From a bacterium (GTDB lineage: Bacteria > Patescibacteriota > Minisyncoccia > Phycocordibacterales > Phycocordibacteraceae): a stretch of 64,000 nucleotides of DNA. Positions 1 to 64,000 of the stretch are shown in pieces. Where the stretch lies: assembly GCA_027311385.1 (NCBI GenBank), contig DAICZA010000001.1, forward strand, positions 5,271 through 69,270, given 5' to 3'. Under the pieces are notes generated by a model that saw nothing but the letters and a program-made list of their open reading frames with translations, was not told the origin of the DNA and ran no database searches. Both the position numbers and the translations under genes were made by a program. Positions within the stretch are counted from its first letter, which is position 1; the number at the start of each line of letters is the position of its first letter.

Positions 1-477
1 CTCCTTCTCTCGCTCGGCAAAGATGTCCGCCAGTGCCCCGACTGTTTGCGTTTCTATAACGGTTCCACGGCGCTCGTCTGCAATTATTGCGCAGACGCGC
101 GGCGCGACGACACCCAGCTCCTCCTCGTGGAAAAAGACCAGGATCTCGCCGCCGTGGAGCGCGCCGGCACCTACAAGGGCCGCTATTTCGTCCTCGGCGG
201 CGTGCTGACCCTCACCGGCAAGGGCGCCATCCGCGAAAAAGAATTGGTGAAAGCGGTGGAAAAGCGTCTGAAAAGCAACTTGAGCGAAGTCGTCCTCGCG
301 CTCTCAGCGACAAGCGAGGGCGAACACACGGCCGACCGCGTGCGCGAGCTCCTCGCGCCGTACCGCGACCACCTGAGGATTTCCGTCCTCGGCCGCGGCC
401 TCGCCACCGGCAGCGAGCTGGAATACTCCGACGCCGAGACGCTCCGCGCCGCGCTCACGAACCGCAAAGAAACCTAA
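1..477 (+). CDS. recR: Recombination protein RecR, C-terminal portion (5' end lies outside window)
   Basis: Frame of ORF 46..477 is open from nt 1: ...CPDCLRFYNGSTALVCNYC (C4 zinc finger) followed by Toprim-like LLVEKDQDLAAVERAGTYKGRYFVLGG. Confidence 0.85.
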   Translation, partial: LLLSLGKDVRQCPDCLRFYNGSTALVCNYCADARRDDTQLLLVEKDQDLAAVERAGTYKGRYFVLGGVLTLTGKGAIREKELVKAVEKRLKSNLSEVVLALSATSEGEHTADRVRELLAPYRDHLRISVLGRGLATGSELEYSDAETLRAALTNRKET

Positions 478-522
478 CCTCCCTCCGAGTAATATGCGGC
501 CGGGACGAACGGCTCTCTTTGT

Positions 523-894
523 ATGGGGCGATTACTCTTTTTTCTCTGCATCGTTGCTCTGTTCGGCTACGCCATGACGACGCTGACGATCTCCCGGGGG
601 AACGTGGCGGTCGCATCCGCGGCGCAGGGCGTGTCGGTGCTTGACGCGGTGACGGCGATTTCAGCGGATTTTACTGAAACGGGAACGCTCGTATTCTATC
701 CGAATAACACCGGCCCGGTGCCGTACCTCTTCTATCAGAATCCGAACGGAAGCACCGTGGCAAAGGCGCTCGTGTTCCCCTACTCATCTCCAAATGACTT
801 TTCTTCGTGGGTCGGTGCGCAGATTTCCGTAACGGGGCACGTCAACAGCGAACATGTCATCGTCAGCACTATCACCTACCTCTCCGCACCGTGA
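523..894 (+). CDS. hypothetical small membrane/secreted protein
   Basis: N-terminal hydrophobic segment LLFFLCIVALFGYA; no recognisable domain. Confidence 0.3.
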   Translation: MGRLLFFLCIVALFGYAMTTLTISRGNVAVASAAQGVSVLDAVTAISADFTETGTLVFYPNNTGPVPYLFYQNPNGSTVAKALVFPYSSPNDFSSWVGAQISVTGHVNSEHVIVSTITYLSAP

Positions 895-895
895 T

Positions 896-1414
896 TCACG
901 CGTGCGTGTATAAAAGCTTCAGTTTCTCCAGTCCCCGATGCAGCTGCACGGCGATAGTATTTTTAGATTGTCCGGTGATAAGCGACATCTCGGTGAGCGA
1001 GAGGTCTTGCACATAGCGCATACGCAGTACCTTCCGGTACCGTTCGGGAAGCTGTTGGATGAGGAGCATCGCCGCCTTTCCGTCCAGGATGCTGAACAGA
1101 CGTTCGGTGTTGTCCTTTTCTCTCGGCTCATACCCTTTCTCCAGGAGCACATCAAGCGACGTTGTCTTGCGCTTCCGGTACTCGTCCACAATGAGGTTAT
1201 TGAGAATGTGGTAGAGAAACGCCTTCATCGTATCAATCTTTCCGCCTTTAACGAGATATTTCCACGTTTTCATAAAAGTGTCTTGCACCAGGTCTTCGCC
1301 CATTTCCTGGCTGTGCGTCTTAAAAAAGGCGTGAGCATTGAGCCCTCCCGCGTAGTTGCGGTAGGCCGTGGTTAACACCACTTGTCGCCGCGTCTCTCGC
1401 TGTGTAGGAGCCAT
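896..1414 (-). CDS. RNA polymerase sigma-70 family (ECF-type) sigma factor
   Basis: Region-2-like FMKTWKYL/YHILNNLIVDEYRKRK and region-4 HTH LSLTEMSLITGQSKNTIAVQLHRG. Confidence 0.8.
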   Translation of the reverse strand: MAPTQRETRRQVVLTTAYRNYAGGLNAHAFFKTHSQEMGEDLVQDTFMKTWKYLVKGGKIDTMKAFLYHILNNLIVDEYRKRKTTSLDVLLEKGYEPREKDNTERLFSILDGKAAMLLIQQLPERYRKVLRMRYVQDLSLTEMSLITGQSKNTIAVQLHRGLEKLKLLYTHA

Positions 1415-1608
1415 ATGAGTGAAGACGGATGCTTCAGTACCCTATGACACATATATTACAATCGCACTGAACTGCTGAGGAGAAAATCCGCACCGGCATT
1501 ACAGAAATGTTGCGCCGAAGGGAAAAGAAGCACCCGAACTCCAGCATACCCCAAAATGCCGTTCAAGGCAACTTGCAATAACTCCGGCTCTTCTGCGGCG
1601 TAGGTAGT

Positions 1609-2190
1609 ATGGAAACAATAAAAAAGAGTGCGGTACAACCCCGCAGCCCGGTTGGAGTCGACTTTGTTGAGCTGTTGTGGGAAAAGAGCTGGATCTATAT
1701 CAAAACCGTCGTTGATGTCGTCCGTGAGCCAATCCTCATCCTGGATAAGGACCTCCGCGTTATGGCGGCCAACGATTCGTTCTACCGCACCTTCCAGGTG
1801 GAATTGGAAGATACCGAGAAGAGGGTCGTCTACGAGCTCGGGAACGGGCAGTGGAATATTCCCGCGCTCCGGAAACTGCTGGAGGATATCTTGCCTAAAA
1901 ATACGTTTTTCAAAGGATTTGAAGTTGACCATGAGTTCCCGTTCATCGGGCGCAAAGTGATGATTCTGAACGCCCGCGAGATACATTTCAAGGAAGACAC
2001 GTCCTCAAAAGATTTCCCGCCTATCATCCTGCTCGCCATTGAAGACGTCACCGATATGATGGTGGTCGCCGAGACGCTTGCCGACCACACGAAGCAGACT
2101 GTGGCACGGTTTATGGAACGGACGCACGGGCTGGAAATCCATATAAAGAAACTGGAGAAAGAAATCAAGACGCTCAAAAAGAAGCCCTGA
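1609..2190 (+). CDS. PAS-domain protein, divergently transcribed from the sigma factor
   Basis: PAS-like core (ILDKDLRVMAANDSFYRTFQ...VMILNAREI); the assignment is weak. Confidence 0.45.
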   Translation: METIKKSAVQPRSPVGVDFVELLWEKSWIYIKTVVDVVREPILILDKDLRVMAANDSFYRTFQVELEDTEKRVVYELGNGQWNIPALRKLLEDILPKNTFFKGFEVDHEFPFIGRKVMILNAREIHFKEDTSSKDFPPIILLAIEDVTDMMVVAETLADHTKQTVARFMERTHGLEIHIKKLEKEIKTLKKKP

Positions 2191-2292
2191 CGCCGTCTGT
2201 ACTGACTGTAATATTCCCCTCGCTTGGGCGGCTTATTTGTAGAGCATTACAGGGCAAAAGGTCGAATTACCTACATAAATAACACAACTCCT

Positions 2293-3546
2293 ATGAACAA
2301 AATCAATACATTCTCAAAGAACATAGCAACTATAGCCGCCTTCTTCGCGCTCAGTCTGGCCGGCCCGAGTGCCGCGTTTGCGGCCACAGCACCTGACCTT
2401 GGGGCGGCTACCGGCTACTCTCTGTATGGCGATGCGGGAGTGACGAATACCGGTGCGGGGACTCATGTTTGGGGGAATGTTGGTGACAACAGTCTCGGTC
2501 ATCCCGGTCTTCTTGGAACACAAGTAGATGGAACGATAGATGCCGGCGTCGGAGTCGCTGGTGCTGCAGGAACAGCGTACGGCGCCCTCGATGCTCAAGG
2601 AGCTACGGGGAATCTCGACTTGGCCGGGACTCACACCGTTACGCCTGGCGTCTATACGGTCGGAGCGACGACATTGAATGGCACGCTCACCCTTGATGGT
2701 GCGGGCGTCTATATCTTCCGGAGCTCGTCCAGTATCTCTACGTCTGGCGCGGGAACGATGAATTTGATTAACGGTGCGACGGCATGCAACGTGTTTTGGC
2801 AGATTCCTACCTCTATGACAATCGGCACGGGTACGCACATGGAAGGAACGATTATCGCGCAAACCGGTCTCATCTCACTCGGAACGGACGCAACATTGGT
2901 TGGTCGAGCATTGGCGCATACTCAAGTGACGCTCGACAGCAACCAAGTCACCGAACCGACATGCGTGACGCCTCCTCCTCCCTCTTCGGGAACAGGCGGC
3001 AGCAGCACCGGCGCTCTCTACTTCCCGCTACTGCCGGCCATCAGCATTCTGAAGGCGCCGAATCCTTCAGTTCTTCCTCTCGGACCCGGACCCGTTACCT
3101 ATACCTACACCGTCACCAATCCGGGCAAGGTCGCACTGAACACCGTGTGGGTCAAAGACAATAAATGTGCTCCCGTGCAATACGTCTCCGGCGATACCAA
3201 TAGCAATGGATTGCTTGATTTGAGTGAGACGTGGACGTACACCTGCACAAAAACAGTTTCTCAGACGGAAACGGATACCGCGACCGCTCACGGGTACGGC
3301 GTCGCTCTGCGTATGGACGTGTACGCTACCGCGAACGCAACAGTCGTGGTATCCGCCCCGACGGTTACCGGAGAAGTGCTCGGCACTTCAACAAGCACGG
3401 TGCCTGTTGTGCCCGCTGTCCCCAGTTTCCCTAACACCGGATTCCCTCCTCAAGACACCACTCCGTGGATTATGCTTGTGCTCTCCGGCGTGCTTCTCGC
3501 GGCGTCAGTCTCGCTGACTATCGCCTTCAAGAAACGCGCGGAATAG
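2293..3546 (+). CDS. secreted DUF3494/ice-binding-like surface protein with C-terminal sortase sorting signal
   Basis: Signal peptide (AAFFALSLAGPSAAFA), CNVFWQIP motif typical of DUF3494, Thr/Gly-rich. C-terminus has FPNTG + hydrophobic stretch + KKRAE (LPXTG-like cell-wall anchor). Start chosen at MNKINTF. Confidence 0.6.
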   Translation: MNKINTFSKNIATIAAFFALSLAGPSAAFAATAPDLGAATGYSLYGDAGVTNTGAGTHVWGNVGDNSLGHPGLLGTQVDGTIDAGVGVAGAAGTAYGALDAQGATGNLDLAGTHTVTPGVYTVGATTLNGTLTLDGAGVYIFRSSSSISTSGAGTMNLINGATACNVFWQIPTSMTIGTGTHMEGTIIAQTGLISLGTDATLVGRALAHTQVTLDSNQVTEPTCVTPPPPSSGTGGSSTGALYFPLLPAISILKAPNPSVLPLGPGPVTYTYTVTNPGKVALNTVWVKDNKCAPVQYVSGDTNSNGLLDLSETWTYTCTKTVSQTETDTATAHGYGVALRMDVYATANATVVVSAPTVTGEVLGTSTSTVPVVPAVPSFPNTGFPPQDTTPWIMLVLSGVLLAASVSLTIAFKKRAE

Positions 3547-3565
3547 CCACGGCGTCCACCCCACT

Positions 3566-4171
3566 ATGCGGCCGGGAATCTCATTGCGGCGCTCGCTGTT
3601 CGCGGTCGGCATTGCGGGAATCGTATGCTCCGCGGCGGCCATATACCTTCTGACGTCTGCCGCGCCCGGACGGAACTCCTCCACGGGGATGAGCCCGCCC
3701 CCGCTCGGCCAGGTCACACAAGCGGACGCGGGACTTCCCGTCCGCCTCATCATCCCGAAGATTCACGTTGACGCAGCGATTGAACATCTGGGCCTGACGC
3801 CCGAGGGAGCGATGGCGGTACCGGCGGGCCCCGCGGATGTTGCGTGGTATGATCTCGGACCGCGTCCCGGAGAAATAGGGAGCGCGGTTATCGCGGGACA
3901 CGTCGGATGGAAAGACAATATCCGCGCCGCATTTGATAGTGTGGCTTCCCTACGACCGGGAGACACGCTCTTTGTGGAGGACGCTCAAGGAGCATCGGTC
4001 ACGTTTGTCGTGCGCGAACTGCGTATGTATGACCAGAATCAGAACGACTCGGACGTGTTCACTTCAACCGACGGGAAAGCGCATCTTAATCTCATTGCTT
4101 GCGAAGGCGTCTGGGACGCGGCCACAAAAAGCTACTCAAAACGGCTCGTGATATTTACCGATAAAGAATAA
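3566..4171 (+). CDS. sortase family transpeptidase (class E/F-like)
   Basis: N-terminal TM anchor, conserved His (IAGHVGW), catalytic Cys in NLIACEG (TLxTC-like), Arg in VVRELRMY. Lies directly downstream of the sorting-signal protein. Confidence 0.7.
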   Translation: MRPGISLRRSLFAVGIAGIVCSAAAIYLLTSAAPGRNSSTGMSPPPLGQVTQADAGLPVRLIIPKIHVDAAIEHLGLTPEGAMAVPAGPADVAWYDLGPRPGEIGSAVIAGHVGWKDNIRAAFDSVASLRPGDTLFVEDAQGASVTFVVRELRMYDQNQNDSDVFTSTDGKAHLNLIACEGVWDAATKSYSKRLVIFTDKE

Positions 4172-4229
4172 TGCCCACATACAAAAGCGCCCCCGTCACG
4201 GGAGCGCTTTTGTTTTTTTGTAAAATAGG

Positions 4230-5615
4230 TTAGTACCGCTCCTGGACGAAGGTCAGCGCCTTCCCCTTCATATCCGCGCGGCCGGTGCGGCCGATGCGGT
4301 GCACGTAGTCCTCGTAGGTGGACGGCAAGTCGTAGTTGATGACGTGCGAGACGGCGGGGATGTCAATGCCGCGGGCGGCGACGTCGGTCGCCACGAGCAC
4401 ACTCACCTTCCCCGCCTTGAAGGCCTCCAGCGCCCGCTGGCGCGCGCCCTGCGTCTTATTGCCGTGGATGCTCTCCGCGTGGATGTGGAGACGCGAGAGC
4501 GCCTTGGCGAGCTTCTCCACGCCGAACTTCGTGCGGCCGAAGACGAGTACACGGCTGAAGTCGCGGTCCTTGAGCAATTCGGCGAGCACCTCAAATTTAT
4601 CCTTCCCGCGCGGGATGCGGACGACGTCCTGGTCAATGCTCGACGGCGTGTCGCGCGTCTTGACCGAGATGATGACGGGGCTTGAAAGGAAGTCGCCGAT
4701 GAGTTTCTCAATGTCCTTCCCCATCGTCGCCGAGAAGAAGAGCGTGTGGCGCTCCTTGCGCATCTTGGAGAGGATGAGGCGCATATCATCAATAAAGCCC
4801 ATATCCAGCATACGGTCCGCCTCGTCCAGCACGACGGTGCCGAACTGGGTTAAGACGAGCGCCTTGCGCTCCAGGAGGTCTTTCAAACGGCCCGGCGTGC
4901 CGATGACGAAGGCCGGGTCGTGCTTCAACTGGGAGATCTGCGGGCCGATGTTGGCGCCGCCGACCGCGACCATGCCGCGGAAGCCGAGGCCCCGGGCGAA
5001 GCCGGCGAGCTCTTTCTCTATCTGCACCGCGAGTTCGCGGGTCGGCGCCATAATGAGAATGCGCTCGCCTTTCTGCTTCATCACCTTATCAATGAGCGGG
5101 ATGAGGAACGCCGCGGTCTTACCGGTACCGGTCGCGGCGAGACCGACGATATCCTGCCCGAGAAGTGCGTGTGGAATGGCCTTATCCTGAATAGGCGTCG
5201 GGTTCTCGTACTTATGAGCGAGGATGTTCGCCTTTAGGTGCGCATTGATGTCAAAATCGGCGAATGTGTGCTCCGGCACGAACACCGGCTCCGAGGTCGT
5301 CACGACCGATTTGTTCATAAACTTGGAGATTTCCGCCTCCGTTTCGCCGAACGAGCCGAAGCCACCGCGCTTCCCTCCCCCGCGGCCGCCGAAACGCTGC
5401 GGGCGAGCTCCGTAGCCCCCGCGTGCGCCGTAACCGCCCTTGGACGAATACCGGCCCGCCGGTGCGCCAAAACTACCGCGTCCCGTTGAACGCGGCGAAT
5501 ACGGCCGGCTCGTGCCGCCGCTTCTTTGTGCTCCTGACGAGCTGCCTGCTGACTGATGATTCCATCTTCCTATTTGCATGTGATATGTGAGTGAATAGTA
5601 ACTAAAACGAAGCAA
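4230..5615 (-). CDS. DEAD-box ATP-dependent RNA helicase with N-terminal RGG/GYG-rich low-complexity tail
   Basis: Motifs GTGKTAAF, PTRELA, VLDEADRM (DEAD), SAT, HRIGRTGRAD. First ~85 aa are Gly/Arg/Tyr rich; the true start may be an internal Met. Confidence 0.9.
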   Translation of the reverse strand: MLRFSYYSLTYHMQIGRWNHQSAGSSSGAQRSGGTSRPYSPRSTGRGSFGAPAGRYSSKGGYGARGGYGARPQRFGGRGGGKRGGFGSFGETEAEISKFMNKSVVTTSEPVFVPEHTFADFDINAHLKANILAHKYENPTPIQDKAIPHALLGQDIVGLAATGTGKTAAFLIPLIDKVMKQKGERILIMAPTRELAVQIEKELAGFARGLGFRGMVAVGGANIGPQISQLKHDPAFVIGTPGRLKDLLERKALVLTQFGTVVLDEADRMLDMGFIDDMRLILSKMRKERHTLFFSATMGKDIEKLIGDFLSSPVIISVKTRDTPSSIDQDVVRIPRGKDKFEVLAELLKDRDFSRVLVFGRTKFGVEKLAKALSRLHIHAESIHGNKTQGARQRALEAFKAGKVSVLVATDVAARGIDIPAVSHVINYDLPSTYEDYVHRIGRTGRADMKGKALTFVQERY

Positions 5616-5664
5616 CGCAAGGCAAACGCCTTTTGCGGTGAAGTCTGTTCTCTAAAACGAAAAG

Positions 5665-5982
5665 TTAGGAGATAGAATCTATCTTCACTTTCAAGACCGG
5701 CTGGCGGTGGCCGACGCGCTTGTAGTAGCGGCTCTTCGGCTTGTATTTCACCACCTCAACTTTCTTGGCCTTCCCGGCGAGAACAACGGTGCCCTTGACC
5801 TCTGCGCCCTTAATGACGGGCGTACCGATGGTCGTGTCCGAGCCGTTGTCCACGAGGAGCACCTCGCCAAAGACAACCGTGTCACCCTTCTTCAAATCCC
5901 CCGGGAGCTTCTCAATAGCGATAGTGTCGCCCTTTGAGACGACATACTGCTTCCCGCCGGTCTTGATTACGGCCACTTCCAT
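5665..5982 (-). CDS. rplU: 50S ribosomal protein L21
   Basis: MEVAVIKTGGKQYVVSKGD... canonical L21 N-terminus, 105 aa. Confidence 0.9.
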   Translation of the reverse strand: MEVAVIKTGGKQYVVSKGDTIAIEKLPGDLKKGDTVVFGEVLLVDNGSDTTIGTPVIKGAEVKGTVVLAGKAKKVEVVKYKPKSRYYKRVGHRQPVLKVKIDSIS

Positions 5983-6130
5983 AGTCCCGCCAATATAGCA
6001 TTTCTGCCCCCAATAGGCAAGCTTTGGGCTTCTGTGGTAGATTCTGAGGGCGCAGACCGTACTCTATTCCGCCCCACAAAGGCTGGGCCAGAGCATAGCG
6101 CACTGTCCGGGTGACAACGTCCGGACTTCC

Positions 6131-6203
6131 CGCCACGGAGAAGAGGTTGTACGGATTCCAAACCCGTAGCTCCCCCTCGACCTTCTCCGTGGCGTTTTTT
6201 TAT
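6131..6203 (+). terminator. 13-bp perfect stem (CGCCACGGAGAAG/CTTCTCCGTGGCG) followed by T7 run; plus-strand intrinsic terminator overlapping the rmuC stop
   Basis: Inverted repeat and U-tract read directly; no annotated plus-strand gene ends here. Confidence 0.45.
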
Positions 6204-7240
6204 TCCTCAGAGGTAACCGGCTTATCAAGCAACTCCGGCTCAATACCGATCTTTGACTCCGCGATGCGGTACACATCTTTATCTATTTTCCCAAGCTCTT
6301 TGTAGCCGCTGTTGTAGTGCGACACGCTTGTGCCGAGCGCGACGCCGAGCTTACGGTAAAACTCCTCGTAGGTGCCGATGTGCTTGCCCAGCTCCCCTAC
6401 CCGTTTCTGGATGTCTGCGGCCTTTTCTTCTATCTGGAGCGCTTTCAGCCCCTGCATGACCGTCTGGAGGTACGCGAGGAACGACGTCGGCGAGACAATG
6501 ATGACTTTGTACTTGCTCGCCGCTCGCTGTATGAGGTTCTCTTCGTCACCACCCCCGCCGATTTGGTTGGTTAGGAGGTCGTAGTAAATGCCCTCAGAGG
6601 GTATGAACATGAAGGCGAAGTCCATTGTGTCTTCCTCTGGGCGGATGTATTTGGCCGTCTCGGTGATGCGGAGCTTGAGGTCGTTTACAAACGCCTTCTC
6701 GGCGGCCGCGCGCTCGGGCGTCCCTACCTGTGCGCTCACGAAGCGGTTGTAGTTATCCAGGGAGAATTTGGAGTCTACCGGCACAAGCTTTTTATTGATG
6801 ACGATGACGGCGTCCACGATTTCGCCGTTCTTAAACGGGTACTGGATTTTGTAGTCCTCCGGCGACATCACGTTCCGCAAAACAGTTTCCAGATAATACT
6901 CGCCCAAGATACCGCGCTGTTTAGGATTCTTAAGCAAGTCCTGGAGCGACTGGAGCTGTTCGGCATAGGTCTGCGTCTGCCGGCCGATTTCTTTTACCGA
7001 CGTGAGCTCGGTGGTGATTTCCTTGATGAGCCGCGACGATTCCGAAAATTGCCGGTGGGCATTCTCCTGCATCGTGCGTGACGATTCCGAGACGCGCGCG
7101 TCCAGCGTGCGTGCGAGCTCCTGCATCTGCTGCTGGAGGAGGACCATACCGCTTCCCTCCTGCTCCGGCGTTTTGCGGCTCAAGAGGAAATACACCAAGA
7201 CGACGACCGCAACGGCGAGAATGATAGTCACGATATCCAT
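6200..7240 (-). CDS. rmuC: DNA recombination protein RmuC
   Basis: N-terminal TM + coiled coil, conserved C-terminal RmuC domain (FMFIPSEGIYYDLL...VSPTSFLAYLQTV). Confidence 0.8.
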   Translation of the reverse strand: MDIVTIILAVAVVVLVYFLLSRKTPEQEGSGMVLLQQQMQELARTLDARVSESSRTMQENAHRQFSESSRLIKEITTELTSVKEIGRQTQTYAEQLQSLQDLLKNPKQRGILGEYYLETVLRNVMSPEDYKIQYPFKNGEIVDAVIVINKKLVPVDSKFSLDNYNRFVSAQVGTPERAAAEKAFVNDLKLRITETAKYIRPEEDTMDFAFMFIPSEGIYYDLLTNQIGGGGDEENLIQRAASKYKVIIVSPTSFLAYLQTVMQGLKALQIEEKAADIQKRVGELGKHIGTYEEFYRKLGVALGTSVSHYNSGYKELGKIDKDVYRIAESKIGIEPELLDKPVTSEE

Positions 7241-7324
7241 GCCTGTAGTATACCAGTATGCAAAAAGAAACCGGCGCTGATGCGTCGGTGTTTTAAGAAT
7301 GCTCTAGCGGCGATTTATTTGAGC

Positions 7325-7852
7325 TTAGGATTGTTTTGGACGCGGTGAGCAGCGGATTTTCCCCGATTCGACAGATAAGACCGATGAGGTTTTCCATTGG
7401 GAACCATCGAGCATGTCGACGAGCATCGACCGTCCTATTTTCAGAAAACTGATCTTGACCGTGGAAAAACCGAGAGGTCGGTCATCGCGAACTATCGTTC
7501 TCGTTCCGTCCCTTTCAGCTTTCCCAAGTCGGTATACCGAATTTCTGGTTTTGACGACGATTGCCCGTCTTGGAACTCCGAATCCAGGGAATACCACGAG
7601 ATTCATGATGCGCCCGCCGACACCGAATGCTGCTCCGTTCCATGTCTTCTTTTCTTCCCTGGTCAGTTCCCTTGTTGTTTTCTTTGGGAAATGGACATCA
7701 AAGAAGCCAAAACCGGATAGAAAACGCCCTACCCAGTCGTCTCCGTCCTCGCCATAGACAACGCAAAGCGAGGGAGATTTACGACTAATGTCTCCCGTCG
7801 TGTGGATCGCTTTGGTAGCCATCAAGTAGCGTACCGTTTTCAGTTGTTGCAT
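7325..7852 (-). CDS. hypothetical protein
   Basis: 175-aa ORF, no recognisable motif; GC somewhat lower than neighbours. Confidence 0.3.
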   Translation of the reverse strand: MQQLKTVRYLMATKAIHTTGDISRKSPSLCVVYGEDGDDWVGRFLSGFGFFDVHFPKKTTRELTREEKKTWNGAAFGVGGRIMNLVVFPGFGVPRRAIVVKTRNSVYRLGKAERDGTRTIVRDDRPLGFSTVKISFLKIGRSMLVDMLDGSQWKTSSVLSVESGKIRCSPRPKQS

Positions 7853-8012
7853 AGAACTCTCCTTCCGAAGTTGAGTCGCGAATCCTTACTCTTACCCAAG
7901 GTCCTATTCTGGATATACAGAATATTTTTATAAAAGTCAATAGCTCCTGGCGTCCGAAATATGACAGAATCCTGACATTTCACTAGAATTTCGTCATGTT
8001 AGAATTTAGCTT

Positions 8013-8465
8013 ATGATCCACGAAACCCTGAAGCAATCCATCCCCGAGGCGCTCCGCGCCCACGACGAGGTCCGCCTCCGGACGCTCCGCTCGCTCGTGA
8101 CCGCGATGACCAACGAAGTCGTCGCCAAGAAGCGCAAGCCGGACGAATTCCTCACCGACGACGAGGCGCTCGCCGTCTTGAAGCGCGCCGCGAGCCAGCG
8201 CAAAGATTCTATTGAGCAATTTGAAAAAGCCGGCCGCAACGAACTCGCCGAGCCCGAGAAGCTGGAGCTCGCTATCATTGAGTCGTATCTCCCCCAAATG
8301 ATGAGCCGCGACGAGATAGTGCCCATCGCGAAGGCGAAGATGGCGGAACTCGGCGTCTCAAGCAAAGCCGACGCCGGCAAGTTCACCGGTGCGCTGATGA
8401 AAGAACTCAAAGGGAAAGCCGATGGCGCTGATGTGAAGGCGGTTGTGGATTCTCTCCTCTCCTAA
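8013..8465 (+). CDS. yqeY: GatB/YqeY domain-containing protein
   Basis: LRAHDEVRLRTLRSL...KELKGKADGADVKAVV pattern typical of the YqeY family. Confidence 0.8.
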   Translation: MIHETLKQSIPEALRAHDEVRLRTLRSLVTAMTNEVVAKKRKPDEFLTDDEALAVLKRAASQRKDSIEQFEKAGRNELAEPEKLELAIIESYLPQMMSRDEIVPIAKAKMAELGVSSKADAGKFTGALMKELKGKADGADVKAVVDSLLS

Positions 8466-8577
8466 AAACAGGGCTCTGTGATTGCTTGTGTAGTAACTTC
8501 CACGTTATGTAATTACCGGCTCTGATCGGCACCTCCGGGTGTCGGTTTTGTTTTGATTATAGAACGCCTGTGGATAA

Positions 8578-8645
8578 CTTGCTTTTTTATTACAACTGTG
8601 CTATAGTCTAATCGTTCACGTTCAACGAAGGAAAGGAGGTGTTCC
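8578..8645 (+). promoter_or_regulatory. putative sigma70-like promoter (TTGCTT ... TATAGT) and GGAAAGGAGGTG ribosome-binding site ahead of TTG start
   Basis: Hexamers read from sequence; spacer about 19 nt, so weak. Confidence 0.35.
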
Positions 8646-8936
8646 TTGAGTACTACTGAGATTCAGAAGTTTACGGAGCGCGAGGCGGAAATGGGTGCCC
8701 GCCACGCACAGTCGATACGCCCCGTATCTGCTACGTTCGACAAACGATTCTTGTGCGAACGTGCAGATCTCGCGAACCAGAAATTGAAGCAGGACCCTCG
8801 CCTGGCCTTTTACCAGGTCATGCGGGAAGTTCTCGGCGACATTCGGGATTACGAGACGCGGCAGGCGTATAACACTGCTATCGCGAAAATGCTCAGCGAA
8901 CGCAGGGTCCTTCAGCGCCAGAAAGTCCCGGCATGA
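8646..8936 (+). CDS. hypothetical protein (TTG start, strong SD)
   Basis: 96-aa ORF preceded by GGAGG; followed by a terminator. Confidence 0.4.
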   Translation: MSTTEIQKFTEREAEMGARHAQSIRPVSATFDKRFLCERADLANQKLKQDPRLAFYQVMREVLGDIRDYETRQAYNTAIAKMLSERRVLQRQKVPA

Positions 8937-8957
8937 GAAAAGCCGGCATCAGTTCAC

Positions 8958-8993
8958 GGGTGGGTTGCTCTGCAACCCACCCATTTTGTTTTT
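8958..8993 (+). terminator. rho-independent terminator (GGGTGGGTTGC...GCAACCCACCC + T-run)
   Basis: Perfect 11-bp stem and U-tract. Confidence 0.6.
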
Positions 8994-9042
8994 ATACAGA
9001 AATCCTGATTGACTCCCCGTAAATCGGGAGTAGCATTATCGT

Positions 9043-9417
9043 ATGACATTCCCTTCCTCCGAATCCGGACATAACTCATTGGACGCCGCGGCGCATCAGG
9101 CAATAGAGATACACAACAAGCCGGAACATCTCCTCACCCCGGAAGAAGAAAAACTGCGGAGCGTAGAGCACACAGGCATTGAACTTACCGGCGCTGAACT
9201 CGCCGTTGTAAGGAAGGTCATTTTTGATTGGATGAAAGACACGGAAAGAAAGATTCCCATCCTTGAGCGCTCACTCAATGAAGCGACCGCGGTTAATTCG
9301 GATAGCACTCGGGAAGAATTACGGAAACTTAAGAAAGAACTCGCCTTCCTCAAGCACAACCTCGCAGAGAAACTTTTCCAGAAGGTAGAGGATACTGACA
9401 ACAGAGTGTCTATATAG
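9043..9417 (+). CDS. hypothetical protein
   Basis: 124-aa ORF, coiled-coil-like C-terminus; no known domain. Confidence 0.4.
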   Translation: MTFPSSESGHNSLDAAAHQAIEIHNKPEHLLTPEEEKLRSVEHTGIELTGAELAVVRKVIFDWMKDTERKIPILERSLNEATAVNSDSTREELRKLKKELAFLKHNLAEKLFQKVEDTDNRVSI

Positions 9418-9435
9418 TAGTGTGCACCTATAGAC

Positions 9436-9507
9436 GGCCTCATCGTCTAACGGTTAGGACAGCGCCCTCTCACGGCGTAAATCGGGGTTCGATTCCCCGT
9501 GAGGTCA
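9436..9507 (+). tRNA. tRNA-Glu (anticodon CUC)
   Basis: Cloverleaf folds by hand: acceptor GGCCTCA/TGAGGTC (one G-U), D-arm GTCT-AACGGTTA-GGAC, anticodon stem GCGCC/GGCGT with loop CTCTCAC, T-arm CGGGG-TTCGATT-CCCCG, discriminator A; CCA not encoded. Confidence 0.8.
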
Positions 9508-9511
9508 CAAA

Positions 9512-18774: not shown

Positions 18775-19616
18775 GGCACGGTAGACGTCGCCTGCGAAAG
18801 TTCGCCGACGAGTGCCTGGCCGCTGTCGCGCACGACGACCCACGACGCGGAGAAGAGATTGAACGCCGGCGTGATGCGGAGCGTGACCGAGGGCGACGAC
18901 GGGTCGCTGTCAATGCGCGCGACGCTCCCGATGGCGAGCATACCCGGGCCGGGACCAAAGACGCTTTCGCCGACCGCGATGTTTGCCGACCGCGCGATTG
19001 AAGCGCTCATCGCTCCCGCACCGGAGCCCGTAATGACGAGCGGGGTGCGCGCCTGCCCGACCCAGCCGGTGAACGTCATCCCCGGCGACGAGAACAGTGT
19101 CACGCGGGAGAAATCGCTCGTGACGAACGAAACGACGCCGACGGGTACGCCGCCGTCGCCGAACGCTTCCATCCCCACGGTGATGCCGGCGTTCGCGCCT
19201 TCGGCGAGCACGAGCGTGTCATACGGACTCTCGGGCGGACGGGCGACGACGCCGGCGAGAATGTGAGCGGCAGTCGTCTTCTCCGCTGCGGGTGCGCCAA
19301 GCAGGGCGCCGAGGTCCGCTACTTTCTGGAGAAGCGTTTGATTCTCGCTCGCGAGTGCCGCATTTTCGTTCTGCAACTTTTCATTTTGAAGTGCGAGGTC
19401 CGCCGTGTTGCCGAAACTGGAGAGGAACGCGCGGCTTCCTGCAGCAACGGAACCCGCGGCGCCGAAGACCGGCGTCATCATCCGCCAAAAGACGTTCGGT
19501 GCGAGCAGGCGCACAAAGAGGAACAGAAGTACGAACGCCAGCGCCAGCGCGCCCCATGACATACCCTCCGGCGTGAGGAGCGCGTTACGCCTCGTTAAGA
19601 ATATCCTCTTCATCAA
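18771..19616 (-). CDS. mreC: rod shape-determining protein MreC
   Basis: N-terminal TM, coiled coil (NEKLQNENAALASENQTLLQKVADL), beta-rich C-domain. Confidence 0.75.
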   Translation of the reverse strand: MMKRIFLTRRNALLTPEGMSWGALALAFVLLFLFVRLLAPNVFWRMMTPVFGAAGSVAAGSRAFLSSFGNTADLALQNEKLQNENAALASENQTLLQKVADLGALLGAPAAEKTTAAHILAGVVARPPESPYDTLVLAEGANAGITVGMEAFGDGGVPVGVVSFVTSDFSRVTLFSSPGMTFTGWVGQARTPLVITGSGAGAMSASIARSANIAVGESVFGPGPGMLAIGSVARIDSDPSSPSVTLRITPAFNLFSASWVVVRDSGQALVGELSQATSTVP

Positions 19617-20637
19617 TAAAGAAATCCGCGTACGGCTCGGGGTCTTCCGTCACGATGCCTGCGCCCCGCACGACCGCCGAGAGCGGGTCCGGCGCGACGC
19701 GGACCGGCACGCCGAGCATTTTCGCAAGCACCTGCGGAAGCCCGCGCAAAAGCGCACCGCCGCCGAAGACGGTGACGCCGTGTTGGAGTACGTCGGAGAG
19801 TAATTCCGGCGGTGTTGCTTCAATAACCTCCTTCATTGTGTCCATCAGTGCATCAAGCGAAGGCGCAAGCGCCTCGCGGATGTGCGCGTCGGTCAGTGTG
19901 ATTTCGCGCGGGAGCCCGGTCGCGAAATCGCGCCCGCGGACGCCCCGCGTGAGCGGCTCGGAGAGCGGGACAACGGCGCCAACCGCTATCTTCACATCCT
20001 CGGCGGTACGCTCGCCGATACCGAGCTTGAACTCGCTCCGCACGAAATCAATGATGTTTTCATTAAAACGGTCGCCGGCGACATGCGAACTCTTGGCGGC
20101 GACGACGCCCTTGAGCGCGATGACGGCGATGTCGGTCGTACCGCCGCCGATATCAAGCACCATCGTGCCAACCGCTTCCGTAATCGGAAGTTTCGCGCCG
20201 ATGGCGCCCGCGACCGTCTCCTCCAAGATTATCGCTTCGCGGGCGCCGGCGTTCTTCGCGGCGTCGCGCACCGCGCGGCTCTGCACATTGGTCACGCCGG
20301 TGGGCACGCCGATGACGACGCGCGGGCCGAAGAGCCGTACGCGGCCGTTCTGCGCCTTGTTGATGAGGTAGGTGAGGAACTCTTCCGTCACCTCAAAGTC
20401 GGAGATGACTCCGTGGGATAGCGGGCGGATGGTGCGAATGTGTGCGGGCGTTTTGCCGAGCATCGTCTTCGCCTCCTTCCCGACCGCGACCACTTGATGC
20501 GTCTTGTCATTGACCGCGACCACCGACGGCTCATTGATGACCACGCCCCGCCCGCGCACGTACACGAGCGTATTCGCGGTCCCGAGGTCAATCGCGATGT
20601 CGCTGGAGAAGAGCGCGTTCTTGGAGAAGCGGGGCAT
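19585..20637 (-). CDS. mreB: rod shape-determining protein MreB
   Basis: Actin-fold motifs IDLGTANTLVY, VVIGVPTGVTNVQSRAV, DIGGGTTDIAV. Confidence 0.9.
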   Translation of the reverse strand: MPRFSKNALFSSDIAIDLGTANTLVYVRGRGVVINEPSVVAVNDKTHQVVAVGKEAKTMLGKTPAHIRTIRPLSHGVISDFEVTEEFLTYLINKAQNGRVRLFGPRVVIGVPTGVTNVQSRAVRDAAKNAGAREAIILEETVAGAIGAKLPITEAVGTMVLDIGGGTTDIAVIALKGVVAAKSSHVAGDRFNENIIDFVRSEFKLGIGERTAEDVKIAVGAVVPLSEPLTRGVRGRDFATGLPREITLTDAHIREALAPSLDALMDTMKEVIEATPPELLSDVLQHGVTVFGGGALLRGLPQVLAKMLGVPVRVAPDPLSAVVRGAGIVTEDPEPYADFFIDEEDILNEA

Positions 20638-20640
20638 ACC

Positions 20641-21885
<1,245 letters not shown>

Positions 21886-21888
<3 letters not shown>

Positions 21889-21994
21889 CCCGTTAGAAGT
21901 CTTACTCATAGTCAAAAGTTATTACCGCGAATGTTTGCGTCGAAAGACCCTCGTTAGGTACTTGCCCTGGCCGCGGACTTCTAACGGGACTCAT
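21886..21994 (-). mobile_element. start-codon palindromic element, MITE-like copy 3 (109 bp) abutting proS start
   Basis: Termini ATGAG|TCCCGTTAGAAGTC ... GACTTCTAACGGGA|TGAG with TSD TGAG. Mini-ORF of about 30 codons ends at TAA 13 nt before the proS ATG. Confidence 0.55.
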
Positions 21995-22032
21995 GCGCCA
22001 CAGTATACGCCACCCTGCCAACTCGGCAAAAG

Positions 22033-23121
22033 CTATCCGACTATCTTAAAGATGTCGTGGGCGGTCACGACGACCATGAGGAGGATGAGGAAAACGAAGC
22101 CGACCATATTAAGGGATTGGGCGATGCGCGGCTTGATGGGGCGGCGGATGACGCTTTCAATGATGACGAAGAGGAGCCGGCCGCCGTCCAAGGCCGGAAT
22201 GGGGATGAGGTTGATGAGCGCGAGGTTGATGGAAATGAGCGCCATAATGGAGAGCAAGTCGCCGAAGCCCTGCGCCGAAGCACTCCCGACGACGCCCGCG
22301 ATGCCGACGGGACCCGAAACCTGCGAGAGATTCGCGGTAAGGGTGAAAACGCCGGAGAAGAAATGCCAGAGTCCCGCCGCAGTCAGCGCTGTGGCGCTCC
22401 ACGTGAGCGCCGCGCCCTCGGTGAGCGCCGTCCCGAGCGAGAGCGGCACGACGCCTACCGTCGCGACATCCACGCCGAGCGCATAGCGAAACGGGTCGTT
22501 GGGCACGACGCCTTCCGCGGGCGTCGCGGTTATCGTTTGCGGCTGTCCATTGCGCAACACCTCAAGCGTGATGGTCTCCCCGCCGCTCTGCGAGATAAAT
22601 GTGGTAAAGCTCGCGGGGTCGGTCGCACTCCACTGCCCTGCCGCGTCCGTTGCCCTCACAATGGCGTCGCCCGGGAGGAGTCCGGCGGAAGCGGCCGGCG
22701 AACCGGGAAGAATGTCCGCCGCCATAAGCTGCAGATTCTGCGCGTGCGGGAGCTCGTTCGCTGATAATGCACGCGGTGTGCCGGCGACCAGCGCGCCCGT
22801 GATGAGCACGTACGCAAAGAGGAGGTTCATCGCGATGCCGGCCACGAGCACGAGCGCCTGCAGGATGTGCGGACGCCGCGAGAACGCGCGCGGGCCGGTC
22901 GCGTCATTATCTTCGCCATAAATCTTCACGAAGCCGCCAAACGGCAGCCAGTTGAGCGTATAGGTCGTCTCGCCTATCTTTCCGAGCACGGCCGCGCGCG
23001 GCGGATAGCCGAGCCCGAATTCATCCACGCGCATACCCGAGAGCTTCGCTACGACGAAGTGCCCGAACTCGTGCACCACGATGAGCGCGACGATGACCGC
23101 GATGAAAATAACAACGCTCAT
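22033..23121 (-). CDS. rseP: RIP zinc metalloprotease RseP (site-2 protease)
   Basis: HEFGHFVVAK (HExxH) in TM1, PDZ domain, C-terminal LDGG motif. Confidence 0.85.
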   Translation of the reverse strand: MSVVIFIAVIVALIVVHEFGHFVVAKLSGMRVDEFGLGYPPRAAVLGKIGETTYTLNWLPFGGFVKIYGEDNDATGPRAFSRRPHILQALVLVAGIAMNLLFAYVLITGALVAGTPRALSANELPHAQNLQLMAADILPGSPAASAGLLPGDAIVRATDAAGQWSATDPASFTTFISQSGGETITLEVLRNGQPQTITATPAEGVVPNDPFRYALGVDVATVGVVPLSLGTALTEGAALTWSATALTAAGLWHFFSGVFTLTANLSQVSGPVGIAGVVGSASAQGFGDLLSIMALISINLALINLIPIPALDGGRLLFVIIESVIRRPIKPRIAQSLNMVGFVFLILLMVVVTAHDIFKIVG

Positions 23122-23669
23122 TGGGCGATTTCTTCTTCTTTCCGTTCCAGAGTCTTCAACAGCGCCTCGTTGCCCGCGTCAATGAGTTTCTGTATCTCGC
23201 CTTTCAACCGTTTTACTTCGTCTTCGCCCATGCCGCCGGCCTTTTCCGCCGCTTCAAGCGCTTTCAAGGCGTCGGTGCGGTGCGCGCGGAGCGTGACCTT
23301 CGCTTGTTCGGTCTTATCGCCCGCAATCTTTGAGAGTTGAGTGCGCCGCTCGCTGGTCAGCTCCGGGAACGAGATGCGCAGACCCTGGTCGTCGGTAGAA
23401 ACGCCGACGCCGAGATTCGCGTCGGTAATACCCTTCTCTATCGCTTTCAGGAGCCCTTTGTCCCACGGGATGACGCGGAGCGTGCGCGCGTCCTCTACCG
23501 ATACGCTCCCGAGCTCGCGAAGCGCCGTGCGCGTGCCGTAAGCCTCGGGCTTCACGCCGTCAAGCAATGTGGGCGTCGCACGGCCGGTGCGCACACCGGA
23601 GAGCTCGCGCGCGAGCCATTCCTCGGTCTCTTTAATCTGCTCGTTTAATTTTGAAAAGTCGTAGGCCAT
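23118..23669 (-). CDS. frr: ribosome recycling factor
   Basis: 183 aa, full-length RRF similarity (RTGRATPTLLDGV...). Confidence 0.9.
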   Translation of the reverse strand: MAYDFSKLNEQIKETEEWLARELSGVRTGRATPTLLDGVKPEAYGTRTALRELGSVSVEDARTLRVIPWDKGLLKAIEKGITDANLGVGVSTDDQGLRISFPELTSERRTQLSKIAGDKTEQAKVTLRAHRTDALKALEAAEKAGGMGEDEVKRLKGEIQKLIDAGNEALLKTLERKEEEIAQ

Positions 23670-23676
23670 ACCTCCA

Positions 23677-24417
23677 TCATACCAAATCCTTCGGCATAAC
23701 CAGCGAAAGATGCTCCAGAATCATCCGGACCGGCGCACTGCGGTCGTGGAGACTGCTCCGCAGGAGCGCGATGTCGGACAGGAGCGCGGCGGCTCCGCCG
23801 CCGCGCGTGAGCTTCGCGTATGCCGCCGCCTCAATGCCGTTGACGATTGCGAGCGCCTCCTCGCGGTTCTCACGCCGTTCTTCCTCGTCTTTCCCACTCG
23901 TGAGTTTCTTAATGAGCGCGCTCCGTTTCTCTTTGCTCGCTTTCATAAATGCTTCCGCCGCTTCAGGTATCGCCCTCTTTGGCCGGCCGGATACGGATAG
24001 TGAGATTTCTTGAACGCGGGAACGGAGCGTCGGGAGCAATCCGCCCAGGGTCGGCATAACGAGAAACAGGTATGCGCCTTCCGGCGGCTCCTCAAAGAGT
24101 TTCAGAAGCGCGTTCTGCGCTTCGTGATACGTACGGGAAGCCGCGATGATGATGACTTTCGTATCGCCGGCAAATGCGACCCCCGCGGCAAGTTCAGAAA
24201 CTCGCCGCGCATCCTCCACCGACAGGAGTCCGTACCGGAGCACGATGACATCCGGGTTCCCCTGCGCCCGCATCCCCAGCTCTTTCTCCGCCCACGCCTG
24301 CGCGGTTTTAATTCCCTCCTCCGCTTCCGCTTCAATGACAAATGCGTGGTGCCGAAGGTCCTGAGCAGAAGCGAAGGGCTGCATGAGGTGATTATACCGC
24401 GAAGCGAGCAATACCAT
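23677..24417 (-). CDS. holB: DNA polymerase III delta' subunit-like protein
   Basis: LLKLFEEPPEGAYLFLV motif typical of delta'/clamp-loader sensor region; N-terminal P-loop degenerate. Confidence 0.55.
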   Translation of the reverse strand: MVLLASRYNHLMQPFASAQDLRHHAFVIEAEAEEGIKTAQAWAEKELGMRAQGNPDVIVLRYGLLSVEDARRVSELAAGVAFAGDTKVIIIAASRTYHEAQNALLKLFEEPPEGAYLFLVMPTLGGLLPTLRSRVQEISLSVSGRPKRAIPEAAEAFMKASKEKRSALIKKLTSGKDEEERRENREEALAIVNGIEAAAYAKLTRGGGAAALLSDIALLRSSLHDRSAPVRMILEHLSLVMPKDLV

Positions 24418-24553
24418 TTTGGAAGCTCTCGGAGGCGAAGCGAAAAGGCCGCAGATGCAAGGCGCGGACGAGGAGCGGAGCGAGCCGTACTAAAACGGTA
24501 CGGTGAGCGAGCGCCGGAGCCCGCAACGCAGCAGGTGTGACCTTTTCGCGAGA

Positions 24554-25579
24554 CTATTGTTTCGCCAAAATACTTTTCTGGTACGTATCCAAATGCTTCA
24601 GTGCGATGCCGGTGCCCCGCGAGACGCAGTAGTACGGGTCGTTCGCGAGCTTGGCGACGACGCCGGTGCGGCGGTAGACAAGCTCGGGCATCTGGCGGAG
24701 CTGAGACGAGCCGCCGGTGAGGATGATGCCGTTATCAATGATGTCGGCGGCGAGCTCTGGCGGCGTGTCCTGGAGCACCTTGCGGATGGCCTGCGTCATC
24801 TCGCGCAATTCGCGTGACATCGCCTGCACGAGGTCGTTCGTGGAAAGGTCCACCGTGCGCGGGAGCCCGCTTAAGAGGTCGCGCCCTTTAACCGGCAGGG
24901 AGAGCTCTTCGTTCATCGGCACCGCCGAACCGACTTTTATCTTCACTTCTTCGGCGGTCTTGTCGCCGATGGCGAGATTGTGCGCCTTCTTCACGTGGTC
25001 AATGATGGCGCGGTCCAGCCGGTCGCCGGCGCACTTCACGCTCGTAGACGCGACGATGCCGCCGAGCGAAATCACGGCGACGTCAATCGTCCCGCCGCCG
25101 ATGTCTGCGATCATACGCCCCATCGGCTCGTGGATGGAGATGCCGGCGCCGATGGCGGCGAGAATCGGCTCCTTCACCACGTACGCATTCTTCGCGCCCG
25201 CTTTCAGCGTCGCTTCAATGACCGCGCGCTTCTCGGTGGACGTCACGCCCGCCGGCACCGACACCAGCACCGTCGGCTTGAACGGGTTCCCTTTGAGCGC
25301 CTTGCGTATGAAATAGCGGAGCATCGCTTCGGTGACGCGGTAGTCCGCGATGACGCCGTCCTTCATCGGGCGGTACGCGATGATGTCGTCCGGCGTCCGG
25401 CCGACCATCTGCTTGGCCTCCGCGCCGATGGCGAGAATTTTGTTGCCGCCGTGCTTACCGTGCGCCTTGCCCACCGCCACCACCGACGGCTCGTTGATGA
25501 CGACGCCTTTCCCGGGCACGAAAACCAGGACATTCGTGGTGCCGAGGTCAATGCCGAGTTTGGGAGAAAAGAAGGACAT
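24554..25579 (-). CDS. MreB/Mbl-like actin homolog (second paralog)
   Basis: IDLGTTNVLVF, DIGGGTIDVAV; start set at MSFFSPKLG. The 67-aa upstream extension in the track ORF is likely spurious. Confidence 0.8.
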   Translation of the reverse strand: MSFFSPKLGIDLGTTNVLVFVPGKGVVINEPSVVAVGKAHGKHGGNKILAIGAEAKQMVGRTPDDIIAYRPMKDGVIADYRVTEAMLRYFIRKALKGNPFKPTVLVSVPAGVTSTEKRAVIEATLKAGAKNAYVVKEPILAAIGAGISIHEPMGRMIADIGGGTIDVAVISLGGIVASTSVKCAGDRLDRAIIDHVKKAHNLAIGDKTAEEVKIKVGSAVPMNEELSLPVKGRDLLSGLPRTVDLSTNDLVQAMSRELREMTQAIRKVLQDTPPELAADIIDNGIILTGGSSQLRQMPELVYRRTGVVAKLANDPYYCVSRGTGIALKHLDTYQKSILAKQ

Positions 25580-25635
25580 ACCGCCTATAGTATCGCCCCT
25601 CGTGTCCCCATGCAAAGTTTTCTCGCAAGATGGTA

Positions 25636-26956
25636 CGATGGCCGTATGCAAGGAGAGATGAATTTCGTCATTGACGGCGGTAGGCCGCTTTCGGGCACGG
25701 TGGAAACGAGCCGCTCCAAGAACGGCGCCGTCGCGCTTCTCGCCGCTTCGCTCCTCAACAAAGGCCGCACGACGCTCCACCGCGTGCCGAAAATAGAAGA
25801 AGTGAACCGGCTCATTGAGGTGCTTCGCTCAATCGGGGTCGGCGTTGAATGGGAGGGCTCAAGTCTCGTCATCACGCCATCCGAAAAAATCGACGTCGGC
25901 CTCATTGACCGAGCGGCGGCAACCAAAACACGCAGTATCCTGATGTTCATCGGCCCTTTGATTCACTTGTTTAACGATTTTGAATTGCCGCAGTCGGGCG
26001 GCTGTACGCTCGGCCTGCGCTCCATCCGCCAGCACCTATGGGTGCTGGAGAAGTTTGGCGTCACCATAGAGACGCTAACCGACCGCTACCACATCCGTCA
26101 TGACGGGCTCAAAAGCGCGACGGCGATTCTCTACGAGGCGAGCGACACCGCGACCGAAAACGCGTTGTTCGCCGCCGCAAAAATCCCCGGCACGTCCGTC
26201 ATTAAATACGCATCCGCCAATTACCAGGTGCAGGAGGTGTGCGGCTTCCTGCGGGCGCTCGGCGTGAAGATTGGGGGCGTCGGCACCAGCACGCTAACCG
26301 TCACGGGCGTCAAAGACATTAATCAAGACATTGCATACTCAGTGGCCGAGGACCCGACCGACTCGATGTTTTTCATCACCGCCGCCATCGCGACCAAAAG
26401 CGCGCTCACCATCACGAAGGCGCCGATTGAATTCCTGGAAGTGGAACTGTTCGTACTTGAGAAAATGGGCCTGCAATTCTCCGTTACCGACGCGGGCGTT
26501 TCAGAAAACGGCATCACCAAACTTGCCGACATCCACATCAGGCCGTCGGAACTGGTCGCCTTCCCGGAAAAAATCCACGCGCGCCCCTACCCCGCGCTCA
26601 ACATTGATAACCTGCCGTTCTTCGCCGTCATCGCCACCCAGGCGCAGGGGACGACGCTCATCCACGACTGGTCGTACGAGAAGCGCGCGATTTATTACAC
26701 CGAACTGGACCGCCTCGGCGCCATCACCAACCTCCACGATCCGCACCGCATTTCCATCGAGGGGCGCCGCGAGCTTAAAGCTGCCGAGGTCATCTGCCCG
26801 CCCGCGCTCCGGCCCGCGACCATCATCCTCGTCGCAATGCTTGGCGCAAAAGGCCGCTCCATGCTCCGAAATGTGTACAGCATCAACCGCGGCTACGAGA
26901 ACATCGTCCGCCGCCTGCAGGAACTCGGCGCGTCCATTGAGGCGCACACGGGCTAA
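25636..26956 (+). CDS. murA: UDP-N-acetylglucosamine 1-carboxyvinyltransferase-like (MurA/EPSP-synthase fold)
   Basis: Real gene is the C-terminal ~440 aa of track ORF 24980..26956, with full-length MurA-like similarity (ISGAKNAAL-like NGAVALLAASLL, inside-out alpha/beta repeats). Confidence 0.7.
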
Positions 26957-26967
26957 CCGCGCCGACT

Positions 26968-27261
26968 ATGAAATCAATCCGCGACATTCTCCCCGAGTTT
27001 GAGAAAAAAGCGGCGGCGGCACCGAAGGGACGGAAGCGCCAGACCGAGCGCGGCGAGCTGATGCGGTTTTTCCTGCGCCACTTGAACTACTCCCGCAAAC
27101 AGGACGGCCTCCCGCCGATGACGATGGCGCACCTCGGCACCGTGCTGGAGCAAATCCCGACACAGGACTTGTACTATCTGAAAAGCGTCTGCAGTCAGGC
27201 GAAAAACTTCGGCAAAAAGTTCTGGTGGGAACTGGATCCGGCCAAGCACCCGCCGCGCTGA
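26968..27261 (+). CDS. hypothetical protein
   Basis: 97-aa basic ORF. Confidence 0.35.
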   Translation: MKSIRDILPEFEKKAAAAPKGRKRQTERGELMRFFLRHLNYSRKQDGLPPMTMAHLGTVLEQIPTQDLYYLKSVCSQAKNFGKKFWWELDPAKHPPR

Positions 27262-27282
27262 TTTTTTGGTATACTCCGCCAC

Positions 27283-27407
27283 ATGAATCCCGTTAGAGAT
27301 AGCGGGCACGGCTCGCAGGGTCGATTACCTGCCGTTATTACCAATGATAACCTCGATAGGTGTTCGCGGCGTACTTTATACGCTCGTACCCTATCTCTAA
27401 CGGGATG
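27283..27407 (+). mobile_element. start-codon palindromic element, MITE-like copy 4 (125 bp) abutting def start
   Basis: 16-bp perfect terminal inverted repeat ATCCCGTTAGAGATAG/CTATCTCTAACGGGAT with TSD TGAA. 41-codon stop-free mini-ORF (MNPVRDSG...RTLSLTG) ends with TGA overlapping the def ATG (ATGA). Confidence 0.65.
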
Positions 27408-27944
27408 AAAGACATCGTACAAGACGGGGCGGAGGTGTTGCGGGATATCGCGAAGCCGGTGCCGGAGGAGCTGTTCGGCTCCGCGGAACTCGCGACGCTT
27501 ATCGCGGATATGACCAAAGCACTTGATAAGGAGCTTGAGGGCGTCGCGCTCGCCGCGCCGCAGGTTGGTGTGTCCTACCGTCTCTTCATCGTGCGGAAAG
27601 ACCGCACCCTGCCTCCCCCGCCGGAAGCTACGGAAGGTGCCGCGCTACCGCCCCCGCCGCCGCCCGAAGTGGAGGTGTACATCAATCCCGAAATCGTAAA
27701 GACCTCCCGCAAACGCGCCCGCGCCGACGAAGGGTGCCTCTCGGTGCGCGGCGTCTACGGCACGACGAATCGGCACGAACGCGTCACCATCCGCGCACGC
27801 CGCCCGGACGGTTCCCGAATTGAACGCGGCGCCGGCGGCTTGATGGCGCAGATATTTGAGCACGAGATAGACCACTTAAACGGCATTCTCTTCATTGACC
27901 ACGCCGAGCACCTCATCCAGATCCACCATGCCGCAACCGCATAA
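27405..27944 (+). CDS. def: peptide deformylase (with Pro-rich insertion)
   Basis: GVALAAPQVG, EGCLSV, HEIDHLNG motifs; insert TLPPPPEATEGAALPPPPPPEV. Confidence 0.9.
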   Translation: MKDIVQDGAEVLRDIAKPVPEELFGSAELATLIADMTKALDKELEGVALAAPQVGVSYRLFIVRKDRTLPPPPEATEGAALPPPPPPEVEVYINPEIVKTSRKRARADEGCLSVRGVYGTTNRHERVTIRARRPDGSRIERGAGGLMAQIFEHEIDHLNGILFIDHAEHLIQIHHAATA

Positions 27945-28752
27945 GTTTGTATTTTTCGGGACACCGAAAGTTGCGAGCGAGACGCTCGCGACGCTTCTCG
28001 CGCGCGAGTTCGTTCCCGCACTCGTGGTGACGTCGCCGGACGCGCCGCAAGGGCGCGGCCTCGCACTGACTCCCTCGCCGGTTCGGGTGCTGGCCGAGGA
28101 GCACACCATCCCCGTTCTCACACCGGAGACCCTTGGTGCCGAGACGATTTCCGCCATCCGCGCGCACGGGTGCGACTACGCCGTCGTCGTCGCGTACGGA
28201 AAAATATTCCCGGAAGAACTCATTTCAGTATTCCCGAAAGGCGTCCTCAACGTGCACTATTCGCTCCTGCCGAAATACCGCGGCGCGACACCGCTTGAAG
28301 CCGCATTGCTCGCGGGCGAGCGCGAAACCGGCGTGACCGTCCAGAAAATGGCGCGGGAACTGGACGCGGGCGACATCGTCGCACAGGAAGCGACGCCTAT
28401 CGCGCCGGACGAGACCGCCCGCGAGCTGCGGCCCCGGCTCATCGCACTCGGCGCACAATTACTTGCCGACACGCTCCCCGCATTTGAGCGGGGTGACCTC
28501 GCCCCGACAGTGCAAGACGCGTCGCGCGCGACGCACTCGCACAAATTAAAAAAAGAAGACGGTCTTCTTGAACTCAGCGCGCCCGCCGAGGAGAACTGGA
28601 ACAAGTACCGCGCCTACGCCGACAGCATCGGCACGTATTTCTTTGAAAACGGGAAGCGGATGAAAATAACGAGTGCGGAATTCGCCCAGGGTGTTTTCCG
28701 CGTCCTGCGCGTCATCCCCGAAGGGAAAAAAGAAACCGCGTACCGCGCCTAG
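27928..28752 (+). CDS. fmt: methionyl-tRNA formyltransferase
   Basis: FVFFGTP..., NVHYSLLPKYRGATP, C-terminal domain; overlaps def by 17 nt. Confidence 0.9.
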   Translation: MPQPHKFVFFGTPKVASETLATLLAREFVPALVVTSPDAPQGRGLALTPSPVRVLAEEHTIPVLTPETLGAETISAIRAHGCDYAVVVAYGKIFPEELISVFPKGVLNVHYSLLPKYRGATPLEAALLAGERETGVTVQKMARELDAGDIVAQEATPIAPDETARELRPRLIALGAQLLADTLPAFERGDLAPTVQDASRATHSHKLKKEDGLLELSAPAEENWNKYRAYADSIGTYFFENGKRMKITSAEFAQGVFRVLRVIPEGKKETAYRA

Positions 28753-29111
28753 CGGTCGCGGCGGAGCATATTCTTAATTGCGGAGCTGCCGCGCTTCCAG
28801 AGCCGGCGCGTGCGCCCGCGCGAGCGCCGTATCTCCGCCTCCAGCTGGCTCCTGACCCGGTCGGCGGCGCTCTCGGGAGTCGGCTTCACCGCCTCGGCAT
28901 GGAATACCGTGTCATTGATGACGAGCCGTGCGACGAGACGGCACGGCTCCGACGAGCGCCCCTCCGGCGGCGCTTCCTCCACTTCTATTTCAAGCAATGC
29001 ATTCTCCTTCTCGTCGCCGAGCAGGCGCAGCGGGGCCGCGAGCTTCTCCTCTACCAATGCTTCCGTCTCAGGCGAGAGGTGATACTTCGTTGCTTTGATA
29101 GTGATGTTCAT
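28749..29111 (-). CDS. hpf: ribosome hibernation promoting factor / RaiA family
   Basis: MNITIKATKYHLSPETEALVEEKL... typical HPF/YfiA fold. Confidence 0.7.
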   Translation of the reverse strand: MNITIKATKYHLSPETEALVEEKLAAPLRLLGDEKENALLEIEVEEAPPEGRSSEPCRLVARLVINDTVFHAEAVKPTPESAADRVRSQLEAEIRRSRGRTRRLWKRGSSAIKNMLRRDR

Positions 29112-29232
29112 CCCGTTAGAGGTAGGAAATCGGAGATTTCCGTACGATTATTGATAATGGTTTTCACCCACTGTCACATAGTTTACCACAAGACCTTAAT
29201 TACCCAAGGTTTTGACCTCTAACGGGATTCAT
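29109..29232 (-). mobile_element. start-codon palindromic element, MITE-like copy 5 (124 bp) abutting hpf start
   Basis: Termini ATGAA|TCCCGTTAGAGGT ... ACCTCTAACGGGA|TGAA with TSD TGAA; mini-ORF interrupted by TAA at codon 11 (degenerate copy). Confidence 0.55.
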
Positions 29233-29242
29233 AGGCAGGAGG

Positions 29243-29461
29243 TCAGCTACTAATGCTTACCATCTTAGCCCGAGAATGATGTCCTGTCAGTATGCGCACT
29301 GCGCCAACCGGCTTCCCGACGCGGAGCGCGACGAGCTCGCGCACGCGGGTGTTCGCGCGGTTCTGCGCTGCCGGCTCGCGGACCGCTATGAGGAGGGTCT
29401 CGCCTTTTTCTTCCACCCTCTCGCGCTTCGCGCCCGGTGTGACGAAGATTTTTATAAACAT
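29243..29461 (-). CDS. DUF167 (YggU) family protein
   Basis: MFIKIFVTPGAKRERV...GKANxxL-like pattern; start at the ATG regenerated by element copy 6. Confidence 0.7.
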   Translation of the reverse strand: MFIKIFVTPGAKRERVEEKGETLLIAVREPAAQNRANTRVRELVALRVGKPVGAVRILTGHHSRAKMVSISS

Positions 29462-29582
29462 CCCGTTAGAGACAGGGTACGGAATCTCCCTGTACGGCCG
29501 TCTTATTCGGCTTCGCACTCGACCTTATGAATATATGCATGGTGTCCATATTACCGTACTCGCTGTCTCTAACGGGAAACAT
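29459..29582 (-). mobile_element. start-codon palindromic element, MITE-like copy 6 (124 bp) between grx stop and DUF167 start
   Basis: Termini ATGTT|TCCCGTTAGAGACAG ... CTGTCTCTAACGGGA|TGTT with TSD TGTT. grx TAA overlaps the mini-ORF ATG (TAATG). 37-codon stop-free mini-ORF ends at TAA 4 nt before the DUF167 ATG. Confidence 0.6.
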
Positions 29583-29821
29583 TACTGCGGCGCGTACTGC
29601 TCGCGCAGGTAGGCGTCAATGTCTGCCGACTCATACATCTCTACGCCGCGCTCGCTATCCACGAGGTACGGCACCTGGCGCTTGCCACCGCGGGCGACCA
29701 GCTCCGCCGCAACCGCGTCGTCCGCAATATTCTTCTCATCAAACGTGAGCCCGAGCTCCGCGCCGGTATCCAGCACCTTGTGGCAGAACGGGCATCCGGT
29801 TTTTACATACAGTGTCAGCAT
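29582..29821 (-). CDS. glutaredoxin-like protein
   Basis: CPFC active site in KTGCPFCHKV, thioredoxin fold size (79 aa). Confidence 0.65.
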   Translation of the reverse strand: MLTLYVKTGCPFCHKVLDTGAELGLTFDEKNIADDAVAAELVARGGKRQVPYLVDSERGVEMYESADIDAYLREQYAPQ

Positions 29822-29833
29822 AGTGAATGAGGA

Positions 29834-30316
29834 TTAGGGTCTCGCATACCGACCGACCAGTTCCGTTTCGGCAAGAAGAAGCGGCGCGAGCGCGTCCAGC
29901 ACCTGCCGTTTCGTCGGCGGTTCATTGAACGAGAGCATGCTCGAAAGCGCGTAAAGTTTGAAGAAGTAGCGGTGCTCGCGCGGCTCGTGCTCGGGCGGCG
30001 GGCACGGACCCACGTAGTGCGGCTCGCCTCTCGTGGTGAGCCCGGACGTGCCTGTCGTCCCGCCCTCGGGAATCCCGGCCGTATCGGCGGGAATGTTGTA
30101 GAGCGTCCAGTGGTCAAACACGTCAATGCCGAACTTCTCCTTCGCGAACTGCGGAATGTCGGGGTCGTCCATAACGAGCACGAACGATTTCGTCCCCTCC
30201 GGCGCACCGCTCCACGCCAAGGGCGGCGAGAGCTCGCCATCGCCGTCGCAGGTGTATTTCGCGGGTATCATCCCGTCGTGCTCAAATGCCGGGCTGGTAA
30301 GGGTGAACGTTTCCAT
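29834..30316 (-). CDS. YbhB/YbcL family (PEBP-like) protein
   Basis: GELSPPLAWSGAPEGTKSFVLVMDDPD...HRYFFKLYAL motifs; start at METFTLT. Confidence 0.75.
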   Translation of the reverse strand: METFTLTSPAFEHDGMIPAKYTCDGDGELSPPLAWSGAPEGTKSFVLVMDDPDIPQFAKEKFGIDVFDHWTLYNIPADTAGIPEGGTTGTSGLTTRGEPHYVGPCPPPEHEPREHRYFFKLYALSSMLSFNEPPTKRQVLDALAPLLLAETELVGRYARP

Positions 30317-30320
30317 AGGA

Positions 30321-30695
30321 TTATTTTGACGCACGGGCGCCGAAGTAACAAGCCTCGACGTTATTCCCGTCGGCGTCGTGAACAAATGCGGCATAGTAAT
30401 TCGGGCCGTAGTCGCGGCGGAATCCCGGGGCGCCGTTATCTTTGGCGCCGGCCTTGAGCGCAGCCGCGTAGAAATCCTGTACCGCCTTTTTGCTTCTCGC
30501 TCGAAACGCGATGTGCGTGGCTTGCGGCCGCTTCTGCACTGCAATGATGAAGCTCGCGTGCCCTCCTTCCATAAAGCCGGCGGCGTCCGGCGCCCATTCG
30601 TACTTCAGCTTGTAGCCGAGCGGCTTCAGCGCAGCGGTGTAGAACTGCACCGCCCTGCGATAATCGCTCACCGGAATTGAGACATGCTCAATCAT
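30321..30695 (-). CDS. VOC (glyoxalase/bleomycin-resistance) family protein
   Basis: MIEHVSIPVSD...AFVHDADGNNVEA typical of the VOC fold. Confidence 0.6.
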   Translation of the reverse strand: MIEHVSIPVSDYRRAVQFYTAALKPLGYKLKYEWAPDAAGFMEGGHASFIIAVQKRPQATHIAFRARSKKAVQDFYAAALKAGAKDNGAPGFRRDYGPNYYAAFVHDADGNNVEACYFGARASK

Positions 30696-30770
30696 GGCGG
30701 CAGTATACCATTGCGACATAGCATTTTTCGGTTAGTATACGAATACGCCCCTGCAAAGGGGCTAATAGAT

Positions 30771-30919
30771 TCCGCGGGAGCTCAGTGGTAAGCCCTCCGG
30801 GCTTTCTGCGTCGGCACTCGGCAGAAATGAATGTGCAGACGCATTCATTCCGCCTCACTTCTCGCAGTAGAGCGGATCGCCTCGAGAACATCGTGCAAGT
30901 TCATCGTCTGCAGTTCCAT
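30771..30919 (+). ncRNA. structured RNA-like region beginning with a 20-nt near-copy of the tRNA-Asn 5' end
   Basis: TCCGCGGGAGCTCAGTGGTA (19/20 identical to nt 30920-30939) followed by hairpins AAGCCC-TCC-GGGCTT and AATGAATG-N8-CATTCATT; does not fold as a complete tRNA. Confidence 0.3.
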
Positions 30920-30953
30920 TCCGCGGTAGCTCAGTGGTAGAGCGGCTCGCTGT

Positions 30954-31518
30954 GGTTAAAGTTCAGAACCCGATGGTATACTGCACAGAGTATGCCAAAA
31001 GAAAAAAGAACTTATGCCGATCGTGCCGAGTATTTGCGTAAGGCCGTTTCCGAACGTCGTAAGAAACTTCGTGAAATGGCGCGCGAATACCGGGGCGGGA
31101 AATGTATGATTTGTGGTTACAAACGGTATTCGGGAGCACTTGATTTCCACCATCGAGACCCCACGAAGAAAGACTTTGGTCTTTCTGTGAAGGGACTTAC
31201 GCGATCGTGGGAGAAAATCAAAATAGAGATTGAGAAATGTGCTCTCGTGTGCGCAAACTGTCATCGCGAAATACATGCAGGCATTACGCAGCTTCCTACA
31301 GAAATGTAGACTGAAAACGAGGTGAATTCGGGGAAACCCTAACAGAGGAAATGCTGTGGGCAATCCCGAGCCAAGTCCCGAGAGTAATCAAGGGAAAGGT
31401 GTAGAGACTATCCCGCAAGGGAGTAGACCGAAAGGTCGAAGCGCCTCGCATCCGACATTTACGAAATGTAAAAAGGATGATGATATAGTCCATCCCGCCA
31501 GTAACGGCGGAACAAATG
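30954..31518 (+). ncRNA. group I intron with embedded HNH homing-endonuclease ORF
   Basis: P7-like pairing (AGACTA...TAGTCC) in the 3' core, omega-G, U at 5' splice site; ORF sits in a peripheral loop. Confidence 0.6.
30992..31309 (+). CDS. HNH homing endonuclease (intron-encoded)
   Basis: CMICGY...HHRDP...CANCHREIH: CxxC/HH/CxxCH zinc-finger HNH motif, 105 aa. Confidence 0.8.
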   Translation: MPKEKRTYADRAEYLRKAVSERRKKLREMAREYRGGKCMICGYKRYSGALDFHHRDPTKKDFGLSVKGLTRSWEKIKIEIEKCALVCANCHREIHAGITQLPTEM

Positions 31519-31716
31519 TAACGAGTTGGTCGTAGGTTCGAATCCTACCCGCGGAGCTAGAAACAGTTAGGCCCTAATGCGAAAGCATCGGGGTCTTACT
31601 GTTTCTCTTCGTCGGTAGGATTCGAAGGCCGGAGGCGGACGCGCCGAGGCGGGGTCGCGCAAAATCTCAGCAGAGATTTATGCGCGACCGAGTCCTGCTC
31701 CCGGAGCCGAGTGAGC

Positions 31717-31752
31717 AAAACAAAAGAGCCCTCTTCAGGCTCTTTTGTTTTC
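31717..31752. terminator. bidirectional terminator-like hairpin (AAAACAAAAGAGCC-tcttca-GGCTCTTTTGTTTT)
   Basis: 14-bp stem flanked by A-run and T-run. Confidence 0.5.
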
Positions 31753-31851
31753 GAGCGAGGCTCCGCGGGTATGCCTACATACCCGCGGAGCAAGGTAGGG
31801 ATGGAAGTGTGATAGCCTTATGGCATACAACGTGGCGCGAGTGGGCAGGTC

Positions 31852-32841
31852 ATGACTATCGTGCTCGTAGCCATTGCCCTAGCCGGTATTGTCGGGGTGT
31901 GTGCGGCCAGCGCGGAGGGCTCCCGGGAGAGCAACCGGGCACTTGACGAGACTTGCACAAAATTGGATTATTATGGAATCATGCGCTCTTCAAGAATTCA
32001 GCAACAGGCGCTCTTCATAACACTCCTGGCGTGTCTCTTGTCTCTCGTCGCCTATAAGGTATGGGGTACCCGGCAGACTCCCGTCTCTCAGACGGCCACG
32101 GTGGCAACTTCTATCGAGTCATGGGGTGAACTGGCTCCCGTGCCGGCAATCCCTGTCCTGTCCGCTGGATTCCCCTACATCGAGATTTTTGACAGCTGCA
32201 ACTGGGCGTACGCGGGCACCTGCGTCAATTTGCGTTCGGGTCCGGGCACGAATTTCCCCGTCGTGATGCAATTGCGGAACAATATAGTACTCAAGGTGGC
32301 GAGCACCACGGTGGTAGACGGCCGCACCTGGTACCAGATTGGCTTTGACGCCGAAATTCGTTACCCCGAACGCGTAACGAGCGATTGGTATGTCGCTGCG
32401 GATTATGCGCGGCTATTCTACGACCCCGGCCTCCTTGCGACGACAACAGGGGTGGACGCTTCGAGTGCCAAGCGGATTGTCATAGACCGCACCAAGGAAA
32501 TGCTCTACGCATACGACGGAGACGCGCTCTTCATGCAGCAAGCCATATCGGTTGGCCTGGAACTCACGCCGACGCCGCGCGGGACTTTCTATATATATCG
32601 CAAGCTGCCCGACAGCTACATGCAAGGCCCGATCCCGGACCTCAGTGACCAGTACTACGACCTGCCCGGTGTCCCGTGGGACCTCTATTTCACCAAGGAC
32701 GGGGGTGCTATCCACGGCGCGTATTGGCACAATAACTTTGGGCGGCCGTGGTCGCACGGATGCGTGAACTTGCCGCCCGCCGCCGCCGAGGTTCTCTACG
32801 AATGGGCCGATCTCGGAACGCCTGTCATCGTGACGGACTAG
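31852..32841 (+). CDS. L,D-transpeptidase (YkuD domain) with SH3b-like domain
   Basis: Catalytic HGAYWHNNFGRPWSHGCVNL motif, SH3_3-like TCVNLRSGPGTNFPVVMQL...WYQIGF; N-terminal TM. Confidence 0.8.
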   Translation: MTIVLVAIALAGIVGVCAASAEGSRESNRALDETCTKLDYYGIMRSSRIQQQALFITLLACLLSLVAYKVWGTRQTPVSQTATVATSIESWGELAPVPAIPVLSAGFPYIEIFDSCNWAYAGTCVNLRSGPGTNFPVVMQLRNNIVLKVASTTVVDGRTWYQIGFDAEIRYPERVTSDWYVAADYARLFYDPGLLATTTGVDASSAKRIVIDRTKEMLYAYDGDALFMQQAISVGLELTPTPRGTFYIYRKLPDSYMQGPIPDLSDQYYDLPGVPWDLYFTKDGGAIHGAYWHNNFGRPWSHGCVNLPPAAAEVLYEWADLGTPVIVTD

Positions 32842-32880
32842 ACGCTTGCCAAGTATCCCTGCATTTGAGATGATTGTTCG

Positions 32881-33606
32881 GTGTTAGCGTTATTTGCCGC
32901 CATCGCAGCGACAGTCACGTGGGTCGCCTTCCCCGCGACGCTCTACGAGGCGCCTACTCGTCCGGCTATTCACCAAGCAACCGCACCGCCGGCATTTTCT
33001 GTTGCACTCGCGCACGCCGAAACTGCCGGGTCTCCATCCATTTCAAAAGCCGCGCCGTCCGCAGCCGCCACAACAGCCGTCCCGAGCGTACCGTTCTTTT
33101 CCCAGTTCGCCGACATCGCTTCGCCTACGTGGCAGAAAGTGGGGTGTGGCATTACGGATCTCACGATGATCATCGATTACTATCATCCGGACGCCGTGTC
33201 GGTAGAAACCATGCTCAAAAAGGGCATCGCCGCGGGTGCCTATGACTACAATGCCGGCTGGATATACCAAGGGTTGATTGACTTGTCGAAGCTGTACGGT
33301 CTTGACGGCGCGTATTACGATCTGACCGCGCTCAATGCGGAAGCCGCATACGCTGCGCTCGCACAACACGTAGAGGCCGGACCGGTCATCGCCTCAGTGC
33401 ACTATAAATTTGACCCCAAGAACACTATTCCACACCTCGTCGTCATCAACGGCATCAAGGACGATATTGTGTACTACAACGATCCCGCCGCGAGGGAGGG
33501 TGCGAAGTCTATCTCTAAGTCAAACTTCCTCAAGGCGTGGAAGAAGAGAATCATTGACTTCCGTCCCTCTACTCAAAGTCGTGGGGTCGCCCTTGATTCA
33601 CACTAG
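32881..33606 (+). CDS. secreted peptidase C39-like (papain-fold) domain protein
   Basis: Signal peptide; Cys in QKVGCGITDLTMII and His in IPHLVVINGI, spaced as in C39-like/BtrH-type peptidases. Confidence 0.5.
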   Translation: MLALFAAIAATVTWVAFPATLYEAPTRPAIHQATAPPAFSVALAHAETAGSPSISKAAPSAAATTAVPSVPFFSQFADIASPTWQKVGCGITDLTMIIDYYHPDAVSVETMLKKGIAAGAYDYNAGWIYQGLIDLSKLYGLDGAYYDLTALNAEAAYAALAQHVEAGPVIASVHYKFDPKNTIPHLVVINGIKDDIVYYNDPAAREGAKSISKSNFLKAWKKRIIDFRPSTQSRGVALDSH

Positions 33607-33675
33607 TGGTACCTCTTGGCATATACATATAGTTTTGATACGGCTTTTTTATTTTCACCCGGGTTCCCTGGCGCG

Positions 33676-34068
33676 CTATGCGCCCTCTTTCAGTGCCGCA
33701 AGCGCTTCCTCTTTTGTTTTAAGAAACGTGATGTTCTCGCGGCTGGAGAGTGCTGAGATTATCTCGCCGGCAAATTTAATCGTCGGGTTCGCACCGAAGC
33801 AGAGCGTCTTTGTTACGTACGGGCGGTCTACCTTCTCAAGATTGGCGAGCAGGAGCATTGCGCTCGGGTCATAGGTGCCGCTCAACTCGGTCAGGTCAAT
33901 GAGAATCGGGAGCGGTCGCGACGCTTTCTCGGATTCCTCGCGGATGAATGCGTTCGCCTTTTTAATATCTTCTTCAAGTAATGGGAGGCGCTCTCCGGTG
34001 AGCTCCCCTTGAATGACCATAAGTATGACTCCGTCCTGAATTGAGACCTCCAGTGGGCGATTTTCCAT
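33676..34068 (-). CDS. STAS-domain protein (anti-sigma-factor antagonist-like)
   Basis: 130 aa, LPILIDLTELSGTYDPSAMLLLANL pattern resembling SpoIIAA/RsbV. Confidence 0.45.
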   Translation of the reverse strand: MENRPLEVSIQDGVILMVIQGELTGERLPLLEEDIKKANAFIREESEKASRPLPILIDLTELSGTYDPSAMLLLANLEKVDRPYVTKTLCFGANPTIKFAGEIISALSSRENITFLKTKEEALAALKEGA

Positions 34069-34261
34069 AGAATAAGTGTACCATCGCTCTCTGTCCGCAC
34101 GAGGTTATCCCCACGTCGCTTGCGGCGGTCTGACAGCCCGCGAGCCATTGACAAACACATTTATAGAGTGTATAAACAACGCCAGGTGGTTTCTAAGCCT
34201 AACCGGGGTTTCTCCTTTGGAGATGCCCCACCGACAGTTGTCCTTTGATGGGAGACATACC

Positions 34262-35179
34262 ATGAAAATGCGTGTTTTGGCGGTCCTCGCGACCGTGATG
34301 TTGTTATTCGGGTGCGGTGGTGGCGGAGGTGGGAGTAGTGATTCGGCGGCTCCGGCCGCTCAAAATCCGTCTTCCTCAACTACTTCCACTGCTGAAGTAA
34401 AAGCACTCTCGACCACACCGGCAAAAGGTGCGGTCGTTCCCCCGGATTCGTTTTCGGGAGTCACGTATCAATTCAGCGGTGCCCTTGACCCGGCGAGTGT
34501 GAAGGCGGCAGGAAACATAACCCTGTGGGCCGGCGCGTCCGGTATCCCCGGGAATGCTGTTCCCCTCACGGTCACAGTAAGCGCTGACGGCAAGTCGTTC
34601 ACCGTTACCACGACGGGGAAGTTGAACTACTCGCAACCGTACGTGCTTACCGTAAAAGGTCTGACCGATTCGCTCGGCCGTCCGATCCAGGTAGACGACC
34701 TAGCCTTCAGCACCACGGGTCTGGACTGCACCGGGCTCACTGCCTGGTCCACGGACTACGAGACATGCAAATACCCCGTTGGGACACAAATCGTTAGCAT
34801 CAAGCAACTGCAAGACAGCAGTTGCACCAGCGATAAGTGGACCTGGGACAATGCGTGTTTCGTCACCGCTGTTCACAACGGAACGGTGCAAATTGCCGAG
34901 TCGCTCGACATAGCAGAGAACGACGACCCGGTGATATTCGCATTGTTTGCGGATGCCGCCGATGTAAACGTCATCCTGCCCTTTGACGTCGTTAACCCGA
35001 AAGCTCCGAAACCAATCGGCGGGAATATCCTCGCCGGATTGCCGGGAGCAGTCATCAATTGGGCAACCGGAAACATGGGAATCCGCCTGAATCTTAGCGG
35101 CATCCCTACCGTAGGTCTGTATCAGTTCATGTATAACCCGACGAACAAGGCCTTCGTCGGCGAACTTGTGACGCCGTAA
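34262..35179 (+). CDS. lipoprotein with Ig-like domain
   Basis: Signal + lipobox LLFGCGGGGG, Gly/Ser linker, Big-like segment (SFSGVTYQFSGALDPASV). Confidence 0.5.
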   Translation: MKMRVLAVLATVMLLFGCGGGGGGSSDSAAPAAQNPSSSTTSTAEVKALSTTPAKGAVVPPDSFSGVTYQFSGALDPASVKAAGNITLWAGASGIPGNAVPLTVTVSADGKSFTVTTTGKLNYSQPYVLTVKGLTDSLGRPIQVDDLAFSTTGLDCTGLTAWSTDYETCKYPVGTQIVSIKQLQDSSCTSDKWTWDNACFVTAVHNGTVQIAESLDIAENDDPVIFALFADAADVNVILPFDVVNPKAPKPIGGNILAGLPGAVINWATGNMGIRLNLSGIPTVGLYQFMYNPTNKAFVGELVTP

Positions 35180-35191
35180 AGGACCGGCGTC

Positions 35192-35232
35192 AAAAGCCCC
35201 CTCCGCTGTAGTGCGGCGGGGGCTTTTTGTTT
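35192..35232. terminator. bidirectional terminator (AAAAGCCCCCTCCGC...CGGCGGGGGCTTTT)
   Basis: 14-bp GC-rich stem with flanking A/T runs between convergent genes. Confidence 0.55.
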
Positions 35233-35238
35233 ATACCG

Positions 35239-36294
35239 CTACTTCCCTTGCCCGTAATATTTCTTCAGGAGCGCGACGTGCTCCGCGTACGTATCGCTGC
35301 AGTGGATATTCCCCGCTTGGTCGTTGAAATAGTAGAGGCACGACGTCTGGAGCGGGTTAAGCGCGGCCAATACCGCGGCGACCGAAGGATTCGCGATGGG
35401 CGTCGGCGGCAGTCCGGAATGCAGGTAGGTGTTGTACGGCGAGCGGCGGTACATATCTGCGGGCACAACCGTCGGCCACCAGCTGGTGGCCGCCGCGGTA
35501 TTCGCTTTTGCATACTGGAGGGTGGAATCTATCTGCAGATTCATGTTGGCAAACAGGCGGTTCCAAATGATGCCGGAGACGAGCCGCATATCGGTGGTAC
35601 CGATGGTTTCGCGCTCTATGAGCGAGGCGATAGTGAGCGCTTCGGAGAGCGGTACCACGGCGGCCGTGCTCGTCGCGTAGTGATTCAGAACGTCTTGCGT
35701 AAAGCGCTCGTTCACGAGCGCCTGCACGGCCTGCGGCGCCATCCCGACGGTGACGAGGTACGTCCCGGGTGCAAACGAGCCCTCAACAAGCGGCAGCGAC
35801 GAAGTCGCTGTGGCGGTGAGGAACTTCTTCTTCTGCGCGGCGTTCCACGAGAGCGCTTTCCCGAACATCTCCGCCGCCTGCTCCTTGCGCATCCCCGGCG
35901 CGATGGTGACGAACCGGCCGTCCGCCGCCGCGAGGTCCTGGTACGCCGCCGTTCCGGCGATAGTCAGCGCCAGCCACCGGAACGCGCTCCAGAGCGCGTT
36001 CCCGGTGTCCCCTACCGCCGCCGCAAGCGGAGAATTGGGATTCTCAAGAAACGCATTCACCTGCGGGTCTTCCACAATCAGCTTGTCCTTGGGATACACC
36101 GTCACGGGAAACGGCGCCGACGCGGACGAATGAGATTGTTCGTACTGAACGGAGAGCGTAAAAAAGAACGGGACGGCATACAGCACGGCACACGTGACGG
36201 CTACCGCGAGCGCGCCGCTCCAGAGCAACCGCGAGAAGCGGCTTTTCGTATTTTGTTGCGGACGGCTTTTAGAATCACTTGGTATTGTTTTCAT
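35239..36294 (-). CDS. mltG: endolytic murein transglycosylase MltG (YceG family)
   Basis: N-terminal TM, conserved YNTYLHSGLPPTPIANP motif. Confidence 0.85.
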   Translation of the reverse strand: MKTIPSDSKSRPQQNTKSRFSRLLWSGALAVAVTCAVLYAVPFFFTLSVQYEQSHSSASAPFPVTVYPKDKLIVEDPQVNAFLENPNSPLAAAVGDTGNALWSAFRWLALTIAGTAAYQDLAAADGRFVTIAPGMRKEQAAEMFGKALSWNAAQKKKFLTATATSSLPLVEGSFAPGTYLVTVGMAPQAVQALVNERFTQDVLNHYATSTAAVVPLSEALTIASLIERETIGTTDMRLVSGIIWNRLFANMNLQIDSTLQYAKANTAAATSWWPTVVPADMYRRSPYNTYLHSGLPPTPIANPSVAAVLAALNPLQTSCLYYFNDQAGNIHCSDTYAEHVALLKKYYGQGK

Positions 36295-36300
36295 ATGAGC

Positions 36301-36894
36301 TCAAGCCGAGGGCATAAAGAGCAGGCTGACGAGTGCGAAGAGTATCGCGCTGTAGAGGCCCCACGTCGCCGCGACGAGGAAAAATGTTGGCCCCCCGAGA
36401 ACGTAGATGAACAAGAACAGCAGCGCGAACGACTGGAGCACCATTTTCACCTTCCCCGTCGCGTTCGCCCCCGCGCTCCGGCCGTATGCGTACCGGTACA
36501 CGGCCCGCGCGCTAAGGACAACCTCAAGGAAGATAATGAGCGCCGCCACGCCGATGCCTATGTACCGCGTGACGAGGATGAGCGCAGTAGAGCCGATGAG
36601 CAGTTTGTCGGCCAAGGGGTCGGCAATCTTCCCCCAGCGGGTTATCTGGCCGCGCGTGCGCGCCATCGCCCCGTCAAGCGCGTCGGTGAGCGCGGCGGCG
36701 GCGAACACCGCCGCGCCCCACGCATAACTCTGCACCAAGAGGAGCGTGATGACGATAGGGACGGACACGAACCGCACGACCGTCACCGAGTTCGGCGAGA
36801 CCGAACGCGGAATGAGCCGCAGTATCGTGGCGCGCAAGAAGTCGTCGGCAATCTTCAGATGCGGCCCTGCTTGCTGTCTCGTGTGTCCGCTCAT
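36301..36894 (-). CDS. pgsA: CDP-alcohol phosphatidyltransferase (PgsA-like)
   Basis: DALDGAMAR...G...GKIADPLADK signature (D-G-x2-A-R...G-x3-D-x3-D); start at MSGHTRQ. Confidence 0.8.
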   Translation of the reverse strand: MSGHTRQQAGPHLKIADDFLRATILRLIPRSVSPNSVTVVRFVSVPIVITLLLVQSYAWGAAVFAAAALTDALDGAMARTRGQITRWGKIADPLADKLLIGSTALILVTRYIGIGVAALIIFLEVVLSARAVYRYAYGRSAGANATGKVKMVLQSFALLFLFIYVLGGPTFFLVAATWGLYSAILFALVSLLFMPSA

Positions 36895-37290
36895 AGCTGT
36901 CTCTCTGTTATACACCATCGGGAAGCGTTCCCTCGCCTTTCTGCGCGCAAACTCGTGCACAAACAACCGGACACATTGCGATAATGAATAGTTCGTGGTA
37001 CTATCAAGGGATGAAATCGCCCGATGTAGACCGACTGCGGAGCGAGAAGCCGATTTCTTTTTCAGACTTCTTGCAGTCATACAACGAGAATCTCCCCGCG
37101 GCGTTCCCGCGCGCCTCGCTCGCGCTCCTGCGCGAGTTCAAGAAAGCGAACGCGTCGCTCTTTAAGGAAGGCAACCTGTGGTCGCTTGACCAGCACCGCA
37201 AAAAAGTGATGGACTGGCTCACGTCACGGCAGCTGAAACAGCTCTGAGGATACCGCCTGCGGCACACCGCGGCCGTGCTACGCTGGAGGT

Positions 37291-38310
37291 ATGGATACCC
37301 ATCGGGTAGAAAGCAATTCCCTCCTCGCGCTCTTTCTCGGCGCCTCCATTCTTCTCTTTTTCGTCTTCGCGCCGTTCTTCGCGGCTCTGTCGCTCGCCGC
37401 AGTCTTTGCGATACTCCTCCACGCGCCGTACGAGAAACTGGTCCGCCTTTTCGGCGGATGGAAGAGCGCGGCCGCCCTGCTCACCGTCGGCGTGATGCTT
37501 ATCTTCTTTATCGTACCGCTCTTCTTCCTGGGAACGCAGATCGCCCAGGAAGCGCACGGGCTCTACACGGGAATGAACGGAAACGGAGCGCAGTACGTGC
37601 AAACGCTCCAGACGGCGGCTGAGCATCCGCTCCAGCAGATATTCCCCGGCTTCGTATTCAACTTGAATGCGTACATCGGGAACACGCTTGTCTTCATCTC
37701 GGATAATCTCGGGTCGCTCATCTACCAGACGCTGTACGTGCTCTTTGAAACATTCCTGATGCTCTTCGCTCTCTTCTTCTTCCTGCGCGACGGACGCGGC
37801 TTCCTCGCGGCATTCGCGCGGATAAGCCCGTTCGGGAAAGATACGACAAACGACATTCTGGACAAGATGTACCGGACCATCCAGGCGGTGATGCAGGCGA
37901 CGCTGTTCGTGGCGCTTGCCCGCTGGATATGTCTCGGCATCGCGTTCACGCTCTTCGGCATACCGAATGCGCTCCTCTGGAGCAGTGTCGGCGCCCTTCT
38001 CGGAATGATTCCCGGCGTCGGGACGCCCGTCGCCCTCGTCGGCGCGGTCGCGTATCTGTACCTCCTCGGCAATCTTCCCGCCGCGGTTCTCCTCGCACTG
38101 CTTGGCATCGTCATCGTCGTGCTTGTGGACAACTTGCTCACGTCGTACTTCTTCAGCAGGGGACTCCAGGTATCGCCGGTGTTTATCCTGTTCTCGCTCC
38201 TCGGCGGCATCGTCTTCTTCGGGCCGGTCGGGTTCGTACTCGGGCCGCTCATTCTTTCAGTATTCCTCTCCGTCATCCGCGTCTACGGCCGCGAAGAAAA
38301 TAGGGCCTGA
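37291..38310 (+). CDS. AI-2E family transporter (PerM/YdiK-like)
   Basis: 8 predicted TM helices, conserved central loop of UPF0118/AI-2E family. Confidence 0.8.
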   Translation: MDTHRVESNSLLALFLGASILLFFVFAPFFAALSLAAVFAILLHAPYEKLVRLFGGWKSAAALLTVGVMLIFFIVPLFFLGTQIAQEAHGLYTGMNGNGAQYVQTLQTAAEHPLQQIFPGFVFNLNAYIGNTLVFISDNLGSLIYQTLYVLFETFLMLFALFFFLRDGRGFLAAFARISPFGKDTTNDILDKMYRTIQAVMQATLFVALARWICLGIAFTLFGIPNALLWSSVGALLGMIPGVGTPVALVGAVAYLYLLGNLPAAVLLALLGIVIVVLVDNLLTSYFFSRGLQVSPVFILFSLLGGIVFFGPVGFVLGPLILSVFLSVIRVYGREENRA

Positions 38311-38320
38311 TGGCCCGCAG

Positions 38321-38360
38321 AAAACGCGGCCGCCCCTCTCGGGGCGGCCGCGTTTCTTTC
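38321..38360. terminator. bidirectional terminator (AAAACGCGGCCGCCCC-tctc-GGGGCGGCCGCGTTT)
   Basis: 16-bp perfect stem. Confidence 0.55.
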
Positions 38361-38371
38361 TCTCTTATTCC

Positions 38372-38638
38372 CTATTGCGTCCAACCGCTCATCATCCCGT
38401 AGCCGTAGCCACCGTAGCCGTTTCCATAACTTCCGTGGAGCATCCCGCGCAGTTCGCCGAACTGCACGCCGCACCAGAAGATGAAGATGGCGACCAGAAT
38501 CTTGATGGCAATATGCGCCCAGTGATGGCGTCCGTGCCAGCAGTGGCCGCAGTGGCCGCACCCTTCCCGCCCCTCTCTCATTTCTTTTGTCTCCGTATCC
38601 ATATGCTTTGTATTACAGAATATAGGGTCAGTATACAC
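38372..38638 (-). CDS. small Cys/His-rich membrane protein with GYG-rich tail
   Basis: CGHCGHCWHGRHHWAH then TM helix then YGNGYGGYGYG; the true start may be MDTETKE. Confidence 0.3.
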   Translation of the reverse strand: MYTDPIFCNTKHMDTETKEMREGREGCGHCGHCWHGRHHWAHIAIKILVAIFIFWCGVQFGELRGMLHGSYGNGYGGYGYGMMSGWTQ

Positions 38639-38901
38639 GATGAACGCCTATCAAATAAAGCTCCAACTGTCCATCCTTAAGGAGGATGACGATGCTGTCT
38701 GGGTATGTATGCTCTCCCGCTAAAGGTTACGCCGGTACTGGAAGACGTGGGGAGTATTGAACCCCCGCTACTGCCCCCGCCAGACGAGGAGAATAAACAG
38801 TACACTCCATCCGAAAACGGTACGCATAACTTTCTTTTATCGTAGCATAAGGTGGATGTCATTTTCTCTTTCTCCCGCGCAACGGTATACTGCCGACCAC
38901 C

Positions 38902-39765
38902 ATGACCCCGCGTGCCCGCCCTCCCCTTGTCCTGACTATTTCCGCCCTCGCCGTGCTGGCGGGAATGCTCCTTGTGCTTCAAGGAAGAACGGCGCCTGCC
39001 GTCCGACCGTCTCCAGGCAACGAAACACTCTATGCCGAACTCCCAATACACGCGACGCAAACGGTCCCTCCCGCGACGGCGTCCACAACGGAGGTTGCCC
39101 TGCCGATTTTGGTCTACCACATCGTCCGGCCGAGCTACCCGAGCGACAGCGCGGCCGTGCGGGCGCTCGCCCAGACGCCGGAAGTCTTTGACGCACAGAT
39201 GCAGTACCTGAAAGACGCCGGCTACCACGTCGTATCGTTTGGCGCGCTTGAGAACTATTTCCGCGACGGCACCCCGCTCCCTGCTAAACCGGTCATCATT
39301 TCGTTTGACGACGGCTGGGGCGACCAGTTCAACTACGCCTTCCCCATTCTGGAGAAGTACCAGTACACGGCGACCTTCTTCGTCTTCACAAACCCGATAG
39401 GCAAGGGCGGCTTTATGACCTGGGACGACTTGCGGACGCTCGTGAAGGCCGGTATGACCATCGGCAGCCATTCGCGCTCGCATCCATACCTGACGAAAAT
39501 CACCGACCCCGCCGTCCTCTGGAACGAAATAGACGGAAGCAAGAAGCTCCTGGAACAGAACCTCGGCATCACGGTCAACGAATTCGCCTATCCGTTCGGG
39601 CAGTACAATGCGACGACCACGGCGCTCGTGCGGCAGGCCGGCTACCGCTCCGCCCGCGGCGACTTCTACACCGGCAAACAGTTCTCCAACCGGCTCTATA
39701 TGCTAAGCGCGCTGAATGCGCCTACGACGCTGGCGCAGTTTGAGCGGCGGTTCCCTGCTCAATGA
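38902..39765 (+). CDS. polysaccharide deacetylase (CE4/NodB homology domain)
   Basis: ISFDDGW (motif 1), HSRSHP (motif 2); signal/TM at N-terminus. Confidence 0.85.
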   Translation: MTPRARPPLVLTISALAVLAGMLLVLQGRTAPAVRPSPGNETLYAELPIHATQTVPPATASTTEVALPILVYHIVRPSYPSDSAAVRALAQTPEVFDAQMQYLKDAGYHVVSFGALENYFRDGTPLPAKPVIISFDDGWGDQFNYAFPILEKYQYTATFFVFTNPIGKGGFMTWDDLRTLVKAGMTIGSHSRSHPYLTKITDPAVLWNEIDGSKKLLEQNLGITVNEFAYPFGQYNATTTALVRQAGYRSARGDFYTGKQFSNRLYMLSALNAPTTLAQFERRFPAQ

Positions 39766-40414
39766 GTTCCCAATCGCGCGGGAAAAGATGCCGGGCGATG
39801 TTGAATATGCCGTACGCCATAAACGGCGCCGCAAACACGTCAATGGAATAATGGATGTGCGCAAGCAACACCGCCACGCCGAAGACGAACGACAGCACGA
39901 AGAAGATGATGCGCGCCAGCCGTTCCCGCCAGAAAATAAGCGCCATCAGAAACGGCAAGGCGGTGTGTCCAGAAAAGAAGAAGCCGGTCTGGAAATTGAG
40001 ATAGAGATAGATACCGTCAAAGATGCCCGCACCCGGGTTGATATTGCCCGGGTAAATGCCGACGTGCGTCAGCGAGACGAACAAGGCGCGAATGGCGATG
40101 AAAAGCGCGACCGCCTTGAGACTGAAGAGGACGTGGCGCGGGCGCAGGAGCACGAAGAGCGACCCCGCGAGGATGCTGATGAGCGCGCCTTCCACAATGA
40201 TGAAATTCAGGTTCACCACCGGCAAATTATCCAGGAGCAAGTCTCCCACGTAGGTAGAGGTCGGCCGGAGCGAATACGCGAGCTCATACAAATTGGCGAA
40301 ATGCTCGGCGACAAACGCGCCGGCAAGCAGGAGGAGAGCGCCGAGGAGCGAGTACCGGTACGCCGGACCGAATATATCTCGCAGGGTGAAAGCATCAGTG
40401 TGTCGTGTCTCCAT
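39722..40414 (-). CDS. integral membrane protein, PAP2-superfamily-like
   Basis: SGHTALPF and HIHYSIDV resemble PAP2 motifs 2-3; 6 TM segments; start at METRHT. Confidence 0.4.
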   Translation of the reverse strand: METRHTDAFTLRDIFGPAYRYSLLGALLLLAGAFVAEHFANLYELAYSLRPTSTYVGDLLLDNLPVVNLNFIIVEGALISILAGSLFVLLRPRHVLFSLKAVALFIAIRALFVSLTHVGIYPGNINPGAGIFDGIYLYLNFQTGFFFSGHTALPFLMALIFWRERLARIIFFVLSFVFGVAVLLAHIHYSIDVFAAPFMAYGIFNIARHLFPRDWELIEQGTAAQTAPAS

Positions 40415-40593
40415 AGCGGCCGATGATAGTACGAAGTGTAGCAGACCGGCGGACGCGAACGGCCTGTTGACAAGAAACTGCAGGTCTGCTATTCTGTGTG
40501 CATCAACCAGCGCTGGATCCAAAGAAGTGGGATCGAGCTTCTCTCTTCGGCTACTGATTTGATACCTTAGTCACACACACTATCTACTGCAGT

Positions 40594-40803
40594 ATGCAAA
40601 ACGGTACAGTCATCAAGAAGAACCAGAACGGCTTCGGCTTCATCAAAGTTGATGGAGCCGCGGATGGCGCGAAGGACCTTTTCTTCCACTCTAACGAGCT
40701 CCAGAACATTTCGTTTGACGAGCTCCAGGAGGGAGACAAAGTCTCGTTCACCATCGGCGACAGCCCGAAGGGCCCGAACGCCCTCGGCGTCAGCAAGGTC
40801 TAA
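40594..40803 (+). CDS. cspA: cold-shock protein (CspA family)
   Basis: GTVIKKNQNGFGFIKVDG...LFFHSNEL RNP1/RNP2 motifs. Confidence 0.9.
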   Translation: MQNGTVIKKNQNGFGFIKVDGAADGAKDLFFHSNELQNISFDELQEGDKVSFTIGDSPKGPNALGVSKV

Positions 40804-40818
40804 GCAATTAGATTGAGC

Positions 40819-40852
40819 AGAAATCGCCCCGCGAAAGCGGGGCGATTTCTAT
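40819..40852. terminator. bidirectional terminator (GAAATCGCCCCGC-gaaa-GCGGGGCGATTTC)
   Basis: 13-bp perfect stem with GNRA-like loop. Confidence 0.55.
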
Positions 40853-41253
40853 GTGGTGTAGTGCTTCACGCACCGGCAGCCGTAGGGCTTGATATGCTCG
40901 TCAAAATATTCCTCTCCGTAATCGTAGGTGAACTCTTCCCCCGCTTTGATGCTTTTTATCGCGTCAATGAAAATGCGCCCGCGCTCTATTTCCGGTTCGC
41001 AGTTGGGTGTGCAGGAGTGATTGATGTACCGCGCGATGTTTGAGCGCGCCGCGCCGTCAATGGTCTTGCGGGAGTTCACCTCAAAGAGATACTTGCTCCG
41101 GCTGGTGTACTCCTCGGCCGTGGTGAGCGTCCGGCCGGCGTATTCAATGATGCGCTCCCCTTTTTTGTACGGGCGTGTCGCGAAGAGGCCGAGTCCGGCA
41201 CTCGCTCTCCCCACCCGAACACCGTCGGGGTATGTTAGTTTCTTTCTCGCCAT
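40849..41253 (-). CDS. SET-domain protein (putative protein-lysine methyltransferase)
   Basis: NHSCTPNC, ELxxDYG-like EEFTYDYGEEYF, post-SET Cys (CRCVKH). Confidence 0.75.
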   Translation of the reverse strand: MARKKLTYPDGVRVGRASAGLGLFATRPYKKGERIIEYAGRTLTTAEEYTSRSKYLFEVNSRKTIDGAARSNIARYINHSCTPNCEPEIERGRIFIDAIKSIKAGEEFTYDYGEEYFDEHIKPYGCRCVKHYTT

Positions 41254-41289
41254 ACCGTTTCGTCTCTCCGGTATAGCATTTCTCCGGCG

Positions 41290-41979
41290 CTATTTCCACT
41301 CAATGAGCTTCCCCGCTTTGAGTTCCATAGCATCGGCGCGGCGCACGTAGCGCCAGTTCCCTTTCGGCACGAGGAAATAATGCTTGCGTTCGGCGAGCGC
41401 GTCGGCGACGTTCCAGAGATCCGTCTCGGCGGTGAGCCACGCCGCGCCGATGCGGTCTGCCCCCGACGGGGCGCCGATGCGGTCTGCCCCCGACGGGGCG
41501 CCGATGCGGCGCATATCGAGCGGCTTGGAGTAGCACTCCAGTGTCTTCTCCCGCGTCTCGTTCATAAACCACTCGTGGAAATACGAGAGCGCGAGCTCGC
41601 GCGGCGTCCGGTACACGGGGTCGCGGAAGCGGAGCACGGCGTGATTCGTCTTGCTGATGGCGCCATAGCGCCCGCCGCGCGCATACAGCGCCACGACGTG
41701 GTCCACGTCGCCCTTCCCCATCCGCGACGACAGATTCATGATAATCGGCGGCTCGCCGTGGACCCAGAGCGCGGCGGCGGCAAGCAGAGCGCCCTCAATG
41801 CAGTGCGCCTTCTTCTCGCGCAGGACGCGGCGCGGGGACATATGCGTATCACCGCTCTTCTCCAGATTGAACGGGAGCGTGTCCAGGAAATCCTGAATCT
41901 TCGCCGGCGTAGAGAGCCGCGAGAGCGTCTCATACTCACCGCGATTGAATCCGGATTTGGCGCGAGTGAGATGCTTCAT
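41290..41979 (-). CDS. hypothetical protein (possible Cys/His hydrolase fold) containing a 27-bp tandem repeat
   Basis: Start at the ATG regenerated by element copy 7; KAHCIEGALL...DHVVALY; RIGAPSGAD x2.4. Confidence 0.4.
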   Translation of the reverse strand: MKHLTRAKSGFNRGEYETLSRLSTPAKIQDFLDTLPFNLEKSGDTHMSPRRVLREKKAHCIEGALLAAAALWVHGEPPIIMNLSSRMGKGDVDHVVALYARGGRYGAISKTNHAVLRFRDPVYRTPRELALSYFHEWFMNETREKTLECYSKPLDMRRIGAPSGADRIGAPSGADRIGAAWLTAETDLWNVADALAERKHYFLVPKGNWRYVRRADAMELKAGKLIEWK

Positions 41980-42260
41980 CCCGTTAGAGATAGGAAACGC
42001 TTCAGTCTGTTTTTTAGATATCGTTTCCCCATCCCGGTTTTTAGATACGTCTCCCGAGCCGTTGCGTCGTTTAGATTGCGGCATGCTTCGTAATATACCA
42101 GTTCGTAGGGGCGGTGGCGTTTCGTCCACCCGCGTGGGGCTGTCTGGTGCTGGCTGAAGCGTTTCCGTAAATCATTCGTGACACCGGTGTACCAATAATC
42201 ACTTGTGAGGCTTCTGATGACGTACACATAGCACATGTTGTCATCTCTAACGGGATTCAT
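41976..42260 (-). CDS. GIY-YIG nuclease (UPF0213/YhbQ-like), element-encoded
   Basis: MNPVRDDNMCYVYVIRSLTSDYWYTGVTNDLRKRFSQH...ELVYYEA...; GIY-YIG core with arm-encoded N- and C-terminal extensions (MNPVRDD..., ...FLSLTG). Confidence 0.8.
   Translation of the reverse strand: MNPVRDDNMCYVYVIRSLTSDYWYTGVTNDLRKRFSQHQTAPRGWTKRHRPYELVYYEACRNLNDATARETYLKTGMGKRYLKNRLKRFLSLTG
41977..42260 (-). mobile_element. start-codon palindromic element, full-length copy 7 (284 bp) carrying a GIY-YIG nuclease gene
   Basis: 14-bp perfect terminal inverted repeat ATCCCGTTAGAGAT/ATCTCTAACGGGAT with TSD TGAA. ORF runs from the left ATG to TGA overlapping the host ATG (ATGA). Confidence 0.7.
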
Positions 42261-42278
42261 CCCGAAATGATACCGCAT

Positions 42279-42316
42279 AAAAAGAGCGCGCCCCGAGACG
42301 GGGCGCGCTCTTTTTA
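42279..42316. terminator. bidirectional terminator (AAAAAGAGCGCGCCCCG-aga-CGGGGCGCGCTCTTTTT)
   Basis: 17-bp perfect stem with flanking A5/T5. Confidence 0.55.
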
Positions 42317-42322
42317 TATGTC

Positions 42323-42877
42323 CTAGTATTGAAGCGCGAGCGGGGTACTCGTATCGCCGGTGACGAGCGCCGCGAGCGCGGCCTGCGTCTTAGGAATGCG
42401 GTTGATAGCCACGTACCCGACGACGCGGACCGTGACGCCGCTGCAGACGCCGAGCACTTGTGCCGCGTTCCGCTTCCCCTTATCGGCGGTCGTATAGTCG
42501 GCGTTCGTCGGGAGCAACACGTCAACACGGTCGGTGTAGTGGGCATTCATCGTGTCTGCGATGACGCGATACCCGATGTGCGGCGCGACGACGTCATAGC
42601 CGCAGGTATCTGTGGATGACGCGGACGAGCCGTCAATCTCTATGATGGTGCCGAACGGCAAGGTGCCGGCGAGGTCCGGAGAGCGCGCCGCGACGACTTC
42701 CGGATTGGAATACGCGCCGGAGGCGGTCTCAAGCGGGCTGCTGTCGGTCTGTGCCGGGACGGCATTGTACGCGGTGAGCGTCACCGTATAGCTCGGTACC
42801 ACCGGCACGGCCGCATACGCGGGCGCGGCGCCGCCGGACAAAAGCAAAAACCCCATCAGGGCTGTGAGTGATAGCAT
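42323..42877 (-). CDS. secreted 3D-domain protein (MltA-like lytic transglycosylase domain)
   Basis: Signal peptide; VTLTAYN...SPLETASG...GTIIEIDG...YRVIADTMNAHYTDRVDVLL (three conserved Asp). Confidence 0.65.
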   Translation of the reverse strand: MLSLTALMGFLLLSGGAAPAYAAVPVVPSYTVTLTAYNAVPAQTDSSPLETASGAYSNPEVVAARSPDLAGTLPFGTIIEIDGSSASSTDTCGYDVVAPHIGYRVIADTMNAHYTDRVDVLLPTNADYTTADKGKRNAAQVLGVCSGVTVRVVGYVAINRIPKTQAALAALVTGDTSTPLALQY

Positions 42878-42961
42878 TGGATGTAGTTACCGAAATAGCT
42901 AGGAGCTACCTCGTTATTTTCATCTTAGCATATTGACAATATGCTGTCAATAGGTTGAAAA

Positions 42962-44365
42962 CTAGAATTCCTGGAGATGCGCAAGCACGTTTACGATGAC
43001 CGAGGCCTTAGCGCTGGTGCCGTAGCTGTTCACGCAGTCAATCGCGTACACGGTCTGGGTCGTAATGGAATCAGTTGTGCCTGCGGAACTAAGACCGGTC
43101 TTCGGCCATCCCGTGGATGTGGGGTTTTTGGTAACGGTGCAGGAAGTCGCATCTGCGGATGACCACGCGATTGATACGTTATTCGGTGTCGCCGGATTCA
43201 CGCGCGCGGTACCGGTTTGGCCGTTCACGGTAAATGTCGTGACTGACGGGACGATGACCGTCACCGTCGCATTGGCGGGCGGCGGCGGGCCGTAGGTGCC
43301 GCCGGTGCAGGTGAGCGCGTAGGAGGTGGTGGGAGGACTTGGAGGAACCGTAGCACTTACTCCCGTTGAATTGGAGATTGCACCGCCAGTGTTGAAACCG
43401 CTTCCGCCGGAGCACGATGTCGCACAAGTAGACCCGCCTGGGACCGACCACGTAAGCGTCGTGTTCTGCCCCTGATTCACTGTGCTCGGCGTCGCGGTAA
43501 GCGTGGAGGTGCAGGCCTGAACCGGAACGCCTTGAGTGCCTGTGCCGCTGTCAGTACAAGTAGCGGTCGTACTGCTGTGCGTGATGGTATCGGTTACCGT
43601 AACCGATGCGCTCTTCTGTCCGGCCGTGATGTAGGTTTTCTGGACCGAGGCTGTGGAGCCGGAAAGACCATCAGTACCAGTCCACGAGTAGGTGTATGAA
43701 CCCGACCCGCCCACGGTTGAGGAACTCCACGTGACCGGCTGATTGACGTACGGGCTTGCGGGGGAACCCGTACACGTGGTGACTATCTGGCCGGCGCAAA
43801 TGGCCTGGCTGGAACCGGTCACACCGTACGTGGAACCGTTGGTCGCCGTCCCGCTCGCGCTTATCCACCCTACCGGCGTGGAGCCCCATGCATACCCTGT
43901 CCAGCCGCAGGTCGGGCTCTGCACCATACCGTAGGAAGAGCCGTCGCTCGCGGTGCCCGAAAGCGATATCCAGCCGTCCCAGCCGCCGCTGTTGCCGTCA
44001 AGTGCGCCACTGCAGGCGTTTTTGTTGGCGAATGCCGCACACGCGAGCGCCCAGCCGGTGACTTTCCCGGTTACGAAATTGACTGCGGGAGCAGGGTGCG
44101 AGCCGTCAGATGCATTGAAGCTTATCCAGCCGATATTTGACGACCACGCGTAGCCGGAGAGTGCTCCGCTCACACTATCTTCGGACACGCCGTAGCCCGG
44201 ACCGCTGAAGCTGATCCAGCCCGTGTTTGAGGACCACGCGTAGCCGGAGAGCGACATTGCGGACGCGTTCGCAGTGCCGTGCAGGGTCAGGAGAACCCCG
44301 AGCGCAACAATGACCAGCACCGGCAGAGAGGAGCGGAGGCGGCGGAGCAGTGGCGCAGATGACAT
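42962..44365 (-). CDS. secreted repeat protein (GYAWSSNxGWISF repeats + PKD-like domains)
   Basis: Signal peptide; at least three YAWSxNxGWIS repeats; Thr/Ser-rich PKD-like modules (YTYSWTGTDG...VTVTD). Confidence 0.5.
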   Translation of the reverse strand: MSSAPLLRRLRSSLPVLVIVALGVLLTLHGTANASAMSLSGYAWSSNTGWISFSGPGYGVSEDSVSGALSGYAWSSNIGWISFNASDGSHPAPAVNFVTGKVTGWALACAAFANKNACSGALDGNSGGWDGWISLSGTASDGSSYGMVQSPTCGWTGYAWGSTPVGWISASGTATNGSTYGVTGSSQAICAGQIVTTCTGSPASPYVNQPVTWSSSTVGGSGSYTYSWTGTDGLSGSTASVQKTYITAGQKSASVTVTDTITHSSTTATCTDSGTGTQGVPVQACTSTLTATPSTVNQGQNTTLTWSVPGGSTCATSCSGGSGFNTGGAISNSTGVSATVPPSPPTTSYALTCTGGTYGPPPPANATVTVIVPSVTTFTVNGQTGTARVNPATPNNVSIAWSSADATSCTVTKNPTSTGWPKTGLSSAGTTDSITTQTVYAIDCVNSYGTSAKASVIVNVLAHLQEF

Positions 44366-44366
44366 A

Positions 44367-44666
44367 TTATTTTTTCGGCGTCAGCGATTCCAATACCGCG
44401 TTTGTGTCGGCCGGTGTCGGCGCAGGAGGAGACACCGACGCAGACGTCGTCCCCGCCGCGGGAGCGGGCGTGAGTTCGTTTAGTACCGTCGGCGCAGCCG
44501 GAGTACTCGTCGCGGTGAGTGAGTTAAGCACATCCTGCCGTGCGGGCTGTCGCCCCGAGACAAACGGGAACCAGCCGGCGACCCAGCTCGCCCAAAGCCA
44601 CCCGAGAAGGATAACTACGACGAGCATCAGCACTAAGAGGTACGGTTTTCCGGAGGAAGTTTCCAT
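44367..44666 (-). CDS. hypothetical membrane-anchored Pro/Thr/Ala-rich protein
   Basis: N-terminal TM, low-complexity tail. Confidence 0.3.
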   Translation of the reverse strand: METSSGKPYLLVLMLVVVILLGWLWASWVAGWFPFVSGRQPARQDVLNSLTATSTPAAPTVLNELTPAPAAGTTSASVSPPAPTPADTNAVLESLTPKK

Positions 44667-44735
44667 ATGATTATCCTTTCATACAGTATACCTGGTGGTT
44701 CGGTTTGGCATTTGGATGTTGTGGAGAACGGTTCC

Positions 44736-45323
44736 CTATTTCTTCGCCGGCGGAGGGGTGTTCACGACGGGAGCAGTACCCGTGGTGCTTGCCATGCCAG
44801 TCGGGACGGCCGTCGTCGCCATACCGGTGACCGTGACGGTGGCCGCGTCAAAGGAGGACGCTGTTGAGACGTCCTTGCCGGCGTCAACCGTGACCATATC
44901 GCCCGCCTTGAGGTCGGAGAGCATAATTGTCGTCTGCGTGACGGGCATCGGCATTGGCGGCGGGGTTGCGGTGGTGGACGTAGCGGATTTCTGTACGGCT
45001 TTCTGATATGCCGCCATCTCCTGCTGGAAGACCGTCGGGTCAACCGGTGTACTCTTCACTATCTTGGTGGAGCTTGTCACCGTAACGGTGCGCGTGGCCG
45101 GTGTGGTCACAAACGGATTCGGCGATTGCGGCGTGTTGAGCGTGATGGTGTTGCCGGAGATGCCCTGTATCGTGCCGGAAACGGAGGTCATCGCCATCTG
45201 CGGCGGAAACGCTTCCTTCGCTTTGGTGAGTATTGCCGAGTATTGGTACCCCGCCCCGGCGTAGCCGATGACGCCGCCAATGATGAGCGCAATGATAACG
45301 CTGATGAAAGATGTTTTGGTCAT
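44736..45323 (-). CDS. hypothetical membrane-anchored Thr-rich protein
   Basis: N-terminal TM (FISVIIALIIGGVIGYAG), Thr/Pro-rich. Confidence 0.3.
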   Translation of the reverse strand: MTKTSFISVIIALIIGGVIGYAGAGYQYSAILTKAKEAFPPQMAMTSVSGTIQGISGNTITLNTPQSPNPFVTTPATRTVTVTSSTKIVKSTPVDPTVFQQEMAAYQKAVQKSATSTTATPPPMPMPVTQTTIMLSDLKAGDMVTVDAGKDVSTASSFDAATVTVTGMATTAVPTGMASTTGTAPVVNTPPPAKK

Positions 45324-45380
45324 AGGGCTAGTATATCGTGGTTATTTTTTGTACTGAGGCCGGGCTGTGGAAATGTCCGT

Positions 45381-47405
45381 TCATTTCTTTAATAACTCTT
45401 GGACTTGTTGCTGTAACGCTTCTATTTCTTTCTGTAGAGTGTCAATTGTTTTTTGTTGGGCGTTGATTTTACTATCCAACGCCTGTACGCCTACTAAGGC
45501 GACACCGGCAGGGTCAATGGTTGAAATTGATTTATTATTGTCGCCCAATCCGAAGATTGAGTAGAAATCTTCGGCGACAGGACCGATATGTTTAGCACCT
45601 GTGTCCGTTTTATACACCCATTCGGTAATAGGCAGTTGATCGATTTTGCCTAATATTGATTGCGCGTCAACAGGAGTAAAGTTTTCCTTCAAGTTGCGGC
45701 TGGAACCGTTCACCCAATTGGCACCCGATGTATACTCACCATGGCTTCCCTGAAAATCAACACCTGATGCGCCATAGCCTTGGACGCCAGTCCAGCCGTA
45801 GCCGGATACGCCGATGCCGCCGGAACCGTAGGAGTTGCTACCGCTACCGGCGACGCCAACGATGCCCTCGCCGTAGACTCCGTCCTGGCCGCCCTGGCCG
45901 TGGACGCCATAGCTGGTGCCCCAGCCGTAGGTGCCGGTAAAGCCGCCCTCGCCATAAACGCCATAACCGCCGCTACCATTGCCAGCGATATTGCCGTAGA
46001 CACCATAGGCGGTGCCATTGCCGTAGACGCCATAGCTGCCGCTACCGTAGACACCTTGGCCGGTACCGCTACCATAGACGCCGATAGGACCGCCAGTGCC
46101 GGTTACACCATAACCTCCGGTCGTACTAATACCCGTGACGCCGTTTGTGTTACCAACGACCCGTTGAGCATCGAATTCTCCAGCGTAAGGAGTTGTGATG
46201 TAGCCGGCGTTGTTGGCGAGCTGACTCACATTCGTCAGGTTCCCGGAGGTCCATATCCTCTGCCAACCGCCGGTGAAGCTGTCGCCGTTCTGGATGCGGT
46301 AATAGAAATCACTGGGGTTATAGAAATTGCCGAGAAGCTGGAAGCCGTAGTTGTTCGCCGTGTTGACGTGGCGGAGGTTGAGGAGCGCCCACCAGGAGGT
46401 GTAGGGGACGTTGGTACCGGTATAGCCGTTATAGAATCCGGAAGACAACCAACTGTTTGGATCGCTAATCGACGTCGTCTTGGTGCTGTTGTCGCCGTAG
46501 ACGATGCGCGAGATATCAACACCGCTAAGCGTTGCGGCGTTGCCGCCGCTTGAGGACGGCCAGCTCGTGATGCAGGAGCCGCTGAGGCAGATAGACCCAG
46601 CGACGTCCAGCTTCCCCGCTGGATTCGTCGTCCCGATACCGACATTACCGCTCCCATTGATGTAGAGCCGTGAAGCGCCCCCGTTAGCTTGGAAGAGGTC
46701 AAGGAAATTCCAGAAGCGGAACTGCTCGCCATCGCCGGTTGTATTATGTATCGCATGATTCGTGTCGCCGGGTCCGGCCAGATACAGATAATTTCGCTCT
46801 ACTGATATGTCGCCTGAGACGTCAAGCTTCACTCCCGGGCTATTCGTCCCAATACCGACGTTGCCGCCGGAGAGTGCCAGTGTCGGCGTTCCTTGTGAAC
46901 CGCTAAAGTTCCACGGGAAAAAGCCTAGCGTATTCGTATTCTGGACATACCCCATTTGCCAAACATAATTACCCTGTCGAATAAATGCCAGAAGGGCTTT
47001 AGCTGTATCGGCTGGACGGGTTAAGTTAACCATGCCGTAAGTATTACCGTTATCAATTCCCGAATCGCCGATGCTTAACACCGGCTGAGCAGTTGTACCG
47101 TCTATCTCAAGTTTAGCCCCCGGGCTCACCGTCCCGATGCCCACGTTGCCGGACTGGACGATGAGGCCGTTGGTCGCGCCGCCCGTGTTGAGGAGGAGAC
47201 CGCCGGTCTTCGCCTGCGCGTTTGCGCTCGTGTCAAGCGGCGCGGATGCGTCGCCGTTTGGCGGCGAGGTAGACGGCTGGGTGAAAGCGAACGCCTGGAC
47301 GCCGATAGACAAGAGAACGGCGCCGACGACGAGTGCGATTTGCGAGAGATGATGCCGGAGGTTCATTGCCGCTTTTTTATACTCTCGCAGTATACCCTTC
47401 CTCAA
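45381..47405 (-). CDS. secreted tail-fibre-like protein with C-terminal peptidase-S74 intramolecular chaperone domain
   Basis: Signal peptide; repeated GNVGIGTxxPxxKL(D/E)V motifs; Gly/Tyr-rich GVYG repeat tract; C-terminal NLKENFTPVD...IGPVAEDF...coiled coil, characteristic of tail-fibre chaperone (S74) domains. Confidence 0.65.
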   Translation of the reverse strand: MRKGILREYKKAAMNLRHHLSQIALVVGAVLLSIGVQAFAFTQPSTSPPNGDASAPLDTSANAQAKTGGLLLNTGGATNGLIVQSGNVGIGTVSPGAKLEIDGTTAQPVLSIGDSGIDNGNTYGMVNLTRPADTAKALLAFIRQGNYVWQMGYVQNTNTLGFFPWNFSGSQGTPTLALSGGNVGIGTNSPGVKLDVSGDISVERNYLYLAGPGDTNHAIHNTTGDGEQFRFWNFLDLFQANGGASRLYINGSGNVGIGTTNPAGKLDVAGSICLSGSCITSWPSSSGGNAATLSGVDISRIVYGDNSTKTTSISDPNSWLSSGFYNGYTGTNVPYTSWWALLNLRHVNTANNYGFQLLGNFYNPSDFYYRIQNGDSFTGGWQRIWTSGNLTNVSQLANNAGYITTPYAGEFDAQRVVGNTNGVTGISTTGGYGVTGTGGPIGVYGSGTGQGVYGSGSYGVYGNGTAYGVYGNIAGNGSGGYGVYGEGGFTGTYGWGTSYGVHGQGGQDGVYGEGIVGVAGSGSNSYGSGGIGVSGYGWTGVQGYGASGVDFQGSHGEYTSGANWVNGSSRNLKENFTPVDAQSILGKIDQLPITEWVYKTDTGAKHIGPVAEDFYSIFGLGDNNKSISTIDPAGVALVGVQALDSKINAQQKTIDTLQKEIEALQQQVQELLKK

Positions 47406-47449
47406 GAAACGGGCACCGGGTCAATAGCCGGAAATGTGGATAGCGGACG

Positions 47450-48004
47450 TCAATTGACGTCCGCCTCCGGAACCTCTTTCACTACCATTTTGCGAGCCAG
47501 GTAAAACGTGACGCAGGCGACCGCGATGCCGATGACTGCCCCGCCGATAATATCCAACGGGTAGTGCACGCCCGCTGCGACGCGGCCGATGGTGATGACC
47601 GCCGCCGCGATGAAGAACCACGTGCCCCACGTCTTATTGTAGAAATAGAGCGCCGTCGCCATCGCAAAGAAGAACGTCGCATGCCCCGAGGGGAACGACC
47701 ATGCGCTGTCGGTGAACAAATTATGCACATTGGGGAGCGCATTGAACGGCCGCACCCGGTGGTAGAAAAAACGGATGACCTCAGCCACGCCGAACCGGGA
47801 GACGACGCTCGCGATAGAGGTCACCCAGAATATTTCCCACTTCTTCCGCACCGGATAGCTTGAGAAGTAGACGGTGACGAAGAAAAGAATGCCGACGATG
47901 TACGCCAGATACGACGCGCAGAAGACAATGAGCCAATCAAGCACGGGTGAATGCCCCGCAAGACTGTTCAGGGCGTAGAAGAGCTGGGTATCAAGAGCCA
48001 TCAT
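47450..48004 (-). CDS. PAP2 family phosphatase (undecaprenyl-diphosphatase-like)
   Basis: KxxxxxxRP (HRVRPF), PSGH, GVHYPLD motifs; 5-6 TM. Confidence 0.8.
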   Translation of the reverse strand: MMALDTQLFYALNSLAGHSPVLDWLIVFCASYLAYIVGILFFVTVYFSSYPVRKKWEIFWVTSIASVVSRFGVAEVIRFFYHRVRPFNALPNVHNLFTDSAWSFPSGHATFFFAMATALYFYNKTWGTWFFIAAAVITIGRVAAGVHYPLDIIGGAVIGIAVACVTFYLARKMVVKEVPEADVN

Positions 48005-48025
48005 AGTGACAAATTTTTTATTATA

Positions 48026-48601
48026 TTAATGCATCGGCACGAGGGAACCGACGACGACGCCCATAATAATAGCCGCACCGCCCAGAAGCGCCATCCGCGC
48101 GCCGCGCCAGACCATCGGCAGGCGCGAGAAGCGAGCGCTCGCCATCCCGACGATGAAGAGCGCGATGATGGAGACGCCGATGGAGGTCGCGAGCGCGACC
48201 CACGTGCCGAAGATGAGGTACGGCAGAAGCGGAATGAGCGCCGCGACGACGAACGTGACGAACATCACCGCGCCGGCGGCGACAGACGGACCGTCGGCGA
48301 CGTCGGCCTTGCTCGCATACTCCTCCGCCGATTCCTCGGAGAGGAAATTCCCCACCGCCATGGAGAACGCTTCCACAAAGGCGTAGACAATGCCCGTCAG
48401 AGCCAAGGTCGCGTGCGGCGCGCCCGCGACATCAATGCCGGCGAGGAGCCCGACGGTGGAGACGAGACTGTCGGTCACGCCGAACACGATGGTGCGCAGA
48501 TAGAGCGCGGGCGATTTCATAAAAAGGATCATAGCATGCGCCACACCGTTGTTTCCCCAAAAGAAAACCCGGCCGCGTTGCGCGGCCGGGCGTCGCTCCA
48601 A
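48026..48601 (-). CDS. VIT1/CCC1 family membrane protein
   Basis: VTDSLVSTVGLLAGI...EAFSMAVGNFLSEESAEEY pattern, 5 TM; start probably an internal Met. Confidence 0.65.
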   Translation of the reverse strand: MERRPAAQRGRVFFWGNNGVAHAMILFMKSPALYLRTIVFGVTDSLVSTVGLLAGIDVAGAPHATLALTGIVYAFVEAFSMAVGNFLSEESAEEYASKADVADGPSVAAGAVMFVTFVVAALIPLLPYLIFGTWVALATSIGVSIIALFIVGMASARFSRLPMVWRGARMALLGGAAIIMGVVVGSLVPMH

Positions 48602-48609
48602 GGCGGAGC

Positions 48610-49656
48610 TTAACCGGGGAAAACGATCCCGGCGGCTTCGTAGTCTTCGCGATACGGTCCGTAGGTATCCGGAGCAACGAACGCCAGCACAACTTCGCCG
48701 GATTCATTGCGCACGCTGTCGAGCTTTCCCCGAAACTTCAGGGAGAGGACCGAGAGCAATCCCCCGGCGAGGGCAAATCCGGTACTTTCGCCGCCGATGA
48801 TTTTTTTCCCGGGGTCATCCGGAGCATGTTGCCAGAGAGCCGCGCTGAAGGTGAGCGACTCGTGCAGACCGACGTAATTCACGTCGTCGGCGAGCATACG
48901 CCACGGCAATCCGGGTTTTCCGCCGAGATGGAGACCGATTTCGGTGCGGACACCGCCGACGGAACCATAAGGCTCAACAGCAACCGCCACACAATGCAAC
49001 CGGTGGGGCCGTGCCCGATTTTTGAATGCCTCTTTCAGCGAGAGAACCGTTCCGGAAAAAGTCCCGCCGCTGCCGACGCCGCACACCAGAATGCCGAGCT
49101 CCGGCAACTGCCGCGCGATTTCAGTTCCTATGTCCATATAGGAATCGGGATTATCGGGATTCCAGTACTGCTGTGTGTACCAGTAGCCGTGCCGGCGCGC
49201 GAGATCTTCCGCCCATTTCATCGCGTGGACCGCATTGTCGGCGAATTCAAGTTCAATGCGTTTGTTCGCACGCAACCGGGCAATTTTCCCCGGCTGGAGC
49301 GAACGCGGTACGACGGCGAGAACACGCTTGATCGGGAAGTCCGGCGCCAGCACGAGCAACCGCTCAACTACCCAGGCAAGCCCTTCGCCGAAGTTCCCCG
49401 ATGTGGACTCCACGATGGTGTCCGTACTGAGGTACTCGCCGCGTTCAATGCCGCGTGCGATGATGCCGCCGGCCGGCCATACCTTAATGTTCTTGACCTC
49501 GTTTTCGTAGCCGATGACGGCATGCAAGCGAATCCGATTTTCAAGACAAAATTCGTCCCACGGCCTCGGAAGCACCTGCCGGTCTACTTCAACCACCCGA
49601 GGCACAGCACGACCATTGTTCAGGTCGTACCATGTTGCATCCATTACTGTGTTCAT
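48610..49656 (-). CDS. PLP-dependent enzyme, cysteine synthase/Trp-synthase-beta superfamily
   Basis: ESTSGNFGEGLA loop, GVGSGGTFSG glycine-rich PLP phosphate-binding loop. Confidence 0.7.
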   Translation of the reverse strand: MNTVMDATWYDLNNGRAVPRVVEVDRQVLPRPWDEFCLENRIRLHAVIGYENEVKNIKVWPAGGIIARGIERGEYLSTDTIVESTSGNFGEGLAWVVERLLVLAPDFPIKRVLAVVPRSLQPGKIARLRANKRIELEFADNAVHAMKWAEDLARRHGYWYTQQYWNPDNPDSYMDIGTEIARQLPELGILVCGVGSGGTFSGTVLSLKEAFKNRARPHRLHCVAVAVEPYGSVGGVRTEIGLHLGGKPGLPWRMLADDVNYVGLHESLTFSAALWQHAPDDPGKKIIGGESTGFALAGGLLSVLSLKFRGKLDSVRNESGEVVLAFVAPDTYGPYREDYEAAGIVFPG

Positions 49657-49772
49657 TCCGTTCTCCTCTGAAAAATGGAAACAAAAGAAGGCGTTGTTGT
49701 GCCCTTCTTAACCGTAAAGGGCTCCCGGCTGGAGCATACTCCCTCCCCGCCGCGGACGCCACTTTTTGCAGT

Positions 49773-50498
49773 ATGGGCGGGATGCCCTATACTGCCCGTA
49801 TGGATTCATCAACACCCCAGCCCGCCAAGCTCATCACCGTTGACGGCGTCACCTATGAACGGATTCCCATCAAGGTGCCGCGCCTGATTGAGTTTGGCGA
49901 GAATCTTGAACAGGTCATCAAAGCGTATCTCCTGCCCCACTACCAAAAGGGCGACTGGGTGGCGCTCTCCGAGAAACTTATCTCTGTTTCGCAGAATCGC
50001 GTCCGGCACATCTCTACGGTGAAGGTGACGTGGCTCGCGCGCTTCATCCAGAAGGGCGTGAAGAAGCATAAAAATATGACGGCGTGGAACAATCCGGCGA
50101 AAATCCAGGTCGCGATAGAAGAGGCCGGCGTGTGGCGGATTCTCCCGGCGATGGTCATCGGCGCTCTCGGCAAACTCGTCGGCATCCGCGGACTCTTCTG
50201 GATTATCGCGGGAAACCGCGTCTCGGAGATTGACGGCTTCATCCCCGAGGATATGTATCCGTACACCGAGTGGGCCGTGCTCCCGCCGCCGGACCCGCAG
50301 GGCGATTGCGACCGCATTGAACGCGACCTCGGGATACCGAACATCACCGGCGATATGAATTTCATCGGCGTAAAGATTCTGGGGGTAAGCTCGGGCGTCG
50401 GTATGGATAAGAAAACCGTGCGGAAGATTTTGCTGGACAATCCGCTCGGACAGGGCAATAAGATGACGCCGTTCTGCCTCGTCCGCCGCGCCGGCTAA
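49773..50498 (+). CDS. possible coenzyme F420-0:gamma-glutamyl ligase (CofE)-like protein
   Basis: GDWVALSEKLISVSQNRV resembles the CofE GDxxxxxSKxVSxxEGR segment; low confidence. Confidence 0.35.
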   Translation: MGGMPYTARMDSSTPQPAKLITVDGVTYERIPIKVPRLIEFGENLEQVIKAYLLPHYQKGDWVALSEKLISVSQNRVRHISTVKVTWLARFIQKGVKKHKNMTAWNNPAKIQVAIEEAGVWRILPAMVIGALGKLVGIRGLFWIIAGNRVSEIDGFIPEDMYPYTEWAVLPPPDPQGDCDRIERDLGIPNITGDMNFIGVKILGVSSGVGMDKKTVRKILLDNPLGQGNKMTPFCLVRRAG

Positions 50499-50505
50499 AC
50501 ACACT

Positions 50506-51285
50506 ATGCATCTGCGCAGCAGGATAAAGCGATACGTGCCGTGGCCGCTCCACTACCTGTACCGGAAGCTGTACTACGCGCCGCAAGACCTTCCCGCCAT
50601 CGCCGGATTCCTCTTTCATACAACCGCATCGCCGACAACCTTCGGCGAGCGCCTGCGGCTCGTCGGCGCGTTCTACCGCATTTCCTACCGGGTGGACTGC
50701 CCGCACACGGAGCACGAGCTCATCACCATCGCGCGCGCCATCCTCAATCTCGGCACCAACGTCCCGGGTGTCATCGTTGAAGCGGGCGCCTACCACGGCG
50801 GAAGCACAACGAAGCTGAGTCTGGTCGCGAAGCTCGCCAAGCGGAAACTCGCGGTCTTTGATTCCTTTGAGGGGATGCCGGAAAACACCGAGGCGGGCGG
50901 CGCGAGCATCTACGGGCGCGAGCACCACTTCCCGAAAGGAAGCCACGCCGTCGGCCTGGAAGAAGTCCGGCACAACGTCGCGACGTACGGCGACAGCTCC
51001 CGCGTGAGTTTCCATAAAGGGTGGCTGAGCGACACTCTGAAAGACTTCACCGAGCCGGTCGCCGCCGCGTGTATGAACGTGGACCTCGCCCAGTCCACCA
51101 AAGACTGTTTGAAATATTTGTATCCGCTCACGAGCGCGGGCGGCGTGATTTTCTCGCAGGACGCGCACTTCCCCTGGATTATTGAACTCCTCGGCGATGC
51201 GGCGTTCTGGGAAAAGGAACTCGGGGTACCGAAGCCGGTAATACGGAATCTCGGCTCCTCAAAGTTCGTCGCCATCCCGCGCTAG
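50506..51285 (+). CDS. TylF/MycF-family class I SAM-dependent O-methyltransferase
   Basis: GVIVEAGAYHGGSTTKLS ... AVFDSFEGMP ... DVDLAQSTKDCL. Confidence 0.7.
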   Translation: MHLRSRIKRYVPWPLHYLYRKLYYAPQDLPAIAGFLFHTTASPTTFGERLRLVGAFYRISYRVDCPHTEHELITIARAILNLGTNVPGVIVEAGAYHGGSTTKLSLVAKLAKRKLAVFDSFEGMPENTEAGGASIYGREHHFPKGSHAVGLEEVRHNVATYGDSSRVSFHKGWLSDTLKDFTEPVAAACMNVDLAQSTKDCLKYLYPLTSAGGVIFSQDAHFPWIIELLGDAAFWEKELGVPKPVIRNLGSSKFVAIPR

Positions 51286-51353
51286 CCGTTCATCTGTGCA
51301 TTACGGCGCCGACATACGGCGCGTGATGCTACTATGAAAGTGCTCGCGCTTCT

Positions 51354-52703
51354 ATGGACCCGATTTTTATAGCGAACATTGTCGCGCTGCTTTTTTCCTT
51401 CTTTGTCGTTGGAGCAATTCTCGGTGCCGTTTTTTCAAAACCGGAGACGAGGAAAACACTCCTCACGGAGACCGCGCGGCGGCTTCGCGTGCTTATGTTC
51501 GGGTGGGAATTCCCGCCCTTTAATAGCGGCGGCTTGGGTGTCGCCTGCCACGGACTCGTCCGCGCGCTCTCCGGCAAAAATCTGGACATCACCTTCGTTA
51601 TGCCGAAGCGCCTGCCCGACGCAGTCCCCTACGCGAAAATGGTTTCGGCTGAAATAGAAAAAATAACCGGCTCTTCGGTTAGTTATTCGGTTAATTCCCC
51701 CGTTACTCCCTATGTTTCCAGCGAATCGTACGCAAAATATACGGACGGCACGCCGGTGTACGGTTCGGACCTCGTGAGCGAGGCGAGGCGCTATGCGCAG
51801 TTTGGCGCAAAAATAGCGGCGCAGGAACCGCACGACATTATCTACGCGCACGATTGGCTCTCCTTCGGCGCCGGAAGAGCCGCGAAACGCGTCTCCAAGA
51901 AACCGTTCATCGCCCACGTACACTCCACCGAGTTTGACCGGGTAGGCGGCGATACTGTAGACCAAAACATTTACGACCTTGAACGCGCCGGAATGCACGA
52001 AGCCGACCGTGTTGTCACCGTGTCGGGCAGGACAAAAGACATCGTCGTCGGGCGCTACGGCGTACCGAAAAACAAAGTGCAGGCGGTGTGGAACGGCATT
52101 GACGGCACGACGGCGCCCGCCCCCGATCCTTCCGTTCCGGCACGGCTTTCGGCGCTGAAGAAAGCCGGGTACAAGATTGTCCTCTTCATGGGGCGCATCA
52201 CCATCCAAAAAGGCCCGGATTATTTTGTACGCGCGGCGCGGCGCGTCATTGACCGCGACCCGAACGTGCTCTTCATCCTTGCCGGCTCCGGCAATATGGA
52301 GCGGCAAATGATGCACCTTGCCGCGTCGCTTGGGATCGCCGACAAAATGTTGTTCCCGGGATTTTTGCGCGGGGCGGAGCAGCACGAGGCCTACGCGCTC
52401 GCCGACCTGTTCGTGATGCCGTCGGTCTCCGAACCGTTCGGGCTCGCGGCTCTGGAAGCTATGCGGATCGGGACGCCGGTTATCGTCTCAAAACAATCCG
52501 GCGTCGCCGAGGCAGTCAGCAATGCCCTCCAGGTGGACTTCTGGGACGTTGAGAAGATGGCGGACCTCATACTCTCCGTGCTTGAATCTCCCGCACTGCG
52601 CGATGCACTCTCAAAAAAGGGTATCGCCGAGGCCGCCGGCCTGACCTGGGACCGTTCGGCAGACGAGGTGCGAACGCTTATAGATCAACTCGTACCTGCT
52701 TAA
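51354..52703 (+). CDS. glycosyltransferase family 4 (glycogen/alpha-glucan synthase-like)
   Basis: N-terminal GGLGVACHGL, C-terminal GT-B EX7E-like region (PSVSEPFGLAALEAM). Confidence 0.8.
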   Translation: MDPIFIANIVALLFSFFVVGAILGAVFSKPETRKTLLTETARRLRVLMFGWEFPPFNSGGLGVACHGLVRALSGKNLDITFVMPKRLPDAVPYAKMVSAEIEKITGSSVSYSVNSPVTPYVSSESYAKYTDGTPVYGSDLVSEARRYAQFGAKIAAQEPHDIIYAHDWLSFGAGRAAKRVSKKPFIAHVHSTEFDRVGGDTVDQNIYDLERAGMHEADRVVTVSGRTKDIVVGRYGVPKNKVQAVWNGIDGTTAPAPDPSVPARLSALKKAGYKIVLFMGRITIQKGPDYFVRAARRVIDRDPNVLFILAGSGNMERQMMHLAASLGIADKMLFPGFLRGAEQHEAYALADLFVMPSVSEPFGLAALEAMRIGTPVIVSKQSGVAEAVSNALQVDFWDVEKMADLILSVLESPALRDALSKKGIAEAAGLTWDRSADEVRTLIDQLVPA

Positions 52704-52704
52704 T

Positions 52705-53910
52705 ATGACGTCGGTCTGCCTCTATCTGCAAATACATCAACCCTACCGCCTGAAGCGGTACACGGTCTTTGACATCGGTCATGACCGCGACTATTTCAAT
52801 GAGAACGGCGAGAACGATCTCAACAACCGCCGCCTGATGCGCAAAGTCGCCGAGAAATCCTATCTGCCGACCGCTGCGCTCCTGCTCCGGCTTCTGGAGG
52901 CGCATCCCGAGTTCAAGGTCTCTCTCTCCTTCTCCGGCGTCGTCCTGGAACAGATGGAACGCGACGCTCCGGAGGTGCTTGCACTCTTCACGCGGCTGGT
53001 CGCGACCGGCCGCGTTGAAGTGCTCGGCGAAACGTACTATCACTCGCTCTCCTTCTTCTACTCGCGCGCGGAGTTTGAGCGGCAGGTGGCACTGCACCGC
53101 GAACTCATCCGGCGGCTTTTCGGCGTTAGTCCGCGTGTCTTCCGCAACACCGAACTGGCGTACCGTAACGACCTGGGCACCTGGGCCGATGCGCACGGAT
53201 ACGCGGGTGTCATCACCGAGGGCTGGGACCCTGTTCTCGGGTGGCGAAGCCCGAATTACGTCTATCGCCCGCAGGGCGCGAAAAATGCGCGGCTCCTCCT
53301 CAAAAACTATCGTCTCTCGGACGACATCGCATTCAGATTCTCATCGCAATCCTGGGCGGGGTGGCCGCTGACGACCGAGAAATTCGGCCAATGGGTGGCG
53401 GCGGCGGAGGGCGATACGGTGAACCTCTTTATGGATTTTGAAACTTTTGGCGAACATCAATGGGAATCAACCGGCATTTTCAATTTCCTTGAACACCTGC
53501 CGAACGAACTCCTCAAGAATCCGCGCGTTGATTTCAAGACGCCCTCGGAAGTCATCGCCGCATACGAACCGAAAGATGAAATTGACGTCCCCTCCATCCT
53601 CACGTGGGCGGACACCGACCGCGACCTCACCGCCTGGGTCGGCAACGACCTTCAGCGCTCCGCCATCGGCACGCTCTATGGTATGGAAACGGGCGTGCTC
53701 GCGCGCAATGATGAAAAACTTACCGAGGATTGGCGCCGCCTCCAGACATCCGACCACTTCTACTATATGTGCACGAAGTGGTTCGCTGACGGCGATGTGC
53801 ACGCGTATTTCTCACCCTACTCAACTCCCTACGACGCGTACTCGTCCTATATGAGCGCGCTGAAAGACATGGAACTGCGCCTCCGGACGGCTCCGGTCGG
53901 TTCACCATAA
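52705..53910 (+). CDS. glycoside hydrolase family 57 protein
   Basis: N-terminal LYLQIHQPYR motif and (beta/alpha)7 core characteristic of GH57. Confidence 0.8.
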   Translation: MTSVCLYLQIHQPYRLKRYTVFDIGHDRDYFNENGENDLNNRRLMRKVAEKSYLPTAALLLRLLEAHPEFKVSLSFSGVVLEQMERDAPEVLALFTRLVATGRVEVLGETYYHSLSFFYSRAEFERQVALHRELIRRLFGVSPRVFRNTELAYRNDLGTWADAHGYAGVITEGWDPVLGWRSPNYVYRPQGAKNARLLLKNYRLSDDIAFRFSSQSWAGWPLTTEKFGQWVAAAEGDTVNLFMDFETFGEHQWESTGIFNFLEHLPNELLKNPRVDFKTPSEVIAAYEPKDEIDVPSILTWADTDRDLTAWVGNDLQRSAIGTLYGMETGVLARNDEKLTEDWRRLQTSDHFYYMCTKWFADGDVHAYFSPYSTPYDAYSSYMSALKDMELRLRTAPVGSP

Positions 53911-53915
53911 TCGCT

Positions 53916-55892
53916 ATGCGCGCTCTTATCCTCGGCAACGGTTCGCTCCTCGTCACACTTGATGCGACCGGCGAGGTCCGCGACCTCTATTTCCCCCATG
54001 CCGGACTGGAGAATCATACCGGCGGCGATACCCGGCACCGAATCGGCGTATATTGCGACGGCGCGCTCTCGTGGCTTTCGGAAGACCCGCGGTGGGAAAT
54101 ACAGGTGTCCTGCGAGGAGGACTCCCTTGAGAGCCGCATTACCGCGAAGAATCCGGCGATTGAGGTTGAACTCGCGTTCCGCGATATCGTCTACAACGAG
54201 AGTTCAATATTCCTCCGCCAGATTACGGTCACGAACCGCGCCGCACGGGCGCGGGAGATTAAGTTGTATCTCGGGCATAAATTCACCATCGGCCAATCCC
54301 ACGGCGGCGAAACCGCCTACTTTGACCCGGCGACCAAAGTCATTATCCACTACAAGGGTAAACGCGCCTTTCTCATAAATGCGGAGTGCGACGGGGTGCC
54401 GTTCTCGGACTATGCCATCGGCATTACGCACTTTGAAGGAAAGCAAGGCACGTACCGCGACGCGGAAGACGGGGCGCTCTCAAAAAATCCGATTGAACAC
54501 GGGCATGTTGACTCGGTCATCGGGTTGTATAACCGGTACGAGGCGGGAGCAGAAAAGCAGGTCCGCTACTGGCTTGCGGTCGGCGATTCAATTGAACGGA
54601 CGCTGGAACTGAACGCGTATGTGCTCAAGAAGAGTCCCGAGCACCTCGTGAAGACCGCCGGGAATTATTGGCAGGCGTGGATTAACCGGTACCCGTGGAG
54701 TTTCTATCGTATGTCTCCCAAGACCGTAGCACTTTTCAAGAAATCGCTTATGTTCGTACGCGCGCACGTGGACGACGGCGGCGGCATCATCGCTTCCGCC
54801 GACGCGGCGGTTCTGCAATTCGGAGAAGACACGTACGCTTATGTCTGGCCGCGCGACGCGTCCTACGCGGCGCTCGCGCTTGACCATGCCGGCGACACCA
54901 ATGTCGCGGAACGGTTCTTCAATTTCTGCAACGCGGTCATCAGCAAAGACGGATATTTCATGCACAAATATCTGCCCGACCGTTCGCTCGGCTCTTCGTG
55001 GCACCCGTGGATACGGGACGGCGTAGAACAATTACCCATCCAGGAAGACGAGACGTCACTCGTCATCTGGGCGCTCGCCAAACACTATACGCACAGCCAC
55101 GACCTGGAGTTCATAGAATCCCTCTACAATTCTCTCATAGAAAAGGCGGCGAATTTTATGGCGGCGTACCGCGACACCGCAACCGGACTCCCGAAACCGT
55201 CGTACGACCTCTGGGAACAGAAGCACGGCGTCTCAACGTTTACTTCCGCCGCCGTGTACGGTGCACTCTCGGTCACCGCCGACCTTGCCGGCATTCTCGG
55301 GAAGGAAGACCGCAAGCAATTCTACCTCGCCGCCGCCACCGAGGTTCGCGAGGGAATCCTGACCCATCTGTTTGACCCGGAAACGGGGAGGTTCGCGAAA
55401 ATGATTGAGACCGTTGACCGGAAAACGGTGTACGACTCCCGGACGGATATCTCAAGCGTATACGGAGTCCTTTCTTTCGGCGTACTGCCGCCGGATGACC
55501 CCCGGCTTGCAAAAGCATTTGAGAATACGGTTGCACGATTGTCGGTCCAGGGCGGCGTTATGCGCTATGAGGATGACCACTATTATGATGACAACGCGGC
55601 GGACGGCGTCAGCAATCCCTGGTTCATTACGACGCTTTGGTACGCGGAATACCTCACGGCGCGCGCAAAAAGCGAAGAAGATTTTGCAAAAGTGCGGGAC
55701 ATTTTTGAGTGGGTCGCCCGCCACGCACTGTCTTCCGGCGTCCTTTCCGAACAGTTATCGGCAACAGACGGCACCCAGCGTTCGGTCGCCCCGCTTATGT
55801 GGAGCCACGCCGCCTACGTAAACGCCGTCTTGAATTATCTTGACCGGCTCGCGGAGGTCGGCATCTGTCCGGCCTGCAATCCGGTCCCGTGA
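53916..55892 (+). CDS. glycoside hydrolase family 15 (glucoamylase/glucodextranase-like)
   Basis: YAYVWPRDASYAALAL, NPWFITTLWYAEY (alpha/alpha)6 barrel signatures; N-terminal beta-sandwich. Confidence 0.75.
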   Translation: MRALILGNGSLLVTLDATGEVRDLYFPHAGLENHTGGDTRHRIGVYCDGALSWLSEDPRWEIQVSCEEDSLESRITAKNPAIEVELAFRDIVYNESSIFLRQITVTNRAARAREIKLYLGHKFTIGQSHGGETAYFDPATKVIIHYKGKRAFLINAECDGVPFSDYAIGITHFEGKQGTYRDAEDGALSKNPIEHGHVDSVIGLYNRYEAGAEKQVRYWLAVGDSIERTLELNAYVLKKSPEHLVKTAGNYWQAWINRYPWSFYRMSPKTVALFKKSLMFVRAHVDDGGGIIASADAAVLQFGEDTYAYVWPRDASYAALALDHAGDTNVAERFFNFCNAVISKDGYFMHKYLPDRSLGSSWHPWIRDGVEQLPIQEDETSLVIWALAKHYTHSHDLEFIESLYNSLIEKAANFMAAYRDTATGLPKPSYDLWEQKHGVSTFTSAAVYGALSVTADLAGILGKEDRKQFYLAAATEVREGILTHLFDPETGRFAKMIETVDRKTVYDSRTDISSVYGVLSFGVLPPDDPRLAKAFENTVARLSVQGGVMRYEDDHYYDDNAADGVSNPWFITTLWYAEYLTARAKSEEDFAKVRDIFEWVARHALSSGVLSEQLSATDGTQRSVAPLMWSHAAYVNAVLNYLDRLAEVGICPACNPVP

Positions 55893-56026
55893 GCCGCTAG
55901 CGCACACCAGATCGGCGACGAACTGGGGTCGGGCGGCAACGACGAAGCGGTCTATAAAACAGACGCGCAAAAACTATATTTTAAGGCGTCTTTTGGTTGT
56001 TGCAGTGTTTGATTTATAAAAAGTGC

Positions 56027-56347
56027 TTGACAGGATTTTATAACCTGCTATGATAGCACTACGTTCTAGTCGGGAGGAGATTCCTGCCCCAACGAGCGTT
56101 GTGCCGGCGAGGCTTCGGTCACGCTTTGCACAGGAGGTAGATGTACCTGGAGAGAGAGTAGGAGGTCGGCTGCCTAGGAGCCGATAACATTCGGTCTCAT
56201 GAACCGAATCGTTCCGCGGAAATTCCGCCAGTGCGGCGGGGGAGCTCTGAAAGGACGGGATGAGCTCCGTCGTTTTGTGCCGGATCGCCCAAGGGCGATC
56301 CACGGGGTGAAGGTTGACCGCAGGTCTCCTTCACCCCTTTTATTTTT
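56027..56347 (+). ncRNA. candidate unidentified structured RNA (own promoter TTGACA-N17-TATGAT, multiple hairpins, intrinsic terminator)
   Basis: About 290 nt with no convincing ORF; hairpins GTCGGCT/AGCCGAT, ATTCGGT/ACCGAAT, GGAGCTC/GAGCTCC, GGATCGCCC/GGGCGATCC; terminator GGGGTGAAGG...CCTTCACCCC+T-run at 56304-56347. No RNase P, tmRNA or SRP signature seen. Confidence 0.3.
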
Positions 56348-56424
56348 CTATACTCAATTCTTCATAAGCCGCACGAGGCGGATGGTTTCAAACGAGTGAG
56401 TTCATTTGTTTTGTCCACAAATCA

Positions 56425-56449
56425 ATGATGGGTTTCCGAAACCCATCAT
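56425..56449. repeat. REP-like perfect palindrome at left end of the RAYT gene (ATGATGGGTTTCCGAAACCCATCAT)
   Basis: 25-bp palindrome; related copies at 56616-56636 and 57152-57175. Confidence 0.6.
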
Positions 56450-56463
56450 GTATGATGAGGAAG

Positions 56464-57153
56464 ATGGAACTTTGGCACGCACTCAATCGGGGCGTTGACG
56501 GAAGAGATCTCTTTCTAGATTCTCAAGATTATGCACGCTTTGTTCACAATCTCTACGAATTTAACGACGTAGCCCCAGCTGATAATCTTGTGCGTCTCTT
56601 TGATCCTTCTGGTATGAGGGATTTCCGAAACCCTTCATTTAGGAAAAGCCGCAAGATGTTGGTGGATATTCACGGGTGGACATTGATGAAGAACCATTAT
56701 CATCTTTTGCTATCCGAAAGAATCGAAAACGGTATTAGATTATTTCTTCGCAAACTGAATGTTGGCTATGCAAATTATTTCAACAAACGCTACGAACGGA
56801 AAGGAACCCTTTTCCAAGGACATACAAAGAAAATATTGATCGTGCGCCAATCGCATTTTCTTTATATTCTCCATTATTTGCACCTTAATCCGCTTGATTA
56901 TCTTTCAGGTGCACAAGAATGGCGTCTGCGCAGTAAAAACGGGATCCGGGGCACGGGAGCAGCATTAGAACATCTTGACTCATATCGCTGGAGCAGTTAT
57001 CTCGATTATACTGGCAAAAAGAACTTCCCTTCTATTCTTACCCCGTCTCTTTTTAAGAATGTGCTCGGTGACTATCGCGATTCGCTCAAGGAATATCTTC
57101 ATGACGCCGAGTATGAATACGATGACGGTATAACGAGACTGACTATGGAATGA
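56464..57153 (+). CDS. REP-associated tyrosine transposase (RAYT; IS200-like Y1 HuH transposase)
   Basis: HuH motif in IHGWTLMKNHYHLLL, catalytic Tyr region (YANYFNKRY); start at MELWHAL. The track start 56425 lies inside the palindrome. Confidence 0.8.
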   Translation: MELWHALNRGVDGRDLFLDSQDYARFVHNLYEFNDVAPADNLVRLFDPSGMRDFRNPSFRKSRKMLVDIHGWTLMKNHYHLLLSERIENGIRLFLRKLNVGYANYFNKRYERKGTLFQGHTKKILIVRQSHFLYILHYLHLNPLDYLSGAQEWRLRSKNGIRGTGAALEHLDSYRWSSYLDYTGKKNFPSILTPSLFKNVLGDYRDSLKEYLHDAEYEYDDGITRLTME

Positions 57154-57198
57154 TGGGTTTCGGAAACCCTTCATCGGGAGTGATTGAGAACATACTCG

Positions 57199-58908
57199 CT
57201 AGCGCATAAGCCGCACGAGGCGGATGGTTTCAAACGAGTGGCGCCCGTGGAGGGCGTGGAAGACGGGCGAGAGTTTATCGCCCTGCGCCTCCGCGAGCGC
57301 CTCATGGACTTCGCCGACGATATCCAGCGGCACGAGATGCGCGAAATCACTGCGCGTGAGCTTGCCGATGTCTGCGAGCTCTTCCAAGTGATGCACGACC
57401 GTTGACGGGACAATCCCGCGCGCCTTCGCCGCGTCCTTGAGACTTTTTGCGTCCCGCACGGCGGAAAGCGTTTCCGCAAGCCGTCCCGGCAATCCCGCCG
57501 CCGTTGCATTCCCTTTTCTGTCTCCTGTTTTTTGTTTTTTACCTGCCGTCTCTTCCATCCATGCGCCGCCCATCGCTTTGACGAATTTTTTCTGCATTCC
57601 AATCTTTTCCGCCTCCGGCATCTGCACAAATGCGTCCCGCGCCGCCTCACTGGCGGCGCGGAAATCCCGGTCCTTCTCCAAAATCTCCGGATGTACCTCA
57701 AGCGCGCGCTGGTTGAGACCGGTGAGGTACACGCCGGAGAGCCGCCGCACGCGCGAGAGCGCGACGTATCCCTGCCCGTATTCAAACGCTTTGGAGAGGT
57801 CCATAATCGCGGCGTCCATACTCATCCCCTGGCTCTTGTGCACCGTCATCGCATAGGCGAGCCGCAGCGGCACCTGCGCGACGCTCGCCTTCACCTTTCC
57901 CTGCTCTTCCAGCTGCCACTCCATCGGCTCGGTAGAAATTTTCAGGCCGTCCTTCGTCTCAACGATAGGCATTCCGCCCGCGTCGGTGCCGATGACGACG
58001 CCGAGCGTCCCGTTGACGAACCTTCCTTGCGGCGAATTCTTGGTGAACATCACCGCCGCGCCTTCTTTCAATTCCAATGTCTCCGGCGAGAGACAGCCGC
58101 GCTTCAGCCCCTCTACGAGCGACTCTTTCCCTTTGGAACTCATACGGAAGGTCAGCACCTTGCCCGGGAGCTTCGCGAGCTCGGCGGCGTTGATGCGGTC
58201 CACGTCGGCGTTGTGCGAGAAGAGCTTCGGCGCGCCCAGTACCACATCCGATGTGGTACTGGGCAAGCCCGCTTCGGATTCTCCCGAGCCGATGCGACGT
58301 GCGTTTAATGCTTCATAGTGGAGCTCCTCTACGTTCCCCGCGCGGATTGCCGAGAGTACGCCGAGGAATTCCGCGTCGTCCTGCCGGTACTGCTCGGTGA
58401 GGTAGCAAGTGATGAGGTTCAGGTCGCGCCACAGGGGCGACGTGTACGCGAATTGGACGTCGCGGGCGCGCGACACCGGCGGCAACTGGAAGAAGTCGCC
58501 CACGAGTATAAGCGTGAGCCCGCCGAAGGGTTTATCCACGCGCCGCACTTCGCGGCAAATCGCGTCCGCCATTTCAAACGTCGTCGCCGAGAGCATGGAA
58601 ATCTCTTCAATGATGAGCACCTTCGCTTTCTGGATGCGCCGCGCGACATGCTCCTTGCCCGCGATGCGGTCCACGTCCGCGCGAGAAAGCGACTCGCTGA
58701 TGCCGATGCCGCTCCAGGAGTGGAGCGTCATTCCGCTTACGTGCGTCGCGGCGATGCCGGTTGCCGCCGTCACCGACGGCTCAATGCCGGAATCGCGCAG
58801 CCACGCGACGAACTCGTTGATGGTGTGTGTTTTCCCGCTCCCGGGCTCGCCGGTGAGGTACACGTTCGCACCCGTTTTCAATATGGTCAGCGCTTCGCCT
58901 TGGGTCAT
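57199..58908 (-). CDS. PIF1/RecD-family ATP-dependent DNA helicase
   Basis: Walker A GEPGSGKT, Walker B LIIEEISML, PIF1-like motifs GDFFQLPPV, ...QSQGMS; C-terminal codons lie in the right 36-bp direct repeat of the RAYT unit. Confidence 0.8.
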   Translation of the reverse strand: MTQGEALTILKTGANVYLTGEPGSGKTHTINEFVAWLRDSGIEPSVTAATGIAATHVSGMTLHSWSGIGISESLSRADVDRIAGKEHVARRIQKAKVLIIEEISMLSATTFEMADAICREVRRVDKPFGGLTLILVGDFFQLPPVSRARDVQFAYTSPLWRDLNLITCYLTEQYRQDDAEFLGVLSAIRAGNVEELHYEALNARRIGSGESEAGLPSTTSDVVLGAPKLFSHNADVDRINAAELAKLPGKVLTFRMSSKGKESLVEGLKRGCLSPETLELKEGAAVMFTKNSPQGRFVNGTLGVVIGTDAGGMPIVETKDGLKISTEPMEWQLEEQGKVKASVAQVPLRLAYAMTVHKSQGMSMDAAIMDLSKAFEYGQGYVALSRVRRLSGVYLTGLNQRALEVHPEILEKDRDFRAASEAARDAFVQMPEAEKIGMQKKFVKAMGGAWMEETAGKKQKTGDRKGNATAAGLPGRLAETLSAVRDAKSLKDAAKARGIVPSTVVHHLEELADIGKLTRSDFAHLVPLDIVGEVHEALAEAQGDKLSPVFHALHGRHSFETIRLVRLMR

Positions 58909-58926
58909 AAACCGTCAGTATACCCT

Positions 58927-61602
58927 CTATCGGTGCGCGAGCGTATGCGCCGTCCGTACGAGCAATTTCCGCGCTTCTTCTACGATGAGGATGGACGAGG
59001 CGATGATGATGATGCCGAGCCACTCGGAGAACGAGAGCGGCACGGTGTGCAGGATTGCGCGCAAGAACGGCGTGTACAGCGCCAGAAGCTGCAGCGCAAC
59101 GACCGTGAACGTCGCCCCGATGAGGTAGCGGTTGGAGAACGGGTCCCGGAAGACCGACTCGGTCTCCGAGCGGCAATTCCACGCGTTCATCCACTGGAAG
59201 ACCGCGAGTATGGTGAGCGAAATCGTCCACGCCTTCACCGGGTCGCCGCCGACGTTCAGTGCAAAGAGGGAGAGCGTGCCTACCATCATCGGCGCCGCCA
59301 TCAGAATCATGCGCAGACCCATACGGTAGTCAACCAAGTATTTCTTCGGGCGCTCAAACCGGCGCCGGAGCAGATTCCGTTCCTCGGGCTCCATCGCAAG
59401 CGCCACGTCCAAAAAGCCGTCGGTCACGAAGTTGAGCCAGAGAATCTGCACCGCAATGAGCGGGAGCGGGAAGCCGAGAATGAGCGCGCCGAGTATCACC
59501 GATACTTCCCCAAGACTGGTTGAGAACAGGTACAGCACGACTTTCTTGATGGTAACGTAGATGCTTCTCCCCTCTTCCACCGCCGAAATGATGCTCCCGA
59601 AATTATCGTCAAGGAGAACGATGTCGGCCGCCTCCTTCGCGACTTCCGTCCCGATGACGCCCATCGCGACGCCGAGGTCCGCCGCGACAAGCGACGGCGC
59701 GTCGTTGACTCCGTCGCCGGTCATAGCGATAATTTCGCCCCGCTTCTGGTATGCGCGGATGACGCGCAATTTATGTTCCGGCGTCACGCGCGCGAAAACC
59801 GATACCGCCTCAAGCTGTCCGGCGAGCGCCGTGTCCGAAAGCGCGTCCATCTCCTCGCCGGTAAGCACGCGGTCGCCCGGGTGGAAGATACCCGCCTCCT
59901 TCGCGATGGCGCGCGCGGTGAGCTTGTGGTCGCCGGTTATCATCACGACCCTGATGCCGGCGCCTTCCGCCCGCCGCACCGTCTCGGCGACGCCGGGCCG
60001 GAGCGTGTCTTGAATGCCGAAGAATCCGCCGAACACGAGGTGTTGTATCGGCTCGGCGTCGTGCGCCGGATGCGCGTCTTCCCGCACCGCGTACGCGACT
60101 GTGCGCAATCCCCGTCCGGACATATCGTCGGAAATCTCCGTCACATAGGTGCGCTCCGCGGCGCTTAGGGCGCGCGTCGTCCCCCCGGTGCGCACGCGTG
60201 TGCACAGCGCGATGACCGCCTCGGGCGCGCCGATGACGCTCACCAGCGCTGTGCCGTCCACCGCGTGCGTCGTCGCGTGGTACTTCAGCCGGTAATCAAA
60301 CGGCACTTCAAAGAGGAGCGGCGATTCGGCGATGAGGTCGTCTTTGCGGAATCCCATTTTCTCGCCGAGGACAAGCAATGCCGCTTCGGTCGGGTCGCCG
60401 GCGACGCGCCAGCGCTTATCGGCTTCGGTATACGAGACGCGCGCATTCGCGAGAAGCGCCGCGACTTTCCCCGCAAAAAAGAGCGCCTCGTGGTCCGCCG
60501 GCACCACGGCCGCTCCGTCCTGCTCCACCGCGCCGGTCGGCTCGTAACCGACGCCGCCGACGCGGTACGTCGTACCCTCGGCGTATATCTCGCGCACGAC
60601 GAGTTCGTTCTTGGTAAGCGTGCCCGTCTTATCCACCGCGATGACGCGCGCCTGCCCGAGCGCTTCCACCGCTTGGAGCCGCTTCACGAGCGCATTGCGC
60701 TTGCTCATCCGCCATACGCCGGTCGCAAGCACGAGCGTAATGACGACCGGCAATCCTTCGGGGATGATGGACACCGCGAGCGATACGACGGTCGCGAAAA
60801 TGACGGAGAGCGCCTGCCCTTCGGCAAGACCGAGCAGAAGAATCGTGACGCTCACCACAGTGACGACACTGATGATAGCGCGCGACAGCGAACGGATATC
60901 CGCTTTGAGCGGTATCTCCGATGTGATGGTATGGATGGAATGCGCTATCCGGCCGAGGGCGGTCGCACTGCCGGTTGCGACCACGACGGCTTCGCCGTTG
61001 CCCGAGACGATGCTCGTGCCCTTGAACACCATATTCACCTGCTCCGCCACCGGGACGTTCTCGCGCGAAATCGTATCCGCCGTTTTCCCGACCGGCTCCG
61101 ACTCTCCGGTCATAGAGGCTTCGTCAATCTTCAGCGTGTGCGCGGTGCGGATACGCGCGTCGGCGGGGACTTTTTCTCCCTCGTTCAGGAGCACGATATC
61201 GCCGGGAACGACCTCGCGGTCGGGGATGATGACTTCGGTGCCGTCGCGCATCACTGTCGCCGTCGTCTCGCTAAACGCCGTGAGCGCGCGGAGCGTGTTC
61301 TGCGCCCGTCCCTCCTGAATCAGGCCGACAATCGCATTAAAAAGAAGTACGGCGAAGATGATGACGCCGTCGGTCACTTCGCCGAGCAGGAGAACCGCGG
61401 CCGCGGCCGCGAGGAGGATATAGATGAGCGGGCTCGCAAACTGCCGTAGGAAGAGGGTGAACAGGCTCGGCGTCTTCCCTTTCGGCAGTTCGTTGGCGCC
61501 GAACTCCTGCAGGCGCCGTTTCGCAACGGCGGCGGAAAGTCCGTGCTCATTCGTCTCCAGTTCCGCAAAAATCTCCGGAATTGCTGTTGCGTACCAGTTC
61601 AC
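58927..61602 (-). CDS. cation-transporting P-type ATPase (type II, Ca2+/Mg2+-like)
   Basis: DKTGTLT phosphorylation site, TGES, MTGDGVNDAPSL hinge, 10 TM. Confidence 0.9.
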   Translation of the reverse strand: MNWYATAIPEIFAELETNEHGLSAAVAKRRLQEFGANELPKGKTPSLFTLFLRQFASPLIYILLAAAAAVLLLGEVTDGVIIFAVLLFNAIVGLIQEGRAQNTLRALTAFSETTATVMRDGTEVIIPDREVVPGDIVLLNEGEKVPADARIRTAHTLKIDEASMTGESEPVGKTADTISRENVPVAEQVNMVFKGTSIVSGNGEAVVVATGSATALGRIAHSIHTITSEIPLKADIRSLSRAIISVVTVVSVTILLLGLAEGQALSVIFATVVSLAVSIIPEGLPVVITLVLATGVWRMSKRNALVKRLQAVEALGQARVIAVDKTGTLTKNELVVREIYAEGTTYRVGGVGYEPTGAVEQDGAAVVPADHEALFFAGKVAALLANARVSYTEADKRWRVAGDPTEAALLVLGEKMGFRKDDLIAESPLLFEVPFDYRLKYHATTHAVDGTALVSVIGAPEAVIALCTRVRTGGTTRALSAAERTYVTEISDDMSGRGLRTVAYAVREDAHPAHDAEPIQHLVFGGFFGIQDTLRPGVAETVRRAEGAGIRVVMITGDHKLTARAIAKEAGIFHPGDRVLTGEEMDALSDTALAGQLEAVSVFARVTPEHKLRVIRAYQKRGEIIAMTGDGVNDAPSLVAADLGVAMGVIGTEVAKEAADIVLLDDNFGSIISAVEEGRSIYVTIKKVVLYLFSTSLGEVSVILGALILGFPLPLIAVQILWLNFVTDGFLDVALAMEPEERNLLRRRFERPKKYLVDYRMGLRMILMAAPMMVGTLSLFALNVGGDPVKAWTISLTILAVFQWMNAWNCRSETESVFRDPFSNRYLIGATFTVVALQLLALYTPFLRAILHTVPLSFSEWLGIIIIASSILIVEEARKLLVRTAHTLAHR

Positions 61603-61784
61603 TAGTGCAGTGTATCAGCTCCGACCGGGGCCGGCAGTACCGCCGTCTCAATGTGCACCTGTTCCCAGAAAATGCCCAGGTCGAACGCAATGAGGAACGT
61701 GGCGAGGAACACGATAACCGCCGCAAGCTTTGAGTACCAGGTCACTTTGTTCCATTCAATCTTCATACAGCCGAAGTATAGCAA
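61602..61784 (-). CDS. hypothetical small membrane protein
   Basis: 60 aa, one TM. Confidence 0.3.
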   Translation of the reverse strand: MLYFGCMKIEWNKVTWYSKLAAVIVFLATFLIAFDLGIFWEQVHIETAVLPAPVGADTLH

Positions 61785-61790
61785 ACGGGC

Positions 61791-62264
61791 TTATGCGCTT
61801 TTCAAGCGGCGGGCGGCGAAAACGGCGGTGACGAACGCGGCGATGAAGAACAGCAGGCCGGTGAAGCACGGGCTTTGGACCGGCGACACGCCGGGCGTGC
61901 AGATAAAGGCGGAGGTAGGAGGGCCGAAGAGCTTGTAATACTCCACCGCCTCGTACGCGACTACCGACGCGGCGAACACGACACAGAAGAGGAGGAAATT
62001 GCGCAGCCGGCGCTGGTTCACCGGGTGCGGCCTCTGGTACGCGCGCACCGACCAGAACAGCGCGACGAGAAATGCCGTGGAGCCGTAAAAGCAGGCGGTC
62101 GTGAGCGGATTCGGGACGGTGCAATCAGTGAAGCGAAAGAGCGTCCCATAGAGTGAATGAAAGGTGCTGAATTGGGAAAGCGTCGCTGACCAGGCGAAGA
62201 CGGTGCCTCCGAACAGGAGAAGCGTCTGGACGAGGAGGATATTTTTTGTGTCGGTTGTTTTCAT
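61791..62264 (-). CDS. hypothetical polytopic membrane protein with two Cys pairs (possible thiol-oxidoreductase-like)
   Basis: 4 TM; CTVPNPLTTAC and CTPGVSPVQSPC loops. Confidence 0.3.
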   Translation of the reverse strand: MKTTDTKNILLVQTLLLFGGTVFAWSATLSQFSTFHSLYGTLFRFTDCTVPNPLTTACFYGSTAFLVALFWSVRAYQRPHPVNQRRLRNFLLFCVVFAASVVAYEAVEYYKLFGPPTSAFICTPGVSPVQSPCFTGLLFFIAAFVTAVFAARRLKSA

Positions 62265-62273
62265 AGCGTGTTG

Positions 62274-62807
62274 TTAGCGGATGCCGCTGTCGCAGGAAAT
62301 GCTCGTCGTCGCGTACGCGCCCGCCGCGACAGTGACGACGACCGGCGCGCAGCGCGGGAGCGCGGCGCCGCCGCCTGCGTTGAGCGTGTAGGAACCGGGC
62401 GCAAGCGGGAGTGCGAACGCACCGGTCGCGTCCGAGTTCCCGATGAGAAGCGGCTTTGCAGAGCCGGTGCGGTACACCGCTATCGCCGTCGCGTACGGCT
62501 TGTCGGCGCACTGCGGGTCGGGCGGATTCCGCATCACCGGGCAGGTCGGCCCGAGTGAGACCGTCCCGCGCACGCCGGATGTGCCGGGAGGAGTGCCGCT
62601 CGGCGTGGTCGTCGCCGTCGGACACGGGGCGAATTCGCAGTCCGGCCCGACGCGCCCGACGGCGGAGCCGTCGGGGCAGAGTTTCGCCTCCAGCGAGCAC
62701 GCCTGACCCGCCGGGGCCGGTGCGGTGCGCGTGTCCACGACCCAGAGCGCTATGAGAACCGTCACCGCGACAATGACAATGATGGAAGTGTATTCCTTCA
62801 TCGTCAT
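62274..62807 (-). CDS. hypothetical secreted Cys-rich protein
   Basis: Signal/TM, 10 Cys, Pro/Gly-rich. Confidence 0.3.
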   Translation of the reverse strand: MTMKEYTSIIVIVAVTVLIALWVVDTRTAPAPAGQACSLEAKLCPDGSAVGRVGPDCEFAPCPTATTTPSGTPPGTSGVRGTVSLGPTCPVMRNPPDPQCADKPYATAIAVYRTGSAKPLLIGNSDATGAFALPLAPGSYTLNAGGGAALPRCAPVVVTVAAGAYATTSISCDSGIR

Positions 62808-62992
62808 TTCTTGTGCTTCGTCCGGTCGGTGAGTTTATATTTCATTCCGGCCTTCGGCGCGGGAGGAAATTTCTTTCCTTTGACGCTCGTTATCTCTTTC
62901 TTGGTCTTGTGCCGCGACGGGCCGATTTTGGCATACTGGGCGGACACGGGGACTTTCTGGCCGGGTTTGAATGTCTTGTTTTTGGTCGCCAT
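62804..62992 (-). CDS. hypothetical small basic protein
   Basis: 62 aa, Lys-rich; ATGA-coupled to downstream ORF. Confidence 0.3.
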   Translation of the reverse strand: MATKNKTFKPGQKVPVSAQYAKIGPSRHKTKKEITSVKGKKFPPAPKAGMKYKLTDRTKHKK

Positions 62993-63045
62993 ATGCCTTT
63001 CATCGTATCACCGCCACAGACACCGCGGCGCGAAGTCCACAGACC

Positions 63046-63345
63046 TTACACCAGTGGGAAGCCGGCGCTGTGCCAGGAGATGACGCCGCCAACGACGTTC
63101 GCTGCCCTCACACCTGCCGAGGCGAGGAATTGGCACGCCATCCCGCTCCGGTTCCCGCTCGCACAGATGAGACAGAGATTCGGCATCGCTCGCAAGCGGT
63201 CAACCGCGTGAGGCACCATCTGGAGCGGAATGTTTTCCGACCCCTCTACGTGCGCGTCGGCATATTCGGCCGGCGAACGCACATCAATAATCGTCGCGCC
63301 TCCGGCGCGACGATTATTCAGTTCTGCAACGGTTATCTGTTCCAT
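63046..63345 (-). CDS. rhodanese-like domain protein (sulfurtransferase)
   Basis: Active-site loop CASGNRS, 99 aa single rhodanese domain. Confidence 0.8.
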   Translation of the reverse strand: MEQITVAELNNRRAGGATIIDVRSPAEYADAHVEGSENIPLQMVPHAVDRLRAMPNLCLICASGNRSGMACQFLASAGVRAANVVGGVISWHSAGFPLV

Positions 63346-63465
63346 ACGCGGCCAGTATACATAAAATCACACGCCGAGTGTACTCCCTACAATACAATTT
63401 GGTTTGCTACAGAAACGAAAAGCCCACGATGGAGCGCGTGGGCTAATCGTGGGCCATGGGATGTT

Positions 63466-63978
63466 TTATCCCATAACGAGCTTCACAAGCGGATTGTTCT
63501 TGTCGGACCAGTTCTTGGCCCCGACCTGCTTTGAAAAGAACTGCCTTAGCAAGTCTTTTGATGCCTCCTGCAAAACTCCTCCCGTGATCACCGGCCGCTC
63601 TTCCTGGAATCTCGGGCAGAGCATGGAAGGATTCTTGAGCAGGAAGCCACCGCCGCCGTACGGGTCGTCAAGCGCGTAGACGATGCGCGAGACACGTGCG
63701 GTCATGAGCATACTAAGGCACATGATGCACGGTTCCAGCGTCGTATATACCGTAAATCCGTCCAGATTCCGCGGTCCTTCCCTGCTCCACAACGCTTGGT
63801 AACAGCCGTTATGCTCGGCGTGGTCAAACAACGGGTGGTTGATGCCGGTCTTTCGGCCGTGAGCAACGACCTGTCCGTTTCTGACGAATACCGCCCCGAC
63901 GGGGATCCAGCTATTGTTCAACGCCAGTCCCGCCTGTTCCAACGCGAGTTGCATAAAATCCTCGTCAGTATCTTTCAT
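63466..63978 (-). CDS. cytidine/deoxycytidylate deaminase family protein (TadA-like)
   Basis: HAEHNG (H-A-E zinc ligand) and PCIMC motifs. Confidence 0.8.
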   Translation of the reverse strand: MKDTDEDFMQLALEQAGLALNNSWIPVGAVFVRNGQVVAHGRKTGINHPLFDHAEHNGCYQALWSREGPRNLDGFTVYTTLEPCIMCLSMLMTARVSRIVYALDDPYGGGGFLLKNPSMLCPRFQEERPVITGGVLQEASKDLLRQFFSKQVGAKNWSDKNNPLVKLVMG

Positions 63979-64000
63979 TTCCGCACCTCTCTCTAATTTC

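Follow-up and report, generated by a model that had tools for sequence, protein, structure and literature searches.

The 64-kb stretch of DNA analysed here (the window) carries on its plus strand a setting of glycogen-type genes in the order GT5-GH57-GH15, and on its minus strand a gene for a pif1-type helicase. Between GH15 and pif1 lies a predicted transcription unit (the RNA unit), followed by a RAYT element. The identities of GT5, GH57, GH15, PIF1 and an ATPase near the unit come solely from homologs or precomputed Pfam annotation. The GH15 protein of the window matches a protein of Parcubacteria group bacterium 21-58-10 at 100% identity, and the same locus is present in GCA_002255405.1, whose annotation has no gene across this region. 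Loci from relatives are denoted by L numbers; two of them, L007 and L034, carry a homologous unit. The features of the window locus are as follows.

53916-55892, plus strand: GH15 gene.
55911..55964, plus strand: C-terminal remnant of a PMM/HAD-like gene, IGDELGSGGNDEAVYKTD, recognised by comparing its translation with the PMM C-termini of L034 and L048.
56017..56054, plus strand: predicted promoter with an A-rich upstream block ATTTATAAAAAGTGC, a -35 box TTGACA at 56027-56032, TG at 56046-47 and a -10 box TATGAT at 56049-56054.
56061..56347, plus strand: predicted non-coding transcript of ~287 nt, its start placed from the position of the -10 box.
56166..56184, plus strand: perfect hairpin TCGGCT-GCCTAGG-AGCCGA (perfect-stem scan).
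56189..56209, plus strand: perfect hairpin ATTCGGT-CTCATGA-ACCGAAT (perfect-stem scan).
56241..56268, plus strand: perfect hairpin GGAGCTC-(14 nt)-GAGCTCC (perfect-stem scan).
56282..56301, plus strand: perfect hairpin GGATCGCC-CAAG-GGCGATCC (perfect-stem scan and hairpin-density scan).
56304..56347, plus strand: predicted intrinsic terminator with a 10-bp GC-rich stem and an inner 4-bp stem, then TTTTATTTTT.
56362..56398: one of two copies of the final ~36 nt of pif1; the other lies at 57205-57240, and both match one site in L001 (blastn).
56425-57153, plus strand: RAYT/IS200-like Y1 transposase ORF of 242 aa (Pfam PF01797, E = 9e-5).
56425-56449 and 57151-57175: near-identical hairpins flanking the RAYT, ATGATGGGTTTC(C/G)GAAACCC(A/T)TCAT.
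57199..58908, minus strand: pif1-type helicase gene, the convergent neighbour conserved at all three units.

In a consensus scan, the promoter of the RNA unit scored 11/12 with a 16-nt spacer and, in addition, a TG dinucleotide that makes an extended -10 element (TGcTATGAT); with both strands scanned, it is the top -35/-10 match of the whole 64-kb window. The two boxes are those named in a preliminary description of this DNA, which had counted the spacer as 17 rather than 16 nt. At the other end of the unit, GGGGTGAAGG and CCTTCACCCC at 56304-56337 form the terminator hairpin and are followed by the T-run TTTTATTTTT at 56338-47. This region folds with -25.4 kcal/mol (z = -6.0), and a generic terminator scan missed 56304-56347 only because of the 14-nt loop. 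The strong fold bears out the intrinsic terminator described earlier, whereas the clean T9 ascribed to it is an interrupted run of 9 T in 10. The extended -10 sequence TGCTAT resembles that of the promoter of another gene in the window:

40594-40803, plus strand: cold-shock protein (csp) gene (locus 40467-40850) with a TTGACA-17-TGCTATTCT promoter, a 5' UTR of ~95 nt and a 14-bp terminator with a GAAA loop.

Given this similarity, sequences of this type are plausibly the form that strong promoters take in this organism. The signals of the cold-shock gene are also a useful reference for a native promoter and terminator of this organism. An 8-bp inverted repeat, TTATAAAA ... TTTTATAA at 56014-56043 (+), lies on either side of the -35 box of the RNA unit and could be an operator, but L007 and L034 do not conserve it.

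The predicted transcript is rich in secondary structure. The whole RNA has a minimum free energy of -132 kcal/mol (z = -4.7) and contains five perfect stems of at least 6 bp, four of them of at least 7 bp; by comparison, dinucleotide shuffles (n = 500) contained on average 0.22 stems of at least 7 bp and at most 2. The region of the RNA unit is also the hairpin-densest 300 nt of the 64-kb window (5 versus a mean of 0.54), in line with the at least five strong hairpins reported in the preliminary description. All strong stems are perfect Watson-Crick palindromes, and the minus strand folds about equally well (z = -3.3 to -4.7). Because the stems are purely Watson-Crick, the hairpin signal alone is no proof of a function at the level of RNA and on the plus strand; rather, the unit is assigned to the plus strand because of its promoter and terminator and not because of a folding asymmetry (not decisive). 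The GC content of the unit is 58.5%, equal to that of the genome, and that of the window is 58.7%. As for coding potential, every ORF in the unit either begins within the -10 box, continues past the terminator or is on the antisense strand, and none has a Pfam match or a homolog among 5.8 billion proteins and 1.8 billion cluster representatives. A small-protein gene was considered and rejected, as the ORFs are not conserved between units and the antisense ORF of 109 aa and the ORF of 66 aa are without homologs. The earlier account of about 290 nt without a credible ORF is thus upheld: the unit spans ~287 nt and has no shared ORF, Pfam match or protein homolog.

Searches against known RNA families and repeats were negative. 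With Rfam 15 at gathering thresholds, no family was found in the window unit; at E<=10 on 651 nt (55850-56500), only noise was obtained and no RNase P, tmRNA, SRP or 6S RNA; and at E<=1, there was nothing in the L007 or L034 units. ARAGORN found no tmRNA at the RNA unit. Three low-scoring candidates were rejected: a RAGATH-1 hammerhead (partial match, E = 0.076, with the CUGAUGA core missing), RsmW (16 bits against a gathering threshold of 52 bits, i.e. noise) and DUF805b (a noise-level match at E<=10). The Rfam scan, which the preliminary description had proposed as a check, and ARAGORN therefore agree with its failure to match RNase P, tmRNA, SRP or 6S RNA by eye, and the option of a divergent known family, which it had left standing, is unsupported by both. 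No hairpin of the unit has a second copy in the 64-kb window or the fetched loci, and no hairpin is repeated. The window RNA had no match in a phage collection and one chance-level match of 36 nt (E = 0.9) among plasmids. PADLOC defence models returned only a generic SF1-helicase similarity, for PIF1, and no GC-skew switch or replication terminus was seen at the unit.

Homologous units were identified by synteny walks from GH15 and PIF1 homologs together with a promoter-pattern scan of metagenome contigs. The synteny walks recovered the unit in L007 only. The pattern scan gave 26 matches in metagenome contigs, of which only L034 was homologous; in genome contigs, it gave three unrelated chance matches and in viral contigs one unrelated match. 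The two loci are:

L007 unit, on a Logan contig of sample SRR13727527: between a ROK kinase gene and a ~50-nt 3' fragment of pif1, which is all that the contig keeps of this gene and which adjoins the RNA unit; GH15 81% identical.
L034 unit, on a JGI contig of sample Ga0082335: between an intact PMM/HAD-like gene and pif1; PIF1 82% identical.

In all three loci, the unit occupies the same slot, convergent with pif1, and pif1 is the sole neighbour common to the three. From the end of the -10 box through the T-run, the units are 298, 318 and 426 nt long. An alignment of the three promoters shows ATTT..AAAAGTGCTTGACA and ACCTGCTATG.T to be invariant. In total, 26 promoter positions are invariant in the three lineages, within a footprint that spans about -45 to +1 and can be written as the pattern ATTTRYRAAAAGTGCTTGACA-N11-12-ACCTGCTATG; conservation stops at the edges of the promoter, and neither the sequence of the 16-17-nt spacer nor anything upstream of about -45 is conserved. 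At the 3' end, each unit is closed by a GC hairpin and a U-run, with -18.8 and -20.7 kcal/mol in L007 and L034, respectively, as compared with the -25.4 kcal/mol of the window. The stems of these terminators are built from entirely different sequences. In every unit, no more than about 15-35 nt separate the terminator from the pif1 stop codon, or from the 3' fragment of pif1 where only that is retained. Because the lineages are ~20% divergent in protein, neutral DNA should be scrambled between them, and the conservation therefore points to selection on plus-strand initiation and termination.

The interiors of the three units behave differently from these signals. By blastn, they have no similarity to each other; no k-mer of at least 9 nt is common to all three, and long pairwise matches occur only in the shared 3' T-run. 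No loop or k-mer motif shared by the three units survives multiple testing. A covariance model built from the window hairpins (56163-56303) ranked the L034 unit last (E = 9.9) and missed the L007 unit, and with unalignable interiors the internal hairpins have no covariation support, so that the terminator hairpin is the only structure maintained across the three units. The interiors nonetheless share a high density of hairpins. Perfect stems of at least 7 bp number 4 in the window unit, 2 in L007 and 6 in L034 against 0.22, 0.18 and 0.31 expected, respectively, an enrichment of 10-20 times in every one of these independent interiors, and the fold z-scores are -4.7, -2.2 and -4.4. The check for conservation and covariation suggested earlier therefore has a divided outcome: promoter and terminator recur in L007 and L034, but the interior is unalignable and without covariation. 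Because of the unalignable interiors and the failed covariance model, homology of the RNA bodies and a common function are unproven. By contrast, the recurrence of promoter and terminator at the same slot with differing stem sequences supports an independent plus-strand transcription unit.

The unit has a patchy distribution. The syntenic site lacks it in L001, L002, L004-6, L008, L039-45 and L048-50. In some of these loci, the ROK gene abuts or overlaps pif1 (L002, L004-6, L008), and in others, the PMM gene overlaps the end of pif1 by 10-14 nt (L039-44 and L048-50); the PIF1 of L048-50 is 93% identical to that of L034. Because it is missing from this site in most close relatives, the unit is dispensable. 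In L001, the closest relative by GH15 (86%), the site holds a 57-nt spacer in which TTGATA-15-TATTAT, joined to the shared tail, is possibly what remains of the promoter (read by eye, no statistic); if this reading is correct, the RNA was lost first and the promoter then decayed. The PMM/HAD-like phosphomutase gene is intact in L034, where it lies upstream of the RNA unit, and in L048. The remnant of this gene in the window suggests that the window and L034 descend from a common PMM-RNA-pif1 arrangement. Such patchiness may have come about by repeated loss, or by recombination through the conserved flanks that spread the unit. PGI and ROK genes are slot fillers in relatives; tblastn found no remnant of either in 55893-56400, and a PGI or ROK pseudogene was therefore rejected. 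In one relative, the slot is occupied by a different element:

L045 4747-5787, minus strand: orphan ORF of 346 aa with its own TTGACA / TGCTAT promoter and terminator.

This ORF has no Pfam or PADLOC match. Because it has no similarity to the interiors, we rejected the idea that the RNA unit is its decay product. Together, these arrangements mark the 3' end of pif1 as a hotspot of insertion and variation.

The RAYT of the window is an example of such an insertion. Its GC content is lower than that of the window (42.5% and 58.7%, respectively), it is absent at the site in L001, L007 and L034, and it was inserted in the last codons of pif1. The duplication of the pif1 3' end brackets the RAYT and excludes the RNA, supporting that the RAYT is a separate, later insertion; for the same reason, we rejected that the RNA unit is part of the RAYT element. 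As a result of the insertion, about 850 nt now lie between the RNA and pif1, with the RAYT 75 nt from the RNA. The pif1 3' end together with part of an 'ATACTC' tail occurs twice around the RAYT (56355-56400 and 57190-57247). Around the stop codon, these copies are not the same: copy 1 is L001-like (..TTCTTCATAAGCC) and copy 2 L034-like (..CTAGCGCATAAGCC), which suggests recombination between alleles rather than a simple target duplication.

On the basis of its sequence and that of its two homologs, we consider it probable that the locus is a real non-coding transcription unit of the plus strand, and we infer that it is transcribed in vivo. Our preferred reading, to which we would give a probability of about 45%, goes further and holds that it is an independently transcribed, accessory and lineage-restricted ncRNA gene of ~287 nt whose product acts through its structure as a decoy or sponge. 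In this reading, a near-consensus sigma70 promoter with an extended -10 would drive the unit and an intrinsic terminator would stop it, at a variable slot directly downstream of, and convergent with, pif1 in a Parcubacteria/Paceibacterota lineage. Selection would keep the expression signals and the dense, stable hairpins but not the sequence; because expression signals and hairpins are kept and sequence is not, the action would most likely be structure-driven rather than sequence-driven. The product would be a stable multi-hairpin RNA that presumably accumulates to high abundance and may titrate an RNA-binding protein or ribonuclease, as sponge RNAs of the Csr/Rsm type do. The role as a decoy or sponge is our best guess, drawn by analogy.

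The unit resembles the Csr/Rsm sponge sRNAs (CsrB, RsmY/Z/W) in that both are stand-alone genes with a strong promoter, an intrinsic terminator and many short hairpins. Csr/Rsm sponge sRNAs vary in length, and their primary sequence is very poorly conserved between genera, much as in the units described here. Unlike them, the unit has no regular repeat of GGA in loops, and most of its GGA motifs lie in stems. Over the three units, GGA occurs 30 times versus 23 expected (P = 0.04) and GGAG 16 times versus 8 (P = 0.005, uncorrected), and CTCC is enriched too; because this enrichment is weak and mirrored by CTCC, it stems partly from the palindromic stems. The unit belongs to no described family and is an orphan of the generic class of independent bacterial ncRNA genes, having its own promoter and terminator, conserved across relatives, and no coding potential. 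It shares with generic lineage-restricted intergenic sRNA genes not only its own promoter and terminator but also a narrow phyletic range and frequent loss, and it is often the expression signals that are conserved best in sRNA genes at large. Unlike a generic base-pairing sRNA, however, the units are long (287-426 nt) and show no conserved single-stranded seed. The unusual trait of the unit is the combination of conserved expression signals with the hypervariable hairpin array that they surround.

Among the alternatives, we take seriously, while regarding it as unlikely, that the unit has no function and arose as a by-product of a hotspot of recombination or insertion, in which an orphan promoter from a lost cargo and a shared convergent terminator bracket junk, and in which palindromes accumulate or become perfected by template-switch mutation. 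The variability of the slot downstream of pif1 is what such a hotspot would produce: the neighbouring genes overlap and leave it empty in L002, L004, L008, L039-44 and L048-50, and it is filled by the 346-aa orphan ORF in L045 and by the RAYT in the window. Interiors that cannot be aligned and differ in length, and perfect palindromes that fold equally on both strands, fit as well. Yet an orphan promoter should not have retained 26 invariant positions in three lineages despite their divergence, with conservation ending precisely at its edges, and junk would account neither for terminator hairpins rebuilt with new sequences nor for a 10-20 times enrichment of hairpins in each independent interior; moreover, the L045 ORF is without similarity to the interiors.

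The position of all three units, convergent with pif1 and with terminators about 15-35 nt from its stop codon or 3' fragment, also raises the alternative of a cis-antisense or convergent regulator of pif1 that, by conditional terminator read-through or by pairing of the shared terminator sequence with the pif1 3' UTR, tunes expression of the helicase. We hold this to be improbable because the terminators are strong, most relatives regulate pif1 without the unit, the RAYT puts the RNA about 850 nt from pif1 in the window, and L007 shows just the 3' fragment of pif1 beside the unit.

The hairpins could instead be a REP/BIME-like cluster of DNA palindromes tied to RAYT/IS200-like transposases, with any transcription being incidental. 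Such clusters are typically found between convergent genes, and the unit is likewise a set of extragenic palindromes between convergent genes, perfectly Watson-Crick on both strands, with a RAYT that has its own flanking hairpins only 75 nt away. However, the hairpins of the unit differ from each other and from the RAYT-flanking hairpin ATGATGGGTTTCCGAAACCCATCAT, to which they are unrelated, and no further copy of any of them occurs in the 64-kb window or in the fetched loci; L007 and L034 carry the unit without a RAYT, and in the window the duplicated pif1 3' end identifies the RAYT as a later insertion that excludes the RNA. Because the conserved promoter of the unit is also left unexplained, this reading appears very improbable.

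We also considered that the unit is a guide or memory RNA array, in which a conserved leader/promoter, hypervariable stem-loops and a terminator serve an effector encoded elsewhere. The pertinent precedent is the TIGR-Tas system, the report of which was the only pertinent publication found in the literature on CPR ncRNAs (Faure et al., Science 2025, PMC12045711). TIGR stem-loop arrays are reported there in CPR bacteria and phages, with 'variable but consistently palindromic sequences'. The unit, in what is also a CPR genome, has in common with these arrays tandem stem-loops, stems that are variable palindromes rather than repeats, and a rho-independent terminator (its own transcription being predicted), and conserved expression signals around hypervariable content are what would be expected of such an array. 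Unlike them, it has no box C/D: none of the three units contains an exact box C (RUGAUGA) or an arrangement of box C, spacer and CUGA. Its loops of 4-16 nt are too short for two spacers of 8-12 nt, and there is no periodic unit length. Neither a Nop-domain nor a Tas gene was found within about 10 kb, where 11 ORFs were searched with Pfam and four had no family at all, and none is common to the three loci. In addition, the window RNA has no phage match and its plasmid match is at chance level. We see a very slim chance that a looser version of this idea holds, in which the locus would serve as an 'expression slot': a hypervariable set of unique stem-loops, forming a guide, memory or decoy array that lacks repeats, would be expressed from it and read by an effector encoded elsewhere, with diversifying selection or frequent replacement acting on its content, and the TIGR-Tas-like version is equally doubtful; if true, such a slot would be a new relative of the CRISPR/TIGR logic in CPR bacteria. 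Finally, CPR genomes often carry divergent RNAs, and RNase P, tmRNA, SRP and 6S RNAs are comparable to the unit in length and extent of folding, but with Rfam 15 and ARAGORN negative, the unit lacking at the site in close relatives, which is impossible for an essential RNA kept there, and the ORFs neither conserved nor with homologs, a divergent housekeeping RNA or a small-protein gene is scarcely credible.

The structure-driven ncRNA gene that we favor bears on a group in which little is known on regulatory and accessory RNAs, few such RNAs apparently having been described in the phylum, and in which tiny genomes leave little space for non-functional DNA. In the Candidate Phyla Radiation, the RNA unit is a concrete candidate for a structure-driven (decoy/sponge) or a diversifying RNA. 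Should it turn out to be an inert by-product, it would serve as a warning that a locus can have strong signals for promoter, hairpins and terminator and yet encode no conserved RNA.

Three further observations concern tRNA loci elsewhere in the window. A tRNA-Asn(GUU) at 30920-31557 (+) contains a 565-nt group I intron in its anticodon loop (RF00028 at 31222-31511, 79 bits); the intron carries an ORF resembling an HNH-type homing endonuclease at about 30994-31309 (...CANCHREIH...), and the tRNA was missed by ARAGORN at default settings and found only with the intron search. Just upstream, at 30773-30860 (+), lies a second tRNA-like 5' fragment, ttccgcgggagctcagtggtaag..., perhaps a duplicate that has decayed. 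A perfect 24-bp inverted repeat (TCACAAAAAGACACAAAACTCGGA / CTGC / reverse complement) at 9505-9556 (+) starts at the 3' end of the tRNA-Glu(CUC) at 9436-9508 and is unusually long for a terminator.

Follow-up and report, generated by a model that had tools for sequence, protein, structure and literature searches.

The window, a stretch of 64 kb from a contig of an ultra-small (CPR) bacterium, was found to contain a compact unit of about 0.8 kb and low GC (56399-57191) that is made up of one nuclease gene and three related 25-nt palindromes. We consider it to be a mobile, hairpin-bounded nuclease unit whose flanking gene-end duplication arose through recombinational arrival or spread, and we give this overall account a probability of about 55%. 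The gene product is assigned by motif, profile and modelled fold to the HUH single-tyrosine nucleases of the RAYT/IS200 superfamily, with TnpA_REP of E. coli as its nearest relative of solved structure. Units of this large family occur across the Patescibacteria (CPR) and represent a variant of the RAYT/IS200-type element, not a wholly new kind, with an in-gene third hairpin and gene-end duplications as features of their own. The GC content of the nuclease gene is 0.425 as against 0.589 in the host. The window itself probably comes from a metagenome assembly and its relatives are all MAGs. The features of the locus are collected in Table 1.

Table 1. Features in and around the nuclease unit, in window coordinates.
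Feature	Positions	Strand	Remarks
Stem-loop GGGGTGAAGG...CCTTCACCCC, then T-run	56306..56349	+	Read directly from the sequence
Left copy of helicase 3' end	56350..56398	-	Reads ...HSFETIRLVRLMKN* then GAGTAT; exact 36-mer at 56363-56398
Left spacer	56399..56424	+	TTTTGTCCACAA block at 56409-56420 kept in closest relatives; variable filler before the block
Left palindrome ATGATGGGTTTCCGAAACCCATCAT	56425..56449	+	Perfect 11-12 bp stem, central base C
RAYT-like HUH Y1 nuclease gene	56464..57153	+	229 aa from M14; listed ORF starts at 56425
Internal palindrome	56614..56638	+	In-frame, encodes MRDFRNPSF, two stem mismatches
Right palindrome ATGATGGGTTTCGGAAACCCTTCAT	57150..57174	+	One mismatch, overlaps TGA stop of the nuclease gene
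Right spacer CGGGAGTGATTGAGAAC	57175..57191	+	Not found in relatives
Right copy of helicase 3' end	57192..57240	-	...HSFETIRLVRLMR*, stop 57199-57201, then C-GAGTAT
PIF1-like SF1B helicase gene	57199..58908	-	C-terminal HTH_40 domain; 3' end duplicated

The HUH motif of the nuclease corresponds to H91-Y-H93 and its catalytic tyrosine is Y151 in the sequence YLHLNP; the catalytic part is followed by an extra C-terminal helical domain of about 90 residues. Residues H91, H93, Y151, N155 and P156 were observed to be invariant in 30 sequences, a set of 89 diverse representatives conserves H80, Y138 and N142 (counting from M14), and a C-terminal glutamate followed by the stop codon is invariant in the family. 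Since the homologues mostly begin with MELWHALN, the true start probably lies at 56452-56464, which places the left palindrome upstream of the coding sequence. The initial annotation was right that palindromes bracket the gene, but the left one probably does not overlap the first codons as it had proposed. The Pfam model Y1_Tnp matches 30 of 30 family members, and the window protein scores 23.0 bits against it, exactly at the gathering score of 23. Against the curated RAYT model of NCBIfam (NF047646, REP_Tyr_transpos) it reaches 24.5 bits, far below the cut-off of 80.

A profile built from 30 close homologues found no relative in the PDB and the AlphaFold model made with them had a pLDDT of only 43; this model was discarded, and the 89 diverse representatives were used for both the family profile and the structure model. 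The best PDB match of the resulting profile is TnpA_REP (4ER8), where the alignment runs from the HUH motif through YIxxNP (YIYINP of 4ER8). The AlphaFold model from the same representatives has a pLDDT of 88.5 and a pTM of 0.85, and Foldseek ranks 4ER8_A first (E 1.8e-5, TM 0.60 on the target), followed by IS608, ISDra2 and IS200 TnpA. Together with the HUH motif and the Y1_Tnp matches, these searches bear out the RAYT or IS200-like Y1 identity that was first suggested for the gene. Membership of the classical RAYT/REP group is a mixed case, with the motif, the fold and the flanking palindromes speaking for it and the curated score and the single-copy, vertically stable nature of that group speaking against it.

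Classical RAYTs are present as a single copy per REP family, are inherited vertically and keep a stable position. In contrast, two or three copies per MAG were found in the present family, the paralogues within a MAG are 55-75% identical and each carries its own palindrome type; the 64-kb window holds one copy. Among homologues of about 80% identity the surrounding contexts are unrelated. By these comparisons the family is multi-copy and changes its position. Viral contigs scanned for the family contained no member and gave no evidence for a phage vector. In a literature search combining RAYT or REPIN with Patescibacteria or CPR, none of the 15 papers listed names RAYT or REPIN.

At a tolerance of two mismatches, GGGTTTCCGAAACCC occurs in the 64 kb only at the three palindromes of the unit, with 0.14 sites expected. 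The palindrome has an odd number of bases, of which the central one is unpaired; its flanking copies are inverted, the right one being the reverse complement of the left, so that the central base is C on the left and G on the right. The central CG/GC flip described by the initial annotation is for this reason not a mutation. Left and right palindromes share one sequence (96% complementary or identical), as is the case family-wide. Folded as single-stranded DNA, the left hairpin has an energy of -10.3 kcal/mol (z -5.4) and the right hairpin one of -7.2 kcal/mol (z -2.5), whereas the internal copy at -3.4 kcal/mol (z -0.75) is no better than shuffled sequence. Given the degenerate internal and the imperfect right palindrome, the copy in the window may be inactive; no activity, excision product or second identical copy was seen. 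The block in the left spacer aligns with loci L081 and L082 and weakly with L083 (the flanks of L174 and L177 were also compared). Relatives lack the right spacer of the window and have 2-4 nt between the palindrome and the helicase stop.

The arrangement of a left, an internal and a right palindrome was observed in 57 of 81 loci, and flanking cognate palindromes are present, with covariation, in most of 80 related loci. The position of the internal palindrome is conserved across the family, and in the structure model it falls in the one internal loop of low confidence. The internal variant noticed at the outset is thus present, but it is a conserved feature of the family and not a chance similarity. 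Palindrome identity is 0.93 within a locus as against 0.62 between loci, 93% of alignment cells are paired (67% in shuffles) and the stem covariation score of 0.643 (versus 0.159) was reached by none of 500 shuffles, with slid controls at or below 0.15. The orientations of the left, internal and right copies vary across 49 loci (+++ in 11, +-- in 11, ++- in 8, and others).

Palindrome copies outside the unit were not found in the 64-kb window. The initial annotation had considered a genomic REP family and had itself named palindromes unique to this locus as half of what would speak against its reading; no dispersed REP population was found in the 64 kb. In relatives, family-type palindromes number about 20 in 389 kb of related-locus flanks and about 12 in 410 kb around helicase orthologues, or roughly one per 20-35 kb, and REPIN-like inverted doublets adjoin some of the units (L020, L035, L064, L069, L076 and L077). 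A hairpin-forming palindrome was also observed in-frame in the helicase of the window (58234-58264), as an insert of nine residues that is missing from 12 orthologues, and further hairpin palindromes lie in-frame in long ORFs of relatives.

The unit is flanked by exact 36-bp direct repeats (56363-56398 and 57205-57240), and the 36-mer occurs at these two sites only in the 64-kb window when up to three mismatches are allowed, where chance would give none. All the features that the initial annotation described were present where it had placed them, and the identical 36-bp repeats do flank the unit, but the duplication is in fact 49 bp long with two natural-looking tails. The 49-nt copies are 88% identical; past the 36-bp core, a 7-nt block differs and is followed by a common ATACTC, and the repeat ends exactly at CACTCG. 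The 36-mer codes for HSFETIRLVRLM, so the right repeat holds the end of the helicase as had been proposed, except that the final arginine and the stop codon fall outside it. At the left copy the helicase end reads RLMKN* followed by GAGTAT and a terminator, whereas at the right copy it reads RLMR*. No helicase coding sequence runs on into the left copy.

The KN* tail and GAGTA motif of the left copy match the end of the helicase gene in locus L161, and the tail of the right copy resembles a natural allele of L087, CGCTAGTTGAGTAT. The left copy is the displaced original end of the helicase with its native downstream sequence, not a by-product copy, and the right copy is the functional end now in use, which has a different natural-looking tail. 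In L161, the palindrome of a distant RAYT-like unit is found 8 nt beyond the helicase end.

Fifty-six helicase orthologues have at least 1 kb of sequence downstream; one of these has a close RAYT and 49 have none after the stop codon. No second copy of the helicase end was found at the empty sites within 170 nt after the stop. These empty loci argue for an insertion, and they rule out a pre-existing repeat, one of the two possibilities raised initially; the other, a duplication accompanying the insertion at the helicase 3' end, is upheld. In L087 and L097, GAGTAT comes after the stop codon and leads into an A-rich run and then a hairpin, the order also seen for the left copy in the window, and a comparable arrangement is present at the empty site of L090. 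By this comparison the inserted unit separates the helicase stop codon from what was originally the downstream region of the gene, and the stem-loop at the left of Table 1 is native sequence downstream of the helicase that marks the boundary of undisturbed host DNA. The stem-loop is also the predicted terminator of a neighbouring candidate RNA. For this RNA, no Rfam match was found on nine related loci and no tmRNA by ARAGORN. Scans with Rfam over the whole window (gathering scores) and over 55850-57300 (by E-value) gave nothing relevant; the sole match in the region, a RAGATH-1 hammerhead, is weak (E 0.17) and was taken as chance.

Among the right-hand neighbours of the units, 49 of 68 are convergent ORFs, and in 31 of these 49 the stop codon lies -10 to +13 nt from the right palindrome, from which it appears that the units settle directly after the stop codons of neighbouring genes. 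A Helitron-like module of nuclease and PIF1-like helicase was rejected as a general arrangement, as the helicase is present in only 5 of 83 RAYT loci and most helicase loci are without a RAYT.

Gene-end duplications were also found in relatives. Locus L062 has two identical 24-bp copies with the stop codon included, and in L170-L173, four contigs from different samples, a 92-bp end of recR is duplicated (88 of 92 positions identical). In the helicase, L062 and recR cases alike, the 3' end of the target gene makes up the direct repeats and the gene itself is restored. About 80 other loci showed no gene-end duplication, and a non-palindromic flanking repeat is lacking in about 95% of the units. 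Since the lengths are 24, 49 and 92 bp and most units lack a duplication, its length is variable and a target duplication of fixed length is unlikely. The mismatches between copies in L170 and L082 are all seven at third codon positions, a pattern that alone is only marginally significant.

In the account that we prefer, the nuclease would recognise its cognate hairpin on single-stranded DNA and nick nearby, as TnpA_REP and IS608 TnpA do, and this recognition would both hold the three palindromes in step with the protein and make the unit mobile. The gene-end duplication would be a by-product of recombinational arrival or spread and not a fixed-length target duplication made by the enzyme. The unit would travel from one related genome to another with part of the adjoining gene end attached. 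It would enter through homology at one side and an illegitimate join at the other, or else in circular form through a single crossover in the gene end. The junction of such a circle would be 57191 joined to 56399 via one 49-bp copy. Either route would leave the target gene intact with its old end stranded on the far side. The empty-site junction would then read ...CTTATG, one tail and GAGTATAGAAAAAT, and a donor-type junction would be CGCTAGCGAGTATGTTCTCAATCACTCCCG followed by the palindrome, without a pseudo-copy of the gene end on the far side.

The strongest alternative, to which we give perhaps one chance in four, is a single ancient insertion with duplication in the ancestor of the helicase clade that was then inherited vertically, with gene conversion keeping the 36-mers of the window identical and the pseudo-copy decaying by deletion in other lineages. 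The window, L081 and L082 agree in the base at which the pseudo-copy begins (CACTCG), and the length of the pseudo-copy forms a graded series, from 49 nt in the window to about 45 in L081, 20 in L177, 6 in L178 and none in L174, L001 and L004, with a degenerate form in L083. L081 and L177 have a common tail pair, the pseudo-copy ending in KQ* and the functional copy in QK*, and within a genome the two copies change together (ACC/ACC in the window, GTC/GTC in L082). All of these favour vertical descent, and the length series and common boundary fit one old event with decay as well as they fit repeated integration. Against it, third-position identity between the window and L082 is 68% in the RAYT gene, whereas the adjacent helicase is saturated at 46.5%; this difference is our argument for a horizontal spread of the unit to the same site. 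By helicase similarity, RAYT-bearing loci are scattered among empty ones, and the helicase of the window is closest to empty loci. Conversion would also have had to leave untouched a 7-nt block with 36 identical bases on one side and 6 on the other, and a length of 36 bp is close to the minimum at which homologous exchange is efficient.

Recombinational arrival or spread was also weighed against a true target-site duplication, made by staggered Y1 nuclease cleavage of both target strands with a variable stagger, which we regard as improbable, at about half the weight of the ancient insertion. Both copies do lie beside their natural neighbours, as such cleavage would leave them, and the identical pair in L062 includes the stop codon. 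However, the three lengths observed do not correspond to a fixed stagger, nearly all units are without a duplication, and the copies in the window and in L170 differ in their tails by more than point mutation would explain given their identity elsewhere. The characterised Y1 transposases IS608 and ISDra2 insert single strands without duplication. No common junction motif was found; inspection by eye of the repeat junctions of the window, L062 and L170 revealed no shared short motif, microhomology or cleavage motif.

A domesticated, immobile RAYT with a host function and REPs, beside which the repeat would be an unrelated local duplication, is very unlikely. The protein is 65-88% identical over thousands of homologues, the GC content of the gene tracks that of the host (r = 0.78) and the gene holds the same helicase-adjacent position in several relatives, all of which would suit domestication; the unrelated contexts of close homologues, the several copies per MAG, the empty state of most orthologous helicase loci, the exact bracketing of the unit by the repeats and the lack of dispersed REPs in the window speak against it. 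An assembly artefact that joined two strain variants via a shared k-mer would fit the metagenomic source and the tails typical of two different alleles, but it is dismissed because the junction of the unit's left end with the pseudo-copy recurs in the independent assemblies L081, L082 and L177 and the recR case in four contigs from different samples.

The family resembles RAYT/REP systems in its HUH motif with a single catalytic tyrosine in Y-x-x-x-N-P, in the best profile and fold match, in a gene flanked by its own hairpin palindrome that covaries with the gene lineage, in palindromes at gene 3' ends with REPIN-like doublets in some relatives, and in paralogues with a palindrome type each. 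It differs in the size of its protein (about 229 aa with the C-terminal helical domain), in its weak sequence similarity (24.5 bits), in the third cognate palindrome in-frame inside the gene, in its change of position and horizontal spread, in the duplicated gene ends that flank some units, and in its patescibacterial hosts. Its dispersed copies seem to be few in the sequence scanned, with none elsewhere in the 64 kb and roughly one per 20-35 kb in relatives; classical RAYT/REP genomes hold tens to hundreds of REP/REPIN copies.

With IS200/IS605 elements the family shares the Y1 HUH fold, the minimal size of about 0.7-0.8 kb, the single gene, the hairpins at either end, the lack of classical terminal inverted repeats, the lack of a flanking duplication in most units and the multi-copy state in some genomes. 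In IS200/IS605 elements the hairpin of the left end is distinct from that of the right end, both lie on the same strand, and insertion takes place 3' of a specific tetra- or pentanucleotide with no duplication of the target. In contrast, the same palindrome is found here at both ends and inside the gene with a central-base orientation that varies by locus, no conserved short target motif was recognised at the junctions, no identical copies were seen in the sequence at hand, and the profile and fold searches place the family nearer to TnpA_REP than to IS608 TnpA.

Phages and genomic islands that use att sites at the ends of tRNA or protein genes are similarly bracketed by direct repeats of the target gene's 3' end with the gene left intact, and the copies differ where incoming and resident sequences differ. 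The 806 bp between the present repeats, however, hold the HUH nuclease gene only and no tyrosine or serine recombinase, and repeat length in the family ranges from 0 to 92 bp with most members lacking any. The in-frame hairpins at permissive loops of coding sequence presumably resemble the Rickettsia palindromic elements, except that they are 25-31 nt long, as against about 100-150 nt, and are linked to a cognate HUH gene.

RAYT/REP systems have been described mainly from Proteobacteria, and the origin of REPs and their matching to the nuclease are still debated. In the present family three hairpins per unit, one of them in the reading frame of the nuclease, change together between lineages, and the family may therefore serve as a natural experiment in which the co-evolution of protein and DNA hairpin is directly testable. 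We tentatively propose, as a possibility of less than even odds, that RAYT-like hairpins colonise coding sequence in-frame, both in their own gene, where the copy evolves in concert with the flanking two, and in host genes such as the helicase, and that the unit is a homing cassette that settles at stop codons and carries a neighbouring gene end with which it re-enters the same end in diverged relatives by recombination, leaving duplications of variable length. If true, this spread would be a mode not described for HUH Y1 elements. The findings suggest that, where genomes are very small and intergenic space is almost absent, coding sequence may take up hairpin elements. Long duplicated gene ends are normally a sign of recombinase-driven islands; the findings suggest that they may also come to surround a unit with a single-strand nuclease, and this has a bearing on how such repeats are annotated.

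The unit is a gene for an HUH nuclease with covarying cognate hairpins, inserted at the stop codon of the PIF1-like helicase gene, and the gene end is duplicated around it, the copy across the unit from the helicase being the native one. The exact 36-bp direct repeats described in the initial annotation were confirmed, and the 36-mer was observed only at these two sites in the 64-kb window even when three mismatches were allowed. The full helicase-end repeat is 49 nt long (88% identity) because the 36-mer is extended on one side by 13 nt, consisting of a 7-nt block that differs wholly and then ATACTC, which is identical (6/6). GC content between the repeats is 36-46% against 56-64% in the surroundings (0.425 against 0.589 in a second measurement).

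A total of 80 orthologous helicase loci were fetched, of which 56 extend 1 kb or more past the stop codon and were scored. A close RAYT follows the stop in one of them (the contig of locus L004), distant RAYT-like genes in six and none in 49. A second helicase-end copy was sought in the 170 nt past the stop of the empty sites and was not found, which excludes a pre-existing repeat at the site; of the two alternatives raised earlier, the comparison of helicase ends in relatives leaves a duplication belonging to the insertion. The empty sites of L087 and L097 read CTTATG, one to three codons, a stop, (TT)GAGTAT, an A-rich run and a hairpin. The left copy reads RLMKN, a stop, GAGTAT, AGAAAAATAAAA and then a stem-loop, and since this layout matches the two empty sites, it is on sequence grounds the displaced native helicase end, still followed by the downstream sequence native to it. 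It is the right copy that is attached to the helicase gene, and its tail (CGC TAG C GAGTAT) closely resembles the natural allele of L087 (CGC TAG TT GAGTAT).

A C-terminal remnant, containing IGDELGSGGNDEAVYKT, of a gene with a HAD-hydrolase-like motif assigned by eye adjoins a glucoamylase-like gene in the window; the intact gene is directly convergent after the helicase in many relatives. As only about 35 codons of it persist, the region downstream of the window helicase is, by this comparison, rearranged. A candidate structured RNA was also noticed, with a near-consensus promoter (TTGACA-16-TATGAT, 11/12, with TG) that lies in a region common to the window and L081. The folding energy of its 288-nt transcript region is -130 kcal/mol (z -4.25), and the region ends in a 10-bp stem and a T-run; the candidate matches no Rfam family and is not a tmRNA.

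Features of the window and of related RAYT or helicase loci
Feature	Locus	Position or length	Remark
RAYT-like ORF	window	56425-57153
Probable start codon	window	56452-56464
Unit palindromes	window	56425-56449, 56614-56638, 57150-57174
36-bp direct repeats	window	56363-56398, 57205-57240
Palindrome position 1	57/81 loci		directly ahead of start codon
Palindrome position 2	57/81 loci	~185 nt downstream	within reading frame
Palindrome position 3	57/81 loci		overlaps invariant ...E-stop
Pseudo-copy	window	49 nt	full length
Pseudo-copy	L081	~45 nt	still reads HSFEAIRLARLMKQ and two stops
Pseudo-copy	L082	29 nt visible	cut by contig end
Pseudo-copy	L177	20 nt
Pseudo-copy	L178	~6 nt
Pseudo-copy	L083		degenerate
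Pseudo-copy	L174, L001, L004		absent
Solo module	L177	1224-1330
Duplication	L062	24 bp	last seven codons and stop of convergent gene
Duplication	L170-L173	92 bp	3' end of upstream recR; 88/92 identical, with differing tails; four independent contigs
HAD-like remnant	window	55905-56010 (+)
Candidate RNA	window	56027-56349
Its promoter	window	56027-56054
Stem-loop after left copy	window	56306-56349
Near-perfect 31-nt palindrome GCCCAGTACCACATCCGATGTGGTACTGGGC	window	58234-58264	within helicase coding sequence
Palindrome CGCGCCGCCTC[CG]GAGGCGGCGCG	window	57635-57663	within helicase gene
Same palindrome	L084, L087, L101, others	around 3719-3783	within helicase gene
Palindromes away from RAYT units	L059	4623-4647, 5148-5172
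Palindromes away from RAYT units	L063	4520-4548
Palindromes away from RAYT units	L072	4209-4237
Palindromes away from RAYT units	L035	6065-6093
Palindromes away from RAYT units	L058, L031, L056, L078
Group I intron	window	31222-31511	79 bits, E 2e-18
23-nt palindrome GTATCGGTTACCGTAACCGATGC	window	43587-43609	inside 472-aa ORF
52-nt palindrome, 25-bp stem	window	9505-9556	begins at 3' end of tRNA gene 9436-9507

The RAYT-like protein matches Pfam Y1_Tnp at threshold only (23 bits) and scores 24.5 bits against the curated RAYT model, far below the cut-off of 80. Y1_Tnp matches were found in all 30 aligned homologues, which share H91-Y-H93 (the HUH motif), Y151 and N155-P156 without exception. 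With a profile of 89 diverse representatives, the best solved relative is E. coli TnpA_REP (4ER8), aligned from the HUH motif to YIYINP, followed by ISDra2 TnpA. The AlphaFold model from the 89-representative alignment is confident (pLDDT 88.5) and its top fold match is 4ER8_A, followed by IS608, ISDra2 and IS200 TnpA. The invariant residues together with the profile and fold matches to 4ER8 therefore identify the protein as an HUH single-tyrosine nuclease, nearest to RAYTs, with an additional C-terminal helical domain. Since most homologues start with MELWHALN, the real start codon probably lies inside the ORF (see table), which would place the left palindrome upstream of the coding sequence instead of overlapping the first codons as initially annotated. 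Close homologues number 2,244 and the wider superfamily 17,645 clusters; taxonomic labels, where present, name Kaiserbacteria, Paceibacterota or other Patescibacteria.

The three related palindromes reported for the unit are present and form the sole sites of GGGTTTCCGAAACCC in the window at up to two mismatches (0.14 expected). The CG/GC flip between the left and right palindromes exists but has a simple explanation: each has an odd number of bases, so that the middle one is unpaired, and the right palindrome reads as the left one reverse-complemented. Palindromes at three fixed positions were placed in most related RAYT loci, and in 49 clean triples their identity is 93% within a locus (median 100%) against 62% between loci. 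The stems show abundant compensatory change, with 93% of cells paired against 67% in shuffles and a covariation score of 0.643 against 0.159, which was equalled by none of 500 shuffles (slid controls at most 0.15). How the central three bases are oriented varies freely among the left, internal and right positions, the window arrangement being one of several. The internal palindrome encodes a variable peptide, MRDF(V/R)NPSF, that maps to the sole internal low-confidence loop of the model. Some MAGs carry two or three paralogues, and the palindrome type differs from one paralogue to the next. The window unit has a degenerate internal palindrome and an imperfect right one, and may therefore be ageing. 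Across L001-L083, the RAYT-like gene averages 9 GC points under its flanks (0.443 against 0.536) and tracks host GC (r = 0.78).

Close RAYTs (71-88% identity) were observed convergent to the helicase stop in L001, L004, L082, L083, L174, L177 and L178, and the short right flank of L081 has the same ending. The pseudo-copy ranges from full length to absent and begins at the identical base (CACTCG) in the window, L081 and L082. In L177 the helicase end is present three times: between the helicase and the right palindrome stands an additional solo module, made up of a 12-nt fragment of the helicase end, the left spacer and one palindrome, as would follow from unequal exchange between repeats. This suggests tandem amplification through such exchange and then loss of one RAYT body.

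Among about 85 units surveyed, non-palindromic flanking repeats occur in three groups only: the helicase group, L062 and L170-L173. Repeat lengths of 24, 49 and 92 bp, and the lack of a duplication in about 95% of units, speak against a constant stagger introduced by the enzyme. Mismatches between copies all fall at third codon positions (4/4 in L170 and 3/3 in L082), a pattern that is marginal only (about 0.04 under a mixed model), and the tails differ wholesale with the remainder identical. From these two features, the duplicates look as if two alleles of a functional gene had come together, and not like a copy decaying in place.

For the 3' region of the helicase, third-position identity has reached saturation in the comparisons with all relatives, the closest empty loci included (mostly 45-50%, 57% for L087), whereas for the RAYT gene the window shares 68% with L082, 59% with L081, 56% with L083 and 49% with L004. 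As the window helicase is also most similar to empty loci, these comparisons are evidence that the unit moved from lineage to lineage after the host genes had diverged, although it sits at one and the same gene end. Homologues that are about 80% identical stand in very different surroundings, following either GAPDH or recR. The right-hand neighbours are convergent ORFs in 49 of 68 loci, and in 31 of these 49 the stop lies -10 to +13 nt from the right palindrome.

Like TnpA_REP and IS608, the nuclease would bind its own hairpin as single-stranded DNA and nick nearby, and action on the cognate hairpin would keep the three palindrome copies matched. The gene-end duplications would be produced by recombination, either from a donor fragment anchored via gene-end homology with an illegitimate join at the other side, or from a circle formed by exchange between repeats that re-enters via a single crossover. 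The common CACTCG boundary and the graded pseudo-copy remnants are well accounted for by the main rival, a single old duplication followed by gene conversion and decay, but the contrast in divergence between RAYT and helicase and the differing 7-nt block are left unexplained by it. Recombinational spread and an old duplication are not exclusive, and one founding event followed by recombinational spread agrees with all the data.

Palindromes were also observed inside coding sequences. The 31-nt palindrome in the window helicase folds as single-stranded DNA at -18.2 kcal/mol (z -6.6) and encodes LPSTTSDVVLG, a 9-aa in-frame insert that only L084 and L086 share and that 12 further orthologues lack. 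The core of this palindrome, ACATCCGATGT, has matches among those of RAYT units L061 and L020, and the palindrome looks like a REP-like hairpin inserted into a coding loop. The other helicase palindrome is conserved in many orthologues and encodes the palindromic peptide RAASEAAR. Family-type palindromes away from RAYT units often lie within long ORFs (276-979 aa), where several read in the RAYT-gene frame (M-x-D-[IL]-...). The 64-kb window, in which no rRNA was detected, also holds a group I intron.

The unit works like RAYT/IS200-type elements and its protein belongs to that superfamily. In contrast to classical RAYT/REP systems, the curated score is not reached and the family is multi-copy in differing contexts instead of a single stable copy. 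A dispersed REP population may also be lacking, all three sites of the unit palindrome in the 64-kb window lying within the unit. The ends also differ from the IS200/IS605 structure. The papers listed by a literature search on RAYT/REPIN with Patescibacteria/CPR contain no in-frame internal palindrome, in-frame host-gene palindromes or occasional long duplicated gene ends, and we know of none of the three in the RAYT literature.

RAYT-like paralogues that are only distantly related (27-36% identity) and carry palindromes of their own, for example TGTGCAACACCTGGTGTTGCACA, GTATTGAAGTCAGACTTCAATAC and ATTCTAAGGTCCGACCTTAGAAT, start about 10-100 nt from orthologous helicase stops in L103, L125, L127/L128, L161 and L123, with that of L161 on the helicase's strand. 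At least three further RAYT-like subfamilies have struck this gene end. The helicase end could be a hot spot, or the HUH nuclease and the PIF1-like helicase could be functionally linked.
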